From NCBI GenBank assembly GCA_009103225.1, contig RHPI01000385.1, forward strand, positions 556,480-610,622: a stretch of DNA of 54,143 nt, in the 5' to 3' direction. Every line of letters begins with the position of its first letter. Position 1 is the stretch's first letter. Positions 1 through 54,143 of this stretch are shown piece after piece. The position numbers and the translations under genes are program-made. Origin of the DNA: Chlorokybus atmophyticus (taxonomy: Eukaryota; Plantae; Mesostigma and Chlorokybus algae). The notes beneath the pieces are model-generated. The model did no database searches. It was not told the DNA's origin and saw only the letters and a program-made list of their open reading frames with translations.

Positions 1-30
<30 letters not shown>
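1..30. repeat. (AT)15 microsatellite, truncated by window start
   Basis: Pure AT dinucleotide run. Confidence 0.97.
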
Positions 31-32
<2 letters not shown>

Positions 33-1994
33 TACAGACATAGTAAAATGTCTGCTTATAAATATACGGCTCAAGTGTAAAATGGGCATTGACCACTAAG
101 CAATGGCAGCAAAAGTCGATGCCATAGCAGAAGCCATATGCCATTAACATATGTCCCATAGTTATTTACCTGAATCTAGGCCTGCGCAGTGCCATGACAT
201 TTCCATTTCAGCACGCCACGCATTCGGTAATGCGTGTGTCAACTATGCGCATTTATTACTTGTAAAGTATGGCTTGTGTTTATCAGCATACATTGGTGCT
301 GCTGCTAGGCCACTTGTCTCTAATATGATTGCGTCGCATGTGTTAATTACGTTTACACACCGGGTCATTTTACGCTAGCCAGCTGAACTTGATGAATGGC
401 AGTACCCCCCGCTGTCCACTTATCGTTTTCGTGTTGCCCTTAAAATGTATAAACAGCAACTTCAGAAACATAGCAGCACCAGTAGCAACAGAATGAACTC
501 TGTTTTCAACGGTATACGGCGTGCTATACAAAGCATTGTACTCGGTCACAGTGTTGTAGCCCAACGGCAGCTTGCAAGCTTATCGCTTCTGAATTTGTGA
601 CAATGTTTATCAGCCCACGTTTAAGTGCCATAGAAATTGCAGATATTGATGCAATAGCACGAGGTCTGAACCAAGTACTATGCTGCAATAGCACACGCAG
701 AGCAGGATCCAATATCAATGACAAGCTTCAGTCATATGTAAAGACGTGACCAAGCTACGGAGTGACAAACCTCTCGTACCACAGCTACTAATAAGCGCGC
801 ACCTTCAATACATGATAATTTCTTGCTAAGATGTGTGCTTTATGACTTTCGCTGTGCAGTTAAACACTACTCTGCCAAACGTGAGCTTACATAACATACA
901 AGAGTTGCAGTCAAGCAAGCTATAGGAGTGGTCACAATGTACGTGCAACAAGCACATATGGCCAACAAGCATAGACTCTTTGTATTGGATACAAATAACT
1001 GCAGTGGGACATACTGCCAATGTATGACAAGACCACTTACGAGCTGGGCTCGTGATTATGAATGTGTATCCGCACTCACATGAAGACCAAAAGTTAGTTT
1101 GGGGACATAAGACTAGATGAGAGGGACTTACAAGCAGCTTGGGGCTTGAAAATTGGCGAGGTAAAGTTAGACAATAACATGCTAATAGAAATTCCTTTTT
1201 ATAATGATACCACTACCATGCTTATTTTGCCGCCCCGCGTGTTTTCCCTCATTTGCCTATACAATATCGCAGAAAAACAATGCATACTGCAGGGAAAGTT
1301 ATCGGTCCACTATCTACCAGTTGATTTTCATGTGCTCGTGGCAATGCAATGACTTGTGGCAAATCAGCAAATTAGCAGCTGTAGATGAAAACTGACACGC
1401 AATAACAATGACGTTCTTGCCTTTTGTAAAACGTCGAGGTTGCAACTGATGGAGCGCTTTAAAAATGTGGGCGCGTAGCGCCTTTGCTGGGCTGCAACTC
1501 CTGTGGCTTGCTGTACTGCAAGAAATTGAGCGTATGATACAAGTTGCGTGTGTTGTACAGTACAACACAAGTACAACTTGTACTTCAACAGCATGTACAA
1601 CATGTTGCACACCTATAAGGCTGGCTAAAGTCATTATCTGTTTCTTATTTATGTAGGTAAGATGAGACCGGGTGCGTTTTCCATGTCATAAGCATGTGTA
1701 GTGCTTGTGGGGTGGCTCTCACGTGGTCTGCTCTTGAGCCTATGAGGCCTTGAGTGAGATAAACTACACAAGGTATTGCATATCAGCAAGCACACAGAGC
1801 TGGTCGGTACTATTAAGACATGGCCATGTGAGCCATGTGTCCGCATGTGTGTGCATATGTTTGCATGTGCATATGTCCGCATATGAGTGCATACATGAGG
1901 ATATAAGGTACGTACTGGATGTATGCATGCATGCGCATATGCGTACATATGCGCGCATATGTATGCATAGGGATGCATATGTATGCATGTGTAT

Positions 1995-2114
1995 GATGTC
2001 CTAGGCTGATATGACCAGCTAAGGACGTTCACATTGCCCAAGGGTGATGTTTGTGATGTCCAAGGCTGATGTGACCAGCTAAGGACGTTCACAATGTCCG
2101 AGGCTGATGTGTGA
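1995..2114 (+). repeat. 60-bp tandem duplication
   Basis: gatgtcc(t/a)aggctgat(a/g)tgaccagctaaggacgttcaca starts at 1995 and again at 2055. Confidence 0.9.
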
Positions 2115-2466
2115 TCAGTTTTGGACATTAAACAAGAGGTCCAAGGGCTGATGTGGCAGCCCTAGACTTGAGTTGTGGTCAATGCAGCCATGACAATGCA
2201 AGTAGCCTTGGACTTGGATGTTCTAGGTCGGAGAGCAGCAAAGAGGGGGTATATGAACGGCCTCAAAAAGTGTTGAAGGGGGCTCAGCATGTGCATACTC
2301 GACTCTTGTGTGTGGGGTGCCTAGTTTAGTTGTTTAAGGGGCTCTCCCTCTCATCCCATGTGGGGTGTGATGCTTGTGGCAGCTCTGCACATGTGTGTGG
2401 GGTGTGCTTGAGTGTGCATGTGTGTGGGAGCTGAGTAGAGAGGTTGGTGGCATCCTCTCCTTCCTT

Positions 2467-2507
2467 GGTGCAATACCTTGAAGACTTCCCCTTCAAGGTA
2501 TTGCACC
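2467..2507. repeat. Perfect 17-bp inverted repeat, 7-nt loop
   Basis: ggtgcaataccttgaag-acttccc-cttcaaggtattgcacc. Confidence 0.95.
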
Positions 2508-3200
2508 GTGTGTTGCTGGTCGGGCTTCCGGAAGTAAGTCCTTGTGCTTGTGCATGAGTTTGCCAAGCCGTACAGCAAGTAAGTGAGTGGTATCGTTACA
2601 CATGTCAAACAGTAATAGCTTAGTAAGCATGCATTGCTGCAAGTAAAGCAACCACCTTTTGAAACCCCTAAAGCATGTGTGCGAGGGTGCAGAGCGTGTT
2701 GACGCTGCTTGTACCCTGCCATGTCTGCCATCTGCACTTTGCGAGGGCGCAAAACAAGTGGCCTTTGTGCGCTTGCAATAACAATATGCATATTACATAC
2801 TAAACATTGGGTAATCTGGGACTGCAAAGATGTTGTCACGCTTCAAGTACAACATTACTATCTCTTACTTGCAACACTACACCTTGTCAACTACATTATG
2901 TTCCTTACTTTGCTAGTAATTTACAAACAAGTATTGCTTGCCTCTAAGCGACGACCGCCAACATTGCTTTGTGTAAGGGAACAGTGGCTGTAAAAATGCG
3001 CCCCACTAGGATGTTAAGTGTGTTAACGACTGCATGCAAGCAAAGAATCATGTCAACGGCTATGCTGGCTCACAGATCTTGTTACACTACATCACGGGTA
3101 TTTCGTTGGCCAACGACTATACCTCAGCTGGTAGTTCTACTTTGGCATAACTCGTCGCAATACAATAGAAGCACACCACCTTGCCACTGCTAGATTCGTC

Positions 3201-3392
3201 TGACTGTGCACAGCAAGCAGAGCATCATGCATTGCGCATGCATCCGTCGATAGCTATAGGTACCACAATCTCGGGCTGCACCAACACACAACAAACAACC
3301 CCATGACTGTGCACAGCAAGCAAGGCATCATGCATCGCGCATGCTTCCATTGATAGGTACCACAATCTCGGGCTGCACCAACACACAAACAG
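3201..3392 (+). repeat. ~103-bp tandem duplication
   Basis: tgactgtgcacagcaagca...ataggtaccacaatctcgggctgcaccaacacaca starts at 3201 and 3304. Confidence 0.9.
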
Positions 3393-3610
3393 CCCAATCT
3401 CATCAATTACAGCCATGGTCGCCCAATCGCAGCCAACATAGTCTATTGTAATGCTCTAATCTGCTTCTGTAAGACATTGCATAATACTGCTTTCGCAAGG
3501 TGCAAAATGGGAACACTGTGCACCGAACATGGCCAACTCAGACAGCACCCATGGGGCACATATGTGTACTCACTGCTACGGGCCTGACTTCCATACACGT
3601 GTGCCCACAG

Positions 3611-4536
3611 TCAAATGCAGGCCAGCACCTTCCATGCCGACCTCCGCCTGGCTGCGTCTTCTTCATAGTGCGCCCGCTCACTGAGCACGAGCTTGATGCG
3701 CGCCATTGACTTCTTCACCTGTGCAGAAAGGGCGAGAAAGCGAACAGCGGGTGAGGGAGACACGCACAGCGCTACAGCAAACACACTGCACCAGCAAGGC
3801 TGTGCAAACGCGCGGTGTGTGCAAGGCACCGCACGCACGCGCTGCCAAACTGCCAATGGCATGGCGAGCCAGCCTTCATGCCTGTGTCAATGCATATGTA
3901 CGCCTACAATGTGGCGGTGCTCGTCATATGCTGCAGATTGTGTTACAAGAGGCTAGAAAATGCGCATGCCTGTACATGTGGTCCCGCTCCCTCAACGAAT
4001 ACAAAAACGCAGCATCAATGCAGGCGTGTCGCAGCAGACAAATATAAGACACATACACACACGTGACTTTACATTGCATGCCGGCTCAAGAGGGCACGAG
4101 CACGGGCATCACACAATGAGTCACTCGGAGGGAAACGAACGTATGCATGAAGGAATACTTCAATAGAGTGCAGGAATGCATGAATGAGTGAGAAGCAGAC
4201 TGAGTGAGTGGGCACCTTCATGACGCGGGAGGGGTCGTGCATGGGTCTGCGCTGTGAGCGGGAGGCGGCGCGTTCGGTCTCCAGGACATTGCGCTCCTTG
4301 GCCAGCACCCACCAGAGCTTGTGCAGGTCCGTGTCGCCCTTCAGCCTCAGCTCCGCAGCCTTCCACGACCGCCCGACTGCCGGCGGCGGCGGAGAAGGTG
4401 AGGCGTCCTTGCCCTTGCCCTGCTGCGGCCTGGCTCCCGGCGGAGGGAAGAACTCCTCAAGGCCGCGCACGCTCGCAGCGACGGAACGCGCGGCGCCCTC
4501 CCGCAGCCGCAGCCTACCCACCGCCGCCCTCAGCAT
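3611..4536 (-). CDS. MRPL47: Mitochondrial ribosomal protein uL29m (L47); exons 4536-4216, 3718-3611
   Basis: Arg-rich presequence, then GRSWKAAELRLKGDTDLHKLWWVLAKERNVLETE...RVMK|VKKSMARIKLVLSER. One GT-AG intron joins in frame. Confidence 0.9.
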
Positions 4537-5159
4537 CGGCGCCCCTCACCACGCCGACCTGCCGCCACGGCCGCCGCCACCGCCGCCGCCGCCCAGTCCA
4601 GCAGCAGCAGCAGGTCCAGGTAAGGAATGATGAAGTCTTACTGCAAGTGTAGTGCGCGCATGTTGGCAAGTAGAGGGGGGTATGATACCCCCCTCTATTG
4701 TCACCACAGCAGTGAGACTAGAGCTGCCGTTAAAGGCTGGCTGCTGGCTGCTCTTGTGTGCAATGCTCTTGGTCTCTGCTTCGCGTGCAGTAACCCTGGT
4801 GAAAGTGTTGTCCAGGTAGTGTGGCCATCGTGCTGAATGCCAATGCTGTTGCTGTTGGAGCGCAGGAGCGAACGAGTGCGTACTAGTCTGTGCAGTTCCA
4901 CCTCCCGTGTAGCATGCACAAGTAGCATTTATCATATATGAGACATTGTGACTTCCAAACAATACCACAAACCATACTGCTCGCAGCATGGCAACTGCCC
5001 AAATGCCCGAAGCTACAAAGTGAATGCCCAATCGATGTGTTGGCACGTGCGCAGTGCATGCGCTCCTGCAACGCAGATCACCAAACCAACCTCAACCACA
5101 CACACGAAAGGCAGCCGCCAACTAGCCTTGCACGAAGTAATATGTTAATCCACTACACA

Positions 5160-7206
5160 TCACTTCTTCCCACTAGAGGTAACATTGAACTTGAACAAAA
5201 TGATGTCGCCGTCGCCAACAATGTACTCCTTGCCCTGTTGCCGATACTTGCCGGCTGCTTTAACGGCCGGTTCGCTCCCTTCTGCAACAATGTCTTCATA
5301 CTTCATGACCTCCGCGCAGATGAAACCCCTCTCAAAGTCGCTGTGGATGGTGCCCGCAGCACCCGGCGCCTTAGTGTTCTTCTTGATGGTCCAGCACTTG
5401 ACTTCATCGGCACCCGCCGTGAAGAAGTGTATCAAGTGGATGCCGGAGTAGCCTGCTTTGATGATCTTCGGCAGCGCGCTTTGCACCTCGTTTTCTGTGC
5501 AATACCTGTGAACGCACACGGATCAGACAGGCAAGCGTTAATCAAGTCCACGTGCGTATTCTGAACAGACAGTCTCCTCACTTCTTCTGCTCGTCTTCCG
5601 GCATGTCCGCAAGTTTGCTTTCAAGAGCGCCAGAAAATGGTATGATCATGTCTCCTGGGCTGTTCTCCTGTTTGCGCATGCGAGCGCGTCAGCTGCCCAT
5701 AGTAGCACAACCATGCAGTGCATACTCCACCAACAAGTAACGAGCCTCAGCCAGGTTACCTGTATCCATCCCGCGATCTTGGCCAACCACTTGTTCTTTT
5801 TCCGCTTGTAATCCGGCTCGCTAAGGTTGATGAGGTATATGACGGGCTTTGACGTGATCAGCTGCACCGTGTTGATGACTTCAATTTCTGCTGCTTTCCA
5901 GTCGCCAGCACGGACATCCTTACCCGACTTCAACCTGCCAACTTGCTCAGCAACATGACAATCAAACAAGATGCAACATCGCCTTGCACTCAAAGTGTTA
6001 ATCGCAATCGCAACGCAACGAGCACGAATACCATTCAAGTACTTTCTGGCATACTTCATCCTCCAGCTTGGCCTGCTTATCCAAGCCGCGTCGGATCACC
6101 TTGTTCAACGCTTCAAGGTGCTTCTCTAACATGTCCACATCCTGTACAGTTGGCCACCAGGCAGTCAGGGAAGGGCAACAGTGAAACCTCTCATGCACAT
6201 GCTGCTAACCAGCACGCAAGCACAAGCACGCTTCCACCTTCAACCGCAGCTCCTGAGTGATGATGTCCAGGTCTCGGACGGGATCGATGGTGTCTTCAAC
6301 ATGGATGACATCGGTGTCGTCAAAGGCCCTCAACACATGAAAAATGCCGTCTACAGCGCGTATGTGGCTCAAGAATGCGTTTCCCAGACCCTCCCCAGAA
6401 CTAGCCCCTCGCACCAACCCAGCAATATCTACAACCTCCAAAAACGCAGGCACCTCGCTCTTTGGCTTGTACTGTTGACACAGCCAGTCGAATCTGCAAC
6501 CAGGCGTCACAATCAGCTGTTGTCGGCGGTTAGTTTCAACGAATGTATATGAGCATGCCAGTTTTGAAAACACGCGATAAGACTGCTTGCATCACAAGCA
6601 TGTACGTACCTCTCATCAGGTACGTTGACTCGCGCATTGTGCGGGTCGATTGTGCAAAAGGGGAAGTTTTCAGCGGGTACACTCAACTTGGTCAATGTGT
6701 TGAATAACGTGCTCTTGCCTACGTTCGGCAGCCCAACAATACCAACCTGCCGTTTCACACACAAGACGCATTCAGCATGCGTGACATTCCTACACTGTCA
6801 GTTACTTCCTACGAACATGCAGTACACCCAATCTCATCAGCGCTTTACGCTGTGCGCTGCAACATAGAATGTCACGACAAGCTCTGCCCAAGCGATGGAA
6901 GTCCGCTACTGGATTCGTAGCAACATTGCAAGCCCAATCGGGAGTACAACAGGAGGCGCAGAAGCTGTGTGGTAAAGGCTAAACTTCGTGCTGCTATCAC
7001 AACAAGCGACACTGTGTCGACAGGCATAGAACGCGTATGCAGTGACCACGATCGTGTCGCTAACTGCATGAGCTTCCATGCAAAGAAATCGCTACTGCGT
7101 ATTCACCTTCAGCAGCTGCAGGCTGCATGCGCACCTTCAAGTGACCGCTGTACCGACCGAGAAGGGGCTTCTCTGCAGGCGCTTCTTTCTTGGCCTTTGG
7201 AGGCAT
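5160..7206 (-). CDS. OLA1: Obg-like ATPase 1 (YchF family); exons 7206-7135, 6746-6610, 6493-6238, 6141-6032, 5934-5760, 5667-5582, 5505-5160
   Basis: MPPKAKK start, [52 protein letters not shown] region [14 protein letters not shown]...[14 protein letters not shown]...GDIILFKFN. All introns GT-AG and frame-consistent. Confidence 0.97.
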
Positions 7207-7316
7207 CGCTGCTGCCCCAACAACACCCACCCACCGCAGACCACCAGCAGCCCCCCACCTCCGCCTCCTCCTGCTCCTCCTCCTCCGTCGCCGCCACCAC
7301 CTGGGTTAGTCTGCGC

Positions 7317-7326
7317 TTTAGGGTTT
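7317..7326 (-). promoter_or_regulatory. Telo-box (AAACCCTAAA) ~110 bp upstream of OLA1 ATG
   Basis: tttagggttt on +. Telo-boxes are established in promoters of plant translation-related genes; function here is inferred. Confidence 0.45.
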
Positions 7327-7442
7327 CGGTAGTATTCCAACCCGGTTCACTGCACCCTCAAGTCGATCCGGCTCATAAGCCCGCTGCCGTCGACCCGGAT
7401 CCTCAATTTGGCGCCAAGTGAGCGCCGCGCCTCCGAACGCCG

Positions 7443-7767
7443 AGAAGCTTCCATTCACGGTTAACCTTCGCCGGCAGTTGGGGAACGGAGAGGCGCACTG
7501 CGTAACGTAACGGCAGGCCGCGGGAGCATGGTGTCGCACACTGTGCTTACACAGCCGCCGGGCGCACCCGGGCGCTCAGTTGCGCCACCCAACCCCGTAT
7601 CTGCATCTAGAAGAGGCTGCCTGACCCCTGGGGTTAGACGCCAATATAATCAGTGCTCTCTGAAGTCCCTGCCTACAGCGTGTGCTCGAGGTGTTGGGTA
7701 GGACACCAGCTAAGCGCAGGGAACTAACTGACTTGTCCGACCGTTCGCGGTTGGGAGTTTCGCGAAG
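7443..7767. promoter_or_regulatory. Candidate two-unit heat-shock elements upstream of HSP90 (7443-7452 aGAAgcTTCc; 7758-7767 tTTCgcGAAg)
   Basis: Inverted nGAAn pairs. Only two units each, weaker than a canonical three-unit HSE. Confidence 0.3.
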
Positions 7768-7925
7768 GCACTGACGAAGAAAACAAAGTGGGCAGCTGCA
7801 CAGCAGAAGGGCACAGAGCAGTGGCGGCGGCGTTGCTGGTAGCGGCGGTGATTGTTGTGGCGGCGGCGATTCGCGTGCAAGTATCTCGCTTGCGGTTTGG
7901 GTAGCGCTTTCACTTCAAGAGTTGA

Positions 7926-10695
<2,770 letters not shown>

Positions 10696-13070
10696 GCACT
10701 TGTCCATTGACCTAGCTTGTTAATATGTAGCTGGTAGTTGATGTAACCAGTACATTTCGCTGGCAGCTAGCGCTGCTGCCTTACTCCATTGTAATGCACA
10801 CCTTAGTGCATCGCGGATTTTTGCCACCATTACCTACCTCTCACTGCACCACTGGTTGCTGTTCTTGGGCTTGCTTGCCTTAAAACCTGCTCTGTGACCA
10901 GAACCTCATTGCACCCATGCCCATGCTATTTTTGCAGGTGACAAATACATTTCGGTTTGCCGTGTAATTTTGGCTTAGCCATTGGCATCCATCCTGTGTA
11001 GGGTGACAGAACATGCTGGTGACCATTTGCGCTGAGCATTGTGGTGGTGATGGGTGGGTGCCATGAATAAACATCTGTCACACTTGAGCATTGCTTGCAT
11101 CTTGCGCAACATTGCACGCGTTTTGTGATCATTGTGTTAGGTCCATCGCAGCAAACATCCTGTTGATTACGCCTCTGTACATTCAGTCAACCGAAGCTTT
11201 GTCTCAATTTGTGCGATGGTTTGGCTGTACGGTTGTGGTGGTGGTACATACACTAAAGGTGTGCCTGCATTTCCCCCAGTCCTGAGAGATGCAATGTCTC
11301 CAGCAACTCGCACAAAGCAATTTTTGCAGTGTGTGAACTATGCCAGTGGAAAGGGAGGTACGTCTTGCCAGCCTTACATCGAATGTTAAAGGCTGGGGCC
11401 TCATTGTCCTGCCATTGACACCACATCCAACGGTGTCCATCAAGCCCTCTGCTGCGATCCATCAGTGTCTGCCTGGTTGCGCTGCATGAGCTACTCACGC
11501 GCTTGCGAACCAATTGTTCTTATACTGTGCAATGCAAGACACAGTAAAGTTGCATAATGCCTGCTGATGGCAGGACAAACTTGCCACCTACAGCTGTGAC
11601 CAGCTGTCACGTCGTGCGTGCAAACGGCAGCCACAGACCCATACACCTGCACGCTCGGATTATGCGGGCGGCGCGTGCATACAAGATGCACGCCTTTCTC
11701 TTGGCAGGTGCAGCACACGTGGTTGTGGCTCGAGAGGCACTTCTATCACAAACAAAGGCATATACAAAGCTCAGTCTAGGTGTCCATAGCTGGAGAGGCG
11801 CTCAACCACTGTACCACTGTCCGTGTTCTGCCTCTGTTGCTGTCTGGGAGGTATGGATCTTCGCGTTGATGCGCTCATTTGCGTGGTGGCGTATCATGCA
11901 ACCAGCGTTCACCACCACCCGTGCGTGCAGCACCCGATACCTATGCATGCATGAAAAGTCTCCTACTCACACACGGTCGCGTGCAAGCACAGTCTCGTGC
12001 TCGACTACACTGTTTCTCAAGTTGCTACATCTACATCCAAGCTCCATACCTAAGTGGTCATGTGGCAACTTCATCGCACCTCAAGGGTGCTCTGCAGGAA
12101 TGTGTGGTTTACGCCCTGTAGAGGCACTTGGTCTGGCAATGCACTTGGTTCTCACTGTGCAGCATACATGCGCTCTGATATTGGCGGCGCGTGAGGCGCG
12201 ATGTGTACACAAAGCGCAGGACACAATTGTGATGGGCGCGATATGTGTGGCGTGTGTAATGGGTGTGTACAGCAGGCCAAGTGACTACTGTAATGGGTGT
12301 GCGCGTCGCGGCGTGTGTACAAGGAATACAATGAGGGAATGTGCGCGCACATGCATGCGGAGTTGCACATCGCGTTGTATATACAGCGCGCTATGCACAC
12401 CTTATCCCCGTACATATCTGCATAGGCCCTGTAGGATCTGCCCCTGCGAACATGCGTGTTGTGCGGCCACCGGTGTAGACACTGCGTCACAAGCATCGGT
12501 CCAAATGCGGCAAGTAAACTTTGCCTCGTTCATGCCACCAACATACAACCACAAGCCCATACTCTGCAATATCACCATCAGCAGCATCAGCATCACAGCC
12601 GTTGCGTCCTAGTTCTCTGCCGTTGCTTGTTACACCCTTACTGCATCTGTCGTCAAGATTTCACACACTGCCTATGCACACAAGCGTTGGCTGTAAGAGG
12701 ATATGGCGTGTCACGCATGCATGTATACCACCTGTTACCCTCTCCTTCAGCTCAACACTCAGCACAGCACAGATGTCCAAGTTATATGACGTAAAGTACA
12801 CTTGCACCCGGCATTAATTGTGTGTGAGAGGGTCTTGCTACTACTACAGGCATGCGCATTGTGCAGAGCTATAAGAGCAACGTCTCTTTTTGTTGATGGG
12901 TTGGTTGCAAGTAACACGGCAGCAGAAACTAGAAGGGGGACATTCCCAAACAAGAGCAGCTGTCAGTTCCATCTGTGATGCTGAGTCAGGTTGTGCACAG
13001 GCCGCCAGAGGAAGAGGAAAGTATTGCTGCCTAGGTAGGAGTTCTTTCCCCGCTGTTCAGTAACAGTAGT

Positions 13071-14394
13071 TCAGCCATCTTCTTGCGATGCAAAGTGTGT
13101 TCCGTACTCGTTGATGTTGGTGGGTTTTTTTTGCGCCGCAGGGTGAATGTTGTTGGGCAACACAGGTTTCACTGGGCTCGCGCGAGCTGTGATGGAAGGC
13201 TTAATTTCGCCGCTCTCTGCGCAATCTCCCCGCTCGGTGTGTAGCCATGGACCCCGTCGGATGTGAGTGCTCTGCTGTGTCTCTGCATCATCGCTGGACT
13301 GTTCCACCAGGTGATCTGAGCGGTCATGTGCACGCAGTCGACGCCATGAGGGACTCGTACTAGACAGAGTGACATACTCTTCATAAGCGTGGTACTGGGA
13401 TGATTGCTTGTCTGGCTTTTTGCAGCTGAGCGCATCAGCTCGCGTACAAGATCAGGACGGTCGAGATCTGCTTCTTCACCATGAGTTGGACACTTGCAGG
13501 TCAGCTGGCGCAGACCATTGTACTGGATGTTGTCGATCTCAGAACTTGTTGGTCCTTGGTCAAGTGGTGCCACCAAGCCACCATCAACTATCCCGCGAGG
13601 CGAATGCGCAGTGGTAGGGGACCATCGTATAGGGCACAGCAGCGAATCAGGCATGCAAGCTTCAAGCAAGTTGCGAAGGGAACTTGCAGTGTAGCTGGCG
13701 CAGTGCAGCGCTGTGCTCAATAGAGTCAATCTCAGAAGCTGTGGTCCCTTGGTCAGATGGTGCCACCACGTAATCCTCAACTCTCACGCGCGGCGAATGC
13801 GCTTTCAATGAAAGAAGACCATTGCATAGGGGACAGCAGCTCTTCAGGCATGTAAGCTTGCGTGGGGAACATACACTTCAGCTGGTGCAGCACGTTGATG
13901 TTGTCGACCTCAGGAACTGTTGTCCCTTGGTGGGCAAGTGGTGCCACCAAGTAATTATCAGGATGCTCAAGATCTGCTTCGACGCCACGGGTCGGGAACA
14001 TGCAGTTCAGGTGGCGCATCGCACGGTGGTCAGTGTTGTCAACCTTTGGAATTGTTGTCCCTTGGTCAAGTGGTGCCACCATACCATTGTCAGGATGGTC
14101 GAGATCTGCTTCAACCCCGCGGAACGGGAACATGCAGTTCAGCTGGCTCAGCGCATTGTGCTTGATGTCGCCAATATCAGGAGGTATTGTCCCTTCAACC
14201 AGCAAGTCACCGTCAACTCTCACACGCGGCGAATGCTCGCCGCGTGTGAGAGTTGACGGAGACCATTGCATAGGGGACAGTAGCGCTTCATGCGTGTAAG
14301 CTTGCATGTGGTCCTCTAAACTGTCGCCAAACTGTCTTGCGGTTGCATGTAGCCCATGGCCAATCGAGCCCGAGCTTCTGCTAGACAATGTCAA
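13071..14394 (-). pseudogene. Decayed repeat-domain ORF of unknown family (five VAPLDQGTT..E[IV]DNI...LRQL.C.FP cores)
   Basis: Open 14394-13777, then frameshifts (+4 near 13805, +10 near 13665, another near 13410). Differences between cores are synonymous or 3n indels in the minus frame. Confidence 0.6.
14210..14259. repeat. Perfect 23-bp inverted repeat, 4-nt loop
   Basis: ccgtcaactctcacacgcggcga-atgc-tcgccgcgtgtgagagttgacgg. Confidence 0.95.
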
Positions 14395-16509
14395 TTGCCA
14401 AATCAGCGGCGTACCCAGCAGGTGTTGTGGCTGTCATGCGCATGCTTGTCGGTGGCGCAACGCATCATTGATACCGGCTTTCAGGTTCATACTTCATGAC
14501 TTTGGGCTGAGACTTACGGTCATCACATCGAGGTGTATCTCAATTACGCTGGTAGGACTCACATGTGACAGAAAATCGCTGGTTATGACTACTTCGGTAG
14601 ATGTATGGTAGTTGTGGCAGCTAAAGTGATTAAAACGGTTGTAGAGGCGCGGTAGGAGGGTATGTAAGTGTCCATGACTTGTATTACAGCTAGCTGAGCG
14701 CAAGCCCCTCGTTCTATTTGGAGTATACATCTACTTGAAGAGGCTTCAAGACTTAGTTGGTCGGTGCCTTGGTTGTATGCTTGCTTGGAGTGTGCACATC
14801 CTTGAATATGCTTGTGTATGAGCGCGTGCCACACCTTGTGAACGGACTTAGCCTCACCTTCCCGTGCACCACATGTCAATTGCAAGTAGAGAAGCCCGTG
14901 CTCGAATCTAGGTTGGCGTAAACACGCACTTGTTGTGCGTTTCGTATCATGTGTATGAGTATGTACTCTAGTGGGGCAGCTTCGGAAGGATCATGAGCTA
15001 GCACATGCGTGAAGAAAGCTACAACATGTGAAGGTGGAGAAGGAGCAGCATCATGAGGCCACGACGAGCGGGTGAACAACATCATCAAGCGACAACATCA
15101 TCAAGCGACAACTCAAAGTCATCGCACGTGCTATGCTTTCCGGTAGGCTGATCATCCTAATGACTATCAATAGTCAATGCCTACTGACATGTAGCTAGGT
15201 ATGCGCAAGGCTCTTTACGCATTAGCTGCGAGTATAGAGAAGGCATCGCTCGCTTGTTTTGTGACAGATTGATTGTTGGTAGGGCCTAGCGGCAGACACT
15301 AACTGGCTGCACCCGGTCACATAACAACGATAGTAACGTGCTGACCTTTAAACTCTTGGTGCTCGCATGGGAAGACTCGCTTCACCAACTGTAATGCTAG
15401 CATACGCCTGCCTAGCATATATGGCTGGTAGTGTGATGCTGGCAGTGACGCTGATTGGCTACATGCGTACGGTTCAGAGCAGCTCTAGGCACATACATGC
15501 ACCAACAGAAGCACGGCATAGGTTGTGGGTTGACTTGCATGCTATTTAAAATACCTTAATGCACCAACTGTCTAGCGAACTTTTGCAAGAAGGCTACTCA
15601 ACCGCTCTTTTGGGTATTGGTCAGCAGGATGTAATCCAATTGGGCGCTCCTTCAGACTGTGGTGTGTCAGTCTGGTGCTGGGAGCGTCGTGCTGCAGCAC
15701 TAGCCTCGAGAACAATAACTATCACTATGCATGGGCAATTTCGTCACGCATCTTTGTACACTTGAGAATTTTATTGCAACTCAGCATGCGCGATTCCCTC
15801 TTGCATCTTCTGTACACATCACTTTTCATTACCATAGCCGGCCATTTGGTTAAGTTATATATTATATATATAGTGTAACAGTTAAGTGGGAAGGGTTGTT
15901 GTCTGTGGGTGCGACAGTGCTTTAGTGTGGCTGAGTGTGCGCCACGCACTCACTCACACGCGCACACACGGTGTGTGTGCGCGTGGGTGCAAGCACACGT
16001 GCGCGTGCATGCGTGTGCGAGTGGGAGCATATGAAGGGTATATGCTGTTTCGTCGTTCTACGTACACTATCACATGCATAGCTATGCAGGTTGCAGGCAA
16101 CGCCACTCACAAATCACTCACAGCGTCACAACACAGTTACCATGCGTGCATTGCTGACCGGGGCAACAGGTGTTAGAGCTAGTCGTAGTTGATAGATAGC
16201 ATGCAGGCGCATGCCGTAGCCCGGTGGTTGAGTTGGTGAGTGTTTGTTGTATTCGTAACACTGCATATGCACGTGGCTTTGCATGTACAAATGCCTCTTT
16301 TGCCTCTTTTGTACACTGCTAGCGTACGACCACACGGGTTGCATTCACTACACTCTCTACTACCACTACCTTGCCTACCTCATGAGACATGCCAAGCAGT
16401 GCAAGGGGCATCTTATGTACACACCATGTCCTTGGCATCATGTGTACACAAGATACAACGGACATTACGCAAATGCAATTTTACGTGCACATGCAATATG
16501 TACAGAAGG

Positions 16510-16676
16510 TGATAGGCCGGAATGTGTGTGCAAGTGCATGTGTGTGTGCGCTTGTGCGCGCGTGTGTTTTGCGTGCGTGCGTGCGTGCGCGTGCGAGTGT
16601 GTGCGCGCGCGCGCATGAGTTTAAGTGCGTGTGCCTTGTCTATATAATATTGGGTGTTGTTGTCCAACAGGCGGCA

Positions 16677-16713
<37 letters not shown>

Positions 16714-16915
16714 GTATATATACACATATGTATATATATACATATGTATATACATATATATATATATATGTATATATACACATATGTATATATATACATA
16801 TGTATATACATATATATACACACATAAACACATACATAAATATAATGTGTGTATATGTATGTAATATATATACATGTATATTGTATGTAACATAAATACA
16901 TAATATACATGTTTA
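16510..16915. repeat. Compound (GT/GC)n then (TA/CA)n microsatellite
   Basis: gtgtgtgcgcgtgc tract followed by tatatatacatatgtatata repeats. This explains the low-complexity ORFs called here. Confidence 0.95.
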
Positions 16916-16919
16916 TATT

Positions 16920-19300
16920 AAGCTAATCATCGTGTGCTGCAGTTTTTGTATGGAACCGTGCTACGCTATCACCCAACAAATACCAACAGGTTTTGGTTTT
17001 GGGGCCTTTACAATTTGTTGTTGGCCATATATGGCACGAGTATGGAAGAATGCTATGCAGTTTGAAATTAAGTTGTCACAATCCGATTTGTAATTTTTAT
17101 TGTACAAGTATTAATAATGGTATAGTAGCCATCCGAGTAGTAGTCCGCCAATTTATTCTCAAACCTGACTTTTAATTGATGTGCAGGTATTTTCACCTGA
17201 TAACACCTAAGATTAAAATGATGCGCAACGTTAACGTGTATGCCATGCCGTTGATTAATATAGTTAGAATGGATTGGGTAAGCAACATTGACGTATGGAT
17301 TAAAATACATTGATATTAGCGATTCAATTACCGATACCAATTCCAATATCAAGATAATTGGCGGGGCAACCATGCCTAGAGCTAGCTAGAGCGGGGCACC
17401 GATTTGTGAGGTCAAATTCGGTTAACATGCATATTGGCCAGGCTGCTCAAACAACCATGCATTATAACGGCAAGTGCAGTTTTGGTCGCGAACATTTCCC
17501 AACATATGTGGCATGGAGTGGGGTTAGAGGCGGCGACGAGGGCGAGCACGGGAGCATAGGTGTCCTCTGGCGCGCCTGGCATATCTTAGTTCGTAAGGTT
17601 GGGCGTTGGCAAGATCTCCGCCTTCGTACAATAGTTTTGCAGCCTGGGGTTCCTCCATCAAGTTACAACCAGCGGCAACGCTATTCTTCAAACCGCTGAT
17701 GACGTCAGCGACTACCCACATGACGACAGAATCAAACGTCAAGCCGCTGCTGAAATTAGCGATCCTTTTTTGTTAAATTGGCCATCGATATGACATTCTT
17801 GGTCGCGGGCTTTGCCGTAAGACTTCATTCGCTTGGCAACTTATTAAAATACGAGATAGTCTATGAAGGTGTTTTTTCAACAACAGCCCTACTTAAAAAC
17901 TCTGTTGTAGTCGAAAATGAGAGTCTTTACCAGACACTACAAGAAGTGGCTATGCAGTTGCCCCTCAATGCGCCATTACCGTCAATGTCGGTGCTTTGAC
18001 TTTGATTAAGACATGTTCGTCATTGTGCGTTGTCTGTGCGGTAGCTATCACATGACACATGGCTTGCTGACGCCCTTGATATGGCAGACCCTTAAAACCA
18101 GTATCGACAGCACAGCTGTTAAGTGGGTTGGGGTGGGAGTGTGTTGCTTGTGCATAACCTTGAGTGTTATACATGAATCGTGTTGTACACACCATGTTTA
18201 TCATGTGAAGTGACTTTATACGATAAAAGTGCTTTGCGAGCAAGCCAGCAATAAACATAGCATTGCCTCGTTGCAAAGTTTGCAATGGCATGGGCATAAG
18301 TGTTGTTGCATGTGGGCATGGCTTGTTAAGTATCATGTTGAGCTCTATGCGTGGAATATAAATGCAACGAAAAAACTTCATTGACAGTTTAAATAATCAA
18401 CCGCCGATTGCTAGAGTAGAAAGCTAGAAGATATGTCGATTATTTAGCAATCGATTACAAAGTCCATTGCTGAAAGATAATTGACGATGGGCGGCTGCAT
18501 CAGCACAAGTAACTTGTTGGCTTGCAGGCATTGCTGACTCAGATTTAGACTCATCGGGAACAGCCCAGCCTTGCTGCATGTACAAGATGCAGCTTGATAT
18601 GATTGCTCTGCTAGCAGGGTGAGTCACGCAGCAGCTAACATTCTCTTCAAAGCTATCGTTAATGTTACTTCTACACCAAAATTGTTCTGTTCATACAACC
18701 ATACAAGTAGTAATTATATATCATATATATTTTGGTAAATAATATATAATCCATAAATGTTAAGGTATTGTCATGTTGTAGCTATAATTGTGTGATTATA
18801 ATTCACAGCATTAGCAGCACCACATGGCATTCAATGATGTAACAAGGTTTTTTTTGACCTTCGGGTAGACATATGCTATGAAAAGTCGTTATTACCTGAC
18901 CAGCTGTATGCAAAGGCTCATAACCGCATGCTGTAAATGACATATATATGTGTCATCAACAATGCTATAACATTTGATCTTACGAAAACATTGGCTTGTC
19001 AATTTTTATACATACTTACACGTGCGCTATTATCATTTCATCAACACTTCTTACTACAACAATGACATATAAATATCGTTGACAATTGATTATCACAGCT
19101 CTCTAATTAGTTGAGATTGCGTACAATACAGTTTGATAAGTTGTTTGTTGCTAGACGACAATACACCATAATTATAGTGTTCGTTACTTCACGCCATTAA
19201 CTAAGCAATAAATCCTTTGAGAAAAGCCCTTATGGATATAAATCAGCAAGCTATTAGCATATGAATGCATTGCAAGTCGTGTTACGTTTACTATGAAACA
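16920..19300. other. AT-rich segment with only stop-ridden ORF fragments; origin unknown
   Basis: Visibly more AT-rich than the flanks. No intact gene recognised. Confidence 0.4.
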
Positions 19301-19882
19301 CATTTTATGTGAGATGCAATGCATGGCATGCGCCTCTTATGCAGCTGCTGCAAGTTATGCTATGCGCTACTACAAGCATGCCTATATGATACAGTCCATG
19401 AACATATGTGTGCACTCTGTTCATGTGGACTGCATCACACAGTATCATACAGTCAGTATGCTCGTCTGAACGCTGGCATGCCCAATGCATGCATAGAAAT
19501 TTCCAAACTAACGCACATGGGTGACATCACATGTGCCATTGTGAACGTACGGTCGCAGGTGCAGGCAAATATTGCACTTTTTTTGGCTGCCGTCACCCAG
19601 TTAGGCCGCGCAAGCCCCAGTCACGTTTACCAACGTCATAACCGAGGCATGAGTAAGCTCAGACAGCCGATATCACTAAAGTCCTATCCTAACCGACTCT
19701 GATATCGGTAGCAGCATTCAGAACGAGGTTGCCTCTGGTTTGCGTGACGGCGATCGTTGACCGCTGTTAGGCTTTTGGAAGTTTCTGGCCCAGCGGAAGC
19801 TAGCGGAAAGCCTAGGCGGTGAGGCGGCGGCGGCGGTGGTGGTTGCTGTGGGCGGCGTTGGTTTTCGGAGCGTTGCGCAGCC

Positions 19883-21600
19883 ATGGACCGCTTTTCACAG
19901 AGATTCAGCCATGCCGGCAGCGTCGACTTCGACGCCCTTAAGAGCTTCCGCCCACTGTGAGTTTTCACCCAGAATCCCTGCACAGCAGGCTCAGTCGATT
20001 GCTTGCTGTGCGGGCGTTCGTTTGTGTGCTTGGTTATCGTATCATCTTGGTTATTTTTCCTGTTTGTCTCAAGCAACACTGCAATCTTTTGCCACGGGCG
20101 TCGCCACTTGGCCGTGTCATGCCAAAACCCTCCACAGCAAAAAACGAAATTATTACCGTAGTGCAGCGCAGGAGTGATGCTGTGTGTGAATTGTGCGTGC
20201 AGCAGCAGTATGGTCTTCTACAACGTCGTTGTTGTGGTTGTAGCTGTTACCGTAAGTGACCTAACGTCATTTGCGTGCACCTTAAACCAACAGGACACCT
20301 AGCGTGGTGAACCATTTGCGGGACGTGTACGCTGTGCTTGCGGTGTGCTTGTTGAGCGCTGCGGCCGGCACGTATGTGCACATGCTGTTGAACGTGGGCG
20401 GAGCTCTCACCCTCGTGGCGACTGTCGGCACCCTCGTATGGCTCGCAGCCACACCTCCAACACCCGATTACCAGGCACGTACTCCCCTTTTCAGAAACGC
20501 ACTGCACTGTCGTTTCTGAAGTTAGAGCGGTCGTGCCAATGTTCAAGTTTCAGACGCACAATTATCAGCATTTATACGCAACGGGCATGGAACGGTGATG
20601 CTGAGGTGTGCGTGTGCCTTTACTGCAGGCCAAGCGCACGTCGCTCCTTTTGGGCACAGCATTCCTCCAGGGCTGTTGTATCGGCCCTCTTGTTGAGCAA
20701 GTCATCAACATCGACCCAAGGTGAAATCATATCAATGACAGCATCCTTTGTGATACTTGGAGTCGCACATGGTGTTTTTCAGTCTGGGTTTCTGCTAATG
20801 CTCATGTGACTGCTTGCACTGCAGCATTGTTGTGACCGCCTTTTTGGGCACCATGGCCGTGTTTGCCTGTTTCACGGGTGCTGCCTGCTTCGCCAAGCGG
20901 AGGTCACTTCTGTACTTGGGCGGTATGTTCCAAGCACAGCATTAACTGCAATTCTTACCTTTACTTTGGCATGTGATTGCTCTCCGTATGATGTCGCGTA
21001 TGTTGAAACCTGTGCAACTGCACATCCTCTCACACACACACCCGTCTCAGGCATTTTGTCATCCGTTCTTGGCGTCTTTGCCATGCTGCGGTTTGCATCA
21101 CTGTTCTTTGGAGGCCGAGTGATGGTTTTTCAAGCAGAGGTGAGCTAACACTGGTGTACAGTGCCATTGTTGCATAAGCCCTCAATGAGCTCAACTCACC
21201 AACTCTTTTGCTTGGCAGTTGTACCTCGGGCTTCTGGTCTTCTGTGGTTACGTGTTGTACGACACTCAGGTATGGTTACTGCGGCAGTAGCACTCGCACC
21301 GTGCATGTGCCTGCGTTGACACGATTGCTGTGGACAGCTCATGATTGAGAAGGCGCATCGCGGTGACCGGGATGTTGTCATGCACGCACTGGAGCTCTTT
21401 GTCGACTTCATCGCCATCTTCGTGCGGCTACTCATCATCCTGGTATTTTCTCTTCTTTCTTTTTATTAGCATAGTGCGCAAGCTGACGTAGCATCTTCGC
21501 GCTGTACAACCAGTCACTCGTTGCATGTGCTGTGCAGGCTTCAAAGGAGGAGAAGGACAAGCGCGAGAAGAGCCGCCGGGGCAACACCACTCGCCGCTAG
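19883..21600 (+). CDS. BI1: Bax inhibitor-1 (TMBIM6); exons 19883-19956, 20294-20474, 20629-20720, 20825-20922, 21051-21139, 21219-21269, 21338-21442, 21538-21600
   Basis: [80 protein letters not shown], basic tail. Intron 2 needs a GC donor. Confidence 0.95.
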
Positions 21601-22570
21601 ACGGCCGGGCACGCGCAGTGGGTAACCTCTTTTATGTTCGGATGCTTCGCTTGCTGCTTGATTACACTATGTACATTGTTGAAAGGCGGTGGTAAATAGG
21701 TCCTGTTCAGGTCAGTTGTAGGCAGCGTGGACTTGCGCGTTGCATGTTGTGATGTGGCCTGAGACTGGAGTATGATGATGTAGAGTACTGTAGGTAAGCT
21801 CACTGAAGTGAAGTAATATTGCTCAGTTATGCTGGTTGTTCTGTTTCTGCCATGGCCATCTGCATGGCCATTACTTGCGCAAGCAGTAGCTTGGAGCAAC
21901 TTGTTGCCACAGTGCTTTCCCCTGAACCAAACCACCCTAGCTACACCTTTGACATCATGTGGCCCGTAATGAGTTTGCAAGGTTGTGACAAGCGCTTGGT
22001 GTGCAAGGCTTTGCGCCAGCATTCCTCTTCACATTTCTCACATCCTTGCTGTATGGTTGCTGCATCAATGCGCATCCCTCGCGTCACTTTCGTAATGAGC
22101 AACTCACCGCGCTGACGGCTATGAATCGCAAAACTACAGTACAAGTAGCAAACTGTCCTGTTCAAGCCATCCCTACATATTCATTTCACCTATGCTCACA
22201 AGTTTTGAAACACCCAGCTTACAGTGCCGAGCAGTCCTGCACATAAACGCTAGTAGTACAAGGGTCCCCGTGCTTATCACCAACTCCGCAGTCATACTTC
22301 AGCTACCATACGCACTGCTGGAGCCGGCGGCACAACCTGTGCATACCGTCAGTGAGAGGGCAAACGTTATGATAATGTAGTCAAGGTAACACATGGTGTG
22401 GTCATCTCTTGCAACACAGAGCTGCAAAGAGACTCGGGCGTTGCAAGCGATTACCTACCACCGGCACAAGCACTGCCGCACACTTGTCGTGCATGTTTGA
22501 TGTGCCTCACTGCACTGCAAGTATGCTTCACAGGCTGATACGCTCATCTTGCAACAATGTGGAGCACACC

Positions 22571-23466
22571 TCATGTCAAGCCTCGGTCGCCTCTGCTTTG
22601 CTGCGGCTGCGGCTGCAGATGTGGGTGTCGACGAGGGGGCTTGTTGATCGTTATCTTGGGCTTCTTCTTCTTGCGTCCGGTTATCTCCTGCACGAGCGGC
22701 ACGTGGCGCAGCACCAGCTTCCACGCAGCAAACCACACTGCGAACCAAAGGGAACAAATTGTGAGCTGCTTGCCTCTCTCTTAATCCATCCCTTGCTCCC
22801 AGCCTCACTCGACACCATACAGGGTGACACATGGTGCGCGCGCCAACAGACTAGGGCAGACTTGCTCACAGGTACATACATGCCAAGCGCATTTCCTCAC
22901 AGGGGAGTGAACACGACTGATCAGCTCAGCACACCTTCAACAGCCGACAGACGAGAGACGCATGCATGGTACCAGGAGAAAACAAACACAACTCTCTGTA
23001 AAACTGTGCTGCTGAATAAAGTATTGGTTCGTCTCACTCTGTTTGTACAGGATTGATTAAGCAAGACTTGTCAGTGATTACTTTGCACTTGCAGCTGGTG
23101 TGTACTTGTGCTGACCATTGCGTATAAAAACGCGCGAGCAGGAGCGGGAAGATGATCGCATGCAACCAGTTCGTGTCCAGTCTGTTTCAACTGTTGCCAT
23201 TCTTATTCCTCGCGTCATGTCCACATCCATGACGCGCAGCGCAGCCAACAACACCAGTATGCAACACAAGCATGGCTCCGAGGCTTTGCGCAGAACCAGT
23301 GTTTCCCTTCCCCCCGTGGTCACACTGCGTGTGATTGGATTGACTGACCGAGGGCGATGGCTCCAGCGACAACGGCGAGTGCGGCTGCTGTCTGCAGCGC
23401 CAGCGCCGCATACACCCTCCACACCTCCACCTCACCCTCACCCTCACCCTCGCCGACCGCCACCAT
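22571..23466 (-). CDS. Small single-pass membrane protein (~94 aa), SMIM13-like; exons 23466-23349, 22737-22571
   Basis: The phase-1 GT-AG junction gives ...ALAVVAGAIAL-V-WFAAWKLVLRHVPLVQEITGRKKKKPK. W..W.L.L.....L.E..G recalls SMIM13 from memory. The start could be the upstream in-frame ATG near 23514. Confidence 0.65.
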
Positions 23467-23687
23467 CGCCCCCACCCACCCACCACAACAACGCCGACGA
23501 TGCCGACGACGCATGCCGACAGTCGACCGAGCTAGAACCGATCTGACCCAGTTGCACCGATCAGGGTCAAGGTATCGCACACAGCGTTAAGGCGTTAGCC
23601 TGCCGGTTTAGTGGGCTAAGTTAAGTCTCTCAACGGCGGCGGCGGCGGCGGCGACAGGGAAAGGAGAGGGGTAAGGGGAGGGGGCAG

Positions 23688-26600
23688 ATGGCGTCTGATG
23701 ACGCAACCATGGTGCTAGCAGCGGGTAAGAGCCATGCTCAATGCCGGTCCTTGATCCGCGCTCATGCGCATAACTCATGATTGGCTGCCATGCGTTCTGC
23801 CTTGTGTGTATGCTACTAGCAAGCCTCCTGTGTGCTGCTATCTCGCGCAGCCGAGCTGCATCAGATTGGCCTTCGCGCGCTTGCATGTTGTTTGTTTGTT
23901 GCGACTTGCTCGCTGCTTGTCGCAACAAACAACTGCTGCAGGCTTGCAGCGCAGCTGAGACACTCATCATGTATGTGTCCCCGCATCGATTTGGTTACTG
24001 CTGCTGATAATGGTGTTGGAGTTGGTTTTGGTGTCATTGTCTGATGGCGAGACGACATAAAGTATCCCGATTCATGCGGATTCAACCAACAGCCTACGTC
24101 TTGTGTACAAGCGCACGCTATGCGTTGCGGTTGTGCGGTTGTGCGTGCGTGCGTGCGCGTAGATGTGTACCACTTGCTGTAGTGGTGTGCTTGCCAGTCC
24201 AGCAGCTCGCATGCACATGTCTCAACATCACCGCAGACCCATCTAGTAGCAGGGATGTGACTCTTTGCATGCGTGGTTGCCTCCTCAGAATGAGATAGGA
24301 CGTGATGGCGTACATGCTACTACTACTGCGTGCATGCTATGCTTGACACACGCACTCGCAAGCAGCAACGCCTCCTCCTAAGCCGGCGCCAAAGCGTTTC
24401 GTGCGTCAGCAAGTGCCTCAGGACATCCTGGACGACCCGGACTTGGCGGACGCAATGGAGGCGCTCCCATTCAACTACAACTTTGAGGCAAGACACGCGC
24501 GTGTGTGCACGCATGTCTCTCAGATAGACGCTGTCATCTTCACCATCATCAGCACGCATGCGTGCGTGCGTCCGCTGTGCATGTCCCGCCACCACGCACA
24601 CGCACTCTTGCATGCCCAGGTGCACAAGACGGTGTGGCGAGTACGCCAGTCGGGCGCGAAGCGTGTGGTGCTGCAGTTCCCCGAGGGCCTCATGCTCTAC
24701 GCCACCACACTCGCAGACATCATCCAGCGGTATGAGGTGTAGTCGCACTCGTTACCGCGCGCGTCTCAGTAGTCGGAAGCCCACATGTGTTTGTGTGGGG
24801 CGCGCAGGTTCGGGCACGCGGAGCAGTGCTTCATCTTGGGGGACGTCACGTACGGCGCGTGCTGCATCGACGACCTCGCGGCAGAGGCGCTCCAGGCAGA
24901 CTTCCTCGTGCACTATGGCCACTCCTGCCTTGGTGCGTGAGAGGAACAATATGCAGCGTGCGTGTGCGTGTGCGTGCGGGCACATGCGCATGGGTGCGTG
25001 TGTGCGACAGTACCTTTCGTGCAGTCCCTGTGGACGTGACGCGCGTGCCTTGCCTGTACGTCTTTGTGGACATCGCGTTCGACACCGCCCACCTCGTCAA
25101 GTCCGTCCGCCACAACTTCAAGCCGGGCGCCCGCCTCGCCCTCGCAGGCACCATCCAATTTGCCGCATCACTCCAGGTACGCACACACGCACGCACCAGA
25201 TACAAGAGACAACATTCGAGCATCCTCATCCTCATCCTCATCCTCATCATCTTCTTACTGCAGGCTGCGCGGAGGGAGTTGGCGGTGGACTACCCTTCCC
25301 TTGCCATCCCGCAGGCGAAGCCGCTGTCTCCCGGCGAGGTGCTCGGATGCACGGCGCCCGTCGTACCGCCAGAAACCGATGCCATCGTGTGAGAGTTGCA
25401 GGATGATGAGTCCTCGACTGAAACAGGCACTTGGCATTGAACTAGATCCGAATCTTCTTTCCATCCATGCAGGTTTGTCGCGGATGGGAGGTTTCATCTT
25501 GAGGCCATCATGATCGCCAACCCTTCCATACCTGCGTACAGGTGAGGCAGTGCCCAGTGCTGCTTCTTGTTTCATATGAGAGTCTCATGGCCCCACCGCA
25601 AAGCAGAACCCATCTGTTAACCTCATCATACAACCACATTGGCAGGTTTGACCCGTACTCGAAGGTGCTGACCATCGAAGAGTACGACCACCCCGGCATG
25701 CGTGCAGCAAGGAGGTACACGTGTGTGTGTTGTGTGGGTGGGTGGGNNNNNNNNNNNNNNNNNNNNNNNNNNNNNNNNNNNNNNNNNNNNNNNNNNNNNN
25801 NNNNNNNNNNNNNNNNNNNNNNNNNNNNNNNNNNNNNNNNNNNNNNNNNNNNNNNNNNNNNNNNNNNNNNNNNNNNNNNNNNNNNNNNNNNNNNNNNNNN
25901 NNNNNNNNNNNNNNNNNNNNNNNNNNNNNNNNNNNNNNNNNNNNNNNNNNNNNNNNNNNNNNNNNNNNNNNNNNNNNNNNNNNNNNNNNNNNNNNNNNNN
26001 NNNNNNNNNNNNNNNNNNNNNNNNNNNNNNNNNNNNNNNNNNNNNNNNNNNNNNNNNNNNNNNNNNNNNNNNNNNNNNNNNNNNNNNNNNNNNNNNNNNN
26101 NNNNNNNNNNNNNNNNNNNNNNNNNGAAGGGCGCGCGCGCGCGTGAGGGTCTGTCGAGTTCCACAAGCATGCTGAGTTGAGTGTGGAGCTGACTCATCGT
26201 GCTCTCCTGGTGATGGTGAGCAGGAGAGCGGTGGAGCGCGCGATGAGCGCCAAGCGGTTTGGGGTGATTCTGGGCACGCTCGGGAGGCAAGGCAACCCGC
26301 GCATACTGCAGGTGGGTGACTAGTAGCAGCCTCCATTGAATGACGCGCGTGTAAGTCAAAGTGTGCCACCTGTTGTAGTCTGCAAGCTCAGGATGCTTTG
26401 TGTATGTAGCACGTTGAAGACAGGCTAGCGTGCAAGGGGCTCGAGTACACGGTGTTCCTGCTCTCAGAGGTGTTGCCGCAGAAGCTACGCCAGATCACAG
26501 ACGTAGAAGCGTAAGCACACCTGCACTTGTCTGTGTGCCTGCACGCGCATGTGTGTGCATATACGTGCACGCGCATATGCACGGGTGGGAGAAGCATACA

Positions 26601-26980
26601 TGTGAAGTCCATGTACAGCATTGCGCATCCCGCCAGTCCTCGCACTGTGTGTCTCCCACAGTTGGATCCAGATCGCTTGCCCGCGTCTGTCCATCGACTG
26701 GGGCGAAGGCTTCGACCGGCCTCTTCTCACGCCTTTCGAGTCCGAGGTCGCGCTCGGGGCCGTCTCTCCATGGTGGGCCTCGTCGACACGACCCATCGAT
26801 CAACACTACCCGATGGACTACTACGCGCGGGACGGCGGGCCGTGGAACTCCGTGTACAAGCCCAAAGCGAGAGAGAGGGCGGCGGCCGCGACGAGGGGCG
26901 GCACGTGTAGTGGAAGCGGGTGTGGCAGCGGCAGCGGGTGCGGGGCTTGTGGGGCAGCAACCAGGACGCAACGGCTGTGA
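23688..26980 (+). CDS. DPH1: Diphthamide biosynthesis protein 1; exons 23688-23724 (tentative), 24363-24487, 24620-24729, 24808-24932, 25025-25176, 25264-25388, 25473-25541, 25646-25714, 26224-26311, 26410-26510, 26662-26980
   Basis: NYNFE|[90 protein letters not shown]. The three Fe-S cysteines are present. Confidence 0.95.
25747..26125. other. Assembly gap within a DPH1 intron
   Basis: N run flanked by GT/GGGT and GC repeats. Confidence 0.99.
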
Positions 26981-28250
26981 TGGTGGTGCAAGTTGTCGTG
27001 GGTAGTGCAGGGGGTGTTGATTTCGCGTGTGCAGGATTGGGGGGTAGTTCATGTGCATGTTCCACTGGTGGTGGCTTGCTGAATTGGCTGCGGTACTGCG
27101 CATCGGATTAGTGGCATAGACGACGCAAAGCACACATCTGCTGCAAAGTGTATCTCGCCTGCTTGCAGTGCACTATCTACACCTGTGTGGCATGACACGC
27201 ACGCAGGTCCTGCAGGGCCAACAGCGGGCATACCAGGCGGTGTAGCAAATGTTTGATGTTTCAGTCCAGCGTGTGCAATAAGGTATAGTGTAGGCTGTCC
27301 AATCCGTGCACATAAGACCGACCCCTGTGTTAGCGAAACACAAGCTTGAAAAAGTGCTTGTTCACGCAAAAGTGCGCACAAACCCAGGGAAGGCTAGTAG
27401 AGTAGAAGTAGCATAGGTAGCATAGCCCTGTGGTGGATTACGTAAGATGTGGTGTTTGTATGTGCTTGTGGTGAATGACACGCCATGCATGACACCCTAT
27501 ACATGCAGCATCTAGTTTTCTCTACACATATGCATGCACACAGAGCTGCGCACCCCATTATCGCACACAATCGCTTTAGAGAATCATGCTCGCATGAACG
27601 TGTAAGCAGCCAAACGTGCAGCAACCATAATGCACAGTTCTGAAGGATAGTGCTACAACTCCTCGTGTTGCAAATTGTTACAAACAAGGTTAATCTGCTG
27701 CAATATTTGGATAATTACAATAATTATGTAAAGTTAACATGGATAACACATGTTTTTCAGTCAACTGATACTGTTGGTGCAAATGCAGCACTTGTTGTCA
27801 TGTTACAACAGATACCCATAGTAAAAACGAGTTAACTACTCGATGTTGTCCACGCAACAACTACAAGTAGTTAACCGATCCCAATGTCCGCAAGAGCCTC
27901 ATCAATGCAAGCGCCCAAAGATTAGGATAGGCATTGAGAATGCCACGTAAGCGAGCGGACGATAACTTTGCAGGCTGTGATAGAATGTGGTTTGAGGCTT
28001 TGTGGATGTTGACCCAGCCCCTCTCGACACGAGGAACGTTGGCACTTGCGCCCCCGCTCCAAGTTGGCCTCAAACAGCTGAGACCGCTCGCGCGCGTGGA
28101 GAGGCAACCGCTGTGTTGCAGGCCAGGTTGCACTTTGACTCCAGTCGAGAACAGTGATAGCAATGCGCTGTGCAGTAGGTAGTCCTGGCCTCACTGATGC
28201 CTTTTTCAGATTCTCCCCCTCGAAGCTGTCTGTCTAAGAGAGCGTGCGTG

Positions 28251-29358
28251 CTATTGCCATCCGAGCACGTTCATCTTCTTCTCTCGTTCCAGTAGTCGCT
28301 TCTTGGCCGCCTCGCGCGCCGCCAGCGCCTGTTTCTCCGCGTCCGACACCGGCCCTTTGCTCCCCGCTTGACCCGCCTTGGTCTTCTTTGTGTTGGTGGT
28401 CCCTCCCCCTCCCTCGTCCCCGCGCTTCCTCTTCTCTAGTGAAGCCTTGTACAGCGCGGCTCGACGGTCCTTGTCGGCTGCAGAGACGGAGGCACGTCTC
28501 AGTAGATGCAAGAGGTGTACACAGAAGACGGGTGCGGGACGACAACAACCACAACCACCAAAAGAACAACATCGATAGTCAGTAGTCTCCTGCGTGCCTG
28601 GTGCGCTGCTTGTGCTGGGTGTCTCATCGACGTTGCCACCCAGCTCTCGCATGGCCTTCAGATCCTCCGCATACTGCTTCCGCGCTTTCTGCAGCAGCCA
28701 GCAAGTGTAAGAGACTTGATAACTGAACTGAACTCGTGCGCTAAGTGGCCACGCACCGCTTCTATGTCTCCCATGACGGAGGCTGCTTTCTCGTTGGCCT
28801 TCTTGTCTTGTGACTGGCGCTTGTGCATGTCGTCGAGCTTCTTGGCGAGCTTCTCCTTGTGCATCTTGCCGCCCTCGTGGATGCGCACGGACGCCGCATT
28901 GTTCGAGATCCACACGCGGCACACGTCGCACCACTTGTTGCCTTGAGAGACCCAATACTGCGCACTCACAAGACTGTTGTTGCTAGGGTTGTCGATTCAC
29001 GCACGCGCTGGCATGCGAATACGCACACATGCACACACACCCGCGTGCACCCCATTACTACTCCCCTTGTACTGGTGTGGCAGGCACGCAGGCATGCGCA
29101 TGACAGAGCGCTGTCTGGCAGTGCTCCGAGTGTGCAACTGAGACAGTGTGCGGCACACGTATGGCACTTGCTGTGCGCACAAACATTTCCAACCAACACA
29201 ACTATTGCACCGTAGCGATCTGTGGCGTCGACACATACAGTCAAGGTAGTGGAACTGTCCTGTGTTTCGTTACACTGCTTGTGTGTGCTTGATTGTCGGC
29301 ATGGCATGGCATGGCATGCGGCCTGGCTGCAGAACTACCACTTGCTTACTTCCGTCAT
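28251..29358 (-). CDS. ZOP1: U1/matrin-type zinc-finger splicing factor, ZOP1/WBP4-like; exons 29358-29350, 28957-28757, 28688-28598 (or 28571), 28477-28251
   Basis: MTE|YWVSQGNKWCDVCRVWISNN...IHEGGKMHKE and C-terminal ALAAREAAKKRLLEREK both match plant ZOP1 as recalled. Confidence 0.8.
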
Positions 29359-30639
29359 GATGATGGCTGCCCTTCCTTGTATTGTGTGCTGATGGTTTGG
29401 CGTGTGTATATGTGTTAGCAGCAGGACGAGGGGGGGGAGTCAGTTAGTCCGTCAGCACAGCACAGGCTCGCGCGCTGCCTCTGCCTCTGCCTCTGGCGTG
29501 TGTGGCGACGGCGGTGCCCTCCACCCGCTCGCTGACGCCTTGGCCGCCTGCCCGCCGGCCCTGATCCCAGTCCGATCCGATTCAGGGGGAGACAGTCTCT
29601 CCACACACCGTTGTAATAACGACACCCATGTTTGAAACCCTTATGGTCCATAAGTTTAATGGGGGTAGCACATGGTACAATGACCTACCGGTACCGGTAT
29701 ACCGGTACTTTGAAGTTGCTTACATCAACGCTCACAAGCACATCGTGGGTACAGCGACATCATAACTATGTGTGTATTTACCATAAATCCAGAGTAACGT
29801 TGTTGTGTTTCTGTTCCCGGCAAGATGTCCATAAGTTGGACGCTCTTAAATCAACATTAACTTGTGTTTGATTCTCATGAAGTGGTGCGTCACCAATCAG
29901 GAACTTGCAAGTTCACCCTGCTTACAGTAATACCGTACCCTCTGATTTATTGTGTGCCAGCAAACACAGACGCGTGGCATAACAGTGTATTAAAATCGAG
30001 TGTATAAAAGATGGTATGCTACACATGAGTAGCGTGCATGGTGTCAAGCACATGCATTGTCATGCACAACACTCTGCACACGGCACTTGCGATTGCATGC
30101 CAACCCTTCACATCATCACATTAAGTCACCACCGGGCTGCACGTAACTCGGTACCCCATCAGTCACACCAGCATGCATGTTGCAAAAGAATCCACATGCA
30201 CGCAGGCATCGTGTACAGTAAATGTGATGTGTGTGGCTGCGCATGCAAGTGTCCATGCATACAGTGTGCTATGTGTTCACTTGCGCGCAACGTATTTCAC
30301 ATATCTGCACAATTACTAATGTTTTCAAGAAAGCTGACAAGTTATGCTCCGAGTCGAGCTCACTATCAATACACTCACAGCATGCATCGCACATTATGAT
30401 CACATGAGTAGCATTGGGAGCACCAGCGCACAATCCCCAGCAGTCAGTCGCAGACATGCAAAAGACAAGCATGGGATCACCTGGGGCCAGTGGACACTTG
30501 AAGCCACAGCTATACAGGCACCACAAGTCATGGCCAACTAGTCGTCGCGCAGCGCAAGCATAAGCAGAGACAATGGACAGACCCAACAACCCAGCACAAG
30601 CAACATGTATGTATGTAAGCCACTGACACAATGACCGCA

Positions 30640-33600
30640 TCAGGCGCTCTGGCTGCTGCTGCTGCTGCTGCTGTCATCATCGGAGTCAGAGCTGTTGGGT
30701 CTGCTGCCTCGACGCCGCGTCGTGGACTCTGTTTTGCCTTTACTTCGCTTGTGCCTCTTGGACTCCTTCTCCTCGCGCTTCTTCTTTGACTTGGAGTCTT
30801 TCCTCTTCTTCTCGCGATGGCGCCGTCGCCTTTCCTTGTCCCTCTCCCTCTCCTTGTCTCTCTCCCGCTTGCGCTTCTTCTTGCGCTCGCGCCTGCGCTC
30901 TTCCTCGTGTTCCTCCAGCTCCTGTAACCGCCTCCGCTCGCGCTCAATCACAGACTCACCTCTCCCACCCTCAACAAGCTGCGCCAGTGGATCAGCTACC
31001 ACTTGACCACCATTATCAACTCGCTCCCCACGCCCTGTGTCCACGGGCGTGCTGGCCTGCCTGCTGCTCTGGCGCCGCACCTCGTCGCCATCCACAGCAG
31101 CATCGTCACTGTTGTCTAAGTATGCTGGCCTGGCCGGTCCAATCACCGTCCTTGGACCGGCAAAGGCTGCGGGGGTAGCAGTAGCAGTTGCAGGAGGCAG
31201 TTGCAATGCAATTGTCTTCGCGGCAGCGCTCCGCAAAGCAAATGCTGGGCGCAGCGAGTCCGTGTCCCGAGCGCCCCCGACCTCCTCCTCCTTCTTGTCC
31301 TCATCCGCAACGCCCATGTCGGCAAAGAAGTCCGCCGCAGCAAGCCGGTTGAGGGCCGCTGTGGCCGCAGCCGCGCCGACCGGGTTCTGCGCCGTATCTG
31401 CTGAGGACGGGCGGGGCTCTGCTTCTGGTGGTGCGTCCACGCCCTCGACCTCATCCTCGTCGGAGTCATCCTCAAAGATGGCCTTGAAGAGGTCGATGGG
31501 CTTCTCCACGTACGTCTCCGGGGGCTGCTGATCTTCCTCCTCGTGCTCTGCCACGCTTTCCTGCGCGGCCGCTGCTTGCTTTCTCTCCCCAGCAAGGGCA
31601 GGCCAGGTCGGGGCGTGCGTGGCCTGCGGTAGAGCGAGCATGGCCGCTGCGGTGGGTGCCTCGGGCGCGGCGGAGGACAGCAGCACCAGGGAGTCCATCT
31701 TGCTGGCTTTGGGCGGGGGCGGCTTCTGCCCCGCGTACGGGTCGGCCAGACCGAACCGCTTGCAGAGGAGGTGTTCGGGACGCCACGGATGCGACTCGCG
31801 CGTCATCCCTCGCTTGGATCCCGCTGCCGGCTTGCTCGACAGGGACTCGGACCCCAAAGAAAAGCGTGAGGCGACGGCGGCTGCGAATGAGGCGGCCGCC
31901 GCGCCCGCGGGCGCGAGCGTCGAGCGCGACTGGCTGGCGGCTTCGGCAAACGGCCCCTGCTTCAGAGCCCTCGCCGTGCGCTCAAACTCGTCGCGCTCGC
32001 GGACGCGCTCTTCTTGCGTTTGCAGACTCTGCGGCTGCGGTGTTGAACGCATCAGCAGGTTGCTCACGGCTACATGTGCAAGAGGGGTGCATGCATGCGC
32101 CATGAACATGTATCACTACGCTATCCACACAGCTCCTTGAGCAGGCAAGTGCCCATGCCATTACCTATACAAAGACAAGCAGCGCATGCACAGGGCAGAG
32201 GACCTCTGCGATGGGGCAACCAGTGGAGATCTGCCATGCATATGTACCTGTGGTTTGCGCAGGCCTCCCACGGTGGCTTGCTGCATGTAGTCCTCGTAGC
32301 GCGCCTGCTTGTCCGCATCCGCCTGGAACGGCTTGCTGTCGGAGCTGCCCCCGGAACCATACCCCGCCGTGAACGTGCCGGCGAGCGCCGCCTGCAGCCG
32401 CTGCCGGTCGTCCTCGGGAATGAGCTCAAACACCATGCCGGGTTTCACTGACGGGGGACCAGGTAGCACTGCGGGCTGCTCTCCCAGCATGTGCGCTCGC
32501 TGGTTGGCGTCAAGCCGAATGCTACGCGATTGTTGCTGCCGCTGCTGTTGTTCGTCGCGCTTCTGCTTCTCCCGCAGCAGCTGGCTCAGCCTGTACTGGT
32601 AGTAAACCTGGCCGGGACCATCGTCAAGCAAGAAGCAGAACTTGGGGTCGCCCCGCTGCCGCTCCTTGACCATCGCCTCGAACTGCGGGCCATTCTTCGC
32701 GACGTACGCCGCCAGAGACTCGATGGTCTTGCGCAGGTCCGACCCCTCCGGCGGCACGTCCTTCTCCGCGATGGTGACGGCGTCTTGCGCGAGGTCGTCC
32801 GCGGTCGCGCCTTGGAAGGCCGTCGCCATCGGGGCCTCGAAGCGGTGCACGGGCTCGTAGTCGGTCGGCACCTGCGGCGGGGGATACGCCTCGGCCGCGT
32901 CTTCCACCTCTCGCACGTCCGACACCTTGAAGCAGGCGAGTATGTTGGACGCGTCCAGGTTGAGAAAGGCGGCGGCGGTGTCCGGCCTGGCTGCTGCGGC
33001 GCGGCTCTCTTCATCGAGGCTTGCCGGGATGTCATAGTGCGACGCGTCTTCGCGCACGTACACGTCCTCATCCTCGTCTCCCTCGCCCTCGAGGACACCC
33101 ACCCCGAATCCAGAGCCCGTCTTGTGTGCGTGGGGGCGGAACATGCTTCCCCCAAAGCGGTGTCCGTGCGTGCGCGTGGCGGAGGGCCTGAGCTGTCGCA
33201 CGCGCTCGTCGCGGCGGGCACGGAACTCGGGCGCGTCGCGGTAGGGGTCGTGTCCGAGGCCGTGGCGGTCGCTTTTGGGCTTGAGCACGTACGACGGCGT
33301 CGCTTGCGCCAGGTTTAGCTCCGGCAGGTCGCTCGCGTCCTCCTCCATGGCCACCGCATCCACAGCACCATCGTCATTCAGGGCCTCCGGGGGCGGTGCA
33401 GAGGGCCCGTACACCTTGCGTCCTGAAGGCTCCACGCGCATGCCCGTCGTTGTGGTGGTGTGCTTGGCTAGGGCGTCTGCGGCGCGTCTGGCGGCACGCA
33501 CGAGGTCGTCCGCGCCTTTGCGTGGACCGAGCTTGCGACCATGGCGCCAGCCCATGCGCCGAAGGAGCTTGAGTCCCAGGGACTCCGTCACGGGCACGAT

Positions 33601-34993
33601 GACCTCGTCGGGGACCAGGTTGGGGATGGCGTCGGGGCGCGGCTGCAGCTCACCAGTGGACTCCTTCTGCGCCTGCCTGCGCGCGAGATCCGCCGCGGCC
33701 GTACCAAACGTGTCGAACTCCTGCTTGGCCGTCAGCCTCGACCCGTGCAGCTCCGCCTTCTCCTCCTCGTCCATAAAGTCCTCCGCTGCGCGCACCCATT
33801 GGACACAGCACACTCAGTGCAGAACAGGACCACAACTACACTATCTTGTGTGTGTGGAGGAAAGCATGCGTTGATGACACAAGTGTAGCACGCACCTTGT
33901 TGCTTTTTCTGCCCTGCACGGTCGCTGCGGGACGACTTGAAGGTGGAGGGCGCCCATCCCTCCTTGGAGCCGACCGTGTTGAAGTATCCCGCAGAGAAGC
34001 CGCCCGTGAACGCACCATGGAAGCGTCGTTTGCCATTCTCGTCGAGCACCTCCTGCTGCCATGGGGGAACATCGTGCCGCGCCGCGCCGCTCACCACCAG
34101 CGCCTTGCGCGCACGTCGACCCACCTGATGACAAAAGAGAGACACAGCAGTACGTGAACGGTTGGTCGTGGAAAAAAAATAAAAGCCTGAAGTATTGCAT
34201 CAAAACGTTATGGAACTGATGCAGCGAAGGGGTTCACTAAGACCCGGGCGTGCGTGTATGAATTGCACTGATGATGGGCGGTTGTGCTTTGCATGCAGCG
34301 TGTGAATTCAAGATGTTGTCGTCACAACTGCATAGATGTTATGGACAGTGCCTGCCCAATGATGGTAGAAATAATGATGCGGACGACGCGACCATGCAAC
34401 TTGATGGCGTGTGGCAGCTGTGCGTGACACTGTACAGCTTGAGCATGTTGGCAAATCCATGCAAGCAAAGCCAGACTGACGACGTTGTGCGCGATTGGGA
34501 CAGGTACAGACGCGAATCTAGCGTTTTCATCCATAATATGAATTGTGCGTCGAGTTTGTCAACTGACACGAGCTGAGTTCGCAAAGGGATTGCAGCCACA
34601 TCCCTGCTTGCTGCCTTCAAACAATGCATGCATGCACGAACAAAGTGAAGTACACATACAAGTGTGGGACTTGTGGGGGGGGACATGCGTATGAATGACA
34701 TGTTGATACATGCATACCCATGTATGAGACGCGTAGGTAGATAGGCTGAGATAACGATGGACAACAAGGCATGTACGAGAGATGTGCTTAATTCTGGCAT
34801 CTGGTTGATCCATTCGGACGCATGATTGCACGAGATATGATGCTAGTGCGCGAGCGTGCGTCTCAGTAACGGCTGCGGCCATCTGCGTGCAGCTCTAGGG
34901 TTGAACGCATTAGAGACTTGCCTCTGATACGTTGACTAGAGGCGTTCCGACTGCAATGCAGCTCTCCTGCTCGTCGTCATCGCTGTCCGCCAT
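30640..34993 (-). CDS. TGH: G-patch domain protein 1 / TOUGH; exons 34993-34931, 34124-33896, 33785-32248, ~32028-30640
   Basis: [32 protein letters not shown]-patch [15 protein letters not shown] domain [44 protein letters not shown]-rich tail. The last acceptor is ambiguous (32028 or 32034). Confidence 0.93.
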
Positions 34994-35223
34994 GGTGTGG
35001 TTGATGACGATGATCCTCTCCGCAACGAAGCTCCTCACTCCACCATCCTTCCCTGCCCAGACGTAGGAGCACTATCTTGCTGTGGGGCAGTCTCCGTCAT
35101 GTGTGCGTAGGCCTGGAGGAGGCCGCACCTCCCCGCCGCAGCGGCCCGGTCCTGAGCGCAGGCAAGCCCTAATCTAAGCGGCGTGCGGCATGTCTATAAG
35201 CGCCCCCCCCCCCCCCCCCCCCC

Positions 35224-35423
35224 NNNNNNNNNNNNNNNNNNNNNNNNNNNNNNNNNNNNNNNNNNNNNNNNNNNNNNNNNNNNNNNNNNNNNNNNNNNNN
35301 NNNNNNNNNNNNNNNNNNNNNNNNNNNNNNNNNNNNNNNNNNNNNNNNNNNNNNNNNNNNNNNNNNNNNNNNNNNNNNNNNNNNNNNNNNNNNNNNNNNN
35401 NNNNNNNNNNNNNNNNNNNNNNN
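35224..35423. other. Assembly gap flanked by poly-C, between the TGH and rhodanese starts
   Basis: 200 N between C homopolymers. Confidence 0.99.
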
Positions 35424-35546
35424 CCCCCCCCCCCCCCTCCATATTGGAATGGTGCATGTCGCCGACGTGGCACTCCACTCGCGGTACGTGGGAGAGAGGC
35501 AGGCGGGTAGGCCGGGTGGGCGGTGGCGGGGTCGGGGTCGGGCAGC

Positions 35547-37182
35547 ATGGCGGCGCCTGTGGTTGCTGCAGGCTTGCAGACGACCACCGCAGCAGTGGCG
35601 GTGTTGACTGCGCCGCGGCTGGGCGATGGGCGTCCTCGTGTCAGCCAGCCGCAGCGGGCAGCGGGGGGGAGGCGGCGGCGGCGGCCTGCTGCGTCCGTGG
35701 TCAGGTGCCGTGCCACGGCAGGCGACGACGACGACAGCAAGCCATCGTCGTCGTCGTCCGCGGCAGCAGCCGTGGCTTCTGCGCCTCAAGGTGCACGCGT
35801 ACGGGATGCATGCTTCCCCGGGTCATAGGGGATGATTATATGCGCACATGCACACACACGCGCACGCACGCAGCAGTGTACAAGTCGCTTTCCTCGATTG
35901 TCAGCGTGCTTCTCGCGAGTGCGTGGTATTGCAAGTCGCTTTTGCGCCCTTTTCTAATGCGGTCATTGCGATGTGAAGTAGGCAGCTGCAGGAAGGCGTG
36001 CCTGTCACGACGGCTCTGTCGTTGTTGATGTTGTCGACAACAATAAGGGCGGCACTCGCAGCCGGCCTCCACCACGACCTTTGTGGCCATGTCTTTCTGT
36101 GTTCCAAAAGGCTTGCGCGATAGTCGTCTCGGTTGCCACGCGACACATACAGTAGTAGTTGCGTGCATGCGGCAGGCGCTTAACTTACCAGCTGTGTTGC
36201 GCGTTCGGTGCGACAGATGGTGAGGTGGGTCAGGTGGAGGTGAAGGTGCGGTACGACGCGTCCATGAACCGGTGGGTGAAGGACGACCGCTACGCTCCCC
36301 TGGACGGCGACCGACGCTACGTGCGCCCCAGCGTCGGGGAACCCTACGTGGTAACGCTGTGGTGCCAACAGCAGCACTCGCTCACCGCATGTTCCAGTTG
36401 TCCGTCCCCTGCTCCTCCTGATTGCCCCGCGTGCGACGCAGGTGTGGCCGGTGGTGTACACGGAGCTGGTGGCACGTGACCTCAAGAGCGTCGCACCGGC
36501 AGAAGTATGTCGTGTGCATTGGTATGTGTGCATGGTGTCGTGCGCCTCCTCCTGACCCGCGCAGCGCATGCAGGCGCTGGAGCTGACGTCGAGCGAGGGG
36601 TGGGTGTTGCTGGACGTGTCGGAGGCGGAGGACTACGCGCAGCGGCGCGCGCGGGGCAGCGTCAACGTGCCGCTCTTCCAGCCCGTCGAGGGACGCACTT
36701 TCTTACACAACGTCAAGCGCTTCGTCATGGCCGCAGCCTTCGCCATGACAGCCACAGAACGCAACCCAAACTTCGTCAAGCAAGTCCAGGAGCGCTTCCC
36801 AAAGGATAGCAAGGTAACAGTGGCACGAATTGTGTGCATGCACGTACTGCGATGCTGAGGGATGCGTACGCAGATAATCGTGGCGTGCGCGCTTGGGGGC
36901 ACTCTGGACACCATTATTCGAACGCGGCCCGACAAGAAGTTGTACGCCGATCCGGACCGCGCATTCGGGCGGGAGTCGCGCTCCCTCAAGGGCGCATTCG
37001 AGCTCTTCCAGGTGCTGCTGTTTGAACAGGCACTGCCCAAACGCATGCATGGGCACTGTTCTTGTCCCCTCATGCCTGGCCCTTGAGTTTTGTTATTGCA
37101 GGCTGGTTACAAGAACGTTGCACACCTGAAAGGCGGTTTAAACCAGTGGAGCCACGAGCAGCTACCCATGGATTTCGACTGA
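35547..37182 (+). CDS. Chloroplast-targeted rhodanese-like protein; exons 35547-35790, 36217-36350, 36442-36504, 36574-36813, 36874-37011, 37102-37182
   Basis: A/R/S-rich transit peptide ending VVRCRA, GWVLLDV, GSVNVPLF, IIVACALGGTL, RESRSLKGAFEL, GYKNVAHLKGGLNQW. All junctions frame-consistent. Confidence 0.88.
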
Positions 37183-38109
37183 GGTCCCGCTACCATGGTT
37201 GTGTTATACGCCTTGATGAGTTGTGCTCCATACGTCATTGGACACACGCATTGGTGTGCGTTGTACTAGCATGCATTGTCATTGTGGAATATGAATAATT
37301 ACGTTGAATGAATACATGCTTGTCGTGCAATAACTGGTGTGCTTGGTATAAAAACCGTTTCTATGCAACTGTGTTTTCAATAGGTGTACTAGCGCGGCGA
37401 TGAAGCATGTGTGGTACATGCGTGTGTGGAAAGCGCCGGATTGCGCAAGAATTCGAAGACGCTGTTGCGTGCATGCAATAGTGCAAAGTAACACACTGAG
37501 CATGATGTATAATGCATGTCAACAACGAATTTCAACATGTTGCGTTGCATGTGTTTGCCGTCATGTCATTGGTCATCAGTCACGGTTACATGCTTTCACA
37601 CATTTTCAACCATTGGGCTACCTACCTTACCAACTCTACTCCTACCCACCATGTTAGTCATGCAAGCATGCATGTGCGGCCCTTGTTACATGACAACGGC
37701 TGTGTTAGGAAGTATATGTATGTGTATACAAAAAATGAAAGTGATGTATTCGGGGTGCTGCATCACACATGCTGACAGCACACGCACAAAGCATTCACCA
37801 TTATCATCATATTAATATTGACACCACCACTGCTAGGCTATGTGCTCTACCTACTCAGTCTAGCTACCCTCTACATGCATAGCCCCAAACAAGCACAGAG
37901 TAACTGGCATACCTGCCCACATGTATGCAACAAGCACGCATGTGAGCCATATATGTTGGAATGTGAAACATGTGGGTATCTAAAAGATGCAAGAAGCAAC
38001 ATGTGTCAGGCGCCGCATTGCATGCTATATTGATTCTTCAAACTGGTGTACACCCAACACCCAACCCCACCGCCTACACCAAACCGCCAACACCACAATG
38101 TCTTGGTGC

Positions 38110-38930
38110 CGTGCAATGCACCTATAGCGCCCAAAGTGCTGGCGAAAGTCACTCTCGTCTTAGGTATGTGGCAAGTAAGAAGAATTAAGTGAGGATTCGG
38201 TGTAATAAAGTTATGTAGTACTTGGCATATGTGCTCGTGAAGATAGCTTCTGCGCACTTGGTGTGCAAGGGCATTGTAGCTACACATAGACGATGTCTAC
38301 TAGCAAGCACAGGGTTGGTCGGTGTCATATGTTCGCATGTGTATGTGTATGGTTGCAAACGCGTGCATATGTTCGCATATGAGGTCACATGCATGAATAT
38401 GAGTGATGTGTGCATGTGTATGTATGTCCGCATATTTATGTATTTGTATGCATATGAGGTTCTAAGCTGATGTAGTCAGCCTTCGGCCTTCATAATGTTC
38501 GAGGCTGATGTGTAATCGGTCTTGGGCGTTAATGAAGATGTCTAAGACTGATGTGGCAATCCACAACATGAGTTGTGGTCAATGCAGTTATTACAAGGCA
38601 AGTAGCCATAGACTTGATGTTTCTAGGTCGGAGAGCAGCAAAGAAAGGGTTGATGAGCGGCCTCAACATAGCCGCAGCTCGGCATGTGCATACTTGACTC
38701 TTGTGTATGGGATACATGATTTGGTTGTTCGAGGGGTTTTCCCTCTCGTCTTAAATGGGGTGTAGTGTTCGTGGCAACCTTGCACGAGTGTGGGGTGTGC
38801 TTGGGTGTGTAAGCTGAGTGGAGAGCTTGCCGTGCATCCTATCCAGATGCGGTGCTGATCATTCATCCTTCTTCAAGAAGCTGCACCTTAATATGTATCA
38901 AAAGGGTTCTTGTGCGTGTGCACAGTTTTG
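38110..38930 (+). repeat. Old dispersed repeat, copy 2 (homologous to ~1600-2560)
   Basis: Same colinear blocks as copy 1, clearly diverged. Confidence 0.75.
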
Positions 38931-39349
38931 TGATATACACGAGCACGTACATGTGTGTCACGTTACATTGGCATCGGAGCTTGTTTTCAAGCCTTATATG
39001 CTTGCCCTTTAACTCGTACACTTGCTACACAGTGCGTGTGTTGCATTCTTTGCTTGCATGTGCTATATGACAGTGTTTGCACGCCGATTGTGCATGTAGC
39101 TGGTTGCTCCAACTGCACGCACACTTGTATGCATGGTGTGGGTTGTAGTCACAATGGTTTGCTAACTATATATGTGTACACTTTTGCTCCATTCGGCTGC
39201 ATACCGTTTAGTTTTTAGTTTTTACAGACTTGCCACACGCGGCTCGCAGACCTCATCCGGTATGATGTAGCGTACCGATGTCGCGACTAGTTTGGCGTGA
39301 CTGGACCACTGGTGGTCGAATCCCAGAGCCGGATGGCATGGTCCGAGTA

Positions 39350-42300
39350 CAGTCTACCCCGTTACAAGAATCACGTTTATCCTGGAGCTTTTCATGCCAC
39401 TAACGGGGTTATTCTTTTTACGTTTAAAAGAATATATATTCAGTTAACGTTAAGAGAATACATATTCTTTTAGTGGGGGTCCTGCCAGAAAAGCGCATGA
39501 GCGTTCATAAGAATAAATATGCTATCAACGAAGTGTGTGCATTTCACATGTATATGATCATCATAGTGAGTTTTACGTACATCAAGGAATTGAATAACAC
39601 ACAATGCAACCTGGTGTTGTGTGACAACATGCATGCTTCAAGTGTTATGATACAACAAGTTTATGTGCATGTACAATGGCGCGCACGCATGCGTAAAATA
39701 TGTAATGAATTTGCTTGAGTGTGTACATGAGTATATTGCTTTGCGTATGTGTGCAAGAGCAAGCAGCATGCATCTGCGAGGCCATCACCACCAGTACAAG
39801 CATTGCAGACTGCACTCGTGCATGCAAGGTATGCACGCTACTCTAACTCGACCGGCTCATCGACTGTGCCACAAGTGCCACTAGTGCTAGCATCATGTCC
39901 AGAAGCACCCGCAGTGAAAAAGTCCTGTATGGTGGTCTGACGGCCAGCGTCAAACAGCTGATGCTTGATGACCACGTTGCGTAGCTGCCGTAAGGTGAGC
40001 TGATGATGCTCTGAGATGGGGCAGTCATTGGTGGCGATGAAGGCCTCCACACCATCCAAGAACCTCATGCACTCTGCCACTGTGATGCGTGGGGGTGATT
40101 CCTCATAATCATCATCTACAACACAAGGCATTGTAAGTGCCCACTCATGCACATACACGCACACGTACTGCAATGAGATCCCTCACCGTCAGCCTCATCA
40201 GGCTCAGCGGTGGCCCCCTCAACGCCTCCGACGCTTTGAAGGATGTCATCATCGCTCTGCCCGGCTTCGGTTGGGAGGGTGTCATCGACGTGAACGAACT
40301 CAGCTGGGGAGAGCATCTCCGCACGTGGAATGGGGAGACGCTGCATGATGTCCCCGATCTTCTGTACAACAGCCTGCTCGCGTGCGTCAGCGTCGGGAGT
40401 TGGCGCGTGCCAAGCAGAGGGGGTGATGCCGCTCTTCCTCCAGCAATTCGAGATGGTGATTGCGGTGAGCTCCCCGTACGCCTCGCGACACCATATGATT
40501 GCCTCGCTCAACTGCACCTTCACCGTGCGCAAGTCGGTTGTTGGGTCGGCCTCATATTGCTGCAGCAAGTACGCAACAAGCTTGCGCTTGTACCTGCCAC
40601 GACCAAAGTGAGAAGCATTACAAACTCTGACAAACAAGGGGGGCCGGGGGGGTGGTTTCCCCCACACACCCCACCCCACCCCACCCCCCACCCCACCCCA
40701 AATGTTTTTACAAGTTTTTTACATTCGGACTCAGTTTGTAATCAGAGCAACGCAGCAGCGTATGTGGCCTTGAACGCAGCAATGCCTGCGTCAAGAGGTT
40801 GAACCTTGCTGGTTGTGTTGGGAGGCAGGAACAGACACTTCACAGTGTCCACCTGCAGCGTCTTGAACCCTTTCTCTATGCCCGCGACCCCGTACTTGCA
40901 GGCGTGGGTAGAAGAGTTGTCGAGCAACAACAACACATTGCGCTTCTGCAGCTTCATCTGAAAAGCGAAGTTGCGGAGCCAGCGACTGAAGATCTGCATG
41001 AGACAACGTCTGGTCATACACACGAACTTACAATTACACATATGGACTTGCGGTTTGCACTAACAGACTTGCCAACTAGCAATACTGTCAAACACCTTAC
41101 CTCTGCATTTATCCAAGCCTTCTTGTTGTTCTCGTACTCCACACCGATGCGGATGGGAGTCCATGTGCTCCCAAAAGTACTAGGTCTTTTGGACGTACCA
41201 ATCAGCAAAAGGGGATACTTCCCGGAGCCGTCGGCATTCACACACAATGCTATTGTGAACCTATCCTTCTCTCTCTTCCCCCCTCTCGCTTCTTCACTTG
41301 CAGTGACCAATGTGCGGCGTGGACGAGACCGGTAGAACACCCCGCTCTCATCCATGTTGAAGGTGTTGGTAGCGCCGTAGTCCTCAAGAATCTCTGGCAA
41401 GTCAGCTTGGGCCATGTCGACCCCTTCTTCATCTGCATCGTTGGCTTCCCCGTGCAATGGTTTAGCGGAGATGCCATGATGCTTCTTGAACCGATTCACC
41501 CACCCATGTGATGCATTGAAGTCCTCTATGTCCAACTTGCTAGCAAAGTCCTTACCCTTCTCTATCAATATCGCGTCTGTGATGGTGGCATTGCGAGCCC
41601 GAGCTTGTACAAACCATGCATACAATGCATCCTCCAACTTGGGATGTGCTGCAAGCCGGATGTGCTTGGTACTTGCAGCGAAATTACCGCCCTGAGCTAG
41701 CGTCTCAACTTTCTTATCACGGCCAGTCAGCAACTTGGACAATGCACTCTGTTTAATTTCCAATTTCAACTTGGATTTGACAATAGCAATGAAGTTTGCT
41801 TGCCTAACGTTGGTGTTCTCGCACAACTCATTATACAACTCTAACATGCGCTTCTTGTCCTTGAGAGTGATGTTGCTACGCTAAGCGGGCTGTGGTGCAG
41901 ACATGATGACCTACAAAACGCACAGAATGGCCTTAGTGTTCACATAAACAGTCACAACAATGCACACATACACACGCGCATGTGCACAACACACACCTTA
42001 GCACAAGCCCTCCAAAGCTTGAAGCAGCTGTTCCCATCATCAAGGCATCTACTGCTACCTATCTACACCTTTGCCCCCGCCGCCGCCAACCCTCGCGCCG
42101 CCGCCGCCGCATCTTGCCGCGCCTCCAGGGGATAACCAGTGCCTCTGCAGCTGACGTGGCGGCTTAAGGCACAGAAGCACTTGCATGGGCACAAGGGCAC
42201 AAGATCAAGTGCTTGCTTGTGCCCTTGCGCACAGCACTGCTACCCCAATAAGAGCATATCACCATTGGGATTTTCATGCGGTAACATTAGTCTTATTACG

Positions 42301-42417
42301 TACAGCACTATTCCATCAAGTGAAGATATTTGCCTGTAAAACCATTGGTCTTTTGATAATCTATGATCTTAGCGGGGTTATTCCCTTAAAGCCAATTCCT
42401 TTAACGGGGGTAGACTG
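39350..42417 (-). mobile_element. pogo/Tigger-type Tc1/mariner DNA transposon, full length (3068 bp)
   Basis: TIRs cagtctaccccgttacaagaat (39350) and rc cagtctacccccgttaaaggaat (ends 42417). TA on both sides. Internal ta(a/g)cggggttatt repeats at ~39402 and ~42370. Confidence 0.93.
39838..41904 (-). pseudogene. CENP-B-like HTH + DDE_1 transposase; exons 41904-41101, 40993-40764, 40593-40187, 40115-39838
   Basis: HPKLEDALYAWF, FNASHGWVNRFKKHHG, FNMDESG, LLLDNSSTH, FLPPNTTSKVQPLDAGI, C-terminal QTTIQDFF. In-frame TAG at codon 8; intron 2 donor reads AT. Confidence 0.9.
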
Positions 42418-43149
42418 TAACCGGACCAGGGCTGCTTGCGCACCCGCGGCCAGCGCACCCGTGAATCACTGTTACGCAAAGGTACAGTCGCTGTAACCAA
42501 GCCTGGTTCGTAACTGCAATGACCAGGCGCCAACGTACCGGCTAGCGGTGGTGTACTGAAGACTCTAGGCTGCCGGCTAACTGACCATGGCTTAAACTGG
42601 TCAGCTAGCGGTGGTTAGGCTGCACCTTTTGCTCCGGCATAAAGGCCGGTTACTTGGCTGCGGGCAAGCCAAACCTTTTGCTCTGCAAAGGAGCAAAAGG
42701 TGGGCTTGACCGCGACCAAGGATACATGTAATCAATCGCGATCAGTACCGCGGTTCAGCTCGATCGCTACTGCGATTGGGTGTTTAGTCGTTTTTATTAT
42801 GGTTACCTACCTTTATTCTGCAAGATTTATGCATGCCAATGGTCGGTAGCAAATGTTGACGCATTAGAGCTCGCTAGCTAATAGGCTAGCGAGTGTATCT
42901 AATTCTACCCCCTCTTGCTGCGTCAGAAGACGCATAAGAGGGGAGCACGCTGTGCGCACCTCTTGTGCGCTGTCTTGTCACCAGGCCCCGCGCCGGGCAA
43001 ATTGCCGCCGTTGCCAGCTGTGTCGGCCTCATGGATGGTAGCCAGAGGCCGAGCAGCTGGCAACCTTGCCGTGCATGACAAGACAACTGCTGCTGCATTA
43101 GCAGCAGCAGTTGTTGTTGTTCTCTTCGGCGCTGTAAGCGCCATCGTGC

Positions 43150-43548
43150 TTGCTCAAGTGCGCGGAGCTGCTGTGCAGCGAGATGCAACAAGGCGCTGCA
43201 CCTGCCGTGCCCAACCCTTGGGCACCGCTGGAGCCCCCGCCCCCTGGCACTGTTTGTGTCTTACTTCCGCCGGAGGACAGGGTCGAGCACCAGCTTGTGG
43301 GAGGCAGCTTCCGTTCCGTCCAGTTGAGTGCGTGGCACCGGCAGGTGGCCCTGGGCATCGTCGTCGACGAGCTGTTGGCGATTGACATTGCCAAGCAAGT
43401 CGGTGTCCGCTACGCCGACGCCCGCCCCATGCACGACCGGGTGGTCATCGGCATCGGCCCCGTATACGGAGGTCAGGAGCTGCGCCTGGTGGTGGAAGTC
43501 GGCGTCAGCGACGGCAGCCTCCCCGAGCCGCGTGGCTGCTTGCTGCAG
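43150..43548 (+). CDS. Exon of an unknown protein-coding gene; the following intron holds the LTR nest
   Basis: Strong GC3 codon bias in EDRVEHQLVGG...RQVALGIVVDELLAID...VVIGIGPVYGGQELRLVVEVGVSDGSLPEPRG, ending at CAG|GTGAGT. The 5' boundary is unclear. Confidence 0.5.
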
Positions 43549-44199
43549 GTGAGTTGGGCCGCGGCTATGACACACATGTTGTGTTGAACACTGAGCTAGC
43601 GCTGGCCAACTACAGCATACACATGCACTAGAACATACACACAAGGCGTGCACACAAGGCTTGCAAAGGGGTTTCACCCGAACCAACAACTTGTTAATTC
43701 TGTTGGCCTTTATACCAGTCAGACTACAAATGTCTACTTTAGCAAGCACCGCGTGAGCTATACTCAACGGATTGCAAATATGTAAGCTTGGTTGTCCAGC
43801 TTGCAGCCAAAGCTTTTCAAGAAGCTAAGCCACGCATCCAAGCCTTAGAGCCGGGCTAAGTATACGCGGAGTTCTCGCCGTTCTCCCAAGGCGTTGGCTG
43901 CGTCAGGCTGTGCCAGCCTCATGAGCAAGTCCGGAGTCTCATGCTTGGTCATATTCCGCGTAGTGGACTCGATACTTGCAACAGACTTATGACTGATCGA
44001 TATCAGCTCTTACTAATAGCAGTATCTCTAAGGCTCATGCCTTAGCCAATTCACAAGCTGATTGAACTGAGCAGTGTGCAAGACATGCTCATGCTAACAC
44101 TCCCACGCAGGCAGCTTAGTAGACTCCAAGTCCTCTAGTGCAGTCATGGAACTTCTTTGTCACCAAAGGCTTGGTCGTGCAGTCACCCAGCATCTCCTC

Positions 44200-46475
44200 T
44201 GCTAAATGTTATAGGTTGTAAAAAGTACATGTATAGGCGGCTACATGTAGTTGGTACGATCAGCTTAACCTTTAAAGTTACGGGAGTTACGAGAGTTACG
44301 GGAGTTATGACAGTTATGGTCAACCCTGGTCAACTTTAACTTTGACCGTTGACTTTGACCATTGACTAGTGTTGACTATGACCAGAGTTGACTAGAGTTG
44401 ACTAGTGCTTAGTAGCATAATATATAAGACATTGTATACTGGTCAATACAGTGGGTCGCACATTGTCTCTATAGTTGGCGTGCTTGCTGCACTTGTCCTT
44501 AGTGTGTGCACACTTGTATGTAGGAGGCAAATACACACACACTAGGCGCATCACTAGTTCTCAACAGGTTACGGGCCCACACTCGCTTGTGTGATCGCTT
44601 GTGCTAGTGAGAGAAAGTGTTGAGCATAGGCGCCTACTAGTGGAGTGTTTTTGGGGAGAGGTGAGTTGTACTATTGTGTAGCAAGCAATGGCTGACACAG
44701 ATAGGATGCCCATTGAGTCCCTTGATTTGCACAACTACGCTTCATGGTCACTAAAGATGAAGTTGGTGCTGATCCGCAAGAAGCTCTGGAGTTTTGTCGA
44801 CCCCACCTGCTCCACATCATTGCGGCCAAGAACAGGTGACACTAGTACCTGGACAGAGAACTCACAATCAGCTTTTGCGCTGATAGGCTTGCACGTCAAA
44901 GACTTTCATCTACTCCTTATTGCGGATTGCAAAACTGGACGTGAGGCGTGGGAGGTCTTCGACACCCTTTTCAAGACCAATAGCAACTCGCGCAAGCTGC
45001 AGCTGAGACGCAAGCTAACACTTCTGAAGATGGAGCACAAAGAGCCAATCCAGAAGTACATCTCGCGTGCAAGGGAGCTTTGGCAAGACCTTGCAGCAGT
45101 GGGCCATGATGTGAAGGAAGAGGAGGTGATGTGGGCAGTCTTAGCTGGCTTAGGAAAGAGCTTTGCTACGCTAGTGACTGTGTTGGAGTCCTCAGATGTG
45201 GTTTTGAAGTTTGCTAATGTAGTGCCTAAGCTGCTAGCTGTGGAAGGCAAGTTGGATGTGCAGGAGATAGAGAATGGTGGAGAATCTTTCGCATTTGCTG
45301 CCTCATCTTCTCAACACACACGAAGCAGGAGCAAAGCAGGTGGTGGGAAGCCATCATGTGACAAAGAGTGTCACTACTGCAAGATGAAGGGCCACTTCAT
45401 TCGCGTGTGCCAGGATAGGATCCACAATGAGGCAACCAACGAGGAGCACGCCACGATGGCGATTGCTTTCTAGCATTGGTGAGGACTTCAAGCAGTTGCA
45501 GTGGATGGTGTTCGTCCGTCCACTCCCACTGCAAGGGCGCGTGAAGGACATGCGTAGATGGAGGTCGCAGACAACAGGGTTTGTGAGAGTTACTGCTAGC
45601 TTATGAGTAGTTGCTGGTGTTGAGCTCCATACACTAGAGGTTGCATTGATGTGGAGTTGTTTTTTGGTAGCACACAGGTGTGCGGTACTGGTTATAACAC
45701 TTCAATTGATTGGCATGCAAGGACTGAGTTGTATAGCTAGCTAACAGGAGATGGGAGGGGTGCTTTCATTGATAGAAGGGTTTGATCAACCGTTGCACGG
45801 CCTACACTCTGGTACAGCATTGCTAAGGTAGAGAACTCAGTGTAGTTTATAGCATAATTTGCCATTGAGGGAGTCTTTGAAACCACCTGAGCAAGGTTTG
45901 GCGTGGCGTGGTGGAACCTAATGCGACAACTATAAGGAGGAAACAAGGAGTATTGGAACCTTGTCGTCCTTTTGGCAGCACAAGGAGAAGGATGGTGTCA
46001 TGGAGACAAGCATCAAGTCCGTGGGAGCAACACATCCATGGGAGTGTTCAAAGAAGTAACTTAATGTGGGTAAGCTTGCTATAAGATCTTGGAGTTCAAG
46101 GTCAAGCTGCTCGCATGGGAGTGTTAAATGTTATAGGTTGTAGAAAGTACATGTATAGCCGGCGCCTACATGTAGTTGGTACGATCAGCTTAACCTTTAT
46201 AATTACGGGAGTTACGAGAGTTACGGGAGTTATGGCAGTTATGGTCAACCATGGTCAACTTTAACTTTGACCGTTGACTTTGACCATTGACCAGAGTTGA
46301 CTAGAGTTGATTAGTGCTTAGTAGCATAGTATATAAGACATTGTATACTGCTTAATTCAGAGGGTCGCACATTGTCTCTATAGTTGGCGTGCTTGCTGCA
46401 CTTGTCTTTAGTGTGTGCACACTTTTATGTAGGAGGCAAATACACACACACTAGGCGCATCACTAGTTCTCAACA
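44200..46475 (+). mobile_element. Non-autonomous gag-only Copia B, inserted antisense into the RNase H of A
   Basis: LTRs 44200-44566 and 46122-46475 (TG...CA), TSD TCCTC (44195-99 and 46476-80), PBS ggttacgggccca 44567-79, PPT atgggag. Confidence 0.95.
44688..45473 (+). CDS. Copia Gag of element B (261 aa, intact, CCHC knuckle)
   Basis: NYASWSLKMKLVL, RKLQLRRKL, PIQKYISRARELWQDL, CHYCKMKGHFIRVC. Homologous to the Gag of A. Confidence 0.9.
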   Translation: MADTDRMPIESLDLHNYASWSLKMKLVLIRKKLWSFVDPTCSTSLRPRTGDTSTWTENSQSAFALIGLHVKDFHLLLIADCKTGREAWEVFDTLFKTNSNSRKLQLRRKLTLLKMEHKEPIQKYISRARELWQDLAAVGHDVKEEEVMWAVLAGLGKSFATLVTVLESSDVVLKFANVVPKLLAVEGKLDVQEIENGGESFAFAASSSQHTRSRSKAGGGKPSCDKECHYCKMKGHFIRVCQDRIHNEATNEEHATMAIAF

Positions 46476-49400
46476 TCCTCCGTGTTGCAGTACTTGAACG
46501 CCACCTCCTTCCTTGCCACACGCTCGCGCACGAAGTGGTGAATCACGTCAATATGCTTTGATCGTACTGAAGCAGTTGGATGCTTTAGCAGCTTAATTGC
46601 GCCTTGGTTGTCGCAGTTTATGCTGATGCAGCTTGCAGGGTAGCATAAGTCCATCTTCAGCTTCTTCAACCACAATGCCTCCTTCAATGCCGATGAGGCA
46701 GCCATGTACTCCGCCTCTGCTGCCGAGGCAGCCACGGTAGGTTGCAGCTTACTGTTCCAGCTAATAATTCCACCATTTATTAAGAACGCGTAGCCAGTAG
46801 TTGACCTCCTCGTGTCGGGATCCCCAGCGTCACAGTAGCCCTCTAACTTCGTGTCTCCAGCACCAGCTCCCTCTCCAAAGTGAATGCCCACGCTTGTGCT
46901 CCCCATCACATAACGCAGCAACTCCTTTGCAGCTCTCCAATGCTTCATGGGTGCTGACATGTATCGTGCAAGCATTCCCACAGCATGTGCAATGTCTGGT
47001 CTAGTGCTCACGGACATGTAAAGCATGCTCCCAACCAACTCACTGTAAGGGAACTTGCTCCTGTTGAGGTGCTCTGTCTCACTCATTGCTCGCTGCAGCT
47101 TGGCTCCCACGGACATAGGTATTACCTTGCCTTTGGCGTCTCCCATTCCAAACTTCTCCACAATCCTTTGCGCCATCAACTCCTGGCTAATCTTGGCTGT
47201 CTTATTATCCATGTTTCTCTCGATCACCATGCTCAGAAACAGCTTTGCCTCTCCCGAGTCCCTCATGTCGAAAGCAGATTTGAGAGATGTCTTCACCTCC
47301 TCCAAGTCCTTCAGCTTCTTCGCAGCAGCCATGATGTCGTCGGCGTACACCAACAGCCAAATTTTCTTCTCCTTGTGCGTGAAGAGTCAAGGATCAGCTT
47401 CTGAAGGTGTGAGCCAGTCTTCTCCAACTCTTTGGTGAGCCGGATGTGTCATACTGTTGGCGCTTGCTTGAGCCCGTACAATGCCTTTACAAGTCTGCAA
47501 GCAGTGCCTGGTCCTCCCTCCTCATAGCCCTTGGGTTGCTGCATGTAGATCTCCTCCTCCAACTCTTCGTAGAAGAATGCAGTCTTCACATCCAAGTGGT
47601 GTAGCTCCCAATCCTCAGCTACCACAAGTGCAAACATGGTGCGAAAGGTTACAAGCTTACTAGCAGGGGCGAACACCTCATGAAGTCAATGCCCTCTTGC
47701 TGCAAGTACCCCTTCACCACCAATCGTGCCTTGTATCTCTCGATGCGGCCTTGCCCATCGCGCTTGATCTTGTACACCCACTTCACCGGTAAGGGCTTCA
47801 CTTCAGGTGGAAACTTCTCCAGCCTCCATGTGCCGTTGGCGTGCAAGGATGCTATCTCCTCGTCCGTCGCATGCTGCCATAGCTCTGTGTTTGGGGCTGT
47901 CATTGCCTCCTTATATGTGGTAGGCTCCTCCTCCTTGGTTAATGCTACCAAGCTTTTGAAGCGTCCTTCCTCAGGTCTCGTGCTCCTCAGCATGTACCTG
48001 GGCTCCTCATGGACCTCCACAGCTTCTTCCTCCGATGCTTGTTGCTGAGACTAATGGTTAGTATCTGTAGTTGGGTCCTCGGGGTGCGGAATGTTGTTTA
48101 TTGGTGACTCCTCCATGTGGGGGTCCTCCTCCTCCACGACAACAACAACCTCTGGGACAGCACCTGTGATGCCTTCCTTCATAAACATCACATCCCTTCT
48201 CACCACCACCTCGTTGTCTTCCAGCAGCACGCGGTAGGCCTTTGAGTTGAACTCATAGCCAATAAACACGCCCTTTTTGCTCTTGGGCGCCAGCTTCTTT
48301 TGCAGTTGCTTGGGGATGAAAACATATGTTGAGCTGACAACCCTCAACATGGAGATGTCTGGCCTTTGCTTGGTGAAAAGCTCCCACGGTGTCTTTGCTT
48401 GAGATGCTTCCGGTGAGCGATCGCGCATATACGCTGCAGTAAGCAGTGCATCGCCCCACCTATGGTCTTGCATTTTTACGTCCACCAGCATTGCTCTTAC
48501 TTTCTCCAACAGGGTTCTGTTCAGCCTCTTAGATGCTCCGTTCTGCTGCGGGGTGTAGGGTGCCGTGTATTGGTGCGTGATCTCGTGCTCGGCCAACCAG
48601 GTCTTCAATTCCTTGCTGATGTATTCTCCACCTCTATCTGACCGCACTGTCACCACCTTCTCTTCTGACTATTTCTCCATCAGGGTAAGTACCTTCTTCA
48701 GCTGTGCCGACACTTCCGACTTCAAATCCAAGGGCACCACCACCGCAACCTTGCTGTAGTCATCCAAGAATGTATAAAAATACCTGTACCCTTTAGCAGT
48801 TGCAACAGGCAGTGGTCCGCATACATCAGAGTGTACCAGTTGCAGAGGCTTGGTTGTCACACTCCGTGATGCTGGGAATGGCAATTTTCGTTGCTTCGCC
48901 AGCACACAGGGTTCACACAACACCTCTTGCATGGTTCTGAACTCCTTCGGCTTAATGTTGATGCCATCCACCATGTTTTCCTTCACTAGCCTGGTGAGGT
49001 TATCGTAGCGGAGACGTCCAAGTCATCGACGCCACAGCGCTGCGGACTCTTTGGTCGATGCAGTATACGCTTGCACTCCAGCAAGCTTCACATGATACTC
49101 TCCTCCTCCATAATCTTTGGCAATCATGTACAGGCCCCATCAAACTGTACACGCCTCAGGTCTCCCTCAAATACAGTCCTAGCCCCCAGCTCTTGCAGCA
49201 GCACGCACTGAAACTAGACTAACAACCGCTCGGGGAACATGTAACACATTGCGCAAGTACACTTGCCTCTCAGCTCCGTTTACAGTGCAATCGAGGTGGC
49301 TGTCCCCCATGCCAATGGCTGCTTCCTCACTGCTCCCAAATGTGACCATGACAGGCTTGTCAATAAGCCTGTAGCTCTGGAACTGCTCCTTGTCAAAGGT

Positions 49401-50156
49401 GAGTTGCTTGTTGCACCCGGAGTCCAGCACCCAAGCAGTAGCAGATCTTGACAATGCAGCCATAAACGCCATAGGTTTCTCACCCTTGTTGTCGTGTCCG
49501 TCACCCTCCGCCTTCTCTTGTTCCGCAAACCACAGCCGGCACTCCATCTTGAAGTGGCCCTTCTTCCCACAATAATGACACTTGAGGGTCTTCTTGTAGT
49601 CCTTCCCCTTCCTGCTGCCACCGTTGTACGAGCCTCCTCCTCCACCCTGACTTCCGTTCTTTGAGCTTGAAGCAGCAAACGCCACCGAATCTGCTTCATC
49701 CCTTCTCCTGCCTGTCTTCTCTTCTTGTTGAAGCAGCATGGGCAGCACCACATTGAGCTTGAGTTCCTCCCTTTGCGTCTCAAGCACGGTCACCACCATG
49801 TCGTACTCTTCAGGAAGATTGGAGAGGATAGCCCAAATCAGCTCCACCTCCTTCACCTCGTGGCCTATCGAAGTGAGGTCTTTCCACAGCTCCCTTGCTC
49901 GTCCCGCGTACTTGGAGATAGGCTCCGCTGACTCCTTTTTCAGCGCGTTCAGCTACCTTCTTAGCTGCAGCTTCCTTGCAATGTTGCTTGCTTTGAATGT
50001 GTCTGCCAACTTTTGCCACGCTTTCTTGGCATGCTCACACTCATCAAGCATTACAAGATGGTGATCTTTCACGTTAAAGCATAGCAATGCAAGTGCCTTT
50101 TCACTCTTCTCCAACCACACACTCTGCGTACCCTCTACAGGTGCGTCACCATTGAG

Positions 50157-52073
50157 ATCGGCATACTTCCACAAGGCCTTGTGCTTCAGGAGCGCCTGCA
50201 TTTGTATGCTCCATGTGCTGTAGTTCTTTAGGTCAAGAGTTGCCACCGACAACCTGACGCTAGAGTCTTCATCTTCTGCCATCTTGTCACGCCTTCTTCA
50301 GAGGTCTTCCGCAAGTAGCAATTCCGCTCAGGTTTTCCACTAGTTGTAGTGCTGTCTCCTCTCTTGAACCACTAGCAGTGTGGGCCCATAACCTATTGAA
50401 CACTGAGCTAGCGCTGGCCAACTACAGCATACACATGCACCAGAACATACACACAAGGCGTGCACACAAGGCTTGCAATGGAGTTTCACCCGAACCAACA
50501 ACTTGTTAATTCTGTTGGCCTTTATACCAGTGTCGTGCCTTCCCGCATCGTGACTCGAACTCATCGTAAACCTCCTTGCCATGCATGTACGCATGCTATT
50601 ATACACCATGAGACCATGTCATGCTGCCTCATGCACCATCTCTCATCACATGAAGTTGACACACGCATGAAAGATGCGTGTCACCATGCAAAAGGTAGGC
50701 AAGTAGACCACAACTTGACTTGCAATCAGCCGTTCACTTGTGTAAAGCAGTCCCAACTCAATCCTCACTCAAAGTACATGCTAAGGCAGCCCATATGGTG
50801 CATCAAAGTCGCAACAGTGACACACACCCCTTCATGCACAGCAACGCACAGCAACGAACACGTGCACACACGCCATACATGCAAGCATGTGCACACGCAT
50901 CCGCTCAGCCAAGAACCTCTTCCCAAAGGTGTTGCTTGCACTCCAGTAGGCCAACTTGCATCCAACCAAACTAGGAAACAGGCTAGCAAAGCCTTATATA
51001 CCACCGTTGAGCTCAAGCCCAACCAACTCTCCAACTACCCTAACTGTCAATCTGCACCAGCATAGTAACAGTCATGGTGGCGTTGATAAGTAACGGTAAA
51101 CAGGAAAGGCTTATCCAAGCTCATCCTCTTCAAGTACACTTTAAGACGCATCTTTTGACGCCAACCCATGGCCAAACCGCCACTCCAACTGTAAGTTACG
51201 GCTTCTCAAAGTCACAACTCCGAAACAGCTGTGCGAGATACCATAGTGACCCAAATATGCTGTCAGCTCCGTATCTGACTGTAGATACGCCTCGAACACA
51301 CCTCCCTCACGTCCATGAGGACCCAAACATGAGTTCCCAATGAAAACCCAACACATAAACCCTGTAAAATGGCTATGAGAGCCAAAATCCCAAGGTCCAT
51401 CCATGTCGCCAGCCCCGAGGGCATCATGCACATGACACTACATGCTCGCGCATGACACCAGCCAGACTACATATGTCTACTTTAGCAAGCACCGCGTGAG
51501 CTATACTCAGCGGATTGCTAATATGTAAGCTTGGTTGTCTAGCTTACAACCAAAGCTTTCCAACAAGCTAAGCCACGCCGGATCGGCATACTTCCACAAG
51601 GCCTTGTGCTTCAGGAGCGCCTGCATTTGTATGCTCCATGTGCTGTAGTTCTTTAGGTCAAGAGTTGCCACCGACAACCTGACGCTAGAGTCTTCATCTT
51701 CTGCCATCTTGTCACGCCTTCTTCAGGGGTCTTCCGCAAGTAGCAATTCCGCTCAGGTTTTCCACTAGTTGTAGTGCTGTCTCCTCTCATGAACCACTAG
51801 CAGTGTGGGCCCATAACCTATTGAACACTGAGCTAGCGCTGGCCAACTACAGCATACACATGCACCAGAACATACACACAAGGCGTGCACACAAGGCTTG
51901 CAAAGGAGTTTCACCCGAACCAACAACTTGTTAATTCTGTTGGCCTTTATACCAGCCAGACTACATATGTCTACTTTAGCAAGCACCGCGTGAGCTATAC
52001 TCAGCGGATTGCTAACATGTAAGCTTGGTTGTTTAGCTTCCAACCAAAGCTTTCCAACAAGCTAAGCCACGCC
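50157..52073 (-). repeat. ~495-bp tandem duplication of partial LTR + PBS + leader + gag start of A; one copy carries element C
   Basis: Copy 1 is 50157-50530 plus 51458-51579; copy 2 is 51580-52073. About 6 differences by eye. Confidence 0.88.
50531..51457. mobile_element. Solo-LTR-like insert C (927 bp)
   Basis: Splits the LTR copy at ataccag|ccagac. Ends tgtcgtgc...gcatgaca; CCAG duplicated on both sides; no ORF. Confidence 0.8.
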
Positions 52074-52713
52074 TCCTAAGGCTAAGCATACGCGGAGTTC
52101 TCGCCGTTCTCCCAAGGCGTTGGCTGCGTCAGGCTGCGCCAGCCTCATGAGCAAGTCCGGAGTCTCCTGCTTGGTCATACTCCGCGTAGTGGATTCGATA
52201 TCTGCTACAGACTCATGACTGATCGATATCAGCTCTTACTAGTAGCAGTATCTATAAGGCGCATGCCTTAGCCAATTTACAAGTTGACTGGACTTAGCAG
52301 TGTGCAAGACATGCTCGTACTAACATGTTGTGCCGTTGCCTATGCCATTGTCAATCTGCTGCCTGCCGCGGGCGTGTCGCTCTCATGCTGCAGCTGCTTG
52401 CCATGCACCTGCCGCCCCCCATCATTGTTGCAGCAGCTGCTTGCTGTGCAGCTGCCGGAACCCCTTCGCCCATCATTGTGGATGCAGCTGCTTGCTGTAC
52501 GAATGTCATTTTCTGTGCTTATCGCTGCAGCTGCCGGCCCTCCCTTTGTCTTTGTTGCTGACACACCTCTTGCTGCCACGCCCCCCCTCCCCCCCCCCCC
52601 GCCCCTGCTGCGTAATTCAGCTGTGTGCTGCTTCTGCGGCGCATGTCTCGCTGCAGGTGCGCGGGGCTAACAGTGGTTAGCGCGACGTAATCACTATACC
52701 ATTGCCACCTTTG

Positions 52714-54143
52714 CTACGTGACCCGGCCTGATCTTGCTATCTTTCTCACACTCAACACGGTGTCTGCGCCCGCAGAGGACATTGTCATCGTCATCTCGCT
52801 CCTTGCCCGATCACAGACTGATGCCGACCAAAGCCTCTTTAAGGTGTCCATGTAAGTGTTCAACATGAGCTGGATGGAGTATCTGCAGACATAACTTGCA
52901 TTTAACACAAGTCAAAGAACGAGAGTACGAAAAAAGTTGCATGCAACTTTCAGTTGGCCCAGACTTGCCTTTTTTAAATGCTTGCTTCCACATGCTGCCT
53001 GGCAAAAATCATGCGCTTCACCCACTGCATACATCGTTCGTCGGCCCACTCCCAGTGATCGCGCACCGGACCAAGCCACATGCATTGCTCTGGTAGATGG
53101 CCAAGGAGGTGCAGCATCATTGTGAGCGAAGTCTGCGGGAAGAACAGCTCCACCTCCGACTGTGCCTCATGCACCAGCACCTGCAATGAATAATGCAAGT
53201 CATGCAACCTGTAGAAGCTAAGCATACACATGGAAGGTATGGTTAAAGCCCTAACCTGCAGTTTTTTAAGGTGTGACTGCTTCACTTCCAATGCAGTCAG
53301 CCGCTGATAGATGTCGCAGAGTTTGAGGATTGTTTTCTTCTGATCTTCTCCAATGTCATGTGCAGAGCGCAGCACGTACTGGAAAATCACGGACCACAAG
53401 TTGTGCTTGTCGTGCGATTTCATTGAGCCTGTGCTCACTACATCAGATGGCTAAGTGAACACAATGTGCAATGCAAGGACACTGAGTTGTTTTGCACGCA
53501 GTTGAGAACCATGGTGGTTGTCTCACCTAAATGCTTGGTGAAAGATTGCAGCTTAGAGCCGAAAGTGCTTAGAACCCTCACGCCTGAGAGTAATTGCTCA
53601 ACCAGCCCTGCATCCGTAATTGCCCATGGAGCCTGAGGTTTGACCTTAACTGCAACTTCATTTCCGTCTTTCGTCATCATCTCTATCTGCAACGCATCAT
53701 CACAAAGTCACACGAGTTGGCAGGCAGTCATCACAAGTGTCGCATAAGCCTGCAATACATGTAGCCAGAGTTCTGGCATGCGACCTTGCTGCTACAGATC
53801 TTCTCGAGTCTCATTGCTGTCGCGCAATCCAGCAAGCAGATTGGCCAAACTGGTTGCAAGATTGGCAAAAATGTGCATAGGGCCAATCACATGACCTTTT
53901 ACAGTTTTCTGTAAAGGCATCCAATAGGGAAGGTCGTGAAAACAGCCCGGGCCGGCTGTGGTGCCGCGGGCGCACAGCCTGCGCACTGTGTTTGACAGAG
54001 ACCGCAGCACCCTGCGCACTACTATTCCAACGCCGCATGGCAGGTGGCCCGGCGTCTCCCCTCCTCAGCCAGACTCGCCACCAGCGCCGCCCGCCCAGCC
54101 CGCGCCGGCGCCGGCGCAGGCTCCATCGAGGCAGCGCAGCACC
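52714..54143 (-). mobile_element. CACTA (En/Spm) transposase remnant with introns; continues beyond the window
   Basis: CFHDLPYW...PMHIFAN, GSMKSHDKH, FFPQTSLTMMLHLLGHL...GPVRDHWEWADERCMQWVK...EASI (Transposase_21/DUF4218-type motifs). In-frame TAG near 53792. Confidence 0.85.

Follow-up and report, generated by a model that had tools for sequence, protein, structure and literature searches.

The window analysed here, a 54,143-nt stretch of DNA from the streptophyte alga Chlorokybus atmophyticus, carries a degenerate tandem array at 13445-14307 on the minus strand. Tandem Repeats Finder assigned it a period of 132 nt (score 356), a repeat search returned families with five copies spaced 132-193 nt apart, and a self-blastn of the array gave E 3e-38, with a DNA identity of 66-76% from unit to unit. 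The repetition is far beyond chance.

Several other features were recognised in the window. A multi-exon gene for a cytosolic-type HSP90 occupies 8523-10695 on the plus strand (Pfam HSP90 is matched by its ORFs at 8523-9122 and, with E 2e-163, at 9553-10695); it is convergent with the putative pseudogene described below, whose 3′ end lies ∼2.3 kb away. About 1 kb past the last recognisable fragment of that putative pseudogene is a TA/TG-rich microsatellite of ∼230 nt (16650-16901), with a 56-nt higher-order period and palindromic self-complementarity. A large, GC-rich gene at 30640-33813 (minus strand; GC3 0.72-0.82) has G-patch and Surp matches, and its relatives are GPATCH1-like proteins of 900-960 aa (G-patch, Surp and PF07713) at ∼30% identity, with no Chlorokybus protein among those recovered, probably owing to a length filter. 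A fragment of a pogo/Tc5-type transposase (HTH_Tnp_Tc5 and the start of DDE_1) is present at 41014-41847 on the minus strand. Pieces of a Copia-type LTR retrotransposon are spread over both strands of 44688-49856 and look nested or fragmented: gag at 44688-45473 (plus), RVT_2 at 46463-47353 (minus), integrase/SH3 at 48051-48656 (minus) and a gag tail/Pol_BBD at 49179-49856 (minus). The plus-strand gag is flanked by 9-nt tandem arrays of the AGTTACGGG type at 44276-44316 and 46203-46241. Short tandem duplications occur at 1987-2112 and 3201-3388 (60-nt × 2.1 and 103-nt × 1.9), and scanning the window for Rfam families and tRNAs returned no match.

The repeat units were delimited by translating the three minus-strand frames and anchoring each unit on its conserved start. 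Five cores of ∼30 codons lie within 13484-14199, all on the minus strand and all built on the motif V-A-P-L-D-Q-G-T-T..E-[IV]-D-N-I..H..L-R-Q-L-x-C-x-F-P, and the spacers are linkers of two types, X and Y. Read along the minus strand, Y linker 1 (14200-14304) leads into core 1 (14122-14199), the most divergent core, which has lost 12 nt from its start; X linker 1 (14080-14121), core 2 (13990-14079), X linker 2 (13948-13989) and core 3 (13861-13947) follow. Compared with its sister Y linkers, Y linker 2 (13767-13860, comprising 13813-13860 plus 13767-13799) has lost 8 nt at ∼13800-13812, a deletion that shifts the frame and so produces a stop at 13777-13779. Beyond core 4 (13674-13766), Y linker 3 (13574-13673, of which 13574-13663 is Y sequence) bears a 10-nt insertion at ∼13664-13673, by which the frame is shifted and two stops are brought in. 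Core 5 (13484-13573) and X linker 3 (13445-13483) complete the array, and the latter runs on to 13412 into the segment 'PDLVRELMRSAAKSQ'.

This anatomy agrees well with a sequence-only reading made beforehand, which had placed the five minus-strand cores within a few bases of these limits, had given the same core motif and had recognised two types of linker (three X and three Y in our delimitation). That reading had also confined the frameshifts to the stretches between cores. Within the array this is correct, as both frame changes fall in Y linkers and there are none elsewhere in it; further breaks occur outside the array.

Three of the cores lie in a 205-aa ORF, open from 13777 to 14394, with an ATG in frame at 14307. 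A splice-like interval, with a GTGAGA donor at 13787 and a phase-compatible AG at 13661-13660, would skip core 4 together with both frameshifts of the array. Structure prediction of this ORF with AlphaFold2 gave a pLDDT of 31 and no confident fold, which is weak evidence because the input was a single sequence, and is at most consistent with disorder. Pieces of the array and of the locus were searched and counted separately throughout, not as a joined or read-through product.

The coding signal in the array was assessed in several ways. With the cores aligned as untranslated DNA, their indels were 12, 3, 9 (or 6 + 3) and 3 nt long. Every one is a multiple of three, as had been claimed, which is hard to get by chance and supports past maintenance of the frame. 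The accompanying claim that core differences are synonymous third-position changes did not survive counting: pairwise differences at the first, second and third codon positions numbered 77, 60 and 89 in the cores (93, 89 and 124 over all modules), and the pooled Nei-Gojobori pN/pS was 0.67, with single core pairs ranging from 0.31 to 2.0 and Y linkers near 1. There was no in-phase stop in 279 codons. Neutral simulations started from the unit consensus had a mean pN/pS of 0.89, against which the observed value has a P of about 0.05-0.08; zero stops occurred in 4-8% of the simulated runs (P about 0.04-0.08), and the third-position share was exceeded in 2-4% of them (P about 0.02-0.04). Every one of these statistical signals, taken singly, is thus only marginal. 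The proposed past selection on a protein is favoured by the frame-keeping indels and, marginally, by the lack of in-phase stops, the pN/pS and the third-position share.

Length of open frame was of little help, since a 144-aa antisense ORF (plus strand, 13822-14256) also spans the array. The phase-tracked antisense frame contains just 2-3 stops in about 287 codons; it is the expected mirror of a stop-poor sense frame and not a second gene. Over array and tail (the tail being the homologous segment that follows the array, described below), the phase-tracked GC1, GC2 and GC3 were 0.65, 0.44 and 0.54. The excess of GC1 over GC2 is coding-like and was seen in the proposed phase only, while the GC3 of 0.54 equals the regional background, compared with 0.72-0.82 in three neighbouring coding ORFs. 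The combined signals read as fossil coding sequence rather than as a gene under current constraint.

An alignment of the repeat units was turned into a profile and searched against 1.84 billion protein representatives. It had one match (E 2e-18), a protein of 1298 aa referred to here as P0001, which a cluster look-up identified as EukProt EP00898_P009011, an uncharacterised predicted protein of Chlorokybus atmophyticus (jgi/Chlat1/9110; Chrsp97S08382). With hmmsearch, the unit profile found one full Y-core in P0001 (residues 458-521, 73 bits, profile positions 2-65) and half a Y at residues 425-446. It follows that the intact gene has the module once and that the five-fold array belongs to the window copy alone. 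The suggestion of a repeat-domain family consequently falls away, given that the sole relative has the module once and that the 1.84 billion representatives hold no other carrier of the repeat. In the collections searched, P0001 was the sole protein with these cores, so the window locus itself was apparently not annotated as a gene.

P0001 itself has few points of comparison. Pfam (E up to 1) assigned it to no family, a PDB sequence search (E up to 1) gave no match, and a word search recovered no homologue besides the protein itself. ESM Atlas returned weak leads only, namely clusters of disordered fungal proteins, most of them without a Pfam family. Literature searching found its gene identifier in no paper, and a broader search gave nothing specific. 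Disorder-promoting residues make up 56% of P0001 and the hydrophobic fraction is 0.19-0.28 in each 100-residue block, a composition from which we consider the protein probably largely disordered. Searches from the window side were equally negative: Pfam gave no family for either ORF of the locus, a word-index search with the 205-aa ORF (covering proteins of 113-359 aa) no match, and ESM Atlas with the same ORF no usable match, and an exact look-up of ten ORFs from the window retrieved no entry. The earlier statement that the motif is not a recognised domain accordingly stands in Pfam, PDB sequences and ESM Atlas. Of the two outcomes that the reading had set against itself, a match to a known domain and a dN/dS near 1 with no homologues or expression, the first did not occur in these searches, and for the second one homologue was recovered with the unit profile.

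The resemblance to P0001 extends well beyond the repeat. By tblastn, the protein is collinear with the minus strand of window positions 15716-13080, identity reaching 67-80%. Residues 237-302 match 15713-15422, residues 346-516 match 14433-13990, residues 453-528 match 13675-13448, residues 883-902 match 13471-13412 (75% identity, the 'PDLVRELMRSAAKSQ' segment that follows X linker 3), residues 896-945 match 13421-13299 and residues 1061-1134 match 13301-13080 (67% identity, E 1e-24). Upstream, a putative pseudo-exon fragment that we call S1 (15422-15716, minus strand) corresponds to P0001 ∼236-302; one frame covers residues 237-251 at 80% identity and a second covers 247-302, with in-frame stops and an intron-like gap after the switch. 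A further minus-strand fragment, S2 (15218-15400), matches P0001 ∼196-242 with E 0.006 in a tblastn confined to 10700-20500. Being downstream of S1, it is out of order with respect to P0001, as the product of a local duplication or rearrangement. The array-bearing exon begins with a degenerate half-Y and an 'ARQFG' segment (14305-14433, minus strand; collinear with P0001 ∼346-457), directly downstream of a TGA at 14434-14436. On the other side of the array, the tail (13080-13421, minus strand) combines residues 896-945 and 1061-1134 in a frame different from that of the array, and homology ends at 13030-13085 with a 1-nt shift relative to P0001. Residues 1-165, 303-345, 529-882, 946-1060 and 1141-1298 of P0001 have no counterpart in the window. 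The collinear match of both flanks supports descent of the array from a host protein-coding sequence.

The linkers contain some information about the order in which this arrangement may have arisen. The start of the X linker aligns with P0001 516-528 and its end with 883-890, continuing into 'VRELMRS.AKSQ'; X thus spans the junction at which P0001 ∼529-882 is missing, and the 132-nt core + X duplications must post-date that junction. Identity is 38-64% among the window cores and 35-50% between them and the P0001 core, from which it follows that the amplification is old and not much younger than the split of the two copies.

At least five frame changes or stops are needed to read the window copy against P0001. 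The break at ∼15650-15670 switches frame within a few bases, inside homology to a contiguous part of P0001, and is followed by 'SLKERPIGLH.A..YPKER' in the other frame; given this position, no intron can explain it. The two array frameshifts were scored against sister units of the same locus and are therefore independent of P0001. At ∼13400-13421 the best-conserved tail leaves the array frame, and at 13071-13085 a 1-nt shift relative to P0001 leads to a stop at 13071-13073, the shifted frame stopping again 16 codons on. These last two breaks could, in principle, reflect differences in the P0001 gene model. Intron-like gaps are retained in the window copy, for example within 15422-15600, and favour a duplicate that arose at the DNA level over a retrocopy. 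Considered as a possible member of a P0001 family, the window locus has both the unit similarity and the collinear similarity outside the repeat, and lacks an intact reading frame on account of its breaks, missing segments and out-of-order fragment.

Taken together, we consider it likely that the minus strand of window 13030-15716 holds a pseudogene of the Chlorokybus-specific orphan gene jgi/Chlat1/9110, namely a paralogue that is incomplete and rearranged and has decayed. P0001 would then be encoded elsewhere in the same genome, and the window copy would presumably have no present-day function. The best reading is that the module was amplified in tandem before or during decay of this copy. 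The proposed sequence of events begins with P0001 ∼529-882 being lost from the window copy, or never having been present in it, whereby the core would have come to lie directly before the '...PDLVRELMRS' segment and the X linker would have arisen. Tandem duplication of 132-nt core + X units and of Y + core units of ∼185-190 nt would then have produced five cores. For a time the frame of the array may have been kept, leaving core indels in multiples of three and no in-phase stops. Once this constraint lapsed, frameshifts, stops and the rearrangement of segments would have built up and third-position GC would have drifted to background. The earlier proposal that this is the best candidate for a novel system has become unlikely, as a locus that is partial, rearranged and frame-broken, with GC3 at background, does not look like a working one.

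The locus could nonetheless still be a working gene, a shortened and repeat-expanded paralogue whose breaks are spliced out or whose three-core ORF of 176-205 aa is translated. The open frame with its ATG, the in-frame core indels, the pN/pS of 0.67 and the phase-compatible splice that would remove core 4 and both array frameshifts all fit such a gene, which would encode a multivalent version of a Y-core motif protein. That splice would, however, mend neither the upstream break nor the frame change before the tail. The former is not explicable as an intron, and between the array and the 67%-identity tail, which differ in frame, there is no space for an intron of normal size. With GC3 at background, marginal selection statistics and no such protein in the collections searched, we regard a working gene as unlikely. 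A more specific version, in which a Chlorokybus-specific family of disordered proteins would have the Y-core (∼60 residues) as its functional binding motif and the window locus would be an expressed, spliced, multivalent variant, is more doubtful again. Long-read assemblies are prone to indel errors of the kind that would make an intact gene appear broken, and two of the breaks would suit this explanation, one (∼13415) adjoining an A5 run and the other (∼13080) being a single base. The array breaks, by contrast, are indels of 8 and 10 nt rather than homopolymer slips; stops, missing segments and a misplaced S2 are not errors of a sequencing type, and background GC3 is independent of indel errors. 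An intact gene obscured by mis-assembly is accordingly very improbable.

The slightest chance of all attaches to a non-coding satellite, or an internal repeat or cargo of a transposable element (TE), with an accidental reading frame. Units only 66-76% identical, a pN/pS not far from 1 and an antisense ORF that is open across the array as well would suit this explanation, as would the TE fragments elsewhere in the window, at 41-50 kb. It is difficult to reconcile with units and flanks that are both homologous and collinear to a 1298-aa predicted host protein, with core indels that keep the frame, or with an excess of GC1 over GC2 confined to the proposed phase. Terminal repeats, inverted or direct, do not flank the locus within 10700-18500, there is no second copy of it in the 54-kb window, and no TE domain was found near the array (Pfam is empty in the locus ORFs and the nearest TE domains are those at 41-50 kb). 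Of the earlier alternatives of a host gene or TE cargo, a host origin is supported by the homology to P0001; the cargo alternative has no support, with neither terminal repeats around the locus nor another copy in the window. A variant of our preferred explanation, a decayed paralogue, concerns only the relationship of the two copies: the window copy could be a diverged or decayed orthologue instead, should P0001 and the window prove to be from two Chlorokybus species.

For annotation, the value of a decayed paralogue is that the region can be marked as a Chlat1_9110-related pseudogene rather than a new repeat-protein system. It also adds one more taxonomically restricted gene, here in an early-diverging streptophyte alga, that would have been duplicated, internally amplified and then decayed. 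Both copies share the signature V-A-P-L-D ... E-[VI]-[DN]-N-[IL]-x-H-x-A-L-x-Q-L-x-C-x-[FY]-P-T. Its conservation between two old copies marks the most likely important part of the 1298-aa protein, a mildly useful lead.

Compared directly with P0001, the window copy has the Y linker, core and post-core segment, the 'PDLVRELMRS.AKSQ' and 'SPSW.RL.AHD' segments and the C-terminal block 'IRRGPWLHT.RG...KPSITAR...NINEYGTHF' (67% identity), with the order of all of them preserved. It differs in having five cores where P0001 has one, and in lacking about 165-236 residues at the N terminus, 354 + 115 internally and 160 at the C terminus; P0001 reads through in a single frame, whereas the window copy has at least five frame changes and one misplaced segment. 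Some likeness exists to the tandem arrays of short motifs in intrinsically disordered proteins, in that the window units are ∼44-63 residues long, with a conserved short motif and variable spacers, the window ORF has a pLDDT of 31 (single-sequence AlphaFold2, a weak indication) and P0001 is 56% disorder-promoting and 19-28% hydrophobic. Unlike those arrays, the window array as assembled is not translatable as one chain. A further parallel is with unprocessed (duplicated) pseudogenes that contain internal tandem duplications, in that the window copy represents part of a multi-exon gene, with intron-like gaps kept, frameshifts, stops and rearranged fragments present, and codon-usage bias lost. 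It departs from the usual unprocessed pseudogene in two respects: its parent is a lineage-specific orphan, and its amplified module bears traces of the frame having been kept for some time after amplification.
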